DNA of 64,000 bases from Enterobacteria phage P922: sequence record OR999189.1, one strand, 5' to 3'. Shown here in pieces: positions 1-64,000 of the stretch. The notes under the pieces are model-generated. The model did no database searches, was not told the DNA's origin, and saw nothing but the letters and a program-made list of their open reading frames with translations. Each line of letters opens with the position of its first letter. The first letter of the stretch is position 1. A program made the translations under genes and the position numbers.

Positions 1-398
1 CTTTTGCTTATGATGCTAAACACAAAGAAACTCTTCCTTATTGGGATAAATTTCCTTTGATAATTTACCTCGGTTTAGGTAAACATAATTTAATGTATGG
101 ATTGAACTTGCACTATATTCCACCTAAAGCTCGTCAGCAATTTCTAGAAGAGCTTTTAAAGCAATATTCAAATACACCTACTATTACTAATAAAACGAAA
201 TTAAAAATTGATTGGAGTCAAGTGAAAGGATTTAGGGGTGCAGACCAAATGATTAAGGCATATATACCTGGTAATATTATGGGTAGCCTTGTTGAAATCG
301 CCCCGAAAGACTGGGCGAACGTCGTGTTAATGCCACTTCAGCAGTTCGTTTCAAAAGGAAAACGTTTCTCTGCAAACAAAGTCTGGTCAAATATCTAA
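1..398 (+). CDS. gp2-like DNA end protector, C-terminal part (5' end outside window)
   Basis: Open frame runs from window edge (codons from nt 3) to stop at 398; position upstream of gp3/gene 1 as in T4. Confidence 0.4.
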
Positions 399-504
399 TT
401 CTATTATCTTCCATTCTTTTCTATTGTTTGTTCTAATTGGAATTGAATGGAAGGGACTTAGACCCATTATACCACCAACACTTATAAAGCATTATGAGGA
501 ATAT

Positions 505-1035
505 ATGTCGCAAGCACTACAACAAATTTTTAACCAAGCAAATACAACTAACTTTGTAGTATCAATACCGCATAGTAATACTACATCTGCTTTTACTTTA
601 AATGCTCAGTCAGTTCCTATTCCAGGAATTAGGATACCTGTTACTGATACCGTGACTGGGCCGTTTGGACTGGGCCGAGCACAACGTCCAGGTGTTACAT
701 TTGAGTACGACCCACTCATTGTGAGATTTATAGTTGATGAAGAGCTTAAGTCGTGGATAGGAATGTATGAATGGATGCTAGGAACTAGCAACTATCTTAC
801 AGGTGAAAATACTGCCCAAAAAACAGGTCCTGAATACATCACGCTTTACATTTTAGATAATAGTAAAACTGAAATCGTGATGTCAATAAATTTTTATAAG
901 CCTTGGGTTTCTGACTTGTCTGAAGTAGAATTTAGCTACACGGAAGATTCAGACCCAGCTTTAGTATGTACAGCAACGATTCCTTATACGTATTTTCAAG
1001 TAGAAAAAGATGGCAAAATTATAGCAGAAGTTTAA
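505..1035 (+). CDS. gp3-like tail completion/sheath stabilizer (176 aa from ATG 505)
   Basis: ATG at 505 preceded by GAGGA; 176 aa matches T4 gp3 length; sits immediately upstream of gene 1. Confidence 0.5.
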   Translation: MSQALQQIFNQANTTNFVVSIPHSNTTSAFTLNAQSVPIPGIRIPVTDTVTGPFGLGRAQRPGVTFEYDPLIVRFIVDEELKSWIGMYEWMLGTSNYLTGENTAQKTGPEYITLYILDNSKTEIVMSINFYKPWVSDLSEVEFSYTEDSDPALVCTATIPYTYFQVEKDGKIIAEV

Positions 1036-1084
1036 TGCTTCAGTTTCATGTGTTATAATCTTAACTAAATTTGAGGAGAAACAT

Positions 1085-1809
1085 ATGAAACTAATCTTTT
1101 TAAGTGGTGTAAAGCGTAGTGGAAAAGATACTACTGCTGATTTTATCATGAGCAATTATTCTGCGGTTAAATATCAACTTGCTGGTCCTATTAAAGATGC
1201 ATTGGCTTATGCATGGGGTGTATTTGCAGAAAACACTGACTATCCTTGCTTAACTCGTAAAGAGTTTGAAGGAATTGACTATGATCGTGAGACTAATTTA
1301 AATCTGACTAAATCAGAAGTAATCACGATTATGGAACAAGCATTTTGCTATCTTAATAGTAAAAGCCCAATTAAAGGTGTGTGTGTTTTTGAGGACGAAG
1401 GACAAGAATCAGTTGATTCCGTAGCATGTAACAAGATTATTGACGTTATAAATAATATTGAAGATCAATGGTCAGTCCGTCGTCTGATGCAAGCCCTAGG
1501 TACGGATTTGATTGTTAATAACTTCGACCGCATGTATTGGGTAAAATTATTTGCTTTAGATTATCTTGATAAATTTAACTCAGGTTATGATTATTATATC
1601 GTTCCTGATACTCGTCAAGATCATGAAATGGATGCGGCTAGGGCGATGGGTGCTACAGTAATTCATGTAGTTCGTCCTGGTCAAAAATCCAATGATACTC
1701 ATATTACAGAAGCTGGATTGCCAATTCGTGATGGCGATTTAGTAATTACAAACGATGGTTCTCTTGAAGAACTTTTTTCTAAAATTAAAAATACACTAAA
1801 GGTACTATA

Positions 1810-1810
<1 letters not shown>
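1085..1810 (+). CDS. 1: deoxynucleoside monophosphate kinase (gene 1)
   Basis: 241 aa, N-terminal P-loop GVKRSGKDT; matches recalled T4 gp1. Confidence 0.9.
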
Positions 1811-2495
<685 letters not shown>

Positions 2496-2507
2496 TTTCA
2501 CAAAGTT

Positions 2508-2537
2508 GTTTACACGTTGATGAGGTAGTGATACTAT
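2508..2537 (+). promoter_or_regulatory. T4-type early promoter (ipI)
   Basis: -35 GTTTAC 2508-2513, -10 TGaTACTAT; upstream A/T-rich TTCACAAAGTT element. Confidence 0.6.
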
Positions 2538-2567
2538 TACCTTATCAAAATTAATTAGGAAAATAAA

Positions 2568-2855
2568 ATGAAAACATTTAAAGAATTTACTTCTACAGCT
2601 ACCCCGGTTTCTACTATTACCGAAGCTACTCTTACTTCTGAAGTTATTAAAGCAAATAAAGGACGAGAAGGTAAACCAATGATTAGTCTGGTTGATGGCG
2701 AAGAAATCAAAGGTACTGTTTACTTAGGTGATGGGTGGTCTGCTAAAAAGGATGGTGCTACAATCGTTATCTCTCCTGCTGAAGAAACTGCGTTGTTTAA
2801 AGCTAAACACATTTCTGCGGCACATCTCAAGATTATTGCTAAAAATCTTTTGTAA
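2568..2855 (+). CDS. ipI: internal protein I-like (capsid-targeting leader MKTFKEF)
   Basis: 95 aa, N-terminal MKT(F/Y)xEF leader; T4 ipI position after 57B. Confidence 0.65.
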   Translation: MKTFKEFTSTATPVSTITEATLTSEVIKANKGREGKPMISLVDGEEIKGTVYLGDGWSAKKDGATIVISPAEETALFKAKHISAAHLKIIAKNLL

Positions 2856-2873
2856 TAAATAATTCACAAAGTT

Positions 2874-2903
2874 GTTTACATGGGGTTTTAGTTGTGATAC
2901 TAT
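2874..2903 (+). promoter_or_regulatory. T4-type early promoter (near-duplicate of the ipI promoter)
   Basis: GTTTAC 2874-2879, GTGATACTAT -10. Confidence 0.6.
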
Positions 2904-2933
2904 TACCTTATCAAAATTAATTAGGAAAATAAA

Positions 2934-3242
2934 ATGAAAACTTACCAAGAATTTATCAATGAAGCGGCTGCACCAAAGACATTCGTTATTAATACTCAAG
3001 CGAGTCTTGATGATGAGTACGCAGATGCAATTCTGAGGTCACTTGCTAAGAACGGCGTTGAAGTATCTGCATCGGACTTTAAGAAAGGGTCTTCCGAGAT
3101 GTTTATTTCTATAACTAAAGGATCTAAAGCTAAGATTAAATCATCATTCGGAGTTGCTCGTACCGATCAAATCGACAATCATGACTTTAAACAAACTGGT
3201 GCTAAACGGCATAATACGATTGCATCACGCGGAATAAAATAG
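2934..3242 (+). CDS. internal-protein-like with CTS leader MKTYQEFINEA
   Basis: 102 aa; promoter and first codons near-identical to the ipI cassette upstream. Confidence 0.6.
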   Translation: MKTYQEFINEAAAPKTFVINTQASLDDEYADAILRSLAKNGVEVSASDFKKGSSEMFISITKGSKAKIKSSFGVARTDQIDNHDFKQTGAKRHNTIASRGIK

Positions 3243-3253
3243 TTTATAAAACC

Positions 3254-3283
3254 GTTTACTTTTAGATAGGGTAGTGATACTAT
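3254..3283 (+). promoter_or_regulatory. T4-type early promoter
   Basis: GTTTAC ... GTGATACTAT. Confidence 0.55.
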
Positions 3284-3311
3284 TACCCTATCAACTACTG
3301 AGGAGAATAAA

Positions 3312-3497
3312 ATGAAACGTTGTGAATTAATTCGAAATGTTGCTATTGCAATTTCTGCTTCCGCTTTTAGTTTTTCAATGTTTGTTGGATTTATATGTGG
3401 ATTATTGACTACAGCAGAAAATGTTTTTTCACTTGTAGTAGCATTTTTAATTGGTTTAATCGCTATTGTTATGGATAAAATTTCTAAAGGTGAATAA
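3312..3497 (+). CDS. small hydrophobic membrane protein
   Basis: 61 aa ORF, SD GAGGAG upstream, two hydrophobic segments. Confidence 0.4.
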   Translation: MKRCELIRNVAIAISASAFSFSMFVGFICGLLTTAENVFSLVVAFLIGLIAIVMDKISKGE

Positions 3498-3902
3498 ATG
3501 AATATTAACGAATATTATGTTTATGCTGGGGATTATGCAAATCCTTCTCATTTTGAAGGTAATTTAATACCTGATAGAGTTTTTAATACTCCTTTTGAAG
3601 CGTGGAGTTGGGTTGAAAGTAAAAATGGATTTTCTTATCGTTATGTTGAAGTAACTGATTGGAAAGGAACTAAATATCCTAAAGAGCATTATTATGTAGA
3701 CCCATCTAAAGTAAATTTTCTTTTGTTCGCAGGCGATAATTACTATCCTTGCGGTGGATATGATGATTTGATTGCGTATGCTGAAACAGAAGATGAATTA
3801 CGCCAAATTATTGAAGACAATAAATCAAAACGATTTGGCGATAGTTTTGACTGGTGGCAAATCGTAAATGCCCATACACATACTATTGTTGATAAAGGTT
3901 AA
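3498..3902 (+). CDS. hypothetical protein
   Basis: 134 aa ORF, translationally coupled (TAAATG). Confidence 0.5.
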   Translation: MNINEYYVYAGDYANPSHFEGNLIPDRVFNTPFEAWSWVESKNGFSYRYVEVTDWKGTKYPKEHYYVDPSKVNFLLFAGDNYYPCGGYDDLIAYAETEDELRQIIEDNKSKRFGDSFDWWQIVNAHTHTIVDKG

Positions 3903-3904
3903 TA

Positions 3905-4192
3905 ATGATTCTTTATGCGAAAGTATCATCCATTGAAAATGGATATAAATATGATCAAGAAGCAGCTAAAGCCTTGATTGATGATTATGGCATTTTAACA
4001 TGTTTTGAAGTTGAAAAGGTTTACATTGACCGTTCATCTTCTCAAGTTAAATTAGTGAAGGAAGACCGTAAATTTAATACAGTAAATTTTGATTTCTTTA
4101 TTGAAACGGAAAAAGGTCCTCTTGAATATGATATTTTCAAGAATCCTTTGGGTCTTGAATGCATCGTAAATATGTATTATCATAAATGGTAA
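3905..4192 (+). CDS. hypothetical protein
   Basis: 95 aa ORF, coupled start TAATAATG. Confidence 0.45.
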   Translation: MILYAKVSSIENGYKYDQEAAKALIDDYGILTCFEVEKVYIDRSSSQVKLVKEDRKFNTVNFDFFIETEKGPLEYDIFKNPLGLECIVNMYYHKW

Positions 4193-4289
4193 ATATGCTT
4201 TAAGAATTATTTGTTATTATTAACTTATATCGCACTGATTAATACCCTCTATCATCAAGGGTTCTTGTTTGAGAGCCTTTGTTAATAAT

Positions 4290-4362
4290 TGGGAATTAGC
4301 CAAGTTGGTAAGGCACTGGATTTTGATTCCAGGATGCAAAGGTTCGAGTCCTTTATTCCCAG
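4290..4362 (+). tRNA. tRNA-Gln (anticodon UUG)
   Basis: Cloverleaf: acceptor TGGGAAT/ATTCCCA, anticodon loop TTTTGAT, T-arm GGTTCGAGTCC. Confidence 0.85.
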
Positions 4363-4363
4363 C

Positions 4364-4450
4364 GCGAGAATGGTCAAATTGGTAAAGGCACAGCACTTAA
4401 AATGCTGCGGAATGATTTCCTTGTGGGTTCGAGTCCCACTTCTCGCACCA
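4364..4450 (+). tRNA. tRNA-Leu (anticodon UAA), long variable arm, CCA encoded
   Basis: Acceptor GCGAGAA/TTCTCGC, loop CTTAAAA, T-arm GGTTCGAGTCC. Confidence 0.85.
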
Positions 4451-4455
4451 AATTT

Positions 4456-4529
<74 letters not shown>

Positions 4530-4539
4530 ATTTAATTTA

Positions 4540-4612
4540 CTCCGTGTAGCTAGTTTGGTAGAGCGCCTGATTTGGGATCAGGAGGTCCAAGGTTCAAATC
4601 CTTGTATGGAGA
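4540..4612 (+). tRNA. tRNA-Pro (anticodon UGG)
   Basis: Anticodon stem CCTGA/TCAGG with loop TTTGGGA; T-arm GGTTCAAATCC. Confidence 0.75.
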
Positions 4613-4614
4613 CT

Positions 4615-4704
4615 GGAGGCGTGGCAGAGTGGTTTAATGCACCGGTCTTGAAAACCGGCAGTCGCTCCGGCGACTCATAGGTTCAAATCCTATCGCCTCC
4701 GCCA
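4615..4704 (+). tRNA. tRNA-Ser (anticodon UGA), long variable arm
   Basis: Acceptor GGAGGCG/CGCCTCC, loop CTTGAAA, T-arm GGTTCAAATCC, CCA encoded. Confidence 0.85.
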
Positions 4705-4709
4705 GTTTT

Positions 4710-4785
4710 GCTGATTTAGCTCAGTAGGTAGAGCAACTCACTTGTAATGAGAAGGTCGGCGGTTCGATTCCGTTAATCAGCACCA
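4710..4785 (+). tRNA. tRNA-Thr (anticodon UGU)
   Basis: Acceptor GCTGATT/AATCAGC, loop CTTGTAA, T-arm GGTTCGATTCC. Confidence 0.85.
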
Positions 4786-4786
4786 A

Positions 4787-4861
4787 GGCCCTGTAGCTGG
4801 AAGGTTCAAGCAAGCGACTCATAATCGCCAGATGGTGGTTCAATTCCACCCAGGGCCACCA
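4787..4861 (+). tRNA. tRNA-Ile (CAU anticodon, probably lysidine-type) or Met
   Basis: Acceptor GGCCCTG/CAGGGCC, loop CTCATAA, T-arm GGTTCAATTCC. Confidence 0.75.
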
Positions 4862-4870
4862 AATTAATTT

Positions 4871-4957
4871 GGGGAGTTATCCCGTAGAGGTAGCGGTGTG
4901 GACTGTAAATCCATTGTCATTGCGACTCGGGTGGTTCGACTCCATCACTCCCCACCA
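4871..4957 (+). tRNA. tRNA-Tyr (anticodon GUA), long variable arm
   Basis: Acceptor GGGGAGT/ACTCCCC, loop CTGTAAA, T-arm GGTTCGACTCC; not among the eight T4 tRNAs I recall. Confidence 0.75.
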
Positions 4958-4961
4958 ATTT

Positions 4962-5036
4962 GGATGTGTAGCTCAATGGCAGAGCGATCGCCTGTTAAGC
5001 GATTGGTTATAGGTTCGAATCCTATCACGTCCGCCA
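4962..5036 (+). tRNA. tRNA-Asn (anticodon GUU)
   Basis: Anticodon stem ATCGC/GCGAT with loop CTGTTAA; T-arm GGTTCGAATCC. Confidence 0.75.
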
Positions 5037-5040
5037 AATC

Positions 5041-5116
5041 CGAGGCATAGCTCAGAAGGAAGAGCAAGGACCTTCTAAGTCCTAGGTCGTAGGTTCGATC
5101 CCTACTGCCTCGACCA
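5041..5116 (+). tRNA. tRNA-Arg (anticodon UCU)
   Basis: Acceptor CGAGGCA/TGCCTCG, loop CTTCTAA, T-arm GGTTCGATCCC. Confidence 0.85.
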
Positions 5117-5132
5117 ATTAAGTGAGGAAAAT

Positions 5133-5483
5133 ATGAAAGGTAATGTTTATTTAGTAGTTCATGATTTAACATTCTATTTTAATCACAATGACACTGTTAT
5201 TTCTGAACGTGTAATTAATTTACTTTATCAGCATGCAGATTATGTTTATGTCGAAAATGAATACGGTCATTGGCAATTTCTCAAAAATCGTTCATTTGGT
5301 TTAGATGGTTACGAATATTTTGAACGTAAAGATCTTTTAGATAAAATTCCGTTATCTACACAATATCAAAATCACAAGTCTTTATATAAATGCCGCCCAA
5401 TTCGAAATGCTGAATCTGCATATGAAGCGATTGATTTATGGCGTAAACGCCGTGAACAAATTGATGCTTTAAAAGAATATTAA
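5133..5483 (+). CDS. hypothetical protein
   Basis: 116 aa ORF with SD GAGGAAAATATG right after tRNA-Arg. Confidence 0.5.
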   Translation: MKGNVYLVVHDLTFYFNHNDTVISERVINLLYQHADYVYVENEYGHWQFLKNRSFGLDGYEYFERKDLLDKIPLSTQYQNHKSLYKCRPIRNAESAYEAIDLWRKRREQIDALKEY

Positions 5484-5818
5484 GAAACCGGGTCGCTACC
5501 GGTAAGTCGTCGGACTGATGTTCCCTGGAGTATAGTTTCTCCCACAGTTTTACTGTGTTCTGATTCTTTACTATCACAGCAGAAACGGCGCACCGAATTA
5601 TCGATTCGAGGAAATATCTTTGCCGTAAGCCGAGTAGCGTTTTTGACGGAACGTTCGGATATGATCGAGATATGGCCTTTTAAAAATATTGAGTAGCGTC
5701 AACTACTTAATAACCGGGTTCGAATCCCGGCGTTTCGTACAAACACTTGCCTTAGCAGGTGGAACCCCGACAAGGTTGCCGCAAGGCTTAGCCCCGACCG
5801 AAAGGTTGGGGCTTTTTA
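5484..5818 (+). ncRNA. candidate stable small RNA(s), T4 species 1/2 (rnaC/rnaD)-like region with tRNA-like T-arm
   Basis: About 330 nt without a convincing ORF next to the tRNA cluster; hairpins CCGGGTCGCTACCGG and CCGGGTTCGAATCCCGG; ends in GCCCCGACC-GAAA-GGTTGGGGC + T5. Confidence 0.3.
5791..5818 (+). terminator. intrinsic terminator
   Basis: GCCCCGACC-GAAA-GGTTGGGGC hairpin + TTTTT. Confidence 0.6.
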
Positions 5819-5907
5819 GTTTGAATCACATAGAGAATGCTGTTACGGATAATAACAAAGTAATAAATAATTAATAACCAACCGATAAATTATTTCAAGG
5901 ATTTTAA

Positions 5908-6471
5908 ATGAAAACCTATGCCGAATTTTTAACCGAAGCAGCAAAATTACCATCTGAAGCAGATCTTACTAAAGTATTCTTCCAATTAGACCCAAAAGAC
6001 CGTGGCGATTTTCTTAAGTGGAAAGCTAAAGCTATTGAAATGTATAACATCGATAATAGTTCTTTTACGATGAGTCAAGAAAATAAATTCAATAAAGCAT
6101 TTTTCAAAATTTCTAAGAAATTGGCATCAGGCGCTCAGGTTCCTAAATCTGCCTTAGCTACTCCTGAACGTGCACCTGTTAAAATTTCTAAGAATATGTT
6201 TGACACTAAAAAATATGTTAATGCTTTGAATAAAGCTCTTGACGCATTGGATGATGCAAAGAAGGCAGCCCGTGATCTTCAAGACGTGTACACCGATTTT
6301 GATCGTAAAACTAAAGGTTCTATTTCAAATAGCGAACGCAATAGTGTAAGTGTTTATTCTGATAGCCTTGATGTTCTTGGCGATGCGTATACTGAAATTA
6401 AAAATCGTATTAACACTGCATCTAAGCTAAAAGCTGCCGCAGAAGCTATAATAACTAAACTAGATAAATAA
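5908..6471 (+). CDS. internal-protein-like with CTS leader MKTYAEFLTEA
   Basis: 187 aa, Lys/Ala-rich, N-terminal MKTYxEF leader. Confidence 0.55.
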   Translation: MKTYAEFLTEAAKLPSEADLTKVFFQLDPKDRGDFLKWKAKAIEMYNIDNSSFTMSQENKFNKAFFKISKKLASGAQVPKSALATPERAPVKISKNMFDTKKYVNALNKALDALDDAKKAARDLQDVYTDFDRKTKGSISNSERNSVSVYSDSLDVLGDAYTEIKNRINTASKLKAAAEAIITKLDK

Positions 6472-6480
6472 TTTTAAATC

Positions 6481-6506
6481 CCTATCTAAATGATAGGGCT
6501 TTTTGG
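6481..6506 (+). terminator. intrinsic terminator
   Basis: CCCTATC-TAAA-TGATAGGG hairpin + CTTTTT. Confidence 0.55.
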
Positions 6507-6637
6507 TATCTAGGCCTTTCTGGACCTCTCTAGGCATCATTTAGTTTCTACCCTTTATAATATATTATCCTATCCTTTAATTGCCCCTCCCTGCCCTAGA
6601 ATTCTCTAAAACTTTTTAAAAATTTTTTCACAAAACT

Positions 6638-6667
6638 GTTTACACCCTTGTCATTCCATGGTACTAT
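6638..6667 (+). promoter_or_regulatory. T4-type early promoter
   Basis: TTTTTCACAAAACTGTTTACA ... TGGTACTATAC. Confidence 0.6.
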
Positions 6668-6710
6668 ACAACTATCAACTACTGATACAGAAAACAACTT
6701 GGAGAATGAA

Positions 6711-6974
6711 ATGGATAATTACGGCGAACTGTTCAACTTCTTTATGAAATGTGTTTCAGAAGATTTCGGTCGTACAGTGAATGATATTAAAGTTATCGGT
6801 CCTGACTATCCGATGTTTGAAACTTACGCAGTAATGGGTAATGAAGACGGTCAGTGGTATACTGTAAAGGTTGTGATTAACATGTTCACTGCTGAAGGTT
6901 ATGTTAAACTGTCTTCTAAAGTTTACCATGATAACGACGAAATTGCAGAAGAATATTTTAATAATATGAAATAA
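6711..6974 (+). CDS. hypothetical protein (start MDNYGELF)
   Basis: ATG at 6711 after GGAGAATGAA; the listed upstream start at 6648 lies inside the promoter. Confidence 0.5.
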   Translation: MDNYGELFNFFMKCVSEDFGRTVNDIKVIGPDYPMFETYAVMGNEDGQWYTVKVVINMFTAEGYVKLSSKVYHDNDEIAEEYFNNMK

Positions 6975-7029
6975 GTTTACATAGGCTCATGATTGAGATA
7001 TTATGAGCCTATAATTTGAGGAAACTGTT

Positions 7030-7560
7030 ATGTCTCTTTATACCGAACTGAATGAAACTTCCGAAAAATCTTTTGATGGTATTTTATCAATAATGCAAAA
7101 GCAGATATTAGAACAGCTTAGTGAAGCCGCAAGCAACGGACATAAGGCTTGTCGAATCCCAAGCCCACATCGTCGCCTGTATGAACGCCCTCTTATTAAT
7201 TGGCTAGAAAGTGAAGGTCTTACGGTTAAGATTTGTCCTGCCAAATTTGATGTCCCACGCATTCTTAATATTTACTGGGATAAACCGGTTGAGAAACCGA
7301 TTGAGAAAAGTGACCCTTGGGTTGTTAATGTAAAAACATATGATAATGGATGCTCACTTGAGGTGTCTGCTGTAATTAAAGGCACTCACGGTGAAAAATC
7401 GTGGGGTTGGCCTGGTAAAGATAAAGAAATCGTGTTAAGTGTAAAAGCTACTAGTATTAGTACTCCTATAGCTAAAAGCATTATTAATGCTGCTATCGAT
7501 GAAGCTGAACGAATTTGTAAAATTAAAAATAGTTTACATCTCTCAAATAATGGGATATAA
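7030..7560 (+). CDS. hypothetical protein
   Basis: 176 aa ORF, SD GAGGAAACTGTTATG. Confidence 0.5.
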   Translation: MSLYTELNETSEKSFDGILSIMQKQILEQLSEAASNGHKACRIPSPHRRLYERPLINWLESEGLTVKICPAKFDVPRILNIYWDKPVEKPIEKSDPWVVNVKTYDNGCSLEVSAVIKGTHGEKSWGWPGKDKEIVLSVKATSISTPIAKSIINAAIDEAERICKIKNSLHLSNNGI

Positions 7561-7603
7561 TTCTTCCACAGATTTTAAATCTCAATTAACCTAAGGAAAT
7601 ACT

Positions 7604-8197
7604 ATGAACACACTGAAGAAAATTGTTGAGTTTATTCGCACTAAACTTGGTTCTGCTATGGCTAAAAATCTATCTGTTGAAGAACAGTATACTGCTGCAG
7701 CAGCAAAATTACTTGATAAAATTAAAGACCTAAAAACTGCTTCTGTTAAATCTATTAATGAAGAAAAACGTATTCGTGAACTTGTTATCGAAAAGAATCG
7801 ACAAGCCGAATCAAAAGAGCGTGAAATTCGCAAACTTCTTTCCGAAGGTCAAGATGTAACAATGCATGCTAAGCTCGGTTTACTATATCGTCGAACAGCT
7901 GAGCAGTTGACTACTAAAGCTGATGGTTATGCTGAAATGCGAATTGAAATCGCCAAGAAAGTAGTTGAGTTAGATGATGCTCGCCAAGAACTTGCGGTTA
8001 AATTGGAATATATCCGTGAAACTCGTGCGGCAAATGCCCTTGGAATTAGTACTGCCGATGATGTAGTTGAAATTGCAGCGCTAACTAAGGTTGATATTGA
8101 AGATACTCTTGCTCGAGTTGAAACCTTTAACGGTAATATTTCCGGGGTTGAAACTACCTCTGCCGATGTTCAGGAATACATTAATTCTCTGAAATAA
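7604..8197 (+). CDS. all-helical coiled-coil protein, possibly PspA/IM30-like
   Basis: 197 aa, heptad-rich, amphipathic N-terminus; followed by GGGGC-TTCG-GCCCC hairpin. Confidence 0.45.
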
Positions 8198-8201
8198 TGA
8201 T

Positions 8202-8219
8202 AAGGGGCTTCGGCCCCTT
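8202..8219 (+). terminator. UUCG-tetraloop RNA hairpin (terminator or stabiliser)
   Basis: AAGGGGC-TTCG-GCCCCTT; no long T run. Confidence 0.45.
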
Positions 8220-8238
8220 ATACTTGGAGTAAATAGGA

Positions 8239-8853
8239 ATGAAAATGAAAATGCAAAGTGATTTCAATTCAATGTTTGAAGAGTTCCAAAGACAGGTTGA
8301 TGTTCCAGACCAATTACTAAATGCTCTTAAACGTATGGCAGAAGGACGTAATTACTATTGGGGGTCTTCATATGAAACTGATGAAAGTCTTTCTGGAAGA
8401 TTTTCTAGAGGTAAAAAGTCTTTAATACGTCCTGGAATACTCATTAACAGTATTGAATCAATTCATTCATTGACGTGTGATTTTGATGTTGAATTTACTG
8501 ATTTCATTTCTCCTGAATGGACAGTTTGTTATTTAAATGACGATTATGATTATCTTGGCGTTTATAGTTTAAGTGACGCGTGGTTTAGACGTAATTTACA
8601 AAAGTCAAATTTATTTTATATTGATACTACGGTAAAATTTCAGGGAAAGAAATATTTCTTTACTCTTATAGTTGACTCTGAAACAAAATATGAAAATAAG
8701 CGTATTCTTAATAAAAGGAATATCTTGACTATTATTGATGATCTTTTTGATAAATTCGTGGAAAATCCTAATTTTGAAAGCGATTTATTACTAGAAAAAT
8801 TTGTTAAGGAATGTAGAGAATATGTCAAAGCCATCACTATACCTTCCAAGTAA
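8239..8853 (+). CDS. hypothetical protein
   Basis: 204 aa ORF; C-terminal ...KFVKECREYVK junction motif. Confidence 0.5.
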   Translation: MKMKMQSDFNSMFEEFQRQVDVPDQLLNALKRMAEGRNYYWGSSYETDESLSGRFSRGKKSLIRPGILINSIESIHSLTCDFDVEFTDFISPEWTVCYLNDDYDYLGVYSLSDAWFRRNLQKSNLFYIDTTVKFQGKKYFFTLIVDSETKYENKRILNKRNILTIIDDLFDKFVENPNFESDLLLEKFVKECREYVKAITIPSK

Positions 8854-9214
8854 ACCTGTGAAGTATGAACTAAAGCGCCAGATAATTTCTACCGATGTAT
8901 TAATGGGTCCTGTGGTAGCTGTATCATTTGTGATTCTGCTAATTGCTGGAATGGTTATAGACGTTATGACTGATATTGAATCCGGTGTAATATTTGGAGC
9001 AACGCTAATTCTTCCATTAATAATTCCGCTTTTATTAGTACCTGTAAATTGGGTAGGATACTGGTATCAAGGAAGACATTATCGTAAACGCGTACGTGAA
9101 TGGAAAGCTCAGTGTAAAAAGATTAAAAAGGAACACCAGCTTAAACTAGATATGTATGAATTTAACGAAATTATGAAATTTGTTAAGGAATCACGATGCA
9201 AAAGCCAAAACTAA
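8822..9214 (+). CDS. membrane protein (tandem paralog 1)
   Basis: ATG 8822; hydrophobic helices; C-terminal ...MKFVKESRCK motif. Confidence 0.45.
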   Translation: MSKPSLYLPSKPVKYELKRQIISTDVLMGPVVAVSFVILLIAGMVIDVMTDIESGVIFGATLILPLIIPLLLVPVNWVGYWYQGRHYRKRVREWKAQCKKIKKEHQLKLDMYEFNEIMKFVKESRCKSQN

Positions 9215-9558
9215 ATAAAGTCAAATATTCGTTTCTCGAGGCAATGTTAATTCTTGCTGTATCAGTATTTGCAGCTCTTGCGGGTAGTCTTATTGGATTA
9301 ATGATTGACTGTTTTATTTTAAACGTCGATGGTTCAGCAATTATAACAGAGGTTTGGAGTGAACTTCGTTTTACTATAGCAATTTCATTATTTTCATTCT
9401 TTGGCACTATATTATATTTTCATTATGATAATTTTAAAATAAATTGGCAAAGAAAAAAGGATTACAAAATACAATTAAAAGAATATAATAACTACATGTC
9501 TTATATTGAAAATGAATCAATGAAAGAGTTTGTGAGTGATTGTAGGAAAATTAAATGA
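9196..9558 (+). CDS. membrane protein (tandem paralog 2)
   Basis: 120 aa, TM helices, C-terminal ...EFVSDCRKIK. Confidence 0.5.
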   Translation: MQKPKLNKVKYSFLEAMLILAVSVFAALAGSLIGLMIDCFILNVDGSAIITEVWSELRFTIAISLFSFFGTILYFHYDNFKINWQRKKDYKIQLKEYNNYMSYIENESMKEFVSDCRKIK

Positions 9559-10043
9559 TTTTAAAAACTCGCTGGTATGATTTAGATGATGGGGACGATG
9601 GCATTTCAGTTGATGGAGTTGACTGGAGTGGCTGTTCCGAAGATATGAAAAATTTGCTGATTAGGGAGTTTAGAATGGGATATCAACCAGTTAAGCCATC
9701 TACTGCAACAAATGATAAATTCGTGTGTATTCATAATGGTCGCGCTAAATTAACGAACGCTGATTGGTTCACAGATAAAATTATGATTCTGTGGTACATT
9801 ATTAGTTTTCCTGTGACATCATTTGTATTTTGCTTCTTTGGAGAAAGTCCAGTAGGCAGAACGGGAGATTGGATTATTTTAACCATACTTGTTAATATTT
9901 TTACAGCAGCAATATTATCTGGGATATGGTACACGTTCATTGAAATGCCATGGCGGCTACGCAGACAACAAAAGATTTTTGATGAAAAGAAATATACTCA
10001 AAATTTAAATAACTTTATCACTGAATGCAGGAAATTAAAATGA
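9555..10043 (+). CDS. membrane protein (tandem paralog 3)
   Basis: 162 aa, TM helices, C-terminal ...NFITECRKLK. Confidence 0.5.
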   Translation: MILKTRWYDLDDGDDGISVDGVDWSGCSEDMKNLLIREFRMGYQPVKPSTATNDKFVCIHNGRAKLTNADWFTDKIMILWYIISFPVTSFVFCFFGESPVGRTGDWIILTILVNIFTAAILSGIWYTFIEMPWRLRRQQKIFDEKKYTQNLNNFITECRKLK

Positions 10044-10480
10044 AAACATTATCAGCTGGTATTATCTTTATGACAGAAGATAAAGATTTATTTATGGGTC
10101 GGGTTACTGGTTCTCGTAAGCCTGGAATGATGGCACATCGCTGGGATATTCCAAAGGGCCGTGTAGAAAATTCTGATTTAAGCGCATTAGATGCAGCACG
10201 AAGAGAATGTTTAGAAGAGACTGGTTTTAACAATTATAATCCAGATCTTCTAGAAGACCTAGGTGTATTTAAATATTCTAGTAATAAAGACCTACAGTTA
10301 TTTTATTATACGATTCCAGTAGAGCATGAGATGTTTAGAAATTGCTATTGCGAGTCTTATTTTGAAAATAAAGATGGCGTTATGATTCCAGAGATGGATG
10401 CTTTTGCTCTTATTCCTCGTACCCAGTGGCAATATGTGATGGGCCCTTCACTTTACCGAATAATGAACAGCCTCTTTTAA
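10025..10480 (+). CDS. nudE: Nudix hydrolase NudE (e.1)
   Basis: 151 aa; Nudix box GRVENSDLSALDAARRECLEETG; adjacent to lysozyme gene. Confidence 0.8.
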   Translation: MQEIKMKTLSAGIIFMTEDKDLFMGRVTGSRKPGMMAHRWDIPKGRVENSDLSALDAARRECLEETGFNNYNPDLLEDLGVFKYSSNKDLQLFYYTIPVEHEMFRNCYCESYFENKDGVMIPEMDAFALIPRTQWQYVMGPSLYRIMNSLF

Positions 10481-11283
<803 letters not shown>

Positions 11284-11284
11284 T

Positions 11285-11314
11285 GTTTACTTCCTCCAAG
11301 GGTTTTGATACTAT
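11285..11314 (+). promoter_or_regulatory. T4-type early promoter (denV)
   Basis: GTTTAC ... TTGATACTAT. Confidence 0.55.
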
Positions 11315-11341
11315 ACATTCATCAACTACTTGGAGGAAATT

Positions 11342-11755
11342 ATGACCCGTATCAATTTAACACTTGTTTCTGAATTGGCCGACCAACATCTTATGGCTGA
11401 GTATCGTGAATTACCACGCGTATTTGGTGCAGTCCGTAAACATGTTCAAAACGGTAAATGTGTAAAGGATTTTAAAATCTCTCCAACATTTATATTAGGC
11501 ACAGGTCACGTAACATTCTTTTACGACAAACTCGAATTTTTACGTTTACGTCAAATCGAGCTAATCGCTGAATGCTTGAAACGTGGTTTCAAAATCAAGG
11601 ACACGACTGTCCAGGATATTTCCGACATCCCTGCCGAATTTCGTAATAATTATGTCCCGGACGAAGCGTCCATTGCGATAAGTCAAGCACGCTTAGATGA
11701 AAAAATTGCTCAACGTCCTACTTGGTACAAATACTATGGTAAATCAATTTACTAA
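11342..11755 (+). CDS. denV: endonuclease V, pyrimidine dimer DNA glycosylase (DenV)
   Basis: From ATG 11342: [34 protein letters not shown]... matches recalled T4 endo V. Confidence 0.9.
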
Positions 11756-11767
11756 GGAAAAATTAAA

Positions 11768-12022
11768 ATGTATCAAGAATTTATCGCTGAAGCAGATGCC
11801 AAAGGCCCCAAATTTAAAGTTAAAGCTTTCATTGGTGATGCCGAAGATTTTGGCTCATTAAAACGTAATGGGTATTCTTTCTCAGGCGGCAATGGTAAAG
11901 AAATAAACACCTATGCAAAACGTAGTGAAATTGCTTATGTTGTAGTAAGCCCTAAAGTAGATGTTGACGATATTGGATACGATTTTAACAACTTCGGAAT
12001 TATTTCTGGCGGTAAAGCTTAA
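11768..12022 (+). CDS. hypothetical protein with degenerate CTS-like N-terminus (MYQEFIAEA)
   Basis: 84 aa; N-terminus resembles the IP leader lacking KT. Confidence 0.45.
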   Translation: MYQEFIAEADAKGPKFKVKAFIGDAEDFGSLKRNGYSFSGGNGKEINTYAKRSEIAYVVVSPKVDVDDIGYDFNNFGIISGGKA

Positions 12023-12025
12023 ACA

Positions 12026-12055
12026 GTTTACGCTTAAGTATTAATATGGTATAAT
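12026..12055 (+). promoter_or_regulatory. T4-type early promoter
   Basis: GTTTAC ... TGGTATAAT. Confidence 0.6.
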
Positions 12056-12083
12056 TACTCTATCAAAACAAACAAGGAAACAC

Positions 12084-12659
12084 ATGAAAACGTATAAAGA
12101 ATTTATCGCTGAAGCTTCTGTGGAAAAGGCCAAAGGCATTAATAAAGATGAGTGGACTTACCGAGGAAATGGTTTTGACCCTAAAACAGCCCCTATTGAA
12201 CGATACTTAGCTACAAAAGCTTCCGACTTTAAAGCTTTCGCTTGGGAAGGACTTCGCTGGTGTACTGATCTAAATATTGAAGTTGATGGGCTTAAATTTG
12301 GCCATATTCAAGATGTTGTTGCTAGTAACTTGGACGCAGCTTTTGTTAAAGCTGACGGTGACCTTCGTCGCTGGAATTTAAAATTATTCTCTAAACAGAA
12401 AGGCCCAGTGTTTGTGCCTAAAGCTGGTAAATGGGTTATTGATAATAAATTAGCTAAGGCTGTCAACTTCGCCGGTCTTGAATTTGCCAAGCACAAATCG
12501 GCATGGAAAGGTCTTGATGCAATGGCTTTCCGTAAAGAATTCGCCGAGGTTATGACTAAAGGCGGCTTTAAGGCAGAACTAGATACCTCTAAAGGTACGT
12601 TTAAAGACGCTAATGTTCAGTATGCTTACGCCGTTGCTAATGCAGCCCGTGGTAATTAA
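12084..12659 (+). CDS. internal-protein-like with CTS leader MKTYKEFIAEA (IPIII-sized)
   Basis: 191 aa, Lys/Ala-rich, N-terminal leader; own promoter at 12026-12055. Confidence 0.55.
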   Translation: MKTYKEFIAEASVEKAKGINKDEWTYRGNGFDPKTAPIERYLATKASDFKAFAWEGLRWCTDLNIEVDGLKFGHIQDVVASNLDAAFVKADGDLRRWNLKLFSKQKGPVFVPKAGKWVIDNKLAKAVNFAGLEFAKHKSAWKGLDAMAFRKEFAEVMTKGGFKAELDTSKGTFKDANVQYAYAVANAARGN

Positions 12660-12836
12660 TAAGGCCGATACTTAGGCCTATTTACATTCAAATAACATGG
12701 GAACAAGCTGGACCTCATGATTCTATGAGAGATTCCCGCCAACCTGTAATAAGGTCGAGCCCAAGTGCGGTAATGGGTAAATACAGAAATGGACAATTCA
12801 TGCGCCATGGAATGGCCCAAATTTAGAGAGAATAAA

Positions 12837-13379
12837 ATGAGAACATTTTTAACTGGTCCTTATCTATCCCTGATGAATGCTTTTACACACCATTCTGATG
12901 CTAGAGTAGAAGAAATTTGTAATAGTGGATTTTATGTACCTGATTCGTCGCATTTATTTAAAGAATATTGTACACTTCGTTTAGATGGTGGCAGACAATC
13001 TGGTAAATCAACTGCAGTAACTAATTTTGCCGCTAATTGGTTGTATGACGGTGGAACAGTTATTGTTCTTTCTAATACTTCAGCTTACGCTAAAATTTCT
13101 GCGGGCCACATTAAAAAAGAATTTTCGCGTTATTCTAGCGATGATATTCGATTCCGCTTATTTACTGATTCTGTGCGCAGTTTTATTGGGAATAAAGGAA
13201 GCAAGTTCAGAGGTTTATCGCTTTCGCGGATTTTGTATATAATCGATGAGCCTGTTAAATCTCCTGATATGGATAAAATTTACGATATTCATATTGAAAC
13301 TGTGCACCACTGTTGCAATAGTAAATGCTGCATTGGCGGTATTACTCGTCCGCAGTTTTTCGTAATTGGGATGCAATGA
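12837..13379 (+). CDS. P-loop NTPase-like protein
   Basis: ATG 12837 after GAGAGAATAAA; Walker A GGRQSGKST. Confidence 0.5.
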   Translation: MRTFLTGPYLSLMNAFTHHSDARVEEICNSGFYVPDSSHLFKEYCTLRLDGGRQSGKSTAVTNFAANWLYDGGTVIVLSNTSAYAKISAGHIKKEFSRYSSDDIRFRLFTDSVRSFIGNKGSKFRGLSLSRILYIIDEPVKSPDMDKIYDIHIETVHHCCNSKCCIGGITRPQFFVIGMQ

Positions 13380-13705
13380 TGACAGATACGCAACTTTTCG
13401 AATATCTTTATTTTTCGCCAAAAACTATTAAAAATAAATTGGTGAATCATTTTGAAATTTTGGCAAATAACAACGTCTTGAGCGAATTTTATCCCAAGCA
13501 ATACAAATTACAAAAAGGTGTATTCAAAGGATGCAGAGTTTTGTGCACTGCTCCTAATGCAAGATTAATGAATAAAATTCCATATTTTACCATGGAATTT
13601 ATTGATGGACCTTTTAAAGGACTAATCACCCAAAGTTTAATGGCATATGATTCTGAGCCATTTTTAATTAAAGAACAATCTTGGATAAATTTATTTTCTA
13701 ATTGA
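13376..13705 (+). CDS. hypothetical protein (coupled to upstream gene via ATGATGA overlap)
   Basis: 109 aa ORF, start overlaps the preceding stop. Confidence 0.45.
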
Positions 13706-13713
13706 GAGGTTAT

Positions 13714-14076
13714 ATGAAAGCATACCAAATTCTTGAAGGCACACATAAAGGTACTATTTATTTTGAAGATGGTATTCAAGCACGAATTATTGTTTCTAAA
13801 ACCTTTAAAGAGGATTCTTTTGTAGACCCAGAAATTTTCTATGGTTTGCATGCCCGTGAAATTGAAATTGAAACACAACCTACAGTTAAAATCGAGGGTG
13901 GTCAACACCTGAACGTTAACGTTCTGCGTCGTGAAACTCTGGAAGATGCAGTTAAGCATCCGGAAAAATATCCGCAGCTGACCATCCGTGTATCCGGTTA
14001 TGCAGTTCGCTTTAACTCTCTGACTCCGGAACAGCAGCGCGACGTTATCGCTCGTACCTTTACTGAGAGTTTGTAA
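13714..14076 (+). CDS. autonomous glycyl radical cofactor GrcA/YfiD-like protein
   Basis: C-terminus ...[63 protein letters not shown] with RVSGY glycine-radical motif. Confidence 0.85.
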
Positions 14077-14297
14077 TGGCAAAGATAATTATTGAAGGTT
14101 CTAAAGATGTGCTAAATGCTTTCGCCGAGTGGTTTAGTAATTCAGGCGAACAGCAATTTAATGAAGCATGGAACATGGGTGATATTAGTGGAATTTATCC
14201 TACGACAGAAATTTCTGTTCAGGGATATGGCATTCATGAACCTATTCGTTTAGTTGAATATGATTTGGGTACTGGTGAGGAAGTAAAATATGATTGA
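14076..14297 (+). CDS. hypothetical small protein
   Basis: 73 aa ORF, coupled start. Confidence 0.4.
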   Translation: MAKIIIEGSKDVLNAFAEWFSNSGEQQFNEAWNMGDISGIYPTTEISVQGYGIHEPIRLVEYDLGTGEEVKYD

Positions 14298-14556
14298 AGA
14301 TATTAAGGGTTATAAGCCACATACTGAAGAGAAAATCGGTAAAGTGAATGCTATCAAAGATGCTGAAGTTCGTTTAGGACTTATCTTTGACGCTTTATAC
14401 GATGAATTCTGGGAAGCACTAGATAATTGCGAAGACTACGAATTCGCAAAGAATTATGCTGAAAGCCTCGATCAGCTAACTATTGCTAAAACGAAACTCA
14501 AAGAAGCCAGTATGTGGGCTTGTCGTGCTGTGTTCCAACCAGAGGAAAAATATTAA
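14290..14556 (+). CDS. hypothetical small helical protein (vs.4/Acb2 candidate by position only)
   Basis: 88 aa ORF in the regB-denV interval. Confidence 0.4.
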
Positions 14557-14834
14557 TGGCTCAATTAAGCGCAGGGTTTGGTTATGAGTATTATACTGCC
14601 CCTCGTCGTGTATCTGTTGCTCCTAAGAAAATTCAAAGTCTTGATGACTTCCAGGAAGTAGTCCGCAAAGCTTTCCAGGACTATGCACGTTATCTTAAAG
14701 AAGATTCACAGGACTGTCTCGAAGAAGATGAAATTGCTTACTATGAGCAGCGTCTTGAACAGCTTAAAAACCTACATGAGGTTCGTGCAGAAGTTACAAA
14801 GTCTATGAATAAATTGATTAGATTTAAAGAATAA
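14556..14834 (+). CDS. hypothetical small helical protein
   Basis: ATG 14556 overlapping upstream stop (TAATG). Confidence 0.45.
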
Positions 14835-14837
14835 TTG

Positions 14838-14867
14838 TTTACTTTTCCTCTTGACTGTGGTATAATT
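14838..14867 (+). promoter_or_regulatory. T4-type early promoter (regB)
   Basis: GTTTAC ... TGTGGTATAAT. Confidence 0.6.
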
Positions 14868-14893
14868 TTTCTATCAGTTAAGAGGAGAATAAC

Positions 14894-15355
14894 ATGACTA
14901 TCAACACAGAAGTTTTTATCCGTCGAAATAAGCTCCGTCGTCACTTTGAGTCGGAGTTTCGTCAAATTAACAATGAGATTCGTGAGGCATCAAAAGCAGC
15001 AGGGGTCTCATCGTTTCATCTAAAATATTCTCAGCATCTTCTTGATCGTGCAATTCAACGGGAGATTGATGAGACATATGTTTTTGAATTATTCCACAAA
15101 ATAAAAGACCATGTTTTAGAAGTTAATGAATTCCTGAGTATGCCTCCGCGTCCTGACATTGACGAGGATTTTATTGATGGGGTTGAATATCGTCCTGGGC
15201 GTTTAGAAATCACAGATGGAAATCTTTGGCTTGGATTTACAGTTTGTAAACCTAATGCGAAGTTCAAAGACCCGTCGCTTCAGTGCAGGATGGCAATTAT
15301 TAACAGTCGTCGTTTACCAGGAAAGGCTTCTAAAGCAGTAATTAAAACTCAATGA
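14894..15355 (+). CDS. regB: RegB site-specific endoribonuclease
   Basis: 153 aa; matches recalled T4 RegB length and N-terminus MTINTEVF... Confidence 0.8.
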   Translation: MTINTEVFIRRNKLRRHFESEFRQINNEIREASKAAGVSSFHLKYSQHLLDRAIQREIDETYVFELFHKIKDHVLEVNEFLSMPPRPDIDEDFIDGVEYRPGRLEITDGNLWLGFTVCKPNAKFKDPSLQCRMAIINSRRLPGKASKAVIKTQ

Positions 15356-15362
15356 GGTAAGC

Positions 15363-15908
15363 ATGAGAAAAGCACTACTCGCTGGTCTATTGGCCATTTC
15401 AATGATGGCACATAGCTCCGAGCATACTTTCAGTAATGTCCAACTCGATAACATGCGTTACGCATATCAATTCGGGGAACAATTTTCTAAGGATGGAAAA
15501 TATAAAACACACAAAAATATCCACAAGAGTGGATTAGGTCATATAATGGCTGCTATTTTATGGCAAGAAAGCTCTGCCGGAGTTAATTTAAAATCTAAAC
15601 CAAAGCATCATGCCTATGGAATGTTCCAAAATTATTTGCCGACCATGCGAGCAAGAGTTAAGGAACTTGGTTATAATATGACCGATGCTGAAATAAAAAG
15701 AATGTTGAATAAACGGTCCAATTCAGCTTCCTGGGCGTACATTGAACTTTCTTATTGGTTAAATATACATAAGGGCGATATAAGAAAGGCAATATCCTCT
15801 TATAATTCGGGATGGAATGTTAAAGCAGGTTCTAAATATGCTTCTGAAGTCCTAGAAAAGGCTAACTACCTTAAAAATAATAAACTGTTGGAAATAGTAA
15901 ATGACTAA
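15363..15908 (+). CDS. secreted lytic transglycosylase-like protein (SLT domain)
   Basis: Signal peptide; WQESSAGV ... AYGMFQ motifs of lytic transglycosylases. Confidence 0.65.
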   Translation: MRKALLAGLLAISMMAHSSEHTFSNVQLDNMRYAYQFGEQFSKDGKYKTHKNIHKSGLGHIMAAILWQESSAGVNLKSKPKHHAYGMFQNYLPTMRARVKELGYNMTDAEIKRMLNKRSNSASWAYIELSYWLNIHKGDIRKAISSYNSGWNVKAGSKYASEVLEKANYLKNNKLLEIVND

Positions 15909-16242
15909 AATTTTGGTTTTATGTGTAGGATTAATTTCATTTTCTGCGTTAGCAAATACATCATACACTGAAATTAGAGAGTATGTAAACCGTACTGCCG
16001 CGGATTATTGTGGGAAAAATAAAGCATGCCAAGCTGAATTTGCGCAGAAATTAATATATGCATATAAAGACGGAGAAAGAGATAAATCAAGCAGATATAA
16101 AAATGATACTTTATTAAAACGATATGCTAAAAAGTGGAATACCTTAGAATGTTCAGTTGCGGAGGAGAAAGATAAAGCCGCTTGTCATTCAATGGTTGAC
16201 CGTTTGGTAGATTCTTATAATCGAGGATTGAGTACTAGATGA
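15901..16242 (+). CDS. secreted Cys-containing small protein
   Basis: 113 aa with N-terminal signal peptide. Confidence 0.45.
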   Translation: MTKILVLCVGLISFSALANTSYTEIREYVNRTAADYCGKNKACQAEFAQKLIYAYKDGERDKSSRYKNDTLLKRYAKKWNTLECSVAEEKDKAACHSMVDRLVDSYNRGLSTR

Positions 16243-16718
16243 TTGTAAAATATATCAAGGGCGATATTGTCGCCCTATTTCTTCAAGGTAATATTATTGC
16301 GCACGGATGCAACTGCTTCCACACAATGGGCTCTGGTGTAGCGGGTCAATTAGCAAGAGCCTATCCCAAAATTTTAGAAATAGATAAAACCACTACCGAA
16401 TACGGTTCTCGTGATAAATTAGGCGATATGTCTATTGTTTTTAAGCATAGTCCTACGGGATTTGGTATATGCTATAACCTGTATACGCAATACGAACCGG
16501 GTCCTAATCTTGATTATGGTGCTTTAGTAAATTGCATGATAGAATTAAATCTACAGGCAGAAACCCTTTTGTTTAAACCAGTAATTTACATTCCACGCAT
16601 AGGTTGTGGTATTGCTGGCGGTGATTGGGATAAGGTTTCTAAATTAATCGACATGTTTACTCCTGATATTGATTTAATAGTGGTGGATTATGAAAGCACA
16701 TTACCCACATCCGTTTGA
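16239..16718 (+). CDS. macrodomain protein (ADP-ribose binding/processing fold)
   Basis: N-terminal IAHGCNCFHTMGSGVAGQLA resembles the macrodomain N-x(6)-G-x-G-V-x-G motif; 159 aa. Confidence 0.6.
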   Translation: MIVKYIKGDIVALFLQGNIIAHGCNCFHTMGSGVAGQLARAYPKILEIDKTTTEYGSRDKLGDMSIVFKHSPTGFGICYNLYTQYEPGPNLDYGALVNCMIELNLQAETLLFKPVIYIPRIGCGIAGGDWDKVSKLIDMFTPDIDLIVVDYESTLPTSV

Positions 16719-16902
16719 CCCTAAAAATAAAGTGGAAATTATTCGTCAATGGGAACGCATTTGCCGTACTAAATGCCCAATTAATAGTCTACATGATGTA
16801 GATAAAGACTACATCGGAACATTCGTTGAATATACCTTTATTGATAAGAAAGGTCGTAAACAACATGTAGAAGAATATTGCTTAAAGGTTACATGGTTAT
16901 GA
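16690..16902 (+). CDS. hypothetical small protein
   Basis: 70 aa ORF. Confidence 0.4.
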   Translation: MKAHYPHPFDPKNKVEIIRQWERICRTKCPINSLHDVDKDYIGTFVEYTFIDKKGRKQHVEEYCLKVTWL

Positions 16903-17084
16903 GTTTAAGTAAAGAACAAAAAGACAGACTGTTTTCTCTTATTCACGAAGTTATGGATAAAAATAGTGAATTGGAAAAAGTTTGCGATGAATGCGGTCCT
17001 TTTAATACCGACGAATACGAAGAACTGTGTAAAGATTTCGACGATAAAGAACAAGAACTTATTGATTATATAAATTCCTTATGA
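16878..17084 (+). CDS. hypothetical small acidic protein
   Basis: 68 aa ORF. Confidence 0.4.
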   Translation: MLKGYMVMSLSKEQKDRLFSLIHEVMDKNSELEKVCDECGPFNTDEYEELCKDFDDKEQELIDYINSL

Positions 17085-17269
17085 TTACTCGCGAACAAAA
17101 GAATGAAATACGATTTTTAATCAGCGAAATTACTAGTTTAGAACGAGATTTATCTTTTGAATTGGCTTCGGATTATGGAGATGCTGAAACATACTACGAA
17201 TTAGTAAAATCTATCGATAAAGCTGAAAATGATTTAGAAACATATTTAGAAAATTTAACTAAGGACTAA
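17081..17269 (+). CDS. hypothetical small acidic protein
   Basis: 62 aa ORF. Confidence 0.4.
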   Translation: MITREQKNEIRFLISEITSLERDLSFELASDYGDAETYYELVKSIDKAENDLETYLENLTKD

Positions 17270-17270
17270 G

Positions 17271-17852
17271 ATGGCGAGTTTAATTTTTACTTATGCAGCA
17301 ATGAATGCTGGAAAATCTGCTTCTCTTTTGACTGCTGCACATAATTATAAAGAACGTGGAATGAGTGTATTAGTTCTTAAACCTGCTATTGATACTCGCG
17401 ATTCTGTCTGTGAAGTCGTTTCTCGCATTGGAATTAAACAGGAAGCGAATATTATTACGGATGATATGGATATTTTTGAGTTCTATAAATGGGCTGAAGC
17501 ACAAAAAGATATTCATTGTGTATTTGTAGATGAAGCACAGTTTTTAAAAACTGAACAGGTGCATCAATTAAGCCGAATTGTCGATACATATAATGTTCCT
17601 GTTATGGCTTATGGTCTAAGGACTGATTTCGCCGGAAAATTATTTGAAGGTTCTAAAGAACTTTTGGCGATTGCGGATAAACTTATTGAACTAAAGGCAG
17701 TTTGTCATTGCGGTAAAAAAGCGATTATGACAGCTCGATTAATGGAAGATGGAACACCAGTTAAAGAAGGTAATCAAATCTGTATTGGTGATGAAATTTA
17801 TGTTTCTTTGTGTAGAAAACATTGGAACGAATTAACTAAAAAGCTCGGTTAG
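17271..17852 (+). CDS. tk: thymidine kinase
   Basis: 193 aa; AMNAGKS P-loop and C-terminal Cys cluster typical of TK. Confidence 0.95.
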   Translation: MASLIFTYAAMNAGKSASLLTAAHNYKERGMSVLVLKPAIDTRDSVCEVVSRIGIKQEANIITDDMDIFEFYKWAEAQKDIHCVFVDEAQFLKTEQVHQLSRIVDTYNVPVMAYGLRTDFAGKLFEGSKELLAIADKLIELKAVCHCGKKAIMTARLMEDGTPVKEGNQICIGDEIYVSLCRKHWNELTKKLG

Positions 17853-17861
17853 TGCAAAAGT

Positions 17862-17869
17862 TATAAATA
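17862..17869 (+). promoter_or_regulatory. T4 late-promoter box TATAAATA
   Basis: Exact TATAAATA 26 nt upstream of ATG 17895. Confidence 0.45.
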
Positions 17870-17894
17870 GGTTTATCTAACTAAAGGGGTATAT

Positions 17895-18107
17895 ATGCTA
17901 CAATTAACTGAAAAGCAACTTCGCAATCTTACTGTGCTTCAATTAGATGAAATTCGTAGGGAAGTTGGAAATATCATTTCAGCTTTGCGTCGAGAAGTAT
18001 CACTCAACCAATCTCCGGCAGACTATACTAGATTGCGAAATTTTGAAAAATACCTTGATAAAGTTAAGGCCGTGCATCGGCATAAAGTAAATACAGGACA
18101 AAAATGA
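17895..18107 (+). CDS. hypothetical protein (rI.1 position)
   Basis: 70 aa ORF, SD AAAGGGG. Confidence 0.45.
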
Positions 18108-18119
18108 TAGGAGGCCTTT

Positions 18120-18413
18120 ATGGCCTTAAAAGCAGCGGCACTTTTTGCCATGCTAGGATTGTCATTTGTTTTATCTCCATCGATTGAAGCGAATGTCGAT
18201 CCTCATTTTGATAAATTTATGGAATCTGGTATTAGGCACGTTTATACACTTTTTGAAAATAAAAGCGTAGAATCGTCTGAACAATTCTATAGTTTTATGA
18301 GAACGACCTATAAAAATGACCCGTGCTCTTCTGATTTTGAATGTATAGAGCGAGGCGCGGAGATGGCACAATCATACGCTAGAATTATGAACATTAAATT
18401 GGAGACTGAATGA
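18120..18413 (+). CDS. rI: lysis inhibition regulator rI (secreted/membrane anchored)
   Basis: 97 aa, N-terminal signal anchor; size and position of T4 rI next to tk. Confidence 0.75.
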   Translation: MALKAAALFAMLGLSFVLSPSIEANVDPHFDKFMESGIRHVYTLFENKSVESSEQFYSFMRTTYKNDPCSSDFECIERGAEMAQSYARIMNIKLETE

Positions 18414-18796
18414 AATTCAGCGACTTTTCACAAAGTGGAAAACCTTCAAAGGCAGATGAATACTTAGGTTTATTAATGGCTGCGCAAGCTTATTTTCATT
18501 CTGCGCATTTTGAAACTAAAAGTTATGCTAGACACAAAGCATACGATTTTATTTTCTCTGAGTTGCCAGATTTGATTGACAAATTTGGTGAGCAGTATTT
18601 GGGGTATTCTGGTAGAAAATACACACCTTCAATTCCAGATGCTAGTAAACTTCCTACCGACACAATTAAAATGATTGATCGTATACTAGACCAATCTAAC
18701 AGCATTTACAAAGAAATGCCTCCAGCCATTCAAAGCACGATAGATGATATTACTGGAATGTTTTATCAAAGTAAGTATCTTCTTTCCCTCGAATAA
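18410..18796 (+). CDS. hypothetical protein (rI.-1 position)
   Basis: 128 aa ORF ending at a hairpin terminator. Confidence 0.5.
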
Positions 18797-18800
18797 CATT

Positions 18801-18824
18801 AGTCTCCTTCGGGAGACTTTTTTC
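18801..18824 (+). terminator. intrinsic terminator
   Basis: AGTCTCC-TTCG-GGAGACT + TTTTTT. Confidence 0.7.
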
Positions 18825-18833
18825 ATTTTACCG

Positions 18834-18863
18834 GTTTACTTTCCATTTGAGCTGTGATACTAT
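18834..18863 (+). promoter_or_regulatory. T4-type early promoter
   Basis: GTTTAC ... TGTGATACTAT, immediately after terminator hairpin. Confidence 0.6.
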
Positions 18864-18891
18864 ACAACCATCGGATAAAGAGGAGAACATC

Positions 18892-19080
18892 ATGAAAATT
18901 GAAGCACTTAATCAAGAAGGAAATATCTACGTCATCATTAATGGTGATTTTTTCGTCGACATGGATGAAGTTACTAGTGAAGAACTTGAAGAACTTCTTA
19001 AGAAACGTTATGATATGTGTGATGAAGCTGCAACTCACATGGCGTGTGCAATATTCTCTCTTTCATATGTGGTGGAATAA
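18892..19080 (+). CDS. hypothetical small acidic protein
   Basis: ATG 18892 after AAAGAGGAGAACATC. Confidence 0.4.
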
Positions 19081-19283
19081 TGATTAGTATCGAACAAGCA
19101 GATAAAATTAAAGAATTGGTAGCTTTAATTCGCAAAGCAGATGGGGAACTTAGTGACTTTGGTTGGTTTTCGTCAGGTATTGCAAATAAAGGTATTGAAG
19201 AATTTGAAGCTAAAGTTGATAATGCTGTAGAAGCTTTAGATATGTTTCTTGATGAAATTATCGATCATAATACGAGAGTTTAA
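19080..19283 (+). CDS. hypothetical small protein
   Basis: ATG 19080 ([13 protein letters not shown]...). Confidence 0.4.
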   Translation: MISIEQADKIKELVALIRKADGELSDFGWFSSGIANKGIEEFEAKVDNAVEALDMFLDEIIDHNTRV

Positions 19284-19285
19284 GT

Positions 19286-19480
19286 ATGCTGACACACGAA
19301 CAGTTTGAAAAAATCATTAAATTAGTACGTGATGTTGAAATAGATTCATATCAATTAGCAGTTGAGCATTGTGAAGGATATTCATACGACGGTATAGAAG
19401 CAGCTAAAAGAGATTTGGATAAATCCAAAGCTAAGTTAGTTCAATATCTTGAAATGATTAGGTGGAATAATGAAAACTGA
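19286..19480 (+). CDS. hypothetical small protein
   Basis: 64 aa ORF. Confidence 0.4.
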   Translation: MLTHEQFEKIIKLVRDVEIDSYQLAVEHCEGYSYDGIEAAKRDLDKSKAKLVQYLEMIRWNNEN

Positions 19481-19634
19481 AAAGCAGATGTTTTTAATGA
19501 AGCTAATTGAAGAATATGCTAATGCAGTTTCTGACTATGAGTATTCTTCTCGTGAAAGAGGTACAGCTTTCGCAAAGGAAGAAATGAAAATTATGGTTGA
19601 TGCTCACACAAAGCTTCAGAATTTTATTGAAAAC
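19470..19634 (+). CDS. hypothetical small protein (below the ORF-track length cutoff)
   Basis: ATG 19470 after GGTGGAATA; 54 codons. Confidence 0.3.
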
Positions 19635-19636
19635 GT

Positions 19637-19666
19637 CATTTAACGGTTTACAAGTTGGCAAGGTTA
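19637..19666 (+). promoter_or_regulatory. T4-type early promoter (nucleotidyltransferase operon)
   Basis: GTTTAC ... TGGTATAGT. Confidence 0.55.
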
Positions 19667-19810
19667 TGGTATAGTAATCTTGTCAACTGCTAAGGAGAAG
19701 AGAATGAAAGTTTTGTTTGTTGTGTATGTGATGATTCAATATAATTACCCAATGTTTACTTATAATCTGGTGAACAACATTATTGATATTATTCAAAGGA
19801 GTATGTAATT

Positions 19811-20368
19811 GTGAGTGAGTCGAAGAGAATCAATATGAAACGATTAGTACTAGAAGTTAGTTCACTTTTTGGTGAATTGGCTATAGAAAAAGTAAATAAT
19901 ATGTATCGTTTGACGCAAGAAGACGATATGCTATATTTTACGCCTAGCGAAATTATTCATTTAACCCAAATTGAAAAACCTTACACTGATAAAATTGTAA
20001 GCATTAATGATGAGCATAAAATTCATTTCTATTCTTTATGCCCAGGATTTAACATTGAAAGCGAGTCAATATGCTTATCAATTAATAATTGGGATAATTT
20101 TATAACTAAAATTAAATATTTTTATTATTCTAACGAAAGAAAACATGGTTTAAAATGGTTTAAAAATTGCAATGCTATTATTACTAACGATTGCAATCAG
20201 AATGATGAAACTCTTTTAAATGTATCAAAATGTTATGAAGAGGGAGATGTCTTAACTATTCGTCAAATTGATGATTTTCGATCACATATTGTCACATTTA
20301 CCAAAGACGAAGCTATTGCGCTAAAGACTTATCTTGATTCTGTCATTCCAACTATGATTTCAAAGTGA
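19811..20368 (+). CDS. hypothetical protein, paralog of the next gene
   Basis: GTG start after AAAGGAG; shares GFNIE(S/D)E and C-terminal EA-A-K-YL-V-P-M motifs with 20375-20896. Confidence 0.5.
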   Translation: MSESKRINMKRLVLEVSSLFGELAIEKVNNMYRLTQEDDMLYFTPSEIIHLTQIEKPYTDKIVSINDEHKIHFYSLCPGFNIESESICLSINNWDNFITKIKYFYYSNERKHGLKWFKNCNAIITNDCNQNDETLLNVSKCYEEGDVLTIRQIDDFRSHIVTFTKDEAIALKTYLDSVIPTMISK

Positions 20369-20374
20369 GGAAAT

Positions 20375-20896
20375 ATGTTTATTTCAAGTGAAAGCGGTTT
20401 AATTCGTGTTGAATTTAAAAATGACATCTTCCTTATTCAAGGAGATGATATTATTAAAATGAGTTATGACGAAATCAAGAAAATTTGTCATATTCTTGAA
20501 AGTCGTGGAAAAGGAAATGCTACTATCGATATAGGTGATTTATGGGTGACACTTTATGAAGTATCCGAAGGATTTAACATTGAAGATGAAAACAACATCT
20601 TAGCTATTGATAAAAGAAGTGATTTGTTTGATGTGTTAAAAGTTTATGAACAGTCAAACGGTGGAAGAAAAGCTGCATTGATTTATCAAAAACCACATTC
20701 ATGTGGAACTGCTTCAATCATTTCAAATATTGAAGATGAAACTGATACTTATATGTGTGTTTTAAAAGCTGGTGGTGACCGTCATCCGGATTTTATTTCT
20801 ATTCGTCAAAACAATGGAGAAATTTCATTATCAAAATCAGAAGCTGAAGCTATGATTAAGTATTTAACAACTGTTACACCTTCAATGAAAGGATAA
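20375..20896 (+). CDS. hypothetical protein, paralog of 19811-20368
   Basis: 173 aa; shared motifs with the preceding gene. Confidence 0.5.
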   Translation: MFISSESGLIRVEFKNDIFLIQGDDIIKMSYDEIKKICHILESRGKGNATIDIGDLWVTLYEVSEGFNIEDENNILAIDKRSDLFDVLKVYEQSNGGRKAALIYQKPHSCGTASIISNIEDETDTYMCVLKAGGDRHPDFISIRQNNGEISLSKSEAEAMIKYLTTVTPSMKG

Positions 20897-20898
20897 TT

Positions 20899-21360
20899 AT
20901 GATTATTAATGAAAGCTCTTGGCACTATAAATTATTCAAAATGTTTAATGATGAATGGAAACGACCTAAGACACTGTGTGCATACTTTTGGTCTATTGTT
21001 ATCCCTACATTTTTCGTTTCTTTTTTCGGATGTACTATACTCGCAGGTCTAACTATTATCTGTGCAGAAATCATGCAGAAATGGTTTATTTATGGTAGTT
21101 TATGGACTCTTATTCCATCAGCATTTATACTTGCTATTTTGCTTGTTTTACTTATTATTGGTTCATTTGTTATTCCTGCACAACTACATGAAAAATATAA
21201 AGATTATAAATGGAAAAAGGATTATGCTTTACATGTAGAAAATATTGATAGGGCGTATAAAGGTTTACCTCCTATTCAACCCAAGAAATCTATTATCGTC
21301 GAATTTTTAAAAACGCGTAAAGCTAAAGTATGTCCTGTTATTGAATATAAGGCTGAATGA
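20899..21360 (+). CDS. membrane protein (two TM helices)
   Basis: 153 aa with long hydrophobic segments. Confidence 0.5.
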   Translation: MIINESSWHYKLFKMFNDEWKRPKTLCAYFWSIVIPTFFVSFFGCTILAGLTIICAEIMQKWFIYGSLWTLIPSAFILAILLVLLIIGSFVIPAQLHEKYKDYKWKKDYALHVENIDRAYKGLPPIQPKKSIIVEFLKTRKAKVCPVIEYKAE

Positions 21361-22370
21361 TGAAAACAGTAATGAAAAGCTATTTCGGTAGTCATCTTTA
21401 TGGAACTTCTACTCCAGAATCTGATGTAGATTTTAAAGAAATCTTTGTTCCTCCTGCTCGTGATATTCTTATCGGAAATGTTAAAGAGCATATGAGTAAA
21501 AACACTAACAACACATCATCTAAAAACACTAAAGATGATATTGACCATGAACTATACAGTCTTAAGTATTTCTTTAAATTAGCAGCAGATGGTGAAACTG
21601 TAGCATTGGATATGCTTCACACTCCACCTGAGCTAGTGGTTAAATCTGATTTGCCTGATGTATGGAAGTTTATTCAAGACAATCGTTCTCGTTTTTATAC
21701 GACTAACATGAAATCCTATTTAGGATATGTCCGCAAGCAAGCTTCTAAATATGGTGTTAAGGGTTCTCGTTTGGCTGCATTACGTGATGTATTGAAAGTA
21801 GTTAATCAAATCCCCGATCAGTGGGTTGATTACCGAGAAGATGGAACACAAGGACAACGTCGTACTAAAGTTGAAGATATTAAGCATCGTCTTCCAGAGA
21901 ACGAATTCTGCGAATGGGTATTCCATAATCATGAGAAAACAGGCCCACAGACGTTCTACACAGTGTTGGGTCGTAAATATCAGACAACGCTTTCTCTTAT
22001 TGAGCTTAAGCAGTCACTGAACAAATTAGATGCTGAATACGGTGAACGTGCTCGTAAGGCCGAAGCCAATGAAGGTATTGACTGGAAAGCTCTGAGTCAT
22101 GCTTGCCGTGGTGGACTCCAACTATTGGAAATTTACAAAACTGGTGACTTGGTTTATCCACTCCAAGATGCTCCATTTATTCTCGACGTGAAGTTGGGTA
22201 AACATCCATTTAAAACGGTTCAAGAGTTTTTGGAAGATGTGGTCGATCAAGTAGAAGCAGCATCTACTGAAGCTTCTAAGAACGGTATGCAGCAAAAAGT
22301 AGACATGGGTTTTTGGGATGACTTCCTTGAGAGGGTTTATCTTGAAAACCACCGAAGTTATTATAAATGA
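21360..22370 (+). CDS. pol-beta superfamily nucleotidyltransferase-like protein
   Basis: N-terminal YFGSHLYGTSTPESDVDF fits the hG[GS]x(9-13)DxD nucleotidyltransferase signature; ends at a strong terminator. Confidence 0.6.
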   Translation: MKTVMKSYFGSHLYGTSTPESDVDFKEIFVPPARDILIGNVKEHMSKNTNNTSSKNTKDDIDHELYSLKYFFKLAADGETVALDMLHTPPELVVKSDLPDVWKFIQDNRSRFYTTNMKSYLGYVRKQASKYGVKGSRLAALRDVLKVVNQIPDQWVDYREDGTQGQRRTKVEDIKHRLPENEFCEWVFHNHEKTGPQTFYTVLGRKYQTTLSLIELKQSLNKLDAEYGERARKAEANEGIDWKALSHACRGGLQLLEIYKTGDLVYPLQDAPFILDVKLGKHPFKTVQEFLEDVVDQVEAASTEASKNGMQQKVDMGFWDDFLERVYLENHRSYYK

Positions 22371-22372
22371 TA

Positions 22373-22398
22373 GGGAGCCTTCGGGCTCCCTTTTTTAT
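22373..22398 (+). terminator. intrinsic terminator
   Basis: GGGAGCC-TTCG-GGCTCCC + TTTTTT. Confidence 0.7.
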
Positions 22399-22420
22399 TT
22401 CAAAAATTTTTCACAAAATT

Positions 22421-22450
22421 GTTTACAAGCATAAAGCTTTATGGTACTAT
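22421..22450 (+). promoter_or_regulatory. T4-type early promoter
   Basis: TTTTTCACAAAATTGTTTACA ... TGGTACTATAC. Confidence 0.6.
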
Positions 22451-22633
22451 ACAACTATCAAAACAAACACTTAAACGGAAAAACAAAATGAAAATTACAC
22501 CAATTGAAGTAAAAAAGTTGATTGACACAGAAGAAATTTCAGAGTGTTTTGAAAGTTTCTTAGAAGATGCAACTGAAGATAATGCAGTTTATCTCGCTCA
22601 GAAAATTATCGAAACTTATTTGGAGAAGAATCA

Positions 22634-22897
22634 ATGACAGTTTACGTAGATGTTTTAATGAATCATGGATGGAAACTTCGCGGTCATCCAACTAAAAATT
22701 GTCATATGTTCACTGATGGAGATATTGAAGAGCTTCATGAAATGGCAGAAGCAATAGGAATGAAACGTTCTTGGTTTCAAGATAAACGCATTAAACATTA
22801 TGACTTACACGCTCGGCGACGCCAAAAAGCTATAGAACTTGGCGCCGTAGAAGTATCTCGTCGCGAAGCAGTAAAAATTTGGCAAACATTAAAATAA
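22634..22897 (+). CDS. hypothetical protein
   Basis: 87 aa ORF. Confidence 0.45.
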   Translation: MTVYVDVLMNHGWKLRGHPTKNCHMFTDGDIEELHEMAEAIGMKRSWFQDKRIKHYDLHARRRQKAIELGAVEVSRREAVKIWQTLK

Positions 22898-22900
22898 ATT

Positions 22901-22930
22901 GTTTACAGCAGGGTAGTAGTGTGATACTAT
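22901..22930 (+). promoter_or_regulatory. T4-type early promoter (AAA+ gene)
   Basis: GTTTAC ... GTGATACTAT. Confidence 0.55.
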
Positions 22931-22966
22931 TACCCTATCAAAACAAATGTAAAATTGGAGAATAAA

Positions 22967-23935
22967 ATGAAAACTGTAACTATCAATAAGGGTATCTACT
23001 TCGGTAAAGAAATCTCTGGAACTTTTGAGCTCTTAGGTGAATGGTTCCCAGATAATGCTCCGGTAGATGCACAAGGAGATGGTAAAGTTTTTGTTGAAAT
23101 TGACGGTAAGCGTCGCGGTGTTTGGGTTTACAAATCAGACATTTCATATGATGGTGTAAAAGTTGAAGAAGTTAAAGAATCATATGAAGATATGAAAACC
23201 CGCATTAATAAAAGATTTAATGTTATGGGAATGATGACGAATGGTATTATTAACGGAAATATTCGTTCATTAATTATCTCTGGTGCGGCGGGTATTGGTA
23301 AAACGTATTCTTTAGATAAAGCTTTGAATAAAGCAAATGATAATGGATACATTGAATATAAAAGCATTAATGGTAAAATCTCTGGTATCGGTCTTTATGA
23401 ACAGCTTTGGAATAATCGTGAAGAGAATTCTGTCCTTTTGATTGATGATGTGGATGTTTTCTCTGATATGGACATTCTTAATCTTCTGAAAGCTGCTCTG
23501 GACACTGGAGAGACCCGTAAAGTCTGCTGGAGCACCGCATCTTCTTACTTAGAAGAAAAAGGCATTGAGCGTGAGTTTGAATTTAAAGGAACGATTGTTT
23601 TTATCACAAACGTTGACATTGACCGCGAATTAGACCGTGGTACTAAACTTGCTCCACATTTACAAGCATTAGTGTCCCGCTCGGTTTATTTGGATTTGGG
23701 TGTTCACACTAATGAAGAAATTATGGTCAGGGTTGAAGATGTTATTCTTTCAACTGACATGATGCAAAAGCGCGGTCTTTCTGATGAAGAAACTTATAAA
23801 GCATTATCATGGATGAAAGTTAATGTTAATCGTTTACGCAATGTTTCACTGCGTACTGCTCTTTATCTTGCTGACTTTATTATGACCGACAAAAACGGTT
23901 GGGAAGAAATTGCTGAGGTTACTCTTCTGAAATAA
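22967..23935 (+). CDS. AAA+-type ATPase
   Basis: Walker A SGAAGIGKT and Walker B VLLIDDVD; ATG 22967 after GGAGAATAAA. Confidence 0.65.
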   Translation: MKTVTINKGIYFGKEISGTFELLGEWFPDNAPVDAQGDGKVFVEIDGKRRGVWVYKSDISYDGVKVEEVKESYEDMKTRINKRFNVMGMMTNGIINGNIRSLIISGAAGIGKTYSLDKALNKANDNGYIEYKSINGKISGIGLYEQLWNNREENSVLLIDDVDVFSDMDILNLLKAALDTGETRKVCWSTASSYLEEKGIEREFEFKGTIVFITNVDIDRELDRGTKLAPHLQALVSRSVYLDLGVHTNEEIMVRVEDVILSTDMMQKRGLSDEETYKALSWMKVNVNRLRNVSLRTALYLADFIMTDKNGWEEIAEVTLLK

Positions 23936-24024
23936 TTCATAAGAGGACTTCTATGACAAAAAGGCAGTTCAGAAATAGATTATATGGACTGCCATTAAAA
24001 AGATAACTAGAATTAAACTGGTGA

Positions 24025-24339
24025 ATGGAGGTAATGATGTTATACTCAAAGGCTCGTGAAATTTACGAAACTAAAATTAAAGAAGCAGTATTTAAGTTCG
24101 CAACGACAATGCGATGGACAAATGACTGGGAGTATTCAAAAAATCATAAGAAGCCCATGGTGACAAGAAAGGCTCATATGTTAGTGTTAATAGACCGTGA
24201 GCAGATTAAAGCCCGAGAAGCCCTCCAGAATCATAAAAAGGCTGCCTTTGAATGGTTTATGGATAACACTGCTCCTGAGACTAAGAAAGCAGTGAGCGCA
24301 TGGTTCAGTGGAAAAAATTGTGAAAGAAGTTTCTTTTAG
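24025..24339 (+). CDS. hypothetical protein
   Basis: 104 aa ORF. Confidence 0.45.
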   Translation: MEVMMLYSKAREIYETKIKEAVFKFATTMRWTNDWEYSKNHKKPMVTRKAHMLVLIDREQIKAREALQNHKKAAFEWFMDNTAPETKKAVSAWFSGKNCERSFF

Positions 24340-24341
24340 TG

Positions 24342-24372
24342 GTTTACAAGACTGTTCCTCTGTGGTACTATA
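24342..24372 (+). promoter_or_regulatory. T4-type early promoter
   Basis: GTTTAC ... TGTGGTACTATAC. Confidence 0.6.
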
Positions 24373-24399
24373 CAACTATCAACTACGGAGGAACACAAA

Positions 24400-24927
24400 A
24401 TGAACGCTAAAGATATTTTCAACCTGGTAAATTACAACGATGGTAAATTTAAATCTGAAGCGCAAAGCAAGTTCTTTAACGACATCTCAATCGGAGGTGA
24501 AATCACTGTTGATGGAGGACAAATTTACAAATCCCGTTGGAATTGGATCGTTATTATTGATGAGATCGGTATTGTAGAAATTTACAAGAATACGAATAAA
24601 AATCGTACATTACACTGGTCTCGTGATACTAACGAACAGTACAAAAAGGATAAAGCATCTAAAATGTCTCGTGTAACTCAAGAAGATATTGAGTTCATCA
24701 AGAAAGATATTTTAATGTATGATAACTTAATTGCTGAAGAGCAAGCTGTTATTGATAAATTTGACGAGATTAAAGCTTCTCGTGAAATTCCTGATTTTAT
24801 GAAAGAATCAGTAAATGAACGATACTCTCTCATTTCAGAGCGTATTGAAACTTACAAAAAGCAAAGAGCTGAACGCCAAAATACTCTTCGGAAGTTTGAA
24901 GAACGGTTAAAGACGGTACTCGCATAA
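24400..24927 (+). CDS. hypothetical protein
   Basis: 175 aa ORF after promoter and SD GGAGGAACAC. Confidence 0.5.
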   Translation: MNAKDIFNLVNYNDGKFKSEAQSKFFNDISIGGEITVDGGQIYKSRWNWIVIIDEIGIVEIYKNTNKNRTLHWSRDTNEQYKKDKASKMSRVTQEDIEFIKKDILMYDNLIAEEQAVIDKFDEIKASREIPDFMKESVNERYSLISERIETYKKQRAERQNTLRKFEERLKTVLA

Positions 24928-24982
24928 CCGCTTTATACCAAGGATGGTATAATGGTTCTAAGCCCTTTTAATTGAGATTATT

Positions 24983-25390
24983 ATGAAACGGTTGATAATT
25001 AAAAGATTGAATTTATTGATATGTTGTTTATGTATAGTAGTTGCATATGGTTATTACGCAATTAATGATTATATGCATTATAAAGATTATGATGTTACTG
25101 TAGTTAATACTATTACAGGAACTCAAGGAAAAGGGTCTAGTTTATCGTTTATTGCCGTATATGAACTCAAAGACGGTTATAGATTTAGTGAATATATTTC
25201 CCCAGAGATGTATTCTTCAATAGAAAAAGGTGATAATATTACTGTAAGTTTACGTCCTTTCGACGTAAAACAGACACTGTTTGATAATATTGTTTGGTTC
25301 TTTGGGATGGTATTAGTTCAATCCGTGTGTGGCGCTTATGTAGTTTGTTCAATCATATTCTGTGTATTTAGTAAAATTGAAATTGAGTGA
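24983..25390 (+). CDS. membrane protein
   Basis: 135 aa with N- and C-terminal TM helices. Confidence 0.5.
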   Translation: MKRLIIKRLNLLICCLCIVVAYGYYAINDYMHYKDYDVTVVNTITGTQGKGSSLSFIAVYELKDGYRFSEYISPEMYSSIEKGDNITVSLRPFDVKQTLFDNIVWFFGMVLVQSVCGAYVVCSIIFCVFSKIEIE

Positions 25391-25397
25391 GGAAAAT

Positions 25398-26288
25398 ATG
25401 TCAGTAGTAATTAATAATGTCAATGCAGTAATTAAATCTTTAGTTAATAAAAAAATGATGAATGAATGGACTGTACTTCGTCGTGGAGAGCCAGATAAAT
25501 TTTTTCATAGATTTAACCCAACTTTGGATTTGAATGTTATTGATAAAGATGTTCATGCCGAAATTTTAGATAAGTTTAAAGTTGATATTGGATTTGGATT
25601 AGAAAAACATTTGCAGCGAACAAGCGGATCTGGAATGAGTTTATCTAATCGCATTATGAAAGCCCTTAATAAAATTGGAGCATTGTCTCGTATTAACGCG
25701 AGTGAAATCCTTCGTAATTATAATAAAGGATATGACCTTTATGGTCGACTGATGCCAAAATTATCATTCGATCAAATGATAGCGGATTTGTGGGAAAATC
25801 AAAGACGATTATTAGCATTAGGCGCTCGATTAGCTAAAGGTTTAGATAAACAAATGATTTTTAAGACCAATAATACAGAAGACCTTAAATGCTTTAAATT
25901 TAGTATTCGTGGAGATGATTATTACATCAGAGCTCACTCTACAGATTATGCTAATATGGGGCATCATCTCTGTTTAGCTTTTGAAGTTTTAAAAGAAGCT
26001 GGAACATTAGAATATACGTCTGGTGCTAAATGCCCTATTGGTTCAAGTTGTATTTTAATTTATCGCCCGGATGAATCCAGTTCAACTAAATTGCCTACAA
26101 AACCTGTACCGGTTCGTAGTAACGAAAAACATTCTGAACAAATTGATTATTTTAATAAGCAGATTGAAGAGCTGAATATTTCTATTCAACAATATGATGA
26201 TGAAATTTTCAGACTATCTGGATTGAGTAGTAAAGCTAAATCTGAGCGTGAAAAGTTAATTAAAATTGTTGATTTACTTAAATCTTAA
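25398..26288 (+). CDS. paralog-array protein A (globular domain + Pro-rich linker + C-terminal coiled coil)
   Basis: ATG 25398 after TGAGGAAAAT; C-terminal heptad helix ...QIEELNISIQQYDDEIFRL... Confidence 0.5.
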   Translation: MSVVINNVNAVIKSLVNKKMMNEWTVLRRGEPDKFFHRFNPTLDLNVIDKDVHAEILDKFKVDIGFGLEKHLQRTSGSGMSLSNRIMKALNKIGALSRINASEILRNYNKGYDLYGRLMPKLSFDQMIADLWENQRRLLALGARLAKGLDKQMIFKTNNTEDLKCFKFSIRGDDYYIRAHSTDYANMGHHLCLAFEVLKEAGTLEYTSGAKCPIGSSCILIYRPDESSSTKLPTKPVPVRSNEKHSEQIDYFNKQIEELNISIQQYDDEIFRLSGLSSKAKSEREKLIKIVDLLKS

Positions 26289-26296
26289 GGAACACC

Positions 26297-27325
26297 ATGA
26301 AAACTCGTTCTCAAATTGAAGATATGGTTCGTAATGCCAGTTATACTCGTGATGTTATGACATTTTTGTGTGAAAATAATTTAGACCCTGATAAAGTTAA
26401 TCGTGTTATTCATCACTTTAAGTATACGAATAGCAGTGAATGGGTGCGTAATTTTAGTAAAGCGGGATATATTACACAAATGACTGCTCGTGAGCAACTC
26501 ACCGATTTCTGTAAAACTATTGATTATAAAAATCCTTTATTTGTTCAAGGCGTTGGTCAAAGTAAGGTCGATTTATCATCTGGATTTTTCAATCCAAATC
26601 ATTATCGTATTGAATGGAGATTTATTGCTCTGTTCCGTAGACAATTAAAGCAAATTTTATCAACTGCGAGTCGATTAAAAGGTTCTGATATTAACTTAAA
26701 GAACCTGAAATTTGATGGTTATACTCTTCAGATGGAAGTAAGACCATTAAAAGAAAATAATAGAACTGCACGAATTAGCTTTAAACCTAATACAAAAAAT
26801 TCTCTTTCAATTTGCGAATGCCTTAAATCGCAGTTGACAGAAGCATTTAAGTATATGGATGTTGTTGCCGCTGTTCAGTCTAAGATTTTACCTCATTTTG
26901 AGCGAAATTGGGAACATACAACAACGTATGAACTTGATATGATCGTTTCATTTAAATACGATTTTTTGAGAAAGGACGAAGTCACGCAAGAGAAAAAGCA
27001 AGAAGTGCAAGATAACTTAAATTTAAATTTATCTAATTACTCATCAAACGATCCTAAATTTTGGATGTATAGTTCAGGTAATAAGGATGCATGGAAATTC
27101 AATAAAGTGAATTTTCTTCCTGTTGAAAATCCGAGTCTTAAACCTGTTGAAAAATGGCATGCAGATGCGATTGAGAAGTCTATCAAGGCAGTAGATGATG
27201 AACTCGTTAAAGCAACTAATGAAGTGCTAGAAGCTGAAAAGATGCTAGAAAAAGCTCAAGAAAAAGTCAAAAATCTTACGAAGCAACGTTCTAAACTGAA
27301 CAATGCACTAAATGCACTAAACTAG
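26297..27325 (+). CDS. paralog-array protein B
   Basis: 342 aa; MKTR N-terminus; C-terminal coiled coil ...EVLEAEKMLEKAQEKVKNLTKQRSKLNNALNALN. Confidence 0.55.
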   Translation: MKTRSQIEDMVRNASYTRDVMTFLCENNLDPDKVNRVIHHFKYTNSSEWVRNFSKAGYITQMTAREQLTDFCKTIDYKNPLFVQGVGQSKVDLSSGFFNPNHYRIEWRFIALFRRQLKQILSTASRLKGSDINLKNLKFDGYTLQMEVRPLKENNRTARISFKPNTKNSLSICECLKSQLTEAFKYMDVVAAVQSKILPHFERNWEHTTTYELDMIVSFKYDFLRKDEVTQEKKQEVQDNLNLNLSNYSSNDPKFWMYSSGNKDAWKFNKVNFLPVENPSLKPVEKWHADAIEKSIKAVDDELVKATNEVLEAEKMLEKAQEKVKNLTKQRSKLNNALNALN

Positions 27326-27354
27326 TTTACTTTGCCACAAGGATGTGGTATAAT
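27325..27354 (+). promoter_or_regulatory. T4-type early promoter inside the paralog array (before paralog C)
   Basis: GTTTAC ... TGTGGTATAAT. Confidence 0.6.
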
Positions 27355-27382
27355 GTTCTTACTTTCTACTGAGGAGATTAAT

Positions 27383-28384
27383 ATGACTCGTAACGAATAT
27401 ATCAAATCATTCAATAGCGTTATTGATGATAAAGTTAAACCTATGTCTAGTCAGAATAGTGTTCTTTCTATTATCAATCAATGGCTCAATAATATTGATG
27501 TAAGCATTGTTTCTTCCAACAGATTTATTCACGAAGTTCGTGAAATTTCTAGTCGTACAGATAAAGATGACATTAAGAAAACCTTTAAAGGGTCTCGTCT
27601 TCTTTCATACTTAGTCAACAGAGATATTCTTGGTAAATTTGGGAAAGAAATTAAACGAACTAAAGATGTAGTAGGATATAATTGGTTCGGTGATGTTAAT
27701 TCTTATCATCTTAATAATAAAGAAGACCCTGAGAATATTTTTACTCGTCGTTGGATTAGTAATTTCAGACTTTTCAAAGGACAAATTCTAAAATCAGCTT
27801 CTAAATTATGTTATGGCGATTATCGTCAAATTCATCCTTTGGCTTCTGATATGATTATCGTAAAAGAATATGAACTTGATAAAAATAAAGTAGCTATTTT
27901 TGTGAATTATGGATTTTTTACACCAGACGCTAACCAAAAGAATATTAATAAATTTTTCTCAATTGCTAGCACTATAACTTATCAATTAGAGGCGGCTTTG
28001 GGCTGTATGGAAACCGTAAAAAGTATTCATACTTATCCTTTTAAAAATATGTGCGGTTGGGAAGGATATAAAATTATAATTAGCCTCCGTGAAGTGAAAC
28101 GTACGTACTCACCGACTGATAAAGAAATTTACCAACAAAAATGTGATGAAATTGTGAATACTCCTAAAGAAGAAACTACCCTTGAAGAACTAATGGAATG
28201 TCTTGACGATTCGCCTGAACCGATAGAAATTCGTCCAGAAGTTATTGCACTAGAAAAAGCTTATAAAGAAGTTCTAGAAATTTCTAATAAAGCGCAGAAA
28301 GATTATGAGAAGGCTAAAAGGATTTGGGAAGAATCTGTTAATCGCCTTGATCGTTTGGAACAAGCTTTACAGTTAATTAAGTAA
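27383..28384 (+). CDS. paralog-array protein C
   Basis: ATG 27383 after GAGGAGATTAAT; C-terminal coiled coil ...KAQKDYEKAKRIWEESVNRLDRLEQALQLIK. Confidence 0.55.
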   Translation: MTRNEYIKSFNSVIDDKVKPMSSQNSVLSIINQWLNNIDVSIVSSNRFIHEVREISSRTDKDDIKKTFKGSRLLSYLVNRDILGKFGKEIKRTKDVVGYNWFGDVNSYHLNNKEDPENIFTRRWISNFRLFKGQILKSASKLCYGDYRQIHPLASDMIIVKEYELDKNKVAIFVNYGFFTPDANQKNINKFFSIASTITYQLEAALGCMETVKSIHTYPFKNMCGWEGYKIIISLREVKRTYSPTDKEIYQQKCDEIVNTPKEETTLEELMECLDDSPEPIEIRPEVIALEKAYKEVLEISNKAQKDYEKAKRIWEESVNRLDRLEQALQLIK

Positions 28385-28436
28385 TTTAAAGCCAAGGATG
28401 GCTCGGAGTATAAATCATTAACCAAGTGAGAAGAAC

Positions 28437-29363
28437 ATGAAAACTCGTAAACATTATATTGATTATTTTGACAGTCTTATTACTAAACATCGTAATTATC
28501 AGATAGGACATAGAGCAGTAATCAATAATATTCTTCGTGATTTTTTAGACTATATTGGATGGGAAAACCATATTTGTAAAGATACACAAAATGCGTATTC
28601 ACATTCTCTTGGTTCTTTGCTAGAGTGGTTCAAACGTTCCCGATTACTATCTTCTGTGATAGCTGTTAATAATGTTAAAAAATTTATGTATCCAAGCTAC
28701 ATTGAGACTAATGTATCAAATGCTAATGTTGTTACATTTAATATTATTAATGACGTGAAAAGAACTTATTTAGAAGAATGGTTTTCTAAAAATAGTAAAG
28801 AAAAATTTGCTAGTGAGTTTTCACATGAATTTAATAATAATGTGAATATGCTTTTTAAGCATTCTCGTAGACTGTTTTGTCATGGCGATGACCGTACTAT
28901 TAATGTAAATGTAAAAGATTGGGTTACGGCTAAATTTATTCCATCATCACAGAATGGACCATTTGAATTGTCAATTATTGTTTGTGCTCCGCATGAAATA
29001 TATAAAAATCTTCCATATATGAAACCGCGTGAAGCTAATAAACATAATAAAACGATTCGTTCTTTGACTTATAATCTTCGTACGTTATTGTCTAAAATGG
29101 ACGTAGTTGAATCCTTTGATGATAATACGAATTATGGTCTTTCACTGTTTGAAACTAAAGTTGTTATTAAGTTAAAGGACCCTAGTAAATTTAAACCTAC
29201 ACCAAAGCCCAATCATGGGAATGATACTATGAAAGAAGAACGCGAATATCTCAGTGCCCGTTTGATTGAAGTTGAAAAACAGATTGAAGAGCATACTAAA
29301 GTTATTAAGGCTTTAACCGCCAAAGCAAATGGTTTACGTGATGCTATTGAGGTACTGAAATGA
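28437..29363 (+). CDS. paralog-array protein D
   Basis: 308 aa; MKTR N-terminus; C-terminal coiled coil ...[33 protein letters not shown]. Confidence 0.55.
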   Translation: MKTRKHYIDYFDSLITKHRNYQIGHRAVINNILRDFLDYIGWENHICKDTQNAYSHSLGSLLEWFKRSRLLSSVIAVNNVKKFMYPSYIETNVSNANVVTFNIINDVKRTYLEEWFSKNSKEKFASEFSHEFNNNVNMLFKHSRRLFCHGDDRTINVNVKDWVTAKFIPSSQNGPFELSIIVCAPHEIYKNLPYMKPREANKHNKTIRSLTYNLRTLLSKMDVVESFDDNTNYGLSLFETKVVIKLKDPSKFKPTPKPNHGNDTMKEEREYLSARLIEVEKQIEEHTKVIKALTAKANGLRDAIEVLK

Positions 29364-29677
29364 AAAAGCGTTTATTAGAAGATATTGCAGCTTCAAGTAA
29401 TTCCAGTCTAATTAAAATTATTATGGCTGGTGAAGAAGACGATCTAGAAATGCGTGGAAAGATTCATGGTTGTGACGATCTAGACTTTAAACCTCCAGCT
29501 TGGGATGCCATTATGGTTATGGTTGAACGTCGCGAAAGGGCTTCTAAAAACGTTCCTAATTGTCCTGAATGCGGTACTGAACAGGTTCAATTAGTCCATT
29601 GGCAGACTAGTAATCTTCGTTATAAATGCCGTCATTGCAAACACCGATTTAACCGAGAAGAAAATGACAAAGCGTAA
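29360..29677 (+). CDS. small zinc-ribbon protein
   Basis: 105 aa; CPECG ... CRHCKH Cys pairs. Confidence 0.5.
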
Positions 29678-29906
29678 AGAATATATGGAGACTGCTGAAA
29701 AGGCAGTCCGTGAATTAGCAATAGCGTATTATAATGAACACGGTAAATTTCCTGATAGATACAGCGTGCTTAAATCTGCTTTAACTCGTTCATATAAAAA
29801 TATGCTATCAGAAGTAAGTGATATTATATACAAACATAAAGAACAAACAGGTCAAAGTCTTGATTACGACGAGACTTTTAAACAAGTACTAGGAATTAAG
29901 GAATAA
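29664..29906 (+). CDS. hypothetical protein
   Basis: 80 aa ORF. Confidence 0.45.
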
Positions 29907-29907
29907 T

Positions 29908-30171
29908 ATGTTTAAAGTATATGGCTATGATAGCAACATCCACAAATGTGTGTATTGCGATAATGCAAAACGTCTTTTGACTGTGAAGAAACAGCCGTTT
30001 GAATTTATCAACATTATGCCGGAAAAAGGTGTTTTTGATGACGAGAAAATTGCTGAGCTTCTGACGAAACTAAGTCGTGATACTCAAATCGGATTGACGA
30101 TGCCACAAGTATTTGCTCCTGATGGAAGTCATATTGGTGGATTTGACCAATTGCGGGAATACTTTAAATGA
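29908..30171 (+). CDS. nrdC: thioredoxin/glutaredoxin NrdC
   Basis: 87 aa; CVYC redox motif; MFKVYGYDSNIHKCVYCDNAKRLL matches recalled T4 thioredoxin. Confidence 0.9.
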   Translation: MFKVYGYDSNIHKCVYCDNAKRLLTVKKQPFEFINIMPEKGVFDDEKIAELLTKLSRDTQIGLTMPQVFAPDGSHIGGFDQLREYFK

Positions 30172-30476
30172 TAGAATTAAATGAACAGACTATTTTTCTA
30201 GGCGATGGCACAGAAGACGAACTGGAATATAAACTATATGAATATATGGTTTGGTTAGCTAAAGCAGAAGGTATAGACTTTGTTGTGGCTAACCCGTATG
30301 GCGAGAACACGGTTGTAATCGGTGGTACTGCTTATGAAGTCCAATGGCAATACGTTGGGCTTGAATCTGAAGAATTTGAAGAAGATGAGCATGGTGATTG
30401 GCATCCAGTGGGTCCTTGGTATTGGGAAAACGGTGAACCTGATTTTGAAGTGTCGAGTTGGTGGTGTGATAAATGA
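30168..30476 (+). CDS. hypothetical acidic protein
   Basis: 102 aa ORF. Confidence 0.45.
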   Translation: MIELNEQTIFLGDGTEDELEYKLYEYMVWLAKAEGIDFVVANPYGENTVVIGGTAYEVQWQYVGLESEEFEEDEHGDWHPVGPWYWENGEPDFEVSSWWCDK

Positions 30477-30793
30477 CTATTGAAAATAAATTAGATGTTG
30501 ATGCAGTTCTGAGTGAAATCATTGAAGACCATGATGCATTTTCAGAAAATTATGATTTTGATTTTTCAGACTATCTTAAACCTGTCGAAATAGAAGACTG
30601 GGTACAAGATGGCAAATGTCAATATCGGCAGTGTGTTTATTTTAGCCCAAAACATAATGTACATGTTTCCGTAAATGAATGCCGTTCAGGTTCTTACCAT
30701 TCTGACTGGTATTATGCAGTTCCGACTGTTGAATTAGTCGAGCCCCGTGAACGTGTAGTAACTCAGACAATACGAGAATGGATTACGCTATAA
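30473..30793 (+). CDS. hypothetical protein
   Basis: 106 aa ORF. Confidence 0.45.
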   Translation: MTIENKLDVDAVLSEIIEDHDAFSENYDFDFSDYLKPVEIEDWVQDGKCQYRQCVYFSPKHNVHVSVNECRSGSYHSDWYYAVPTVELVEPRERVVTQTIREWITL

Positions 30794-30916
30794 AACCTTG
30801 GTGGGCGGCTAGATGGGAAACAGTAGAGCCAGAGCCGGAAGAACCGGTTTACACTGATGAAGAAACAGTATATAATGAACCTACGATAAATGACTTAATT
30901 GATATGGAGATGGGAC

Positions 30917-31363
30917 ATGATTACAGTAGATAAGTGGTTTAGAATTAATCGTGCTGATAAAGGGCTATGTAATTATTGGCCAGAACTTAGTGCAGGTACT
31001 GTCTTTAAAGTTCGTGAACTCGCAAAAGAATGCGAAGATGATATAGAACCTGATACTGGAATTATTGAAATTGAACTTTCTGATGGAAAGATTATTAACA
31101 TCTATGATAAGCCAATTACGTATTGGTGCTTGTGGAATACTGAATCAGTAGAAAATGGCGAGATTGAAGAAGTTGTAGAACGAGTTGATCAAGCTATTCA
31201 TAAACCTAAAGCCGCTTTTCAAGGTGAACGCATTTCATATGCATTAGCTAAATTAGCTGCGCAAGAAAACAACGATGGCTATGAAGGAAATTTGATGCAA
31301 GCTGCGGCAGAATATATTGAATGGCTTGAAACTCAAATTTCTTTTTCTGACCGAGCATTTTAA
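30917..31363 (+). CDS. hypothetical protein (possibly Pin-like by position)
   Basis: ATG 30917 after GGAGATGGGAC; 148 aa. Confidence 0.4.
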   Translation: MITVDKWFRINRADKGLCNYWPELSAGTVFKVRELAKECEDDIEPDTGIIEIELSDGKIINIYDKPITYWCLWNTESVENGEIEEVVERVDQAIHKPKAAFQGERISYALAKLAAQENNDGYEGNLMQAAAEYIEWLETQISFSDRAF

Positions 31364-31540
31364 TGAAAACTGAATTGGTTTATACTGAAAAGTTAAATGG
31401 TGGTAAGGTTTGGAAACTTTTTATTAAAGGAAGTCCTACCGACTCTAATATGACCACTTGTGTAGGAACTTATTCTCGTCCTACTAAAAAGATGATTCGG
31501 CAATATAAGCGATTGCATCGAATGTTTTACAATACTTGAA
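31364..31540 (+). CDS. hypothetical small protein (below the ORF-track cutoff)
   Basis: ATG 31364 overlapping upstream stop (TAATG); 58 codons. Confidence 0.3.
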
Positions 31541-31580
31541 AATAATAAATACCCTTATCTATTTAAGGTAAGGGTTTATT

Positions 31581-32054
31581 ATGTTATTGACTGGCAAATT
31601 ATATAAAGAAGAAAAACAGAAATTTTATGATGCACAAAACGGTAAATGCTTAATTTGCCAACGAGAATTAAATCCTGATGTTCAAGCTAATCACCTTGAC
31701 CATGACCATGAATTAAATGGACCGAAAGCAGGAAAGGTACGTGGATTGCTTTGTAATCTCTGCAATGCTGCAGAAGGTCAAATGAAACATAAATTTAATC
31801 GTTCTGGTTTAAAGGGACAAGGTGTTGATTATCTTGAATGGTTAGAAAATTTACTTACTTATTTAAAATCCGATTACACCCAAAATAATATTCACCCTAA
31901 CTTTGTTGGAGATAAATCAAAGGAATTTTCTCGTTTAGGAAAAGAGGAAATGATGGCTGAGATGCTTCAAAGAGGATTTGAATATAATGAATCTGACACT
32001 AAAACACAATTAATAGCTTCATTTAAGAAGCAGCTTAGAAAGAGTTTAAAATGA
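31581..32054 (+). CDS. 49: recombination endonuclease VII (gp49, Holliday junction resolvase)
   Basis: 157 aa; MLLTGKLYKEEKQKFYDAQNGKCLICQREL... matches recalled T4 endo VII. Confidence 0.95.
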   Translation: MLLTGKLYKEEKQKFYDAQNGKCLICQRELNPDVQANHLDHDHELNGPKAGKVRGLLCNLCNAAEGQMKHKFNRSGLKGQGVDYLEWLENLLTYLKSDYTQNNIHPNFVGDKSKEFSRLGKEEMMAEMLQRGFEYNESDTKTQLIASFKKQLRKSLK

Positions 32055-33868
32055 CAATTGAAAAAGAAATTGAAGGATTGATTCATAAAACTAATAAAGA
32101 CCTTTTAAACGAGAATGCTAATAAAGATTCTCGTGTTTTTCCAACTCAACGGGACCTTATGGCTGGTATTGTGTCTAAACACATTGCCAAAAATATGGTC
32201 CCGTCTTTTATTATGAAAGCGCATGAAAGCGGAATTATCCATTTCCACGATATTGATTATTCCCCTGCTCTTCCATTTACTAATTGTTGTTTAGTAGATT
32301 TAAAAGGAATGCTTGAAAACGGATTTAAGCTCGGCAATGCACAGATTGAAACTCCTAAATCAATCGGCGTTGCTACTGCAATTATGGCACAAATTACTGC
32401 ACAGGTTGCTTCCCATCAATACGGTGGAACGACTTTTGCGAATGTAGATAAAATCCTTTCTCCTTATGTTAAACGCACCTATGCAAAACATATTGAAGAC
32501 GCGGAAAAATGGCAAATCACTGATGCGTTGAATTATGCCCAATCTAAAACAGAAAAAGACGTATACGATGCATTCCAAGCTTATGAATATGAAGTAAATA
32601 CTCTCTTTAGTTCAAACGGACAAACGCCTTTTGTAACAATTACATTTGGTACGGGAACTGACTGGACTGAACGAATGATTCAGAAAGCAATTCTGAAAAA
32701 TCGTATTAAAGGTCTTGGTCGTGATGGGATAACTCCTATTTTCCCTAAGCTTGTTATGTTCGTTGAAGAAGGTGTTAATCTTTATAAAGACGATCCGAAC
32801 TATGATATTAAGCAGCTTGCTCTAGAGTGTGCAAGCAAAAGAATGTATCCTGACATCATTTCGGCTAAGAACAATAAAGCTATCACCGGTTCATCTATTC
32901 CTGTTTCTCCAATGGGTTGTCGTAGTTTCTTGGGCGTATGGAAAGATTCGACTGGTAATGAAATTCTTGATGGACGTAATAATCTTGGTGTTGTAACACT
33001 AAATCTTCCTCGTATTGCGTTAGATTCTTATATTGGAACACAGTTCAATGAACAGAAATTTGCCGAATTGTTCAATGAACGAATGGATTTATGTTTTGAA
33101 GCATTGATGTGTAGAATTAGTTCCTTAAAAGGAGTTAAAGCTACTGTTGCTCCTATTCTTTACCAAGAAGGCGCATTCGGGGTTCGTCTTAAACCTGATG
33201 ACGATATAATTGAGTTATTTAAAAACGGTAGAAGTTCAGTGTCCTTAGGATACATTGGTATTCACGAATTGAATATTCTTGTCGGTCGTGATATTGGACA
33301 AGAAATTTTAACTAAAATGAATGCTCATCTTAAGCAGTGGACTGAAAGAACCGGTTTTGCTTTTAGTTTGTATTCTACACCTGCTGAAAACCTGTGCTAT
33401 CGCTTCTGTAAACTTGATACCGAAAAATATGGAAGTGTAAAGGATGTTACTGATAAAGGCTGGTACACTAACAGTTTCCACGTTTCAGTAGAAGAAAATA
33501 TTACTCCGTTTGAAAAGATTTCTCGCGAAGCCCCATATCATTTCATTGCGACAGGTGGTCACATTTCTTATGTTGAACTTCCTGATATGAAAAATAACCT
33601 AAAGGGTCTTGAGGCTGTATGGGATTATGCTGCACAACATTTAGATTATTTTGGTGTTAATATGCCAGTAGATAAATGTTTTACATGTGGAAGTACCCAT
33701 GAAATGACTCCTACTGAAAACGGATTTGTTTGTTCTATTTGTGGAGAAACTGATCCTAAAAAGATGAACACAATAAGAAGAACTTGTGGTTATTTGGGAA
33801 ATCCGAATGAACGCGGATTTAATCTCGGCAAAAATAAAGAAATCATGCATAGGGTTAAACACCAATGA
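32051..33868 (+). CDS. nrdD: anaerobic ribonucleoside-triphosphate reductase NrdD (uninterrupted, no intron)
   Basis: 605 aa; C-terminal Cys cluster; contiguous reading frame. Confidence 0.95.
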   Translation: MTIEKEIEGLIHKTNKDLLNENANKDSRVFPTQRDLMAGIVSKHIAKNMVPSFIMKAHESGIIHFHDIDYSPALPFTNCCLVDLKGMLENGFKLGNAQIETPKSIGVATAIMAQITAQVASHQYGGTTFANVDKILSPYVKRTYAKHIEDAEKWQITDALNYAQSKTEKDVYDAFQAYEYEVNTLFSSNGQTPFVTITFGTGTDWTERMIQKAILKNRIKGLGRDGITPIFPKLVMFVEEGVNLYKDDPNYDIKQLALECASKRMYPDIISAKNNKAITGSSIPVSPMGCRSFLGVWKDSTGNEILDGRNNLGVVTLNLPRIALDSYIGTQFNEQKFAELFNERMDLCFEALMCRISSLKGVKATVAPILYQEGAFGVRLKPDDDIIELFKNGRSSVSLGYIGIHELNILVGRDIGQEILTKMNAHLKQWTERTGFAFSLYSTPAENLCYRFCKLDTEKYGSVKDVTDKGWYTNSFHVSVEENITPFEKISREAPYHFIATGGHISYVELPDMKNNLKGLEAVWDYAAQHLDYFGVNMPVDKCFTCGSTHEMTPTENGFVCSICGETDPKKMNTIRRTCGYLGNPNERGFNLGKNKEIMHRVKHQ

Positions 33869-34335
33869 ATTACGATAGATTTTATCCCTGCGATTTTGTA
33901 AATGGCCCTGGATGCAGGGTCGTTCTTTTCGTTACGGGGTGTTTGCATAAATGTGAAGGGTGTTATAATAAATCAACATGGAATGCTAGAAATGGCGTTC
34001 CATTCACTGGTGAAACACTAGAACAATTAATTGAATGTTTGAATAATGATTATATAGAAGGATTAACTATAACTGGAGGAGACCCTCTTTATCCTGATAA
34101 CCGAGATGATGTTCATTGCATTGTTCAAACGGTAAAAAATCTTTATCCGAATAAAAGCATTTGGTTGTGGACAGGATATAAGTTTGAAGATATTAAACAA
34201 CTAGAAATGCTTAAATATGTTGATGTTATTATTGATGGGAAGTATGAGAAAAATCTTCCGACCAAAAAGCTGTGGCGAGGTTCAGATAATCAGCGGCTTT
34301 GGTCAAATACCGATGGGGTGTGGAAACATGATTAA
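33865..34335 (+). CDS. nrdG: anaerobic RNR activating radical-SAM protein NrdG
   Basis: 156 aa; CxxxCxxC (CLHKCEGC) radical-SAM cluster motif. Confidence 0.9.
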   Translation: MNYDRFYPCDFVNGPGCRVVLFVTGCLHKCEGCYNKSTWNARNGVPFTGETLEQLIECLNNDYIEGLTITGGDPLYPDNRDDVHCIVQTVKNLYPNKSIWLWTGYKFEDIKQLEMLKYVDVIIDGKYEKNLPTKKLWRGSDNQRLWSNTDGVWKHD

Positions 34336-34449
34336 ACTGAATTATATTATTGATACTATAAATGATATGGTTTTTCATTTTGGTCCAGAATTTTATTCGC
34401 AGTATAGTTTAGTACTTATCAATGCTTGGTTAATAAATTAAGGGTAAAT

Positions 34450-34665
34450 ATGTATAAATTTCGTAAAGGTTTAGCTGATTTTCTTACAACTGTGACGTTC
34501 TTTTTGTTTATGGCAGTTGGTGCTATTTTTCTTATTCCTTTTATTGCTATATTTTTCGTGATTAGTTTGATTTCTCCAGAAAAAGGCTTATCTTCTAGCG
34601 AGTTCAATGAGCGTCTGGATAAAATTACTAACAAACTGAATTCTGTTCTTGACAAAAAGGCTTAA
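34450..34665 (+). CDS. small membrane protein
   Basis: ATG 34450; hydrophobic core FFLFMAVGAIFLIPFIAIFFVISLI. Confidence 0.45.
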   Translation: MYKFRKGLADFLTTVTFFLFMAVGAIFLIPFIAIFFVISLISPEKGLSSSEFNERLDKITNKLNSVLDKKA

Positions 34666-34667
34666 TT

Positions 34668-34979
34668 ATGATTAGTTTTGAGCGGTATGTGGTAGAGAGT
34701 TGGAAGGGTTTTGATATGTTCGGTAATGACTATTATTTCTATGAATGTAGTCTAAATCCTAGTTTTTGGGCTGGACGAGAACGAGAACTCGAAGAAATTA
34801 ATAACCGTGCTGAATTGTTAGGTGAATTACCTACGGTTTATTTTACCTTTGATGCATCTGGATTTGTTATCCAGGTTTATTTTCCTGAAGAAAATTCTGG
34901 CGATGATTCTGTTAACCCGCCATACTGGGCTTATCAAGGAATTATTTCTCGTGGAACAAAACTCGAACTTAAAGAATAA
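34668..34979 (+). CDS. hypothetical protein
   Basis: 103 aa ORF. Confidence 0.45.
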   Translation: MISFERYVVESWKGFDMFGNDYYFYECSLNPSFWAGRERELEEINNRAELLGELPTVYFTFDASGFVIQVYFPEENSGDDSVNPPYWAYQGIISRGTKLELKE

Positions 34980-35274
34980 GATTGAAGTCTATGGAATTCC
35001 AGATGAAGTAGGTCGTTGTCCTGGATGTCAATCAGTTACAAAACTTCTAAAGGAGCTCAATGCTCCTTTTACTTTCTATAAAGTTCTTACAAATAATGGT
35101 AAGATTGAGTATGATCGTCCACTGATTGTATCTCTTGCTAAACGCGCTGGATTCACATCTCTTAACATTCGTTATCCAGTCATTTTCATCAATGATTCTA
35201 GACAAAAGAACATTAAACACTTCAAAGAAACTCTCATTTCACTTGGATATGATAGAGATATCATAGAAGACTAA
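34951..35274 (+). CDS. glutaredoxin-like (NrdH-like) protein, start codon uncertain
   Basis: GRCPGCQS redox motif from about 34981; no in-frame ATG after the upstream stop, GTG at 34951 is the nearest candidate. Confidence 0.4.
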   Translation: MEQNSNLKNKIEVYGIPDEVGRCPGCQSVTKLLKELNAPFTFYKVLTNNGKIEYDRPLIVSLAKRAGFTSLNIRYPVIFINDSRQKNIKHFKETLISLGYDRDIIED

Positions 35275-35276
35275 GA

Positions 35277-35297
35277 CGGGCCCTCTGGGCCTTTCTT
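35277..35297 (+). terminator. putative terminator hairpin
   Basis: GGGCCC-TCT-GGGCC + TTTCTTTCTC. Confidence 0.45.
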
Positions 35298-35370
35298 TCT
35301 CACATTCTGTATATTACCATTCTAACTATCATTCACTTCTTATCATTCCCTAAAATAATTTCACAAAGTT

Positions 35371-35400
35371 GTTTACAACAAGTTCAAACTGTGGTATTAT
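35371..35400 (+). promoter_or_regulatory. T4-type early promoter
   Basis: ATTTCACAAAGTTGTTTACA ... TGTGGTATTAT. Confidence 0.6.
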
Positions 35401-35430
35401 TAACATATGAATTGCCTTTGAGGATTTGAT

Positions 35431-35613
35431 ATGGTTGTGGTTGATAAAGAGATTAAAAAGGGGCAATATTATTTTATTAATGGTAATGTTGTTCGTGTTA
35501 CTTATGTAAACGGTTTTGAAGTTTATTATCTTATACTCAAGTTACATAAACAGATGATTTGTGATCGTGCTGTATTTAGTTCAGTTGCTAAGGAAATTAA
35601 ACTCCATGGGTAA
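35431..35613 (+). CDS. hypothetical small protein
   Basis: 60 aa ORF. Confidence 0.4.
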   Translation: MVVVDKEIKKGQYYFINGNVVRVTYVNGFEVYYLILKLHKQMICDRAVFSSVAKEIKLHG

Positions 35614-35899
35614 AACGTATCGTCGTAAAGATTTAAAAGTACGTGATTATGACTATTTCGGAAAGCGTAAAGCTCCTGATGGTGTAAGTCATAAAGATAT
35701 GGTTGAAAACATTTTTCGCTCTGATAAATGGCGTAGAATGAAAGGAATTGATTCAGAAGTTAAAGATGAGTTAAATCGTCAATTACGTAGTGAAGTAAGA
35801 AAGTTGAAAAAATCAGTTTACATTGATGACGATTTTGATTATAATACTTCTCAACGAGTTGCTAAGCGTAAATCAAACGAGTGCTATCGTTACAGCTGA
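35609..35899 (+). CDS. hypothetical basic protein
   Basis: ATG 35609 (MGKTYRRKDLK...); Lys/Arg-rich. Confidence 0.4.
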   Translation, partial: GKTYRRKDLKVRDYDYFGKRKAPDGVSHKDMVENIFRSDKWRRMKGIDSEVKDELNRQLRSEVRKLKKSVYIDDDFDYNTSQRVAKRKSNECYRYS

Positions 35900-36038
35900 G
35901 GAAAATATGAATATCAAACGCATGCTTTTTAAACAAGGATTATACACTTTAAATGTTGCTCCAAAAGGCGATACGACCAAGTGGTCAGTAAATGACTGGA
36001 TTAAATTCATTGATGAAAACGGTAACTGGAAAATTTAA

Positions 36039-36239
36039 ATGAATCCTGAATCTAAATTATCACAACGAATTGCCGAAGCTCGTCGTCAGTTCTTTGAAAA
36101 TATGATAGCCCAAGGTATTGATGACGAAGTTTTTCTGAACTGGTTTTGGAATCACAAATATTCAAAATGCGCAGGAGCAATATTAATATCAGCTGCAATG
36201 ATGTACGAAGGCTGGAAGGGTGCCAAACGGTTTAGCTAA
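36039..36239 (+). CDS. hypothetical small protein
   Basis: 66 aa ORF ending at a hairpin terminator. Confidence 0.4.
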   Translation: MNPESKLSQRIAEARRQFFENMIAQGIDDEVFLNWFWNHKYSKCAGAILISAAMMYEGWKGAKRFS

Positions 36240-36256
36240 GGGCTTCGGCCCTTTTT
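36239..36256 (+). terminator. intrinsic terminator
   Basis: AGGGC-TTCG-GCCCT + TTTTT. Confidence 0.6.
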
Positions 36257-36291
36257 GGATAATAAAATTTTAACGCAATTGAGGATAATGT

Positions 36292-36618
36292 ATGACTATT
36301 CAAATTAAAAACGCCATCAATTCTTATGCATATGATAAAGTAGTTTCTTTGCTAGAAAAAGGCGATATTGTAACTCCTCAAATTTTGGATAAATGGGAAA
36401 AAGAGCTTCATCAGACGATGAAACAGAATGATCAGAAAATTGGACGCAATACTATCCGTGAATTGTTGGTTCAATATATCCTGTCAGAATTTGATGTTAA
36501 AGCTTTTGGTGTAGAATCTAAAGCTTATCAAAAACATGAAATTTCCGATAAAACTATTCGTCGTATGAAAAATCAACGCAAGAAAAAATTTGCTGACCTG
36601 AAAATTACTAAGGCATAA
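36292..36618 (+). CDS. hypothetical protein
   Basis: 108 aa ORF. Confidence 0.45.
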   Translation: MTIQIKNAINSYAYDKVVSLLEKGDIVTPQILDKWEKELHQTMKQNDQKIGRNTIRELLVQYILSEFDVKAFGVESKAYQKHEISDKTIRRMKNQRKKKFADLKITKA

Positions 36619-36620
36619 TT

Positions 36621-36836
36621 ATGAACGAAGCTCTTATTAACGATTTACGTCTTGCCGGATATGAAGTAAATATAAACGGCGTTGGTTTAACTCAAATTGA
36701 AGGAAATGGATTCATCCTTGAGTATGAATTTAGCCAATGGTGGTTATATGCCAATTACGGTAAACTGATTGAATATGTTGACCAATTTGATTCACTAGAT
36801 GCAGCTCTTGAAGCGGCTAAGTTGATGAATGCATGA
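36621..36836 (+). CDS. hypothetical small protein
   Basis: 71 aa ORF. Confidence 0.4.
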   Translation: MNEALINDLRLAGYEVNINGVGLTQIEGNGFILEYEFSQWWLYANYGKLIEYVDQFDSLDAALEAAKLMNA

Positions 36837-37102
36837 AATTTATTAATATTTCTATTACTATTGAAAATTATGGAATTTTCTATGTTGACCAATATATGAA
36901 AATTTCATTTTTCCCAAATAAGACTGGTGTTGGATATTGGGAAAGCCATGTTTCTGAATTAAATGAAAGTGAATATGTTAGCACACATGAAAAGTTTTTA
37001 GACTTTTTATATCATGCTGATTTAACTAGTCATTACATAGATATTCATGAATTTAAAAAGATGATGGAGAAAGTGTTCCAAGCATACTGTTTACTTAGAT
37101 AA
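36833..37102 (+). CDS. hypothetical small protein
   Basis: 89 aa ORF. Confidence 0.4.
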   Translation: MKFINISITIENYGIFYVDQYMKISFFPNKTGVGYWESHVSELNESEYVSTHEKFLDFLYHADLTSHYIDIHEFKKMMEKVFQAYCLLR

Positions 37103-37182
37103 CTGATTCATCCTCTATGCTTTAAGATAGATCTTCAAATATTATGATATAATAGATCTATGAATTGAGCTAAGAGGTGAAA

Positions 37183-37740
37183 ATGTCAGAAACTAAGCCT
37201 AAATATAATTACGTAAACAATAAAGAGCTTTTACAAGCTATTATTGATTGGAAAACAGAATTAGCAAATAATAAAGACCCAAATAAAGTAGTTCGTCAGA
37301 ATGATACTATCGGATTAGCCATTATGCTTATTGCAGAAGGCTTATCTAAACGTTTCAACTTTTCAGGATACACCCAATCCTGGAAACAAGAAATGATTGC
37401 AGATGGTATAGAAGCTTCTATTAAGGGGCTTCATAATTTTGACGAAACGAAATATAAAAACCCACATGCATATATAACTCAAGCTTGTTTTAATGCATTC
37501 GTCCAACGTATTAAAAAAGAACGTAAGGAAGTTGCAAAGAAATATAGTTACTTCGTTCACAATGTCTATGACAGTCGTGACGACGATATGGTTGCGTTAG
37601 TAGATGAAACTTTTATTCAAGACATCTACGATAAAATGACGCATTACGAAGAATCAACCTATAGAACACCGGGGGCTGAAAAGAAAAGTGTTGTAGACGA
37701 TTCTCCTAGTTTGGATTTTTTATATGAGGCTAACGATTAA
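37183..37740 (+). CDS. 55: late-transcription sigma factor gp55
   Basis: 185 aa from ATG 37183: [24 protein letters not shown]... matches recalled T4 gp55. Confidence 0.9.
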
Positions 37741-37942
37741 CCTCTCCGGATTCTTGGAAGAAATACCTGAAGTTGAAGCTATTCCCTATTTACTTAAAAT
37801 GTATCTCAGGGAAGTTTTAGCTCTTGACATTGATATTGATCCAGAAAATCCGTATGATACCGCTTTTAAATCTAATGGTGTAGAATTAAACTATCGGTAT
37901 CATTTAACAGATGATGATTTTTATTTTATATTAGAGAAATAA
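37724..37942 (+). CDS. hypothetical small protein
   Basis: 72 aa ORF. Confidence 0.4.
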
Positions 37943-37943
37943 T

Positions 37944-38261
37944 ATGACTGATAAACCCGAAATTAATGATGAAGTGGAAAAGCTTATTTCTTCTATTGAA
38001 GAAAAGAACCGTCTTGAAGCAGAAAGAAAAGCAAATAAGTTATTGTCTAAAAATAAACGCGAACTGAACCGTCTTTATAAACACGCTCAGATTGCAGCTG
38101 AAAACAATAATTTTGCTCAATACGAATATGCTATCAAGAAAAGTCGGGATATTCTAAAACAGCCATATAACGATGAACTTATTAGTATTCTTTGGAAGAC
38201 TACTAGATCGCAGATTGAGGATATGATTGATGCTTACACACGTAAAATTCAAGCGTCTTAA
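37944..38261 (+). CDS. hypothetical helical protein
   Basis: 105 aa ORF. Confidence 0.45.
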   Translation: MTDKPEINDEVEKLISSIEEKNRLEAERKANKLLSKNKRELNRLYKHAQIAAENNNFAQYEYAIKKSRDILKQPYNDELISILWKTTRSQIEDMIDAYTRKIQAS

Positions 38262-38433
38262 AATTAATGCAGGATTTACTGAATCTTTGAATGGTCATCT
38301 TTGCGTGAAAATTTCTGAAAAAGAATACCATGATAGTTCAATCAAAGAAGTTAATCCTCCTATTGTAAGAGCAGACCCTAATATGAAAGTGTGGGTTGAT
38401 TCTTATCAAGTCAAAAAATGGTGGCAACTGTGA
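38227..38433 (+). CDS. hypothetical small protein
   Basis: 68 aa ORF. Confidence 0.35.
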   Translation: MMLTHVKFKRLKINAGFTESLNGHLCVKISEKEYHDSSIKEVNPPIVRADPNMKVWVDSYQVKKWWQL

Positions 38434-38609
38434 AAGATGAACACCAGACTTCTGAAATAGATTATAATAAAATTCGTTCCTCTAAAGTAGAAATGATGAG
38501 ACGCTTTAAAGAGGCTCATGATAAAGCTAAAGCAGAAGGAACTATAACGTATAAGCGCATAAAATTTAGAAGCTCTAATGAGCCTCTGTATGGTGTATTA
38601 TGCGGATAG
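38418..38609 (+). CDS. hypothetical small protein
   Basis: 63 aa ORF followed by hairpin. Confidence 0.4.
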   Translation: MVATVKDEHQTSEIDYNKIRSSKVEMMRRFKEAHDKAKAEGTITYKRIKFRSSNEPLYGVLCG

Positions 38610-38623
38610 GAGCTTCGGCTCCT
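38608..38623 (+). terminator. UUCG-tetraloop hairpin
   Basis: AGGAGC-TTCG-GCTCCT. Confidence 0.45.
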
Positions 38624-38675
38624 ATATTGCTTTATAAATTTTTGGTAAAATAAACCAAAACAATGAGGACATTAA

Positions 38676-39878
38676 ATGAAAGTATGTATTTTTATGGCTC
38701 GAGGTCTTGAAGGTTGTGGTGTAACTAAATTTTCTCTTGAGCAGCGTGATTGGTTTATTAAAAATGGTCATGAAGTAACTTTGGTTTATGCTAAAGATAA
38801 ATCATTTACTCGTAATTGCGCGCATGATTATAAGTCATTTTCAATTCCGGTTTTATTGGCAAAAGAATACGATAAAACGCTTAAGCTGGTAAATGATTGT
38901 GATATTCTAGTTATCAATTCAGTTCCTGCTACTTCAGTCGAAGAAGACACAATTAATAACTATAAAAAAATTATTGATAACATTAAACCTTCGGTTCGTG
39001 TTGTAGTTTATCAGCATGACCATTCTTCTCTTTCTTTGCGTCGAAATTTGGGATTAGAAGAAACTGTTCGTCGAGCTGATGTTATTTTTAGCCATTCTGA
39101 TAATGGTGACTTTAATAAAGTTTTGATGAAAGAATGGTATCCGGAAACTGTTTCTTTGTTTGATGATATTGAAGAAGCACCGACCGTATATAACTTTCAG
39201 CCTCCTATGGATATTGCGAAGGTTCGATCAACCTACTGGAAAGATGTTTCTGAAATTAACATGAATATCAACCGTTGGATTGGTCGTACTACTACATGGA
39301 AAGGCTTTTATCAGATGTTTGATTTTCATGAAAAACATCTTAAACCTGCAGGACTAAGTACTATTATGGAAGGTCTGGAACGTTCTCCAGCATTTATTCC
39401 TATTAAAGAAAAAGGAATTCCATACGAGTATTATCGTCTTCATCAAGTAGACCAAATTAAAATTGCTCCTAATTTGCCAACGCAAATTCTCGACCGTTAT
39501 GTAAATAGCGAAATGCTTGAACGCATGAGTAAATCCGGATTTGGTTATCAGCTGAGTAAATTAGATAAAAAATATCTACAGCGTTCTTTAGAATATACTC
39601 ATCTCGAGCTTGGTGCATGCGGAACAATTCCAGTATTTTGGAAATCTACTGGCGAAAATTTAAAATTCCGTGTTGATAATACTCCGTTAATTTCTCATGA
39701 TAGCGGTATCGTTTGGTTTGATGAAAATGACATGGAATCAACATTTGAACGTATTAAAGAACTGTCATCTGACCGAGCTCTTTATGACCGTGAGCGAGAA
39801 AAAGCGTATGAATTTTTGTATCAACATCAAGATTCAAGCTTCTGCTTTAAAGAACAGTTTGACATTATTACAAAATAA
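38676..39878 (+). CDS. agt: DNA alpha-glucosyltransferase (HMC glucosylation)
   Basis: 400 aa; matches recalled T4 alpha-gt length and N-terminus. Confidence 0.85.
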   Translation: MKVCIFMARGLEGCGVTKFSLEQRDWFIKNGHEVTLVYAKDKSFTRNCAHDYKSFSIPVLLAKEYDKTLKLVNDCDILVINSVPATSVEEDTINNYKKIIDNIKPSVRVVVYQHDHSSLSLRRNLGLEETVRRADVIFSHSDNGDFNKVLMKEWYPETVSLFDDIEEAPTVYNFQPPMDIAKVRSTYWKDVSEINMNINRWIGRTTTWKGFYQMFDFHEKHLKPAGLSTIMEGLERSPAFIPIKEKGIPYEYYRLHQVDQIKIAPNLPTQILDRYVNSEMLERMSKSGFGYQLSKLDKKYLQRSLEYTHLELGACGTIPVFWKSTGENLKFRVDNTPLISHDSGIVWFDENDMESTFERIKELSSDRALYDREREKAYEFLYQHQDSSFCFKEQFDIITK

Positions 39879-39900
39879 AGGGCTTCGGCCCTTTAGCTTT
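39878..39900 (+). terminator. UUCG-tetraloop hairpin / terminator
   Basis: AAGGGC-TTCG-GCCCTT + TAGCTTT. Confidence 0.5.
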
Positions 39901-40054
39901 ATACGGAGTTTGATATAATGATATTTCTTGGATATGTGATACTTTTTCTTGCATTTTATCTATTCACTAGAGCATGTTGGATTGGATTCTTTAGCACTCC
40001 AGATGGATTTATTTCAATAATTTTATTTTGCATTTCAATGACGGTTCTTGATAT

Positions 40055-40678
40055 ATGAAAAAATATATAACTTATTTAACAATATATAGTGGAGATAAAC
40101 TTCCTCCTTTTTATATTGGATCTACATCTTTAGACAGGCATTTAGCCGGATATCATGGATCAGTTTTATCTAAAAAGTATAAGAAAATTTATAATGAAGA
40201 ACTTTCAAATAACCCACATTTATTTGATTCATGCATTTTAGATGAATTTGATACGCGCGAAGAAGCTATTAAATGCGAGCTATATTATCAACGTTTGCAT
40301 GATGCGGTTAAAAATCCATTGTTCTTTAATATGTCATATGCTGCTCCAAAAGGTTCATTTGGAAGAGATATTAAAGGACAAAATCATCCATTATATGGTT
40401 CTCATAATTGTAAAGGAAACATACATTCACATGACCCATTAACAGGAAAATCTGCCTTTTTACCATATATTCCAGAAGGTTATGTAAAAGGAAGGTCAAA
40501 TAAATTTAAAGCTTCATCACATAATAAAGGTAAAAAATGGTATAATAATGGAGTTAAGCAAATGTTATGTCATGAACCTCCTGGTCCTGAATGGACAAAA
40601 GGAAAAATTAAAGAACTAGTTTCAAAAGCAGCTAAATTAGGATGGAAAAGATACCATGAAAATATTAAACTTGGGTGA
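40055..40678 (+). CDS. GIY-YIG homing endonuclease (Seg-like, free-standing)
   Basis: N-terminal YITYLTIYSGDKLPPFYIGST and downstream R...E...N residues (REEAIKCELYYQ) of the GIY-YIG module; basic C-terminal DNA-binding region. Confidence 0.65.
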   Translation: MKKYITYLTIYSGDKLPPFYIGSTSLDRHLAGYHGSVLSKKYKKIYNEELSNNPHLFDSCILDEFDTREEAIKCELYYQRLHDAVKNPLFFNMSYAAPKGSFGRDIKGQNHPLYGSHNCKGNIHSHDPLTGKSAFLPYIPEGYVKGRSNKFKASSHNKGKKWYNNGVKQMLCHEPPGPEWTKGKIKELVSKAAKLGWKRYHENIKLG

Positions 40679-41675
40679 TTGGCATTTAGGCGTTAAAGCT
40701 GATGATGAATGGATTCGCGGTATTCAAATTGATGGAATTAAACAAGCGATAGAATATTCTAAGAAAAATGGAATTACTGTATGGATTCAATACGGTGATA
40801 TTTTTGATGTACGAAAAGCGATCACGCATAAAACTATGGAGTTTGCTCGTGAAATAGTTCAAATGCTTGATGACGTTGGAATCACATTACATACTATTGT
40901 AGGAAATCACGATCTCCACTATAAAAATGTAATGCATCCAAATGCTTCTACTGAGCTTTTGGCTAAATATCCTAATGTTAAAGTATATGATAAGCCTACT
41001 ACAGTAGATTTTGACGGATGTTTAATTGATTTAATTCCTTGGATGTGTGAAGAAAATACTGGTGAAATTCTTGAGCACATCAAAACTTCATCTGCTTCTT
41101 TTTGCGTCGGTCACTGGGAACTGAATGGATTTTATTTTTATAAAGGAATGAAATCTCACGGTCTTGAACCTGATTTCCTTAAGACTTATAAAGAGGTGTG
41201 GTCTGGTCACTTCCATACTATCTCTGAGGCTGCTAACGTCAGATATATTGGGACACCATGGACACTAACTGCAGGTGACGAGAATGACCCTCGTGGGTTC
41301 TGGATGTTTGATACAGAAACAGAACGAATGGAATTTATTCCAAACAACACTACCTGGCATCGTAGAATTCATTATCCATTTAAAGGAAAAATTGACTATA
41401 AAGATTTTACAAATCTATCAGTACGTGTTATAGTAACTGAAGTAGACAAAAATCTAACGAAGTTCGAATCTGAACTAGAAAAAGTTGTGCATTCATTACG
41501 AGTTGTGTCAAAGATTGATAACTCTGTCGAGTCAGATGACAGTGAAGAAGTTGAAGTTCAATCTCTTCAGACGTTGATGGAAGAATACATTAATGCAATT
41601 CCAGACATCACTGATTCTGACCGTGAAGCACTTATTCAATATGCAAATCAGTTATATGTAGAGGCAACACAATGA
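40656..41675 (+). CDS. 47: recombination nuclease subunit gp47 (Mre11/SbcD-like)
   Basis: 339 aa; phosphoesterase motifs DWHLG, GDIFD, GNHD. Confidence 0.9.
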   Translation: MKILNLGDWHLGVKADDEWIRGIQIDGIKQAIEYSKKNGITVWIQYGDIFDVRKAITHKTMEFAREIVQMLDDVGITLHTIVGNHDLHYKNVMHPNASTELLAKYPNVKVYDKPTTVDFDGCLIDLIPWMCEENTGEILEHIKTSSASFCVGHWELNGFYFYKGMKSHGLEPDFLKTYKEVWSGHFHTISEAANVRYIGTPWTLTAGDENDPRGFWMFDTETERMEFIPNNTTWHRRIHYPFKGKIDYKDFTNLSVRVIVTEVDKNLTKFESELEKVVHSLRVVSKIDNSVESDDSEEVEVQSLQTLMEEYINAIPDITDSDREALIQYANQLYVEATQ

Positions 41676-41935
41676 CTTTTGATGAATTTAAAAATGTTAT
41701 GATGAGTCAGCATTTTGAATGCGAAGTAAAAGATGATATTGGGCATAAAGAAATTATTGAATATTGGTTTGAACCGCTAGAGGTTGAAGATAATTGTATT
41801 AAAAAGGTCACGGTCTGCACTGACTGGGCTGTATCTTTTAACTTCAACATTTTAGATAATGACACACCTAAATCATTGCGAGATATGGCCGTATCTTGTA
41901 TTAAGGATGCATACTGTGAAGTTTTCGACATTTGA
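41672..41935 (+). CDS. hypothetical protein
   Basis: 87 aa ORF. Confidence 0.4.
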   Translation: MTFDEFKNVMMSQHFECEVKDDIGHKEIIEYWFEPLEVEDNCIKKVTVCTDWAVSFNFNILDNDTPKSLRDMAVSCIKDAYCEVFDI

Positions 41936-42122
41936 CATTAATGATGAATTCATAGCAAACATTGATTATACCGAAGAAGATTCTAGATATGTTGGAATAA
42001 TTTATATTACATCAAAAACAGCACAAGGCGTTGTTTGCATGGCTGAATTTGATGAATACTTTTTAGATTATGATGATATGATAGAATGGTCTAAAAGATA
42101 CATTAAAAGGAATCTTTTGTGA
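41907..42122 (+). CDS. hypothetical protein
   Basis: ATG 41907 after AAGG; 71 aa. Confidence 0.35.
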   Translation: MHTVKFSTFDINDEFIANIDYTEEDSRYVGIIYITSKTAQGVVCMAEFDEYFLDYDDMIEWSKRYIKRNLL

Positions 42123-43801
42123 AGAATTTTAAACTAAACCGAGTTAGGTATCAAAATATAATGTCAGTAGGTGGAAATCCTATTGACATTCAATTAGATA
42201 AGGTTCAAAAAACTCTTATTACTGGACGAAATGGCGGTGGTAAGTCTACTATGTTAGAAGCCATCACATTTGGGCTTTTTGGCAAGCCATTTCGTGATGT
42301 AAAGAAAGGTCAATTAATAAACAGCACAAATAAGAAAGAACTTTTAGTTGAACTGTGGATGGAATATGATGAGAAAAAGTACTATATCAAAAGAGGACAA
42401 AAACCGAATGTTTTTGAAATCACCGTTAACGGTACACGTCTTAATGAATCTGCCAGCAGTAAAGATTTCCAAGCAGAATTTGAACAGCTTATCGGAATGT
42501 CATATGCCAGTTTCAAACAGATCGTCGTACTCGGCACGGCTGGATATACCCCTTTTATGGGCCTATCCACTCCTGCAAGAAGAAAACTCGTCGAAGACCT
42601 GCTCGAGGTAGGAACATTAGCTGAAATGGATAAGCTTAATAAAGCACTAATACGTGAATTAAATTCACAGAACCAAGTGCTTGATGTTAAAAAAGATAGT
42701 ATTATCCAGCAAATTAAAATATATAATGATAACGTTGAACGCCAGAAAAAATTAACTGGTGATAACCTTACTCGTCTGCAGAATATGTACGATGATTTGG
42801 CAAAAGAAGCTAGAACGCTAAAATCGGAAATAGAAGAAGCTAATGAAAGATTAGTTAATATTGTTTTGGATGAAGACCCGACTGATGCATTTAATAAAAT
42901 CGGTCAAGAAGCATTTTTAATTAAATCAAAAATTGACTCGTATAATAAAGTCATTAATATGTATCACGAAGGTGGATTATGTCCAACCTGTTTGTCACAA
43001 TTAAGTTCCGGTGATAAAGTTGTTTCTAAAATTAAAGATAAAGTTTCTGAATGTACGCATTCATTTGAACAGCTTTCAACACATCGTGATAATTTAAAAG
43101 TTCTTGTTGATGAATACCGAGATAATATTAAAACCCAGCAGACGTTGGCAAATGATATTCGCAATAAAAAGCAATCCTTAATCACGACGGTAGATAAAGC
43201 TAAAAAGGTTAAAGCGGCTATAGAAAAAGCATCATCTGAGTTTATTGACCATGCTGATGAAATAGCACTGCTTCAAGAAGAACTTGATAAAATTGTTAAG
43301 ACAAAAACTAATTTAGTAATGGAAAAATACCACAGAGGAATTTTGACTGACATGCTCAAAGATTCTGGTATTAAAGGCGCTATTATTAAAAAGTACATTC
43401 CATTATTTAATAAGCAGATTAACCATTATCTTAAAATAATGGAAGCGGATTATGTGTTTACATTAGATGAAGAATTTAATGAGACAATTAAATCCCGTGG
43501 TCGTGAAGATTTTAGTTATGCTTCATTTAGTCAAGGTGAAAAAGCACGAATTGATATTGCTCTTTTATTTACTTGGCGTGATATTGCTGAAAAAGTTTCA
43601 GGTGTTAAAATAAACACACTAATTCTTGATGAAGTTTTTGATTCAGCAACCGATGTTGAAGGTGTAAAAGCTATTTCAACTATTTTAGATAGTTTAAAAA
43701 ATACTAATGTTTTTGTTATTTCACATAGAGACCACGACCCGCAAGCATATGGTCAGCATCTTCAAATGAAGAAAGTTGGTCGATTTACTGTAATGGTTTA
43801 A
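42119..43801 (+). CDS. 46: recombination ATPase gp46 (Rad50/SbcC-like)
   Basis: 560 aa; Walker A GRNGGGKST, coiled coil with CPTC zinc hook, C-terminal ATPase motifs; GTG start. Confidence 0.9.
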   Translation: MKNFKLNRVRYQNIMSVGGNPIDIQLDKVQKTLITGRNGGGKSTMLEAITFGLFGKPFRDVKKGQLINSTNKKELLVELWMEYDEKKYYIKRGQKPNVFEITVNGTRLNESASSKDFQAEFEQLIGMSYASFKQIVVLGTAGYTPFMGLSTPARRKLVEDLLEVGTLAEMDKLNKALIRELNSQNQVLDVKKDSIIQQIKIYNDNVERQKKLTGDNLTRLQNMYDDLAKEARTLKSEIEEANERLVNIVLDEDPTDAFNKIGQEAFLIKSKIDSYNKVINMYHEGGLCPTCLSQLSSGDKVVSKIKDKVSECTHSFEQLSTHRDNLKVLVDEYRDNIKTQQTLANDIRNKKQSLITTVDKAKKVKAAIEKASSEFIDHADEIALLQEELDKIVKTKTNLVMEKYHRGILTDMLKDSGIKGAIIKKYIPLFNKQINHYLKIMEADYVFTLDEEFNETIKSRGREDFSYASFSQGEKARIDIALLFTWRDIAEKVSGVKINTLILDEVFDSATDVEGVKAISTILDSLKNTNVFVISHRDHDPQAYGQHLQMKKVGRFTVMV

Positions 43802-43856
43802 TTTATAAGAGATTATGCTTTAATTTATTAGAGTATAATCTCTATGGAGGAAAAAC

Positions 43857-44045
43857 ATGGAATATTCAACTGGACAGCATCTATTAACTATTCCCGAAAT
43901 AAAACGATATATTCTGAGAAATAATTTTTCTAATGAAGAGCATATAGTTACTGAATCTATGCTTAAGAATGCATTTAAATCAGAATATACGAAAATAATG
44001 TCCAACAGAAATGAAGCTTGGACTGTTACTGATTATTATGACTAA
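43857..44045 (+). CDS. hypothetical small protein
   Basis: 62 aa ORF. Confidence 0.4.
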   Translation: MEYSTGQHLLTIPEIKRYILRNNFSNEEHIVTESMLKNAFKSEYTKIMSNRNEAWTVTDYYD

Positions 44046-44054
44046 AGGTGTATT

Positions 44055-44444
44055 ATGACTAAAATTACTGTGAATTATAGTGTTGATGTAAAAGATATTC
44101 AGCCAAAACACGTGCGTTCTGAATCAAATCCACAAAACCAAAATAAAATTCGTCGAGCATGGGTTTTGTCTCTTTCTGATAACGCGATGGAAGTTATTCA
44201 GAGCAAAATTAAATCTGCACCTGCTCGTCATGCGTATTATGAAGCTATCGATCGTGAAGTGAGTGATAAATGGATTGAACTAATGCGCAAACATACGTCA
44301 GAATCTCTAAATGCTGGTGCTAAATTTATTATGACTTCATGTGGTGAACGCCTTGAAGACGATTATTGTGGTAATGCAGATGAACGTCTAATTGTTGCTG
44401 CTCAAATTGTTGCGGAAACAATTGCTGCTGATTTTAATCGTTAA
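44055..44444 (+). CDS. rpbA: RNA polymerase binding protein RpbA-like
   Basis: 129 aa, T4 RpbA size, directly upstream of gene 45. Confidence 0.55.
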
Positions 44445-44499
44445 TTGCTTTATTAAATTAGTTATAAAATTAAATCTCATTTGAATTGAAGGAAATTAC

Positions 44500-45186
44500 A
44501 TGAAACTGTCTAAAGATACTACTGCTCTGCTTAAAAATTTCGCTACTATTAACTCTGGTATTATGCTTAAATCCGGTCAATTTATTATGACTCGCGCGGT
44601 TAATGGTACAACTTATGCGGAAGCAAATATTTCTGACACTATTGATTTTGATGTAGCAATTTACGATTTGAACGGTTTTCTCGGTATTCTGTCTCTAGTT
44701 AATGATGATGCAGAAATTTCCCAGTCAGAAGATGGTAATATTAAAATTGCTGATGCTCGTTCAACAATTTTTTGGCCAGCAGCCGATCCGAGTACAGTAG
44801 TTGCTCCTAATAAACCAATTCCATTCCCGGTAGCATCTGTTGTTACTGAAATTAAAGCTGAAGACCTTCAACAGCTGTTGCGTGTATCTCGTGGTCTGCA
44901 GATTGATACAATTGCTATCACAGTAAAAGAAGGTAAAATCGTAATTAACGGTTTTAATAAAGTAGAAGATTCTGCTTTGACCCGTGTTAAATATTCTTTG
45001 ACTCTTGGTGATTATGATGGCGAAAATACATTTAATTTCATTATCAATATGGCAAATATGAAAATGCAACCAGGAAATTATAAACTTCTGCTCTGGGCAA
45101 AAGGTAAACAAGGTGCTGCTAAATTTGAAGGTGAACACGCGAATTATGTAGTAGCTCTTGAAGCTGATTCTACCCACGACTTTTAA
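44500..45186 (+). CDS. 45: sliding clamp gp45
   Basis: 228 aa; MKLSKDTTALLKNFATINSGIMLKSGQFIMTRAVNGT... matches recalled T4 gp45. Confidence 0.95.
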   Translation: MKLSKDTTALLKNFATINSGIMLKSGQFIMTRAVNGTTYAEANISDTIDFDVAIYDLNGFLGILSLVNDDAEISQSEDGNIKIADARSTIFWPAADPSTVVAPNKPIPFPVASVVTEIKAEDLQQLLRVSRGLQIDTIAITVKEGKIVINGFNKVEDSALTRVKYSLTLGDYDGENTFNFIINMANMKMQPGNYKLLLWAKGKQGAAKFEGEHANYVVALEADSTHDF

Positions 45187-45187
45187 T

Positions 45188-45206
45188 AAAGGGCTTCGGC
45201 CCTTTA
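45188..45206 (+). terminator. UUCG-tetraloop hairpin / terminator after gene 45
   Basis: AAAGGGC-TTCG-GCCCTTT. Confidence 0.5.
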
Positions 45207-45237
45207 TAATTTACACTAAAACTTGAATGAGGAAATT

Positions 45238-46197
45238 ATGATTACTGTAAATGAAAAAGAACACATTCTTGAACAGAAATATCGTCCATCTACTATCGAT
45301 GAATGTATTCTTCCCGCCTTTGATAAAGAAACCTTTAAATCTATTACAAGTAAAGGTAAGATTCCACATATTATTCTTCATTCTCCTTCTCCAGGAACAG
45401 GTAAAACAACCGTAGCAAAAGCATTGTGTCATGATGTAAATGCTGATATGATGTTTGTGAATGGGTCAGATTGTAAAATTGATTTCGTTCGTGGTCCTTT
45501 GACTAATTTTGCTAGTGCAGCTTCATTTGATGGTCGTCAAAAAGTAATCGTCATTGATGAATTTGACCGTTCAGGATTAGCAGAGTCTCAGCGACATCTT
45601 CGTTCCTTTATGGAAGCTTATAGTTCAAACTGTAGTATTATTATTACTGCTAACAATATTGATGGTATTATTAAACCGCTTCAGTCACGCTGCCGAGTTA
45701 TTACGTTCGGTCAACCGACCGATGAAGATAAAATTGAAATGATGAAGCAGATGATTCGTCGATTGACTGAAATCTGTAAGCGTGAAGGAATTGCTATAGC
45801 TGATATGAAAGTTGTAGCAGCTTTGGTTAAAAAGAATTTTCCTGATTTTCGTAAAACTATCGGCGAGCTCGATAGTTATTCATCTAAAGGTGTTTTGGAT
45901 GCTGGTATTTTATCACTGGTTACTAACGATCGTGGTGCTATTGATGATGTTCTTGAGTCTCTCAAAAATAAAGATGTTAAACAACTCAGAGCTTTAGCAC
46001 CAAAATATGCGGCTGATTATTCGTGGTTCGTAGGTAAACTTGCCGAAGAAATTTATACACGCGTAACTCCGCAAAGTATTATTCGTATGTATGAAATTGT
46101 TGGTGAAAATAACCAGTATCATGGAATTGCGGCTAATACTGAATTACATTTAGCATATCTTTTCATTCAATTGGCATGCGAAATGCAGTGGAAGTGA
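45238..46197 (+). CDS. 44: clamp loader large subunit gp44
   Basis: From ATG 45238: [23 protein letters not shown]...; Walker [11 protein letters not shown]. Confidence 0.95.
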
Positions 46198-46198
46198 T

Positions 46199-46762
46199 AT
46201 GAGCTTATTTGAAGATGATATTCAATTAAACGAGCATCAAGTTGCTTGGTATTCAAAAGATTGGACAGCTGTCCAATCTGCTGCTGATTCTTTTAAAGAA
46301 AAAGCTGAAAATGAGTTTTTTGAAATAATTGGAGCTATTAATAATAAAACTAAATGCTCTATTGCTCAAAAAGATTATTCAAAATACATGGTTGAGAATG
46401 CATTATCACAATTTCCGGAGTGCATGCCAGCTGTATATGCTATGAATTTAATTGGATCAGGTTTAAGCGATGAAGCCCATTTTAATTATCTGATGGCTGC
46501 TGTTCCTCGTGGTAAAAGATATGGTAAATGGGCAAAACTGGTTGAAGATTCTACCGAAGTATTGATTATTAAGTTACTTGCTAAGCGGTATCAAGTTAAT
46601 ACAAATGATGCAATTAACTATAAATCAATTCTTACTAAAAATGGAAAACTTCCTTTAGTATTAAAAGAACTAAAAGGTTTAGTCACGGATGATTTTTTGA
46701 AAGAAGTGACTAAGAATGTAAAAGAACAGAAACAACTCAAAAAACTAGCATTGGAATGGTAA
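46199..46762 (+). CDS. 62: clamp loader small subunit gp62
   Basis: 187 aa, coupled to gene 44 (TGATATG). Confidence 0.9.
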
Positions 46763-46763
46763 A

Positions 46764-47132
46764 ATGATTGAAATTACTCTTAAAAAACCTGAAGATTTTC
46801 TGAAAGTTAAAGAAACCTTGACTCGCATGGGAATTGCTAATAATAAAGATAAAGTTCTGTATCAATCCTGTCATATTCTCCAGAAAAAAGGACTATACTA
46901 TATCGTCCATTTTAAAGAAATGCTTCGTATGGATGGTCGCCAGGTTGAAATGACAGAAGAAGATGAAGTTCGTCGTGATTCGATTGCATGGCTGTTAGAA
47001 GATTGGGGACTGATTGAAATCGTTCCTGGTCAAAGAACTTTTATGAAAGATTTAACCAATAACTTCCGAGTTATTTCTTTTAAACAAAAACATGAATGGA
47101 AACTCGTTCCAAAATATACGATTGGTAATTAA
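46764..47132 (+). CDS. regA: translational repressor RegA
   Basis: 122 aa; MIEITLKKPEDFLKVKETLTRMGIANNKDKVLYQSCHILQKKG... matches recalled T4 RegA. Confidence 0.9.
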   Translation: MIEITLKKPEDFLKVKETLTRMGIANNKDKVLYQSCHILQKKGLYYIVHFKEMLRMDGRQVEMTEEDEVRRDSIAWLLEDWGLIEIVPGQRTFMKDLTNNFRVISFKQKHEWKLVPKYTIGN

Positions 47133-47133
47133 T

Positions 47134-47355
47134 ATGACTGCTATAACCCCACAAGAATACATGGCGTCTCTTAAAGAAAAATATAATCTTTCTGCAACAG
47201 AAACACTTTTTGATTTACCAGAAAATCTCCAACTAAAATTTCAGGTAGAATTTCAAAAATTAGTTCACCCAGAACAAAAACACTTTACCGCAGTGGTTAA
47301 GTCAATTAATGCAGATGGATTGACAATTTTTCACCGACAAATGGTATTAATTTAA
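47134..47355 (+). CDS. hypothetical small protein
   Basis: ATG 47134 (MTAITPQEY...); ends before a hairpin terminator. Confidence 0.4.
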   Translation: MTAITPQEYMASLKEKYNLSATETLFDLPENLQLKFQVEFQKLVHPEQKHFTAVVKSINADGLTIFHRQMVLI

Positions 47356-47357
47356 GC

Positions 47358-47379
47358 AAGGGGCTTCGGCCCCTTATTT
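47358..47379 (+). terminator. UUCG-tetraloop hairpin / terminator before gene 43
   Basis: AAGGGGC-TTCG-GCCCCTT + ATTTGG. Confidence 0.5.
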
Positions 47380-47433
47380 GGAGTATAATATATCAAGAGC
47401 CTAATAACTCGGGCTATAAACTAAGGAATATCT

Positions 47434-50130
47434 ATGAAAGAATTTTATATCTCTATCGAAACAGTCGGAAATAATATTGTTGAGCGTTATATTGATGAAA
47501 ACGGAAAGGAACGTACTCGTGAAGTAGAATATCTTCCGACTATGTTTAGGCATTGTAAGGAAGAGTCAAAGTACAAAGACATTTACGGTAAAAATTGCGC
47601 TCCTCAAAAATTTCCATCAATGAAAGATGCACGAGATTGGATGAAACGAATGGAAGACATCGGTCTCGAAGCTCTTGGTATGAACGATTTTAAACTCGCT
47701 TATATCAGTGATACATATGGTTCAGAAATTGTTTATGACCGAAAATTTGTTCGTGTAGCTAACTGCGACATTGAGGTTACTGGTGATAAATTTCCTGACC
47801 CAATGAAAGCAGAATATGAAATTGATGCTATCACTCATTATGATTCAATTGACGACCGTTTTTACGTCTTTGATTTGTTGAATTCAATGTACGGTTCAGT
47901 ATCAAAATGGGATGCAAAGTTAGCTGCTAAGCTTGACTGTGAAGGTGGTGATGAAGTTCCTCAAGAAATTCTTGACCGAGTAATTTATATGCCATTCGAT
48001 AATGAGCGTGATATGCTCATGGAATATATTAATCTCTGGGAACAGAAACGACCTGCTATTTTTACTGGTTGGAATATTGAGGGATTTGACGTTCCGTATA
48101 TCATGAATCGTGTTAAAATGGTTCTCGGTGAACGCAGTATGAAACGTTTCTCTCCAATCGGTCGAGTAAAATCTAAATTAATTCAAAATATGTACGGTAG
48201 CAAAGAAATTTATTCTATTGATGGCGTATCTATTCTTGATTATTTAGATTTGTACAAGAAATTCGCATTTACTAATTTGCCATCGTTCTCTTTGGAATCA
48301 GTTGCTCAACATGAAACCAAAAAAGGTAAATTACCGTACGATGGTCCTATTAATAAACTTCGTGAGACTAATCATCAACGATACATTAGTTATAACATTA
48401 TTGACGTAGAATCAGTTCAAGCAATTGATAAAATTCGTGGGTTTATCGATCTAGTTTTAAGTATGTCTTATTACGCTAAAATGCCTTTTTCTGGTGTAAT
48501 GAGTCCTATTAAAACTTGGGATGCTATTATTTTTAACTCACTGAAAGGTGAACATAAGGTTATTCCTCAACAAGGTTCGCACGTTAAACAGAGTTTTCCA
48601 GGTGCATTTGTGTTTGAACCTAAACCGATTGCTCGTCGATACATTATGAGTTTTGACTTGACGTCTCTGTATCCTAGCATTATTCGTCAGGTTAACATTA
48701 GTCCTGAGACTATTCGTGGGCAGTTTAAAGTTCATCCAATTCATGAATATATCGCAGGAACAGCTCCTAAGCCAAGTGATGAATATTCTTGTTCTCCGAA
48801 TGGATGGATGTATGATAAGCATCAAGAAGGTATCATTCCAAAGGAAATCGCTAAAGTATTTTTCCAACGTAAAGATTGGAAAAAGAAAATGTTCGCTGAA
48901 GAAATGAATGCCGAAGCTATTAAAAAGATTATTATGAAAGGTGCAGGGTCTTGTTCAACTAAACCAGAAGTTGAACGATATGTTAAGTTCAATGATGATT
49001 TCTTAAATGAACTATCAAATTATACTGAATCTGTTCTTAATAGTCTGATCGAAGAATGCGAAAAAGCTGCTACACTTGCTAACACAAATCAGCTGAACCG
49101 TAAAATTCTTATTAACAGTCTTTATGGTGCTCTTGGTAATATTCATTTCCGTTACTATGATTTGCGAAATGCTACTGCTATCACAATTTTCGGTCAAGTT
49201 GGTATTCAGTGGATTGCTCGTAAAATTAATGAGTATCTAAATAAAGTGTGTGGAACTGATGGTGAAGATTTCATCGCCGCGGGTGATACTGATTCGGTAT
49301 ATGTTTGTGTAGATAAAGTTATTGAAAAAGTAGGTCTTGACCGCTTTAAAGAACAAAATGATTTAGTTGAATTCATGAATCAGTTTGGTAAGAAAAAGAT
49401 GGAACCTATGATTGATGTTGCATATCGTGAGTTATGTGATTATATGAATAACCGCGAGCATCTGATGCATATGGACCGTGAAGCTATTTCTTGCCCTCCG
49501 CTTGGTTCAAAGGGCGTTGGTGGATTTTGGAAAGCGAAAAAACGTTATGCTCTGAACGTTTATGATATGGAAGATAAGCGATTTGCTGAACCACATCTAA
49601 AAATCATGGGTATGGAAACTCAGCAGAGTTCAACACCAAAAGCAGTACAAGAAGCTCTCGAAGAAAGTATTCGTCGTATTCTTCAGGAAGGCGAAGAGTC
49701 TGTCCAAGAATACTATAAGAACTTTGAGAAAGAATACCGTCAACTTGACTATAAAGTTATTGCTGAAGTAAAAACCGCGAACGATATAGCGAAATATGAT
49801 GATAAAGGTTGGCCAGGGTTTAAATGCCCGTTCCATATTCGTGGTGTACTAACTTATCGTCGAGCTGTTAGTGGTTTAGGTGTAGCTCCAATTTTGGATG
49901 GAAATAAGGTAATGGTTCTTCCATTACGTGAGGGAAATCCATTTGGTGACAAGTGTATTGCTTGGCCGTCGGGCACAGAACTTCCAAAAGAAATTCGTTC
50001 TGATGTACTGTCTTGGATTGACTACTCAACTTTGTTCCAAAAATCGTTTGTTAAACCGCTTGCGGGCATGTGTGAATCGGCAGGTATGGACTATGAGGAA
50101 AAAGCTTCGTTAGACTTCCTGTTTGGCTGA
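47434..50130 (+). CDS. 43: DNA polymerase gp43 (family B)
   Basis: 898 aa; exonuclease and polymerase motifs (YGDTDS at GDTDSVYV). Confidence 0.95.
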   Translation: MKEFYISIETVGNNIVERYIDENGKERTREVEYLPTMFRHCKEESKYKDIYGKNCAPQKFPSMKDARDWMKRMEDIGLEALGMNDFKLAYISDTYGSEIVYDRKFVRVANCDIEVTGDKFPDPMKAEYEIDAITHYDSIDDRFYVFDLLNSMYGSVSKWDAKLAAKLDCEGGDEVPQEILDRVIYMPFDNERDMLMEYINLWEQKRPAIFTGWNIEGFDVPYIMNRVKMVLGERSMKRFSPIGRVKSKLIQNMYGSKEIYSIDGVSILDYLDLYKKFAFTNLPSFSLESVAQHETKKGKLPYDGPINKLRETNHQRYISYNIIDVESVQAIDKIRGFIDLVLSMSYYAKMPFSGVMSPIKTWDAIIFNSLKGEHKVIPQQGSHVKQSFPGAFVFEPKPIARRYIMSFDLTSLYPSIIRQVNISPETIRGQFKVHPIHEYIAGTAPKPSDEYSCSPNGWMYDKHQEGIIPKEIAKVFFQRKDWKKKMFAEEMNAEAIKKIIMKGAGSCSTKPEVERYVKFNDDFLNELSNYTESVLNSLIEECEKAATLANTNQLNRKILINSLYGALGNIHFRYYDLRNATAITIFGQVGIQWIARKINEYLNKVCGTDGEDFIAAGDTDSVYVCVDKVIEKVGLDRFKEQNDLVEFMNQFGKKKMEPMIDVAYRELCDYMNNREHLMHMDREAISCPPLGSKGVGGFWKAKKRYALNVYDMEDKRFAEPHLKIMGMETQQSSTPKAVQEALEESIRRILQEGEESVQEYYKNFEKEYRQLDYKVIAEVKTANDIAKYDDKGWPGFKCPFHIRGVLTYRRAVSGLGVAPILDGNKVMVLPLREGNPFGDKCIAWPSGTELPKEIRSDVLSWIDYSTLFQKSFVKPLAGMCESAGMDYEEKASLDFLFG

Positions 50131-50142
50131 TAGAATAAATCT

Positions 50143-50165
50143 AGGGACCTCCGGGTCCCTTTTTC
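50143..50165 (+). terminator. intrinsic terminator after gene 43
   Basis: AGGGACC-TCCG-GGTCCCT + TTTTTC. Confidence 0.65.
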
Positions 50166-50247
50166 ATACAAGTAATATAAATCTATACTTAGGAAAAATA
50201 GATGATTCTGGACCTCTGGAATTCATTAAAAAATTTTTCACAAAACT

Positions 50248-50278
50248 GTTTACATCCCGGTTCCTTTGTGGTACTATA
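50248..50278 (+). promoter_or_regulatory. T4-type early promoter
   Basis: TTTTTCACAAAACTGTTTACA ... TGTGGTACTATAC. Confidence 0.6.
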
Positions 50279-50311
50279 CAACTATCAACTGATGCGGATT
50301 TGGAGAATGAA

Positions 50312-50692
50312 ATGAAAATCGCTATTTTGGTTATTGCATTGGGTCTTACTGGTTGTGTAGCTCAAGGACCAGTAGTAAATCAGTCTGATGTAGGAAAAAT
50401 TGTAAACTGTTCAAGCAAATTTTATAATCCTAACGTCAAGTGTTATAAAGAGGCTCCAAAACAGACAGTAGAACAAATGCAGGCGAATTTTGACGAAGCT
50501 ATTCGTCCAGATGAATCTGCACAAGCATATCGTAATTCAGATGTGATTACGCGTGAAGAAAAAATTGAAAACTACTGTGCTGAACTTTGGGCAAATTGGG
50601 CTAATAATTACCAATGGCGTACTGGTAAAAATGCTCCGATGGAGTATGTAGTAAATTCTTATAATTCATGTGTAAAAAATTTGACTAAGTGA
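50312..50692 (+). CDS. lipoprotein (signal peptide with lipobox LTGC)
   Basis: ATG 50312 after GGAGAATGAA; MKIAILVIALGLTGCVAQ. Confidence 0.5.
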   Translation: MKIAILVIALGLTGCVAQGPVVNQSDVGKIVNCSSKFYNPNVKCYKEAPKQTVEQMQANFDEAIRPDESAQAYRNSDVITREEKIENYCAELWANWANNYQWRTGKNAPMEYVVNSYNSCVKNLTK

Positions 50693-50699
50693 GGAAAAC

Positions 50700-50951
50700 A
50701 TGGAAACTTTAGTAGCAGGTTCAATTTTTATGGTTTTAGTTTCAGGCGTGTTGGCTATTATTATATACATGCTTCCGTGGTTCATCGCCTTGATGCGTGG
50801 GTCAAAATCGACAGTAGGAATCTTTTTCACGTCTTTACTGTTTAACTGGTCAATTATTGGTTGGTTTATTACCTTTATTTGGTCAATTGCGGGTGAAACT
50901 AAAAAATCTGTACAGCAAAATCAAGTAATTATCATCAGAGAGAAGGAATGA
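50700..50951 (+). CDS. imm: superinfection immunity membrane protein Imm
   Basis: 83 aa with two TM helices; T4 Imm size, between genes 43 and 42. Confidence 0.8.
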   Translation: METLVAGSIFMVLVSGVLAIIIYMLPWFIALMRGSKSTVGIFFTSLLFNWSIIGWFITFIWSIAGETKKSVQQNQVIIIREKE

Positions 50952-51097
50952 AAAGCAAAATTTTAGCAGTATTGCTTTTAATCTTGATGATTATAATAAG
51001 TATATACTATAGCGTAACAGTTCCTTGTATGATTCCAACGCTTATTATAGGGTGGAGTTTATTACTGTTACAAGTTAAATATGAATGCATCAATTGA
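50948..51097 (+). CDS. small hydrophobic membrane peptide (below the ORF-track cutoff)
   Basis: ATG overlapping the imm stop (ATGA); 49 aa. Confidence 0.3.
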   Translation: MKSKILAVLLLILMIIISIYYSVTVPCMIPTLIIGWSLLLLQVKYECIN

Positions 51098-51104
51098 GGT
51101 TTAA

Positions 51105-51845
51105 ATGATTAACGATTATATGACAGTTGAAGAAATCCGTCTTGATTTGGGTCTTGCATTAAAGGAAAAAGATTTCGTAATTGATAAAACCGGTGTTAAA
51201 ACTATTGAAATTATTGGTGCATCATTTGTAGCAGATGAACCTTTTATTTTTGGCGCTCTTAATGATGAATACATTCAGCGTGAACTTGAATGGTATAAGT
51301 CTCAAAGTTTGTTTGTTAAAGATATTCCAGGTGAAACACCAAAGATTTGGCAGCAGGTAGCATCTTCTAAAGGCGAAATTAACTCGAATTATGGTTGGGC
51401 CATCTGGTCAGAAGATAACTATGCCCAATATGATATGTGTTTAGCTGAACTTGGTCAAAATCCTGATTCTCGACGTGGTATCATGATTTATACTCGTCCA
51501 TCCATGCAGTTTGACTACAATAAAGATGGCATGTCAGATTTCATGTGTACGAATACAGTACAGTATCTGATTCGTGATAAGAAAGTCAATGCAGTAGTAA
51601 GCATGCGTTCAAATGACGTGGTCTTCGGATTCCGTAATGATTATGCATGGCAAAAATACGTACTAGATAAATTAGTATCTGATTTGAATGCAGGTGATTC
51701 AATTCGTCAGTATAAAGCAGGTTCCATTATATGGAATGTCGGAAGCCTTCATGTGTATTCCCGTCATTTTTATTTGGTTGACCATTGGTGGAAAACTGGC
51801 GAAACTCATATTGCGAAAAAAGATTATAACGGTGAGTGGAAATGA
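51105..51845 (+). CDS. 42: dCMP hydroxymethylase gp42
   Basis: 246 aa; near-identical to recalled T4 gp42. Confidence 0.95.
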   Translation: MINDYMTVEEIRLDLGLALKEKDFVIDKTGVKTIEIIGASFVADEPFIFGALNDEYIQRELEWYKSQSLFVKDIPGETPKIWQQVASSKGEINSNYGWAIWSEDNYAQYDMCLAELGQNPDSRRGIMIYTRPSMQFDYNKDGMSDFMCTNTVQYLIRDKKVNAVVSMRSNDVVFGFRNDYAWQKYVLDKLVSDLNAGDSIRQYKAGSIIWNVGSLHVYSRHFYLVDHWWKTGETHIAKKDYNGEWK

Positions 51846-52684
51846 TTCAATTCGTAATTCCAAGTTATCAACGCGTAGGGGCAGTTTCTGCCCTTGATAT
51901 GTTTCCATCTGATTATGAACCTCATATTGTAGTACGTAAACACGAAGAAAAAGCTTATTATGATGCTTATGGGTCTAGAGCTAAAATTATAACTATTCCT
52001 GATGATGTTAATGGAATTGCTGGTACTCGTAAAGCAATTACTGATATGTATGCAGGCCAACGAATCTGGATGATTGATGATGATACTACTATTCGTATGA
52101 GTTCAATGCGAAAGAAAGATGATCGTCGTTGCGTAGATAAAATTAATCAATTAACTCGTGAACAGTTCTATGAATTGATTCAATACGTTGAAGATGCCAT
52201 GGATTGTGGGTATTATCACGGTCATGCTCGTCTACCTATTTTTAAAATTACTTCATCTTGGGGTAATTATCGTGAAAATTCATATGGATTCACGAATACC
52301 TGGTATGACCTCGGAAAACTTACAACAGAACAAATTGGGTATGGAAAAATTGATTTATGCGAAGATATGTATGCATTTCTCAATTTAATTAATCAAGGTT
52401 ATCCGCATTTGGCCTTGTTCAAATATCTGGTTGTATCTGGAAAAGCACAAGCTCCAGGCGGATGTAGCTCAATTCGTAGTAATTCTAAACATAATAGAGC
52501 TCTTGAGCAAATCAATAGAGAGTTTCCAGAGCAAGCTCGTTGGAAAACATCGAATATTGAAAAGAGAAAATCGTTGGGTGAAGAAGACGAGCCATTAAAG
52601 GTTCTTCGCATGTGTGTTTCGCGCAAAGAAAAATCAGAAGCGTTTCATAAGTTTAATGCTATTCATCCAATAGCAGTTGATTAA
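51836..52684 (+). CDS. GT-A fold (GT2-like) glycosyltransferase at the T4 beta-gt position
   Basis: 282 aa; VIPSYQR start and IWMIDDDTTI (DxD) motif; differs from the 351 aa T4 beta-gt I recall. Confidence 0.55.
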   Translation: MEMIQFVIPSYQRVGAVSALDMFPSDYEPHIVVRKHEEKAYYDAYGSRAKIITIPDDVNGIAGTRKAITDMYAGQRIWMIDDDTTIRMSSMRKKDDRRCVDKINQLTREQFYELIQYVEDAMDCGYYHGHARLPIFKITSSWGNYRENSYGFTNTWYDLGKLTTEQIGYGKIDLCEDMYAFLNLINQGYPHLALFKYLVVSGKAQAPGGCSSIRSNSKHNRALEQINREFPEQARWKTSNIEKRKSLGEEDEPLKVLRMCVSRKEKSEAFHKFNAIHPIAVD

Positions 52685-52761
52685 TGCCTAAATTTATTGT
52701 GTTATAATTACTCTATCTTTAACCAGTGAGGAAAATATAATGATGCCTATGGAAAAAATGA

Positions 52762-53943
52762 ATGTCTATTGCAGATTTAAAATCCCGTTTGATTAAAGCT
52801 TCCACTTCTAAAATGACTGCTGAACTGACTACATCTAAATTCTTTAATGAAAAGGATGTAATCCGTACAAAAATCCCAATGCTTAATATCGCTATTTCCG
52901 GTGCGATTGATGGTGGAATGCAGTCTGGTTTAACCATTTTTGCAGGTCCTTCTAAACACTTTAAATCAAATATGTCTTTGACTATGGTTGCGGCGTATTT
53001 GAACAAATATCCTGACGCGGTATGTTTATTCTATGATAGCGAATTTGGTATTACTCCAGCTTATTTGCGATCCATGGGAGTTGACCCGGAACGAGTAATT
53101 CATACACCAATTCAGTCAGTTGAACAGCTGAAAATTGATATGGTGAATCAGCTTGAAGCTATTGAGCGCGGTGAAAAAGTTATTGTATTCATCGACTCAA
53201 TCGGTAATATGGCTTCTAAGAAAGAAACGGAAGATGCCTTGAATGAAAAATCTGTGGCAGATATGACTCGTGCTAAATCACTGAAGTCATTATTCCGTAT
53301 TGTTACTCCTTATTTTAGTATTAAAAACATTCCATGTGTTGCGGTTAACCATACAATTGAAACAATTGAAATGTTTAGTAAAACCGTGATGACAGGTGGT
53401 ACAGGCGTAATGTATTCGGCTGATACTGTATTCATTATCGGTAAGCGCCAGATTAAAGATGGTTCTGATCTTCAGGGGTATCAATTTGTTCTAAATGTAG
53501 AAAAATCTCGTACTGTTAAAGAAAAAAGTAAATTCTTTATTGATGTTAAATTTGACGGTGGTATCGATCCTTATTCTGGATTGTTAGATATGGCTCTTGA
53601 ATTAGGATTTGTAGTAAAACCTAAAAATGGTTGGTATGCTCGTGAATTTCTTGACGAAGAAACCGGTGAGATGATTCGCGAAGAAAAATCTTGGCGTGCA
53701 AAAGATACCAATTGCACTACATTCTGGGGTCCTTTATTTAAGCATCAACCATTCCGAGATGCTATTAAACGTGCTTATCAGTTAGGTGCTATTGATAGTA
53801 ATGAAATTGTTGAAGCTGAAGTCGATGAATTGATTAACTCAAAGGTTGAAAAATTTAAATCTCCAGAAAGTAAAAGTAAATCAGCAGCTGATTTAGAAAC
53901 TGACCTAGATCAGTTAAGTGATATGGAAGAATTTAATGAATAA
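52762..53943 (+). CDS. uvsX: RecA-like recombinase UvsX
   Basis: 393 aa; Walker A GPSKHFKS; matches recalled T4 UvsX. Confidence 0.95.
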   Translation: MSIADLKSRLIKASTSKMTAELTTSKFFNEKDVIRTKIPMLNIAISGAIDGGMQSGLTIFAGPSKHFKSNMSLTMVAAYLNKYPDAVCLFYDSEFGITPAYLRSMGVDPERVIHTPIQSVEQLKIDMVNQLEAIERGEKVIVFIDSIGNMASKKETEDALNEKSVADMTRAKSLKSLFRIVTPYFSIKNIPCVAVNHTIETIEMFSKTVMTGGTGVMYSADTVFIIGKRQIKDGSDLQGYQFVLNVEKSRTVKEKSKFFIDVKFDGGIDPYSGLLDMALELGFVVKPKNGWYAREFLDEETGEMIREEKSWRAKDTNCTTFWGPLFKHQPFRDAIKRAYQLGAIDSNEIVEAEVDELINSKVEKFKSPESKSKSAADLETDLDQLSDMEEFNE

Positions 53944-54280
53944 AGATGATTTAGATTTAGATCTAGAGACTATCGATGAATCCCCCTCTTCGGAGGGGGA
54001 AGAAGAAAGAAAAGAACGTCTTTTTAATGAATCTCTTAAGATAATTAAATCTGCTATGGAAAATGTTATCCAGGAGATTGTTATTAAACTAGAAGACGGT
54101 TCTACACACATTGTGTATGTGACAAAATTAAATTGGGTTGATGGAAAAGTCGTAATGGACTTTGCTGTTCTTGACCAAGAAAGAAAAGCTGAATTAGCTC
54201 CTCATGTAGAAAAATGTATTACAATGCAACTACAAGATGCATTTAATAAAAGGTCAAAGAAAAAATTTAAATTCTTTTAA
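53936..54280 (+). CDS. 40: gp40-like head assembly protein
   Basis: ATG 53936 overlapping uvsX stop; acidic N-terminus; position between uvsX and 41. Confidence 0.5.
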   Translation: MNKDDLDLDLETIDESPSSEGEEERKERLFNESLKIIKSAMENVIQEIVIKLEDGSTHIVYVTKLNWVDGKVVMDFAVLDQERKAELAPHVEKCITMQLQDAFNKRSKKKFKFF

Positions 54281-54289
54281 GGAGTAAGT

Positions 54290-55717
54290 GTGGTAGAAAT
54301 TATTCTTTCTCATCTCATATTTGATCAAGCTTATTTTTCAAAAGTTTGGCCATATATGGATTCAGAATATTTTGAAAGTGGTCCAGCTAAAAATACATTC
54401 AAATTAATTAAATCTCATGTCAATGAGTACCATAGCGTTCCATCTATTAATGCGTTAAATGTTGCATTAGAAAATAGTTCATTTACTGAAACAGAATATT
54501 CTGGTGTAAAAACACTTATTTCGAAACTAACCGATTCTCCGGAAGACCATAGCTGGTTAGTAAAAGAAACAGAAAAATATGTTCAGCAAAGGGCGATGTT
54601 TAACGCCACATCTAAAATAATTGAAATTCAAACTAATGCTGAGCTTCCTCCGGAAAAACGAAATAAGAAAATGCCAGATGTAGGTGCTATTCCTGACATC
54701 ATGCGTCAAGCATTATCAATTTCATTTGATAGCTACGTTGGTCATGATTGGATGGATGACTACGAAGCACGTTGGCTATCTTATATGAATAAAGCTCGTA
54801 AGGTTCCATTTAAACTCAAAATTCTAAATAAAATTACTAAAGGTGGAGCTGAGACTGGAACACTGAACGTTTTAATGGCTGGTGTTAACGTTGGTAAGTC
54901 ATTAGGTCTGTGTTCATTGGCAGCAGATTATTTACAGCTCGGTCATAATGTTCTTTACATTTCAATGGAAATGGCAGAAGAAGTCTGTGCTAAGCGTATT
55001 GATGCTAATATGCTTGATGTTTCTCTTGATGACATTGATGATGGGCATATTTCTTACGCTGAGTATAAAGGAAAAATGGAAAAATGGCGTGAGAAATCTA
55101 CTCTCGGTCGTTTAATCGTTAAACAGTATCCTACTGGTGGAGCAGACGCTAATACATTTCGATCGCTTTTAAACGAATTAAAGCTCAAGAAGAATTTTGT
55201 TCCAACAATCATTATTGTTGACTATCTAGGTATTTGTAAATCTTGCCGCATCAGAGTTTATTCAGAAAATAGTTACACAACTGTTAAAGCTATCGCAGAG
55301 GAATTGCGTGCTCTGGCTGTTGAAACCGAAACTGTTCTTTGGACTGCAGCGCAGGTTGGTAAGCAAGCTTGGGATTCTTCTGATGTTAACATGAGCGATA
55401 TTGCAGAATCTGCCGGTCTTCCAGCAACAGCCGATTTTATGCTTGCGGTCATTGAAACCGAGGAGTTAGCAGCGGCTGAACAACAACTCATTAAGCAAAT
55501 CAAATCACGATATGGTGATAAGAATAAATGGAATAAGTTTTTGATGGGTGTTCAAAAAGGAAATCAGAAATGGGTAGAAATTGAACAAGATTCTACTCCA
55601 ACTGAAGTGAACGAAGTAGCAGGTTCACAGCAGATTCAGGCTGAACAGAACCGCTATCAAAGAAATGAATCGGCTCGAGCTCAGTTAGATGCTTTAGCAA
55701 ACGAATTAAAATTTTAG
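54290..55717 (+). CDS. 41: replicative DNA helicase gp41 (DnaB-like)
   Basis: 475 aa, GTG start; Walker A GVNVGKS; matches recalled T4 gp41. Confidence 0.95.
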   Translation: MVEIILSHLIFDQAYFSKVWPYMDSEYFESGPAKNTFKLIKSHVNEYHSVPSINALNVALENSSFTETEYSGVKTLISKLTDSPEDHSWLVKETEKYVQQRAMFNATSKIIEIQTNAELPPEKRNKKMPDVGAIPDIMRQALSISFDSYVGHDWMDDYEARWLSYMNKARKVPFKLKILNKITKGGAETGTLNVLMAGVNVGKSLGLCSLAADYLQLGHNVLYISMEMAEEVCAKRIDANMLDVSLDDIDDGHISYAEYKGKMEKWREKSTLGRLIVKQYPTGGADANTFRSLLNELKLKKNFVPTIIIVDYLGICKSCRIRVYSENSYTTVKAIAEELRALAVETETVLWTAAQVGKQAWDSSDVNMSDIAESAGLPATADFMLAVIETEELAAAEQQLIKQIKSRYGDKNKWNKFLMGVQKGNQKWVEIEQDSTPTEVNEVAGSQQIQAEQNRYQRNESARAQLDALANELKF

Positions 55718-55746
55718 TTTACAAGCTGACAAGACTATGGTATAGT
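55717..55746 (+). promoter_or_regulatory. T4-type early promoter (dmd)
   Basis: GTTTAC ... TGGTATAGT. Confidence 0.55.
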
Positions 55747-55775
55747 AGTCTTGTTGGTTAAATGAGGAGATTGTT

Positions 55776-55958
55776 ATGGAATTGGTAAAGGTAGTTTTTA
55801 TGGGGTGGTTTAAGAATGAAAGCATGTTTACTAAAGAAATCACAATGATGAAAGATGACGTTCAATGGGCTACTACTCAATATGCTGAAGTTAATAAAGC
55901 ATTAGTTAAAGCTTTCATTGATGACAAGAAAGTATGCGAAGTGGATTGCCGAGGATAA
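55776..55958 (+). CDS. dmd: Dmd-like antitoxin (anti-RnlA/LsoA), 60 aa
   Basis: 60 aa ORF immediately after gene 41, T4 dmd size and position; sequence match from memory only. Confidence 0.5.
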   Translation: MELVKVVFMGWFKNESMFTKEITMMKDDVQWATTQYAEVNKALVKAFIDDKKVCEVDCRG

Positions 55959-55959
55959 T

Positions 55960-56202
55960 ATGCACATTGTTTTATTTAAACCTACTCCGTATAATGTCAG
56001 GAAAAATACTCAATTCAAAGCACTTGTTGCAGATACGTGGGAATTGGTGTTAGATATTCCAGCAGAAGAAAGTCCTCCATTTGGTCGAGTGGAATTTATT
56101 AAGTTTGCTGTGCGCCCTACGAAGCGACAGATTCGCCAATGCAAAAGATACTTTCGTAAAATCGTCAAGTTAGAGAAACAGTTATTGATGCTAGTAAAAT
56201 AG
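55960..56202 (+). CDS. hypothetical basic protein
   Basis: ATG 55960 after GAGGATAAT. Confidence 0.4.
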   Translation: MHIVLFKPTPYNVRKNTQFKALVADTWELVLDIPAEESPPFGRVEFIKFAVRPTKRQIRQCKRYFRKIVKLEKQLLMLVK

Positions 56203-56204
56203 TA

Positions 56205-56234
56205 GTTTACAAGCTGATAGAGTTGTGTTATAGT
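56205..56234 (+). promoter_or_regulatory. T4-type early promoter
   Basis: GTTTAC ... TGTGTTATAGT. Confidence 0.5.
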
Positions 56235-56265
56235 AATTCTATCAGCTAATCGCGGAGAAAAGAAA

Positions 56266-56520
56266 ATGATGCTAGTTAATAGAGAATATCAGTTTAAATC
56301 AGAAGAACATTTGGAAAAATTCGCAAGTGGTTGTGAACTGAATAGACGCACAGCTAAAGTCATAGGATTAAAACCCTTTACAGTTCTAGATTGTGAAGTT
56401 TCTAAATTCCGCAGAGGGTGTTCTATTAGCGGTCATGCTCTGGTTGATGGGAACACATTTTTCTTTGTTTTTAGCGTCAGAGAACTTTTATTGATTAACG
56501 AACTTGAGGAAATAAAATAG
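56266..56520 (+). CDS. hypothetical protein
   Basis: 84 aa ORF. Confidence 0.4.
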   Translation: MMLVNREYQFKSEEHLEKFASGCELNRRTAKVIGLKPFTVLDCEVSKFRRGCSISGHALVDGNTFFFVFSVRELLLINELEEIK

Positions 56521-56550
56521 TTTACTTTTGTTGGAAATTGAGATACTATT
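56520..56550 (+). promoter_or_regulatory. T4-type early promoter (sp)
   Basis: GTTTAC ... GAGATACTAT. Confidence 0.5.
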
Positions 56551-56578
56551 ATAAACATAAACTACTGAGGAGATTATC

Positions 56579-56872
56579 ATGAAAAAATTTGTTTTTGCTG
56601 CAATTTTTGCTTTGGCTTCTTGTACTGCTCAGCCTGCTATGGCAGGTTATGATAAAGATTTGTGCGAATGGTCTATGACTGCAGATCAGACTGAGGTTGA
56701 AACTCAGATTGAAGCAGATATTATGAATATCGTTGAGCGTGATCGCCCTGAAATGAAAGCTGAAGTACAAAAACAGCTTAAATCTGGTGGTGTAATGCAG
56801 TATAATTATGTTCTGTATTGCGATAAAAACTTCAATAATAAAAATATCATCGCTGAAGTGGTAGGTGAATAA
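56579..56872 (+). CDS. sp: Spackle-like periplasmic protein (sp)
   Basis: 97 aa with signal peptide; T4 Sp size and position. Confidence 0.5.
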   Translation: MKKFVFAAIFALASCTAQPAMAGYDKDLCEWSMTADQTEVETQIEADIMNIVERDRPEMKAEVQKQLKSGGVMQYNYVLYCDKNFNNKNIIAEVVGE

Positions 56873-57498
56873 TGCTTTATCAAATGCACAAGTGCAAAGA
56901 CACGTACAAATATAAAGGTGCCCAGTGTTATATCATTAATCGTGAAAACGCAGGTCCAGGTCATTCGCATCAATCGCGGTTTGTATTCGTTAAAAACAAC
57001 GAAATTATAGCAGTTGCTAATTACATGCTTGCGACTAGTGATGTTAATCCGGTGCCTTTCACATATTATAATCTAATGGACTTGGCGTACGATTATAATT
57101 GGTTTAATCATGATAATTTGGCTCATATTGAAGGCGTAGGATTTGACATCTCTTATTCTAGTTACTCGTTGTGTCCTATGAGCCGAGCTCATAAAGAGCC
57201 TGAATATTTTTCATTTCGTCGGCGTGTAGACTTTGAACGCAGCACAGAGTATATCGGTGGAATCTTTGTTAAAGATAATCGAATTACTCGCATTATTTAT
57301 CCTTTGGGCTGTGGTCAAAAAGATATTGATGTTGATTTAGACTTTACTGAAAACATCATTAATCATATTGCTTCTGTGTATTTTGATATTGATCATAAAA
57401 TTGTAATATGTGGATATGAATTACCATCAGAAAAACAGTCTAAAGTGAATGTTTCTATTGATGACCAAATTTTTAATGCTTTTATGAATAGAGGTTAA
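56872..57498 (+). CDS. hypothetical protein (61.2 position)
   Basis: 208 aa ORF. Confidence 0.5.
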   Translation: MLYQMHKCKDTYKYKGAQCYIINRENAGPGHSHQSRFVFVKNNEIIAVANYMLATSDVNPVPFTYYNLMDLAYDYNWFNHDNLAHIEGVGFDISYSSYSLCPMSRAHKEPEYFSFRRRVDFERSTEYIGGIFVKDNRITRIIYPLGCGQKDIDVDLDFTENIINHIASVYFDIDHKIVICGYELPSEKQSKVNVSIDDQIFNAFMNRG

Positions 57499-57499
57499 T

Positions 57500-57664
57500 A
57501 TGAAAACATATAAAGAATTTATCAAAGAAGATATGGTCGCTGGAGATTCAGGTGGTAATCCTGAAAATATCTCTATTGGAACAACGTCAGGTGCTGTAGT
57601 AAATAAAGGTCCTGAACAGATTCCTAAAAAGAAAAAAGAGGAATCTAAAGAAAAAGAAGAGTAA
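57500..57664 (+). CDS. small protein with internal-protein-type leader MKTYKEFIKED (below the ORF-track cutoff)
   Basis: ATG 57500 after GAGGTTAAT; 54 aa, Lys/Glu-rich tail. Confidence 0.4.
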   Translation: MKTYKEFIKEDMVAGDSGGNPENISIGTTSGAVVNKGPEQIPKKKKEESKEKEE

Positions 57665-57666
57665 AA

Positions 57667-58695
57667 ATGTCATCAATACCTTGGATTGATAATGAGTTTG
57701 CATATCGTGCGTTAGCTCATTTACCTAAATTCACACAAGTAAATAATAGTTCAACTTTTAAATTACGGTTTAGATGCCCTGTTTGTGGAGATTCAAAAAC
57801 CGATCAAAATAAAGCCCGTGGATGGTATTATGGTGATAACAATGAAGGAAATATTCACTGTTATAACTGTAACTATCATGCGCCAATCGGAATATATTTA
57901 AAGGAGTTTGAACCTGATTTATATCGTGAGTATATCTTTGAAATAAGAAAAGAAAAAGGTAAAAGTCGTCCAGTAGAAAAACCTAAAGAACTTCCTAAAC
58001 AACCTGAGAAGAAAATAATTAAATCTCTTCCGTCATGCATTAGATTAGATAAACTGGCGGAAGACCATCCAATTATAAAATACGTAAAAGCTCGCTGTAT
58101 TCCAAAGGATAAATGGAAATATCTTTGGTTTACAACCGAATGGCCTAAATTGGTTAATAGTATAGCACCGGGAACATATAAAAAGGAAATATCTGAGCCT
58201 CGTCTTGTTATTCCAATTTATAATGCTAATGGAAAAGCTGAGTCTTTTCAAGGACGTGCATTAAAGAAAGATGCTCCTCAAAAATATATCACCATCAAAG
58301 CTTATCCTGAGGCAACAAAAATCTATGGTGTTGAACGAGTTAAAGATGGTGATGTATATGTTTTAGAAGGACCTATAGATTCACTTTTTATTGAAAATGG
58401 TATAGCTATTACAGGTGGTCAATTAGACCTAGAAATTGTTCCATTTAAAGATAGACGTGTGTGGGTTTTAGATAATGAACCTCGTCATCCTGATACTATT
58501 AAACGAATGACTAAATTAGTTGATGCAGGAGAAAGGGTTATGTTTTGGGACAAATCTCCCTGGAAATCAAAAGATGTTAATGATATGATTAGAAAGGAAG
58601 GTGCAACCCCTGAACAAATTATGGAATATATGAAAAATAATATTGCGCAGGGGTTGATGGCTAAAATGCGGCTATCTAAATATGCTAAGATTTAA
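57667..58695 (+). CDS. 61: DNA primase gp61
   Basis: 342 aa; zinc-binding CPVCGD ... CYNC and TOPRIM-like core. Confidence 0.9.
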   Translation: MSSIPWIDNEFAYRALAHLPKFTQVNNSSTFKLRFRCPVCGDSKTDQNKARGWYYGDNNEGNIHCYNCNYHAPIGIYLKEFEPDLYREYIFEIRKEKGKSRPVEKPKELPKQPEKKIIKSLPSCIRLDKLAEDHPIIKYVKARCIPKDKWKYLWFTTEWPKLVNSIAPGTYKKEISEPRLVIPIYNANGKAESFQGRALKKDAPQKYITIKAYPEATKIYGVERVKDGDVYVLEGPIDSLFIENGIAITGGQLDLEIVPFKDRRVWVLDNEPRHPDTIKRMTKLVDAGERVMFWDKSPWKSKDVNDMIRKEGATPEQIMEYMKNNIAQGLMAKMRLSKYAKI

Positions 58696-58892
58696 ATTAA
58701 CCCAACTAAAGCAAATGCTAAATCTACGAATGTATCGAGAGTAATTACTGGAATATTAACGCCATGAGCAATAGCAATTGGTGATAAAACAAAATTCCAG
58801 AGTAAAATTCCTATCATAGCAGAAATAGTAAAAGCTATACGTTTTTTATTACCTTTTATGGCATTAACAAGTGCCATTAATTTTTGTACCAT
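58692..58892 (-). CDS. small two-TM membrane protein, only convincing minus-strand gene in the window
   Basis: Minus-strand ATG preceded by AAGGAGGACAT; 66 aa hydrophobic. Confidence 0.5.
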   Translation of the reverse strand: MVQKLMALVNAIKGNKKRIAFTISAMIGILLWNFVLSPIAIAHGVNIPVITLDTFVDLAFALVGLI

Positions 58893-58963
58893 ATGTCCTC
58901 CTTATTGCTTTATATATTTATTGTATAATTAATCTACTAACCCATGAATTGAAAGGAAAAATA

Positions 58964-59482
58964 ATGGCTTACTTTAATGAATGTTCGCAACTGATCGAAG
59001 GCGCTGATAAAGCTCAAAATGAATACTGGGATATTCTCGGTGACGAAAAAGACCCACTGCAAGTTATGCTTGATATGCAGAAATCTTTGCAGGTTCGTTT
59101 AGCTAAAGATAAACCTGAATATAACCGTCATCCTGATGATTTGGCTACTGCAGGTGAAGTTGTTGATTGGCTGCGTAATCAGAAAGATTATATTGACGAT
59201 GAATTCCGTGAACTTCTGACTTCTCTTGGTGGTATGAGCAATGGTGAAAAAGATGCATCTGCTGTATGGAAGCCTTGGAAGTCGCAGCATGGTGAACGTC
59301 GTGAAACTCTGATTACTGATTTGTCTCCACAAGACCAGTTGGAAATTAAATTCGAAATGATTGATATTCTTCATTTCGTTCTGAACATGTTCCAAGGTCT
59401 CGGCCTTACTGCTGAAGAAATCTTTAAACTTTATTATCTGAAGAATGCTGAAAACTTCGCTCGTCAAGACCGAGGTTATTAA
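58964..59482 (+). CDS. 56: dCTPase/dUTPase gp56
   Basis: ATG 58964 (MAYFNECSQLIEGADKAQNEYWDILG...); MazG-like; T4 gp56 size. Confidence 0.85.
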   Translation: MAYFNECSQLIEGADKAQNEYWDILGDEKDPLQVMLDMQKSLQVRLAKDKPEYNRHPDDLATAGEVVDWLRNQKDYIDDEFRELLTSLGGMSNGEKDASAVWKPWKSQHGERRETLITDLSPQDQLEIKFEMIDILHFVLNMFQGLGLTAEEIFKLYYLKNAENFARQDRGY

Positions 59483-59517
59483 ATATAAACGACGGCTTAA
59501 AAGCTGTGAGAATTTAT

Positions 59518-59525
59518 TATAAATA
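59518..59525 (+). promoter_or_regulatory. T4 late-promoter box TATAAATA upstream of soc
   Basis: Exact TATAAATA about 30 nt before ATG 59556. Confidence 0.55.
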
Positions 59526-59555
59526 GTCATGTAATTTAAATAAAAGGAGAATTAC

Positions 59556-59801
59556 ATGGCTAGTACTCGCGGTTATGTTAATATTAAAACATTTGAGCAG
59601 AAATTAGATGGAAATAAGAAAATTGAAGGAAAAGAAATTTCTGTAGCTTTCCCTCTTTATTCTGACGTTCACAAAATTTCTGGTGCTCATTACCAGATAT
59701 TCCCTTCAGAAAAAGCAGCATATACTACTGTATACGAAGAAAATCAACGTGATGCATGGATTGCTGCAAACGAAGATTTGTGGAAAGTAACTGGTGGTTA
59801 A
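59556..59801 (+). CDS. soc: small outer capsid protein Soc
   Basis: 81 aa; MASTRGYVNIKTFEQKLDGNKKIEGKEISVAFPLY... matches recalled T4 Soc. Confidence 0.85.
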   Translation: MASTRGYVNIKTFEQKLDGNKKIEGKEISVAFPLYSDVHKISGAHYQIFPSEKAAYTTVYEENQRDAWIAANEDLWKVTGG

Positions 59802-59807
59802 TAATTC

Positions 59808-59834
59808 AAGGACTCCTTCGGGAGTCCTTTTTTC
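59808..59834 (+). terminator. intrinsic terminator after soc
   Basis: AAGGACTCC-TTCG-GGAGTCCTT + TTTTTC. Confidence 0.7.
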
Positions 59835-59843
59835 ATTTTACTG

Positions 59844-59873
59844 GTTTACTTTCCAAAATGAGTATGGTATAAT
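59844..59873 (+). promoter_or_regulatory. T4-type early promoter
   Basis: GTTTAC ... TATGGTATAAT, after terminator hairpin. Confidence 0.6.
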
Positions 59874-59899
59874 AAAATTATCTTATAGAGGAGAGCACT

Positions 59900-60106
59900 A
59901 TGTTAAATCGTTGGATTAAACCAAATGAAGATTTAGATATTATCATTTCACGACATGTAATGAAGAAATATGAACTACAGCCATGGTCTACAGAAGTTGT
60001 TGTACATTCATTTATGATGTACGCAGATGGTTCTGTCGAATTTAATGCAGAGATTCGATATGATTATGGTGAGAAGCAAGTTGAATTCAAGAGAGGCTTT
60101 TTGTAA
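59900..60106 (+). CDS. hypothetical small protein
   Basis: 68 aa ORF after promoter 59844-59873. Confidence 0.4.
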   Translation: MLNRWIKPNEDLDIIISRHVMKKYELQPWSTEVVVHSFMMYADGSVEFNAEIRYDYGEKQVEFKRGFL

Positions 60107-60444
60107 TGTTTATCTTTAATTGGTTTAAAAGTTTCTTTACGGATTTTTTCTCTACAACTCCCGGAGAAGGTGTAGTTCCTATTTCAAATGACTACCTTCC
60201 TTTAACTGTAGTTGAATATGTTTATATGGGAGATGGAACAGTAGAAGCAGTTACTATGACTTATGAAGAAGCCCAAGAATATTATAAAAATCCTTGGCGC
60301 TGGTCAACACCTACATCATCTAATACGCAGAATACACAGTCTAGTTCTGATTCATATGACACTAATGTTCCTGTTCATGTATGGGCAGGCGATTCGTGTG
60401 GAAGTTCTTGTGATTCTAGTTGTTCATCTACATCTTGTGATTGA
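60106..60444 (+). CDS. hypothetical protein with Ser/Cys-rich C-terminal tail
   Basis: 112 aa; tail ...[18 protein letters not shown]. Confidence 0.4.
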
Positions 60445-60938
60445 GGAAAATTATGGAAGCGATTTTGTTTGAAATGTATATTAGCAGTAATAGTTTGTCG
60501 TTTGCTAAAGACGTTCCAATTACCGTAGCAGTAATGATTGATAAGGGTTATTGTGACCCAATGTATCTCGTAGAAAATTTCGTTTCAATGCCAGTTCCAG
60601 AAGATGCTGAAATAAAACTTAAAAAGATTGGTATTATTGAAACTGTGCCAAATATTCCGTTTAGAGCAATTGAAGCATTTACTAAATCAGAATACATTAA
60701 TGTTAGCGCAGAACAATATAATGATAAACCTTTATCTTTTTATTCGTATGATTCAGTATATAGTTGGAAAATAGATAAAGGAAATAAATTTATAATTGCG
60801 AGTGAAGATGCTTTATCATACTTTATTTCTTCTATATGGAATAGTTTACATCCAAATTTGCTAAAAATTCATGAATTTGATGATGCTCCTACTGTTGTTT
60901 TAGGTAAAACAAATGAAAGTTCTGAAGAAAATGCTTGA
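60441..60938 (+). CDS. hypothetical protein
   Basis: 165 aa ORF. Confidence 0.45.
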
Positions 60939-61116
60939 ATGGTTCAGTAGACCAAACTCAATGTATATTGACGATGGTTGGGTTGAACAAGCAAATAAAG
61001 AAATGCAGAACGAATCAGAAGAATGGATGAAATCAATGATTGCTGCTGAGAAAGAAAAGAAATTAGAACGCTCAGCGCTTAAATTGATGAGAGACATCTA
61101 TGGGGATAAATCGTGA
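60913..61116 (+). CDS. hypothetical small protein
   Basis: 67 aa ORF. Confidence 0.35.
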
Positions 61117-61269
61117 ACAGAGATATGACGTTAGAAGAGGCTAAAGCTAAAGCAAATGAAGCAATGGATTTGCTTCTTAAAATTGGCAGTAAAATGATGG
61201 AAGAAAATGAGAAATACATTCAGGAAAACAAAATTCCTGACGGCCCATTAGTAGGCAAGAGGAAATCAC

Positions 61270-61752
61270 ATGATTGAAGTAGCAAAACATTATTCAATAG
61301 AATTTATGTCTAAAGAAGGTAAATCAGTAAATACACTTGATAAAAAGTGCTCATTAATTATTCCTTTAGCAGAAAATCCGGATATTTTAATTAAAGATAT
61401 AAAAGAAAGAAAATATCCAGAAAATGTTATTCTAATTATAAAGCATACTGAAGATATTTTGCAGAATACTGATTCACCGTTTTCTTCTTCTGAAGCTTTA
61501 ACTATTAAAGGATATAAAAGAGCTCATGAATATGGTCTTTTTGACCTGTTTGAAGATGATAACGTTAAATTAGCACTTAATTTAGCAGGTCAACTTTCTA
61601 AAAGTAAAACATTCATTATTGAAGATATTAAAGATATAAATGCATTTGTTAAGATGGTCTGGGCTCATTTTGATGTTGGACTACGCTGGAGAATGTCCGA
61701 AGAAGAAAGAAAAATTATTGAAGCTAATCGTTATTTTGGTTTTTATCGCTAG
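61270..61752 (+). CDS. hypothetical protein
   Basis: 160 aa ORF. Confidence 0.45.
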
Positions 61753-61760
61753 GAATTAAT

Positions 61761-61943
61761 ATGGATTTATTTGAGATGTTAGAAGATAATCATTCTACGA
61801 ATATCCAGAATGATTCTAGTGATTATAAGAAAGAGTACCGTATAGTATTACAGAATTATGGAATTGAAGCCCCAGATGCTCTTCTAGAAGAACTAGCTTC
61901 ATACCATCTTGACCCTCCGCCCTGGGCTCCCTGGGCAAAATAA
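61761..61943 (+). CDS. hypothetical small acidic protein
   Basis: 60 aa ORF. Confidence 0.35.
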   Translation: MDLFEMLEDNHSTNIQNDSSDYKKEYRIVLQNYGIEAPDALLEELASYHLDPPPWAPWAK

Positions 61944-61954
61944 TTCAAAAAGTT

Positions 61955-61984
61955 GTTTACTTTCCTTCCTAACAATGATATGAT
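61955..61984 (+). promoter_or_regulatory. T4-type early promoter (modB)
   Basis: AAAGTTGTTTAC ... TGATATGAT. Confidence 0.5.
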
Positions 61985-62010
61985 AGCTTCTGAAGTATAT
62001 GGAGGCTATC

Positions 62011-62634
62011 ATGATTATTAATCTTGCAGATGTTGAACAGTTATCTATAAAAGCTGAAAGTGTTGATTTTCAATATGATATGTATAAAAAGGTCTGTGAA
62101 AAATTTACTGATTTTGAACAGTCAGTTCTTTGGCAATGTATGGAAGCCAAAAAGAATGAAGCTCTTCATCGGCAGTTGAATAAAATCATTAAAAAGCATT
62201 TAACTAAATCACCTTATCAGCTATATCGTGGTATATCAAAATCGACAAAAGAGCTCATTAAAGATTTACAAGTCGGAGAAGTGTTTTCAACGAACAGGGT
62301 AGATTCATTTACTACTAGTTTGCATACAGCGTGTTCTTTTTCTTATGCTGAATATTTTACTGAAACAATACTTCGCTTAAAAACTGATAAAGCTTTTAAT
62401 TACTCTGACCATATCAGCGATATTATACTTTCTTCTCCTAATACTGAGTTTAAGTATACATATGAAGATACTGATGGATTAGATTCAGAACGTACTGATA
62501 ACTTAATGATGATTGTGCGTGAACAAGAATGGATGATTCCAATTGGAAAGTATAAAATAACTTCTATTTCAAAAGAAAAATTACACGATTCATTTGGAAC
62601 ATTTAAAGTGTATGATATTGAGGTAGTTGAATGA
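62011..62634 (+). CDS. modB: ADP-ribosyltransferase ModB
   Basis: ATG 62011 after GGAGG gives 207 aa; R-S-ExE motifs (YRG, FSTN, EQEWMIP). Confidence 0.75.
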   Translation: MIINLADVEQLSIKAESVDFQYDMYKKVCEKFTDFEQSVLWQCMEAKKNEALHRQLNKIIKKHLTKSPYQLYRGISKSTKELIKDLQVGEVFSTNRVDSFTTSLHTACSFSYAEYFTETILRLKTDKAFNYSDHISDIILSSPNTEFKYTYEDTDGLDSERTDNLMMIVREQEWMIPIGKYKITSISKEKLHDSFGTFKVYDIEVVE

Positions 62635-63233
62635 AATATTCAGCAATGCAATTAAAAGATTTTAAAATCAAATCAATGGATGCATCGGTGCGTGCTTCTA
62701 TTCGTGAAGAATTACTTTCTGAAGGATTTAATTTATCCGAAATTGAACTTTTAATTCATTGTATTACTAATAAGCCAGACGACCACTCTTGGTTAAATGA
62801 AATAATCAAATCTCGTTTGGTTCCAAACGATAAACCTCTTTGGAGAGGTGTTCCAGTTGAGACTAAGCAGGCGTTAAATCAAGGAATTGATATTATTACA
62901 TTTGATAAAGTAGTATCAGCTTCATATGATAAAAATATAGCTCTACATTTTGCTTCTGGATTAGAATACAACACACAAGTTATTTTTGAATTCAAAGCTC
63001 CTATGGTATTTAATTTCCAGGAATATGCTATAAAAGCTCTACGTTGTAAAGAATATAGTCCAAGTTTTAAGTTTCCGGATAGTCATCGCTATCGTAATAT
63101 GGAATTAGTTTCAGATGAACAAGAAGTAATGATACCAGCTGGAAGTGTATTTAGAATTGCGGATAGATATGAGTATAAAAAGCATTCAACATACACTATC
63201 TATACTCTTGATTTTGAAGGATTTAATCTATAA
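62631..63233 (+). CDS. modA: ADP-ribosyltransferase ModA
   Basis: 200 aa; R-S-ExE motifs (LWRG, VSAS, EQEVMIP). Confidence 0.75.
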   Translation: MKYSAMQLKDFKIKSMDASVRASIREELLSEGFNLSEIELLIHCITNKPDDHSWLNEIIKSRLVPNDKPLWRGVPVETKQALNQGIDIITFDKVVSASYDKNIALHFASGLEYNTQVIFEFKAPMVFNFQEYAIKALRCKEYSPSFKFPDSHRYRNMELVSDEQEVMIPAGSVFRIADRYEYKKHSTYTIYTLDFEGFNL

Positions 63234-63288
63234 TGGAAGGACTTAGATTCATTATACCATGAAAGTTTTAAAGCATTTTTCATAAAGT

Positions 63289-63320
63289 TGTTTACAAGCT
63301 GAAGTAAAAATGATATAGTA
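63289..63320 (+). promoter_or_regulatory. T4-type early promoter
   Basis: AAAGTTGTTTACA ... TGATATAGT. Confidence 0.5.
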
Positions 63321-63348
63321 TAAGTAGTTAACCGTCCGTGAGAAAAAT

Positions 63349-64000
63349 ATGAAACTGTCTAAAAATCAAATTCGTAAAATTACACGTCGTCTAGAGCATA
63401 CTCAGGCATCTGCAAAAAGACGTTCTAAAGATTTTAACTTAGACTTCAATTACATTAAGAACATTTTAGATCAAAAAGTTTGTGCTTACTCGGGAGAACC
63501 TTTTGATAATCGTATTGAAGGAGAGAAATTATCATTAGAACGTTTTGATAATAACGTTGGATACATTAAAGGGAATGTTATTGCAGTAAAGAAAAAGTAT
63601 AATACATTTCGTTCTGATTATACTTTAGAAGAGTTGATTGAAAAGCGTGATTTATTTGCTTTGCGAATTGGTCGTTCATCTGCGAAAAAAGTTCATAAAC
63701 TAAATTTAGATGAAAAGAAATGGGCTAAAATCAAAAAGACTTATAATCAAATTAAAGCTATACAGAAAAAACGTGAAAACCGAATTGAGCACATTTCTCA
63801 GCTTTCTAAATCAAAACAAACTTCTGACGTTAAGCTAACGATTATAGCACTCAAAGCTCGTATTGATGGTTCTCGTATAGCAGAAGGCGCTGAAGTTGTT
63901 AAATTGAACGTTCTTCTTAAAGGCTCTGATTGGAAAACTGTGAAAAAGTTGTCAGAAGCAGAAATGCAATATGATATGTGTGATAAAATTATTCAGGGTG
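63349..64000 (+). CDS. Srd-position protein, 3' end outside window; contains a degenerate HNH-like segment
   Basis: ATG 63349 after promoter; open to window end; CAYSGEPF ... FDNNVGYIKGNVIAV. Confidence 0.4.
   Translation, partial: MKLSKNQIRKITRRLEHTQASAKRRSKDFNLDFNYIKNILDQKVCAYSGEPFDNRIEGEKLSLERFDNNVGYIKGNVIAVKKKYNTFRSDYTLEELIEKRDLFALRIGRSSAKKVHKLNLDEKKWAKIKKTYNQIKAIQKKRENRIEHISQLSKSKQTSDVKLTIIALKARIDGSRIAEGAEVVKLNVLLKGSDWKTVKKLSEAEMQYDMCDKIIQG

What the first reader, a model, noticed from the sequence alone, without database searches (positions are those of the whole stretch)
58692..58892. Lone antisense gene for a small two-TM protein between primase gp61 and gp56
Every other convincing gene in 64 kb is on the + strand. 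This minus-strand ORF has a strong SD (AAGGAGGACAT before ATG), encodes a 66 aa hydrophobic protein and is convergent with gene 61, overlapping its 3' end. Small membrane proteins in T-even early regions often act in superinfection exclusion or lysis control; convergent transcription could also regulate gene 61 or 56.
Basis: seen in the sequence. Interest (0 to 1): 0.45.

Follow-up and report, generated by a model that had tools for sequence, protein, structure and literature searches.

The report
Conserved late small membrane-protein gene dam.1
The lone opposite-strand ORF between the primase and dCTPase genes of this T4-like phage is a real, conserved gene (called dam.1 in one T4 record) for a 66-residue membrane protein, probably made only late in infection; databases already list it as a hypothetical protein and its function is unknown.

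Summary
A minus-strand ATG ORF lies at 58692-58892 (66 aa) with an AAGGAGG ribosome-binding site. Its stop overlaps the gene 61 stop by 4 nt (TTAA). In the collinear relative ECO4 it is the only opposite-strand feature among about 137.

It is a genuine protein-coding gene:
- It is intact in 692 phage records.
- It sits at the same position, convergent with gene 61, in at least seven Tevenvirinae genera.
- dN/dS is 0.13-0.35 in every lineage tested.
- Gaprivervirus VR25 carries a tandem paralog.

The gene is already catalogued as phrog_2024 (unknown function), as RB32ORF030w, and as dam.1 in T4T. The T4 reference record leaves it unannotated.

Upstream, at 58922-58915, is AATAAATA, the commonest variant of the T4 late promoter. 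It is one of only two minus-strand copies of that motif in 64 kb. Opposite polarity in T4 also implies late transcription.

The protein looks single-pass and N-in: a basic N-terminus, one long transmembrane helix with an invariant W-N...P...G...P motif, and a 24-residue tail. A second transmembrane segment is not supported.

Function is unknown. A late envelope or lysis-related role is my best guess. Early superinfection exclusion is unlikely. Interest is low to moderate.

The parts
58692..58892 (-). Coding sequence including the stop codon of the 66-aa dam.1-family protein (phrog_2024). Residues 1-18 (58892-58839) form a basic, amphipathic N-terminus. Residues 19-42 (58838-58767) form the transmembrane helix with W32-N33...P38. 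Residues 43-66 (58766-58695) form the tail: the HG...P loop plus a short acidic/hydrophobic helix.
   Evidence: ORF. PHROG match, E = 8e-31. Conservation and dN/dS. AlphaFold2 helices at 2-12, 16-42 and 52-65. Hydropathy.
58897..58903 (-). Shine-Dalgarno sequence AAGGAGG, 4 nt before the ATG.
   Evidence: Read directly from the sequence. (A)GGAGG is kept in seven of the eight genus-level upstream contexts; ST0 (Mosigvirus) has AAGGAG.
58915..58922 (-). Late-promoter-like motif AATAAATA, the A(-13) variant of the T4 late consensus TATAAATA. It lies 22 nt before the ATG.
   Evidence: It is one of only 2 minus-strand WATAAATA sites in 64 kb; both strands together have 11 sites against 25.8 +/- 5.1 in shuffles. 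NATAAATA or ATTAAATA sits 14-22 nt upstream of the ORF in Tequatro-, Mosig-, Gapriver-, Moon- and Gelderlandvirus; the Klebsiella phage PMBT63 has two copies, 12 and 34 nt upstream. This holds although the flanking sequence is otherwise unrelated. Nine of 50 T4 late promoters have A at -13 (PMC2988020).
58909..58909 (-). Predicted late transcription start (an A). It would give a 17-nt leader, AGCAAUAAGGAGGACAU. This is inferred, not measured.
   Evidence: The T4 late motif occupies positions -13 to -6 relative to the start (PMC1524935). Counted on the sequence.
58692..58695 (.). TTAA tail-to-tail overlap of the dam.1 stop codon and the gene 61 stop codon. It leaves no room for a terminator between the convergent genes.
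   Evidence: The same overlap is seen in T4, Mosigvirus, Gaprivervirus VR25 (second copy), Moonvirus and Gelderlandvirus. Klebsiella phage PMBT63 instead has an 18-nt spacer containing a GC hairpin.
58904..58929 (+). Middle-promoter-like element for gene 56 on the other strand: a MotA-box-like ATTGCTTTA (58904-58912), 11 nt of spacer, then TATAAT (58924-58929). It physically overlaps the minus-strand late motif and the predicted late start.
   Evidence: Read from the sequence. The MotA-box consensus and its spacing are from my own knowledge of T4 middle promoters and were not tested here.
58858..58887 (+). Terminator-like hairpin plus T-run on the early strand, lying inside the first codons of the ORF. 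It could stop gene 61 transcripts before the gene 56 promoter.
   Evidence: dG -8.9 kcal/mol. It is identical in T4 and absent in Mosigvirus and Gaprivervirus. One such site is also expected by chance in this region.

Best explanation
This is the window's ortholog of dam.1 (T4T locus T4Tp032), also called RB32ORF030w, family phrog_2024. It is a genuine protein-coding gene that sits as a one-gene unit of opposite polarity between primase gene 61 and dCTPase gene 56.

**Proposed mechanism**
1. Late in infection, gp55-RNA polymerase starts at the AATAAATA motif (58922-58915), probably at A58909. This step is inferred.
2. The short leader carries a strong AAGGAGG site, and the 66-aa product is translated. 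Translation is inferred from the signals and from purifying selection.
3. The protein inserts in the inner membrane. Its basic N-terminus (net +5) stays in the cytoplasm. One helix (about residues 19-42) spans the membrane. A 24-residue acidic/hydrophobic tail faces the periplasm. This is inferred from the positive-inside rule, hydropathy and the AlphaFold2 model.
4. The residues invariant across all genera are W32, N33, P38, G44 and P48. They lie in the outer half of the helix and the turn after it. This points to a specific helix-helix contact, either self-association or binding to another membrane protein.
5. My best guess for the process is late envelope events such as lysis timing, lysis inhibition or membrane integrity. 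This last step is speculation, at about 30%.

The late transcript has no predicted intrinsic terminator and must run antisense into the 3' end of gene 61. I regard that as a side effect rather than the selected function.
For: **Gene reality**
- The ORF is intact in 692 phage records; 686 cover at least 80% of the query.
- About 502 Tequatrovirus-level hits compare with 501 records whose gp61 is at least 95% identical, so retention is near-universal.
- dN/dS is 0.10-0.30 in most Tequatrovirus pairs (two near-identical pairs reach about 0.6), 0.13 within Mosigvirus, 0.30 within Gaprivervirus and 0.23 for Moon versus S16.
- Variable sites by codon position are 7/2/13.
- Gaprivervirus VR25 has a tandem paralog, and Kanagawavirus IME523 has an unannotated homolog.
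- Every version tested against PHROGs (Tequatrovirus, Mosigvirus, the VR25 paralog and the Klebsiella phage version) matches phrog_2024.
- The position, convergent with gene 61 and upstream of gene 56, is the same in Tequatro-, Mosig-, Gapriver-, Klebsiella T4-like (PMBT63), Moon-, Gelderland- and Kanagawavirus.

**Late expression**
- All T4 early and middle transcripts have one polarity; only late transcripts have either (PMC2988020).
- The TAAATA-core motif is conserved 12-22 nt (nearest copy) before the ATG in otherwise unrelated upstream sequences.
- The motif is strongly avoided elsewhere on this strand: 2 minus-strand sites in 64 kb.
- The same motif type precedes the known late gene soc in the window, at 59518-59525.

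**Membrane topology**
- Kyte-Doolittle 19-residue means reach about 2.0 over residues 19-42.
- AlphaFold2 gives a helix at 16-42 with mean pLDDT 75.
- There are five Lys/Arg and no acidic residue before the helix, and two Asp after it (read from the sequence).
Against: - There are no expression data of any kind. No paper in the searchable library mentions the gene, and the T4 dRNA-seq start-site table could not be read.
- In T4 itself the motif is GATAAATA, and in Moon and S16 it is ATTAAATA. Both are rarer variants whose in vivo activity is unknown.
- No dedicated transmembrane or signal-peptide predictor was available.
- A P-x-A-x-A|HG pattern after the helix could be a signal-peptidase site, which would change the topology picture.
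- Nothing links the protein to lysis: it is not next to t, rI, rIII, e or the spanin genes, and it has no homology to them.
Confidence: 0.7

Rival explanations
1. It is an early-acting superinfection-exclusion or immunity protein of the Imm/Sp kind. In this view a small membrane protein blocks DNA entry or lysis from without by secondary phage.
For: It is a small membrane protein. It is encoded about 2 kb from sp (56579-56872, Pfam T4_Spackle), in a region that also holds imm in relatives.
Against: Its polarity is opposite to that of all early and middle T4 transcripts. The only upstream promoter-like element is of the late type, and the sigma-70 consensus scan found no minus-strand site immediately upstream of the ORF. 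It has no sequence relationship to Imm or Sp. It has one transmembrane segment, not Imm's two.
Confidence: 0.07
2. The selected function is RNA-level. Late convergent transcription from this promoter runs antisense into gene 61 and into read-through 61-to-56 transcripts, and so shuts off or destabilises early messages. The peptide would be secondary.
For: The 4-nt stop-stop overlap leaves no room for a terminator. No minus-strand intrinsic terminator is predicted for 3 kb. The late promoter physically overlaps the gene 56 middle-promoter-like element, so the two cannot be occupied at once. T4 is known to transcribe both strands at some sites at different times.
Against: Purifying selection acts on the amino-acid sequence in every lineage, while synonymous sites are saturated between genera. 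Invariant residues and a retained paralog show the protein matters. Klebsiella phages place a GC hairpin between the two genes, which would stop read-through. No Rfam family matches.
Confidence: 0.08
3. The hydrophobic segment is a cleavable or releasable signal (Sec signal peptide or SAR-like) rather than a stable anchor. The active species would then be a 24-residue periplasmic peptide (HGVNIPVITLDTFVDLAFALVGLI) or a released form, as with the RI antiholin.
For: A basic n-region, a hydrophobic core, a helix-breaking Ser-Pro and then A-x-A before HG are conserved as P-x-A-x-A-(H/Y)-G in most genera (pattern judged by eye). The helix is rich in Ala, Gly, Ser and Thr. There is weak local similarity to the RI SAR domain: FVLSP, 8 of 20 identical, p of about 0.003 against shuffles.
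Against: The most conserved residues of the family (W32, N33, P38) lie inside the hydrophobic segment, which is unusual for a disposable signal peptide. The RI similarity disappears for the Mosig-, Gapriver-, Klebsiella-phage and Moonvirus versions. The hydrophobic stretch is about 24 residues, long for a cleaved signal.
Confidence: 0.12
4. It is a holin or pinholin-like pore former, as the UniProt label 'Holin' on one member suggests.
For: It is a small, late, membrane protein. One ortholog (phage OE5505) carries the name 'Holin' in UniRef and BFVD.
Against: That name is an isolated automatic label; about 200 other members read are named hypothetical. The protein has no charged C-terminal cytoplasmic tail and only one transmembrane segment. 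It is not next to an endolysin or the spanins. T4-type phages already use the holin T. No Pfam or PHROG holin family matches.
Confidence: 0.05
5. It is not a gene: a chance ORF in an intergenic spacer.
For: Antisense ORFs of 60-140 aa are common in this AT-rich window. The T4 reference record does not annotate it.
Against: It is conserved across at least seven genera with dN/dS well below 1. The start codon, ribosome-binding site and promoter motif are retained. A paralog exists, and retention in Tequatrovirus is near-universal.
Confidence: 0.02

Closest known systems
dam.1 of phage T4T (HM137666.1, T4Tp032, ADJ39749.1), also RB32ORF030w; family phrog_2024
   Same: It is the same gene. The length is 66 aa and identity is 92-100%. 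The position is the same, convergent with gene 61 with a 4-nt stop overlap. The ribosome-binding site and the ATAAATA motif upstream are also the same.
   Different: In T4 and T4T the next gene on the early strand is dam; here it is gene 56 directly. The upstream motif is GATAAATA in T4 and AATAAATA here. Every source lists the family as hypothetical or of unknown function.
T4 late genes embedded in early regions, for example soc
   Same: It has a TATAAATA-type motif a short distance before a strong ribosome-binding site and ATG. soc in this window has TATAAATA at 59518-59525, 30 nt before its ATG.
   Different: soc lies on the early strand and encodes a capsid decoration protein. This gene has opposite polarity and encodes a membrane protein. 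Its late expression is inferred, not shown.
T4 RI antiholin (rI, window 18120-18413)
   Same: It is a small phage protein with an N-terminal hydrophobic segment rich in small residues and a periplasmic C-terminal part. There is local similarity, FVLSP.
   Different: RI has a roughly 70-residue globular periplasmic domain that binds the holin T; this protein has only 24 residues after the helix. The similarity is confined to Tequatrovirus and is not significant for other genera. RI lies on the early strand.
T4 Imm and Sp (superinfection exclusion)
   Same: They are small envelope proteins encoded in the same early gene region.
   Different: Imm and Sp are on the early strand and act within minutes of infection. 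There is no sequence similarity. Sp has a cleaved signal peptide and a folded periplasmic domain, and Imm has two transmembrane segments.
Bacterial small membrane-protein regulators (for example AcrZ, MgrB, KdpF), by analogy from my own knowledge
   Same: They are single-pass proteins under 70 aa whose conserved transmembrane residues bind and modulate a larger membrane protein.
   Different: No homology. No partner is known here. This is an analogy only and was not tested.

Membership tests
phrog_2024 / dam.1 / RB32ORF030w family | Significant profile match over the full length. | tested here: met
   E = 8.2e-31 over residues 2-66 against profile positions 1-65 of 65. The Klebsiella-phage, Mosigvirus and VR25-paralog versions also match.
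phrog_2024 / dam.1 / RB32ORF030w family | Conserved position: opposite strand, tail-to-tail with primase gene 61, upstream of dCTPase gene 56. | tested here: met
T4 late (gp55-dependent) genes | A TATAAATA-type motif at -13 to -6, with no -35 element required. | tested here: met
   AATAAATA at 58922-58915, the A(-13) variant found in 9 of 50 T4 late promoters. The motif core is conserved upstream in all genera examined.
T4 late (gp55-dependent) genes | A polarity permitted only for late transcripts, that is, opposite to early and middle transcription. | tested here: met
   It is the only opposite-strand gene. The rule is taken from PMC2988020.
T4 late (gp55-dependent) genes | Transcription in vivo that depends on gp55, gp33, gp45 and DNA replication. 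| not testable with these tools
   No expression data were accessible. The dRNA-seq start-site table of bioRxiv 2024.04.04.588121 is not held as text.
   Segment 19-42 qualifies. Segment 48-66 contains D53 and D57, leaves only 9 apolar residues after D57, gives an unfavourable Hessa-scale sum of about +6, and forms a 14-residue helix in the AlphaFold2 model. No dedicated predictor was available.
Holins | At least one transmembrane segment plus a charged cytoplasmic C-terminal tail, usually next to an endolysin gene. | tested here: not met
   The charged region is N-terminal and the C-terminus is hydrophobic. The neighbours are the primase and the dCTPase. No holin family matches in Pfam or PHROGs.
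Holins | Lethal, timed hole formation in the inner membrane. | not testable with these tools
   This needs an expression experiment.
Imm/Sp-type superinfection exclusion proteins | Sequence homology to Imm or Sp. | tested here: not met
   Pfam T4_Spackle matches the neighbouring sp gene but not this ORF. The ORF has no Pfam hit at all.
Imm/Sp-type superinfection exclusion proteins | Early expression, from the early strand and sigma-70 or MotA promoters. | tested here: not met
   The strand is opposite, and the only upstream element is of the late type. This is an inference from sequence, not an expression measurement.
SAR-domain antiholins (RI-like) | Homology of the hydrophobic segment to the RI SAR domain, plus a periplasmic holin-binding domain. 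| tested here: inconclusive
   The local match is 8 of 20 residues (BLASTP E = 0.008 for the single pair; p = 0.003 against shuffles). It holds for the Tequatrovirus version only; other genera give p = 0.19-0.82. There is no globular periplasmic domain, only a 24-residue tail.

The most novel reading that the evidence does not exclude
dam.1 is an overlooked late-phase membrane factor of the T-even phages. It would be absent from the canonical T4 gene list yet kept in essentially every Tequatrovirus and in at least six sister genera. Through its conserved W-N...P transmembrane motif it would bind a membrane partner (the holin T/RI system, the spanins, or the membrane-bound head-assembly initiator) to tune lysis timing or assembly. 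Its promoter would form a direction-switching pair with the middle (or early) promoter of the next early-strand gene, so that the same roughly 25 bp fires one way in the middle period and the other way late.
Probability: 0.2. Interest if true: 0.55.

Novelty: already known. Interest (0 to 1): 0.3.

Why it matters
T4 is among the best-studied of all viruses, yet its reference record (NC_000866.4) does not list this gene. Transcriptome, proteome and knock-down studies that rely on that record cannot see it.

The gene is kept, in the same unusual opposite-strand position, across the T-even subfamily. It is under clear purifying selection, so it does something useful.

If it proves to be a late membrane regulator of lysis or assembly, it would add a component to a classic system. 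Otherwise it is simply one more conserved hypothetical small protein.

The practical outcome is modest. The ORF should be annotated as a dam.1 ortholog (a predicted late, single-pass membrane protein), and dam.1 should be added to T4 reference gene sets.

Tried and rejected
**Family and fold searches**
- Pfam and NCBIfam scans gave no family.
- PHROGs gave only phrog_2024, of unknown function.
- Rfam at permissive E-values over 58500-59100 gave nothing.
- A Foldseek search of the AlphaFold2 model against viral structures returned only family members. All other hits have E above 1.
- An HMM search of 1.84 billion representative proteins returned 7 hits. Six are family members or fragments and one is an unrelated long protein, so no outside relatives were found.

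**Literature**
- Searches for RB32ORF030w, dam.1, T4 Ribo-seq and unannotated T4 small proteins found nothing on this gene.
- The Miller 2003 T4 genome review is not held.
- The T4 dRNA-seq start-site table is not held as text.

**Related loci**
- The search for related loci with a 9-sequence alignment failed because no conserved stretch was usable.
- With 4 sequences it returned only 7 loci.

**Hypotheses checked and dropped**
- Homology to the RI SAR domain is seen only for the Tequatrovirus version.
- The 'holin-like protein' next to the primase in cyanophage S-CREM1 is a same-strand upstream gene and unrelated.
- Aeromonas phage 44RR, Karamvirus EnC07 and Krischvirus KFS-EC have no convergent ORF at this position.
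- The second minus-strand AATAAATA (13755-13762) lies inside a plus-strand gene and no ORF follows it.
- The label 'putative head morphogenesis protein' in the T2 and T6 records has no support from any search.
Full report
**What is in the sequence**

The window is a Tequatrovirus (T4-like) genome segment. The 800 bases around the finding are 99.0% identical to Escherichia phage 132 and match 694 phage records.

On the plus strand the local gene order is:
- sp (56579-56872; Pfam T4_Spackle)
- 61.2, AdfA (56872-57498)
- 61.1 (57500-57664)
- primase gene 61 (57667-58695)
- dCTPase gene 56 (58964-59482)

AAGGAGG lies 4 nt before the ATG. The stop codon shares the palindrome TTAA with the gene 61 stop, a 4-nt overlap. 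No plus-strand ORF occupies 58696-58870.

**Is it the only opposite-strand gene?**

The window is collinear with phage ECO4 over 58.6 of 64 kb. In the ECO4 RefSeq annotation this ORF is the only opposite-strand feature among about 137 CDS and tRNAs. I scanned the two largest of the ten unmatched stretches. The one sizeable minus ORF found there (10974-11318) has no PHROG family, while the overlapping plus-strand ORF is an internal head protein. The other eight unmatched stretches were not checked.

**Is it a gene?**

ORF length alone proves nothing here, because antisense ORFs of 60-140 codons are frequent in this AT-rich sequence. The comparative evidence is decisive.
- **Retention.** tblastn finds the protein in 692 phage records, 686 of them covering at least 80% of the query. 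About 502 hits are at Tequatrovirus level, against 501 records whose gp61 is at least 95% identical. Retention in that genus is therefore essentially universal.
- **Homologs in other genera, all at the same position.** They occur in Mosigvirus ST0 (54% identity), Gaprivervirus VR25 and P896, Klebsiella T4-like phages such as PMBT63, Moonvirus, Gelderlandvirus S16 and Kanagawavirus IME523, where it is unannotated.
- **Paralog.** VR25 carries two tandem copies.
- **Family.** All versions tested against PHROGs (Tequatrovirus, Mosigvirus, the VR25 paralog and PMBT63) match phrog_2024.
- **Selection.** Nei-Gojobori dN/dS is mostly 0.10-0.30 within Tequatrovirus, 0.13 within Mosigvirus, 0.30 within Gaprivervirus and 0.23 for Moon versus S16. 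Synonymous sites are saturated between genera. Variable sites fall 7/2/13 by codon position.
- **Absences.** Karamvirus EnC07, Krischvirus KFS-EC and Aeromonas phage 44RR lack the gene at this position.
- **Restricted range.** A profile search of 1.84 billion representative proteins found no convincing relative outside the family. The family appears confined to Tevenvirinae phages of enterobacteria.

**Is it already known?**

Yes, as an annotation. It is 'hypothetical protein' in hundreds of records, RB32ORF030w in RB32-style naming, and dam.1 (T4Tp032) in the T4T record HM137666.1. It belongs to phrog_2024, 'unknown function'.

The T4 reference records NC_000866.4 and AF158101.6 and several other T4 records leave it unannotated, although the ORF is intact at 17738-17938. 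The exact T4 protein sequence appears in the protein collection only from raw assemblies, not from NCBI annotation.

I found no paper that mentions it. One member is labelled 'Holin' in UniRef, and the T2 and T6 records say 'putative head morphogenesis protein'. Nothing supports either label.

**When is it expressed?**

No expression data were accessible, so this part is inference. Two independent arguments point to late transcription.

*Polarity.* All T4 early and middle transcripts have one polarity, and only late transcripts use either strand (PMC2988020). This gene has the other polarity.

*Promoter motif.* The minus strand carries AATAAATA at 58922-58915, 22 nt before the ATG.
- The T4 late promoter is TATAAATA at -13 to -6. 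Thirty-two of 50 sites are perfect and nine have A at -13.
- The motif is strongly depleted in the window: 11 WATAAATA sites on both strands against 25.8 +/- 5.1 in shuffles, and only two on the minus strand. One of those two is this one. The other lies inside a plus-strand gene with no ORF after it.
- The same motif type precedes the late gene soc at 59518-59525.
- In T4 (GATAAATA), Mosigvirus (AATAAATA), Gaprivervirus (CATAAATA), Klebsiella phages (GATAAATA and CATAAATA), Moon and S16 (ATTAAATA), a TAAATA-core motif sits before the ATG. The distance is 14-22 nt, except in the Klebsiella phage, where the two copies lie 12 and 34 nt upstream. The surrounding sequence is otherwise unrelated.

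Counting from the motif, the start would be A58909 and the leader would be 17 nt long.

**Promoter architecture**

On the plus strand, ATTGCTTTA (58904-58912), 11 nt of spacer and TATAAT (58924-58929) look like a MotA-dependent middle promoter for gene 56. The consensus is from my own knowledge and was not tested. The late motif and the predicted late start lie inside this element.

In T4, where dam follows instead of gene 56, the GATAAATA abuts the -35 of the dam promoter P(E)17.40 annotated in X01416. In both arrangements the late promoter is back-to-back with, and overlaps, the promoter of the next early-strand gene.

**Transcript ends**

The 4-nt stop-stop overlap leaves no room for a terminator. 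No minus-strand intrinsic terminator is predicted for 3 kb. The late RNA probably continues antisense into gene 61 until Rho or decay ends it. Klebsiella phages instead have a GC hairpin between the two stops.

On the plus strand, a hairpin plus T-run at 58858-58887 (dG -8.9) lies inside the first codons of the ORF. It is identical in T4 but absent in Mosigvirus and Gaprivervirus. One such site is also expected by chance.

**The protein**

Residues 1-18 are basic, with five Lys/Arg and no acidic residue. Residues 19-42 are strongly hydrophobic, with Kyte-Doolittle 19-residue means near 2.0.

AlphaFold2 gives mean pLDDT 75.5 from a shallow 4-sequence alignment. It predicts helices at 2-12, 16-42 and 52-65.

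The last helix has 14 residues and carries D53 and D57. Only nine apolar residues follow D57, and the Hessa-scale sum is about +6. It is therefore unlikely to span the membrane.

The likeliest topology is single-pass with the N-terminus inside and a 24-residue periplasmic tail. The 'two-TM' description is not supported.

Across ten diverse members the invariant residues are M1, W32, N33, P38, G44 and P48. A polar Asn in mid-membrane followed by Pro and a Gly...Pro turn suggests a specific helix-helix contact.

A P-x-A-x-A|(H/Y)G pattern after the helix resembles a signal-peptidase site. This is judged by eye and kept as a rival.

**Function**

Function is unknown. No Pfam, NCBIfam, Rfam or structural relatives exist outside the family.

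A local match of the Tequatrovirus helix to the RI antiholin SAR domain (FVLSP; p of about 0.003 against shuffles) is not seen for other genera, and I discount it.

I commit to this reading: a late-made, single-pass inner-membrane micro-protein that acts through transmembrane contacts. A role in late envelope events (lysis timing, lysis inhibition or membrane integrity) is the most plausible process, at roughly 30%. Early superinfection exclusion is unlikely because of the timing argument. A purely antisense-RNA function is unlikely because the amino-acid sequence is under selection.

**Verdict**

The feature is an ortholog of an already catalogued but uncharacterised gene family.

The points of interest are:
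- its absence from the T4 reference annotation;
- its tight conservation in an odd position;
- the overlapping divergent promoter arrangement.

Interest is low to moderate (0.3).

Noticed in passing
window, whole 64 kb; sites listed: The late-promoter motif WATAAATA is depleted: 11 sites on both strands against 25.8 +/- 5.1 in shuffles, and only 2 on the minus strand. This is consistent with selection against stray late promoters in the early region.
   Followed up: partly
window 58904-58929 (+), overlapping 58909-58922 (-): A MotA-box-like ATTGCTTTA, 11 nt of spacer and TATAAT for gene 56 occupy the same DNA as the minus-strand late motif and predicted start. In T4 the late motif (17709-17716) abuts the -35 of the annotated dam promoter P(E)17.40. 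This looks like a direction-switching promoter pair.
   Followed up: partly
window 58858-58887 (+): A terminator-like hairpin (8 bp, dG -8.9) plus T-run lies on the early strand inside the first codons of the minus ORF. It is identical in T4 and absent in Mosigvirus and Gaprivervirus. It could end gene 61 transcripts before the gene 56 promoter.
   Followed up: partly
L003 (T4 NC_000866.4) 2739-2939, equal to T4 17738-17938 (+): The T4 reference record, AF158101.6, MT984581 and the KJ4776xx records do not annotate this intact ORF. T4T annotates it as dam.1, and some newer T4 records as a hypothetical protein.
   Followed up: yes
window 58696-58963 compared with L003 1786-2936: This phage has no dam or segF between genes 61 and 56, unlike T4. 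T2-type genomes carry a further insertion of about 540 bp next to the ORF. The ORF is retained through all these rearrangements.
   Followed up: partly
L004 (VR25) 1495-1692 and 1701-1901; L022 (IME523) about 898-1089; L015 (P896) 2233-2340: Gaprivervirus VR25 has two tandem paralogs, only about 23% identical to each other. Kanagawavirus IME523 has an unannotated copy of the second type. Gaprivervirus P896 has lost the second copy.
   Followed up: partly
L016 (Klebsiella phage PMBT63) 2224-2241: A GC hairpin, GGGGCtttgGCCCC, fills the 18-nt gap between the primase stop and the ORF stop. It is a likely bidirectional terminator, unlike the 4-nt overlap in T4-type genomes.
   Followed up: no
window 58767-58784 (-), protein residues 37-44: S-P-I-A-I-A|H-G, conserved as P-x-A-x-A-(H/Y)-G in most genera, resembles a signal-peptidase I cleavage site. 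Cleavage would release a 24-residue periplasmic peptide. Judged by eye; no predictor was available.
   Followed up: no
window 18120-18413 (+), rI, compared with ORF residues 19-38: There is local similarity between the ORF's transmembrane helix and the RI antiholin SAR domain: FVLSP, 8 of 20 identical, p of about 0.003 against shuffles. It is not seen with family members from other genera.
   Followed up: yes
window 56872-57498 (+): Gene 61.2 matches Pfam AdfA (anti-DarT factor A) at E = 9.5e-135. The T4 reference still calls it a hypothetical protein.
   Followed up: no
window 58871-59482 (+): The ORF lister extends gene 56 upstream to a GTG at 58871, across the promoter region and into the minus ORF. 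The ATG at 58964, which has its own ribosome-binding site, is the start used in related annotated genomes.
   Followed up: yes
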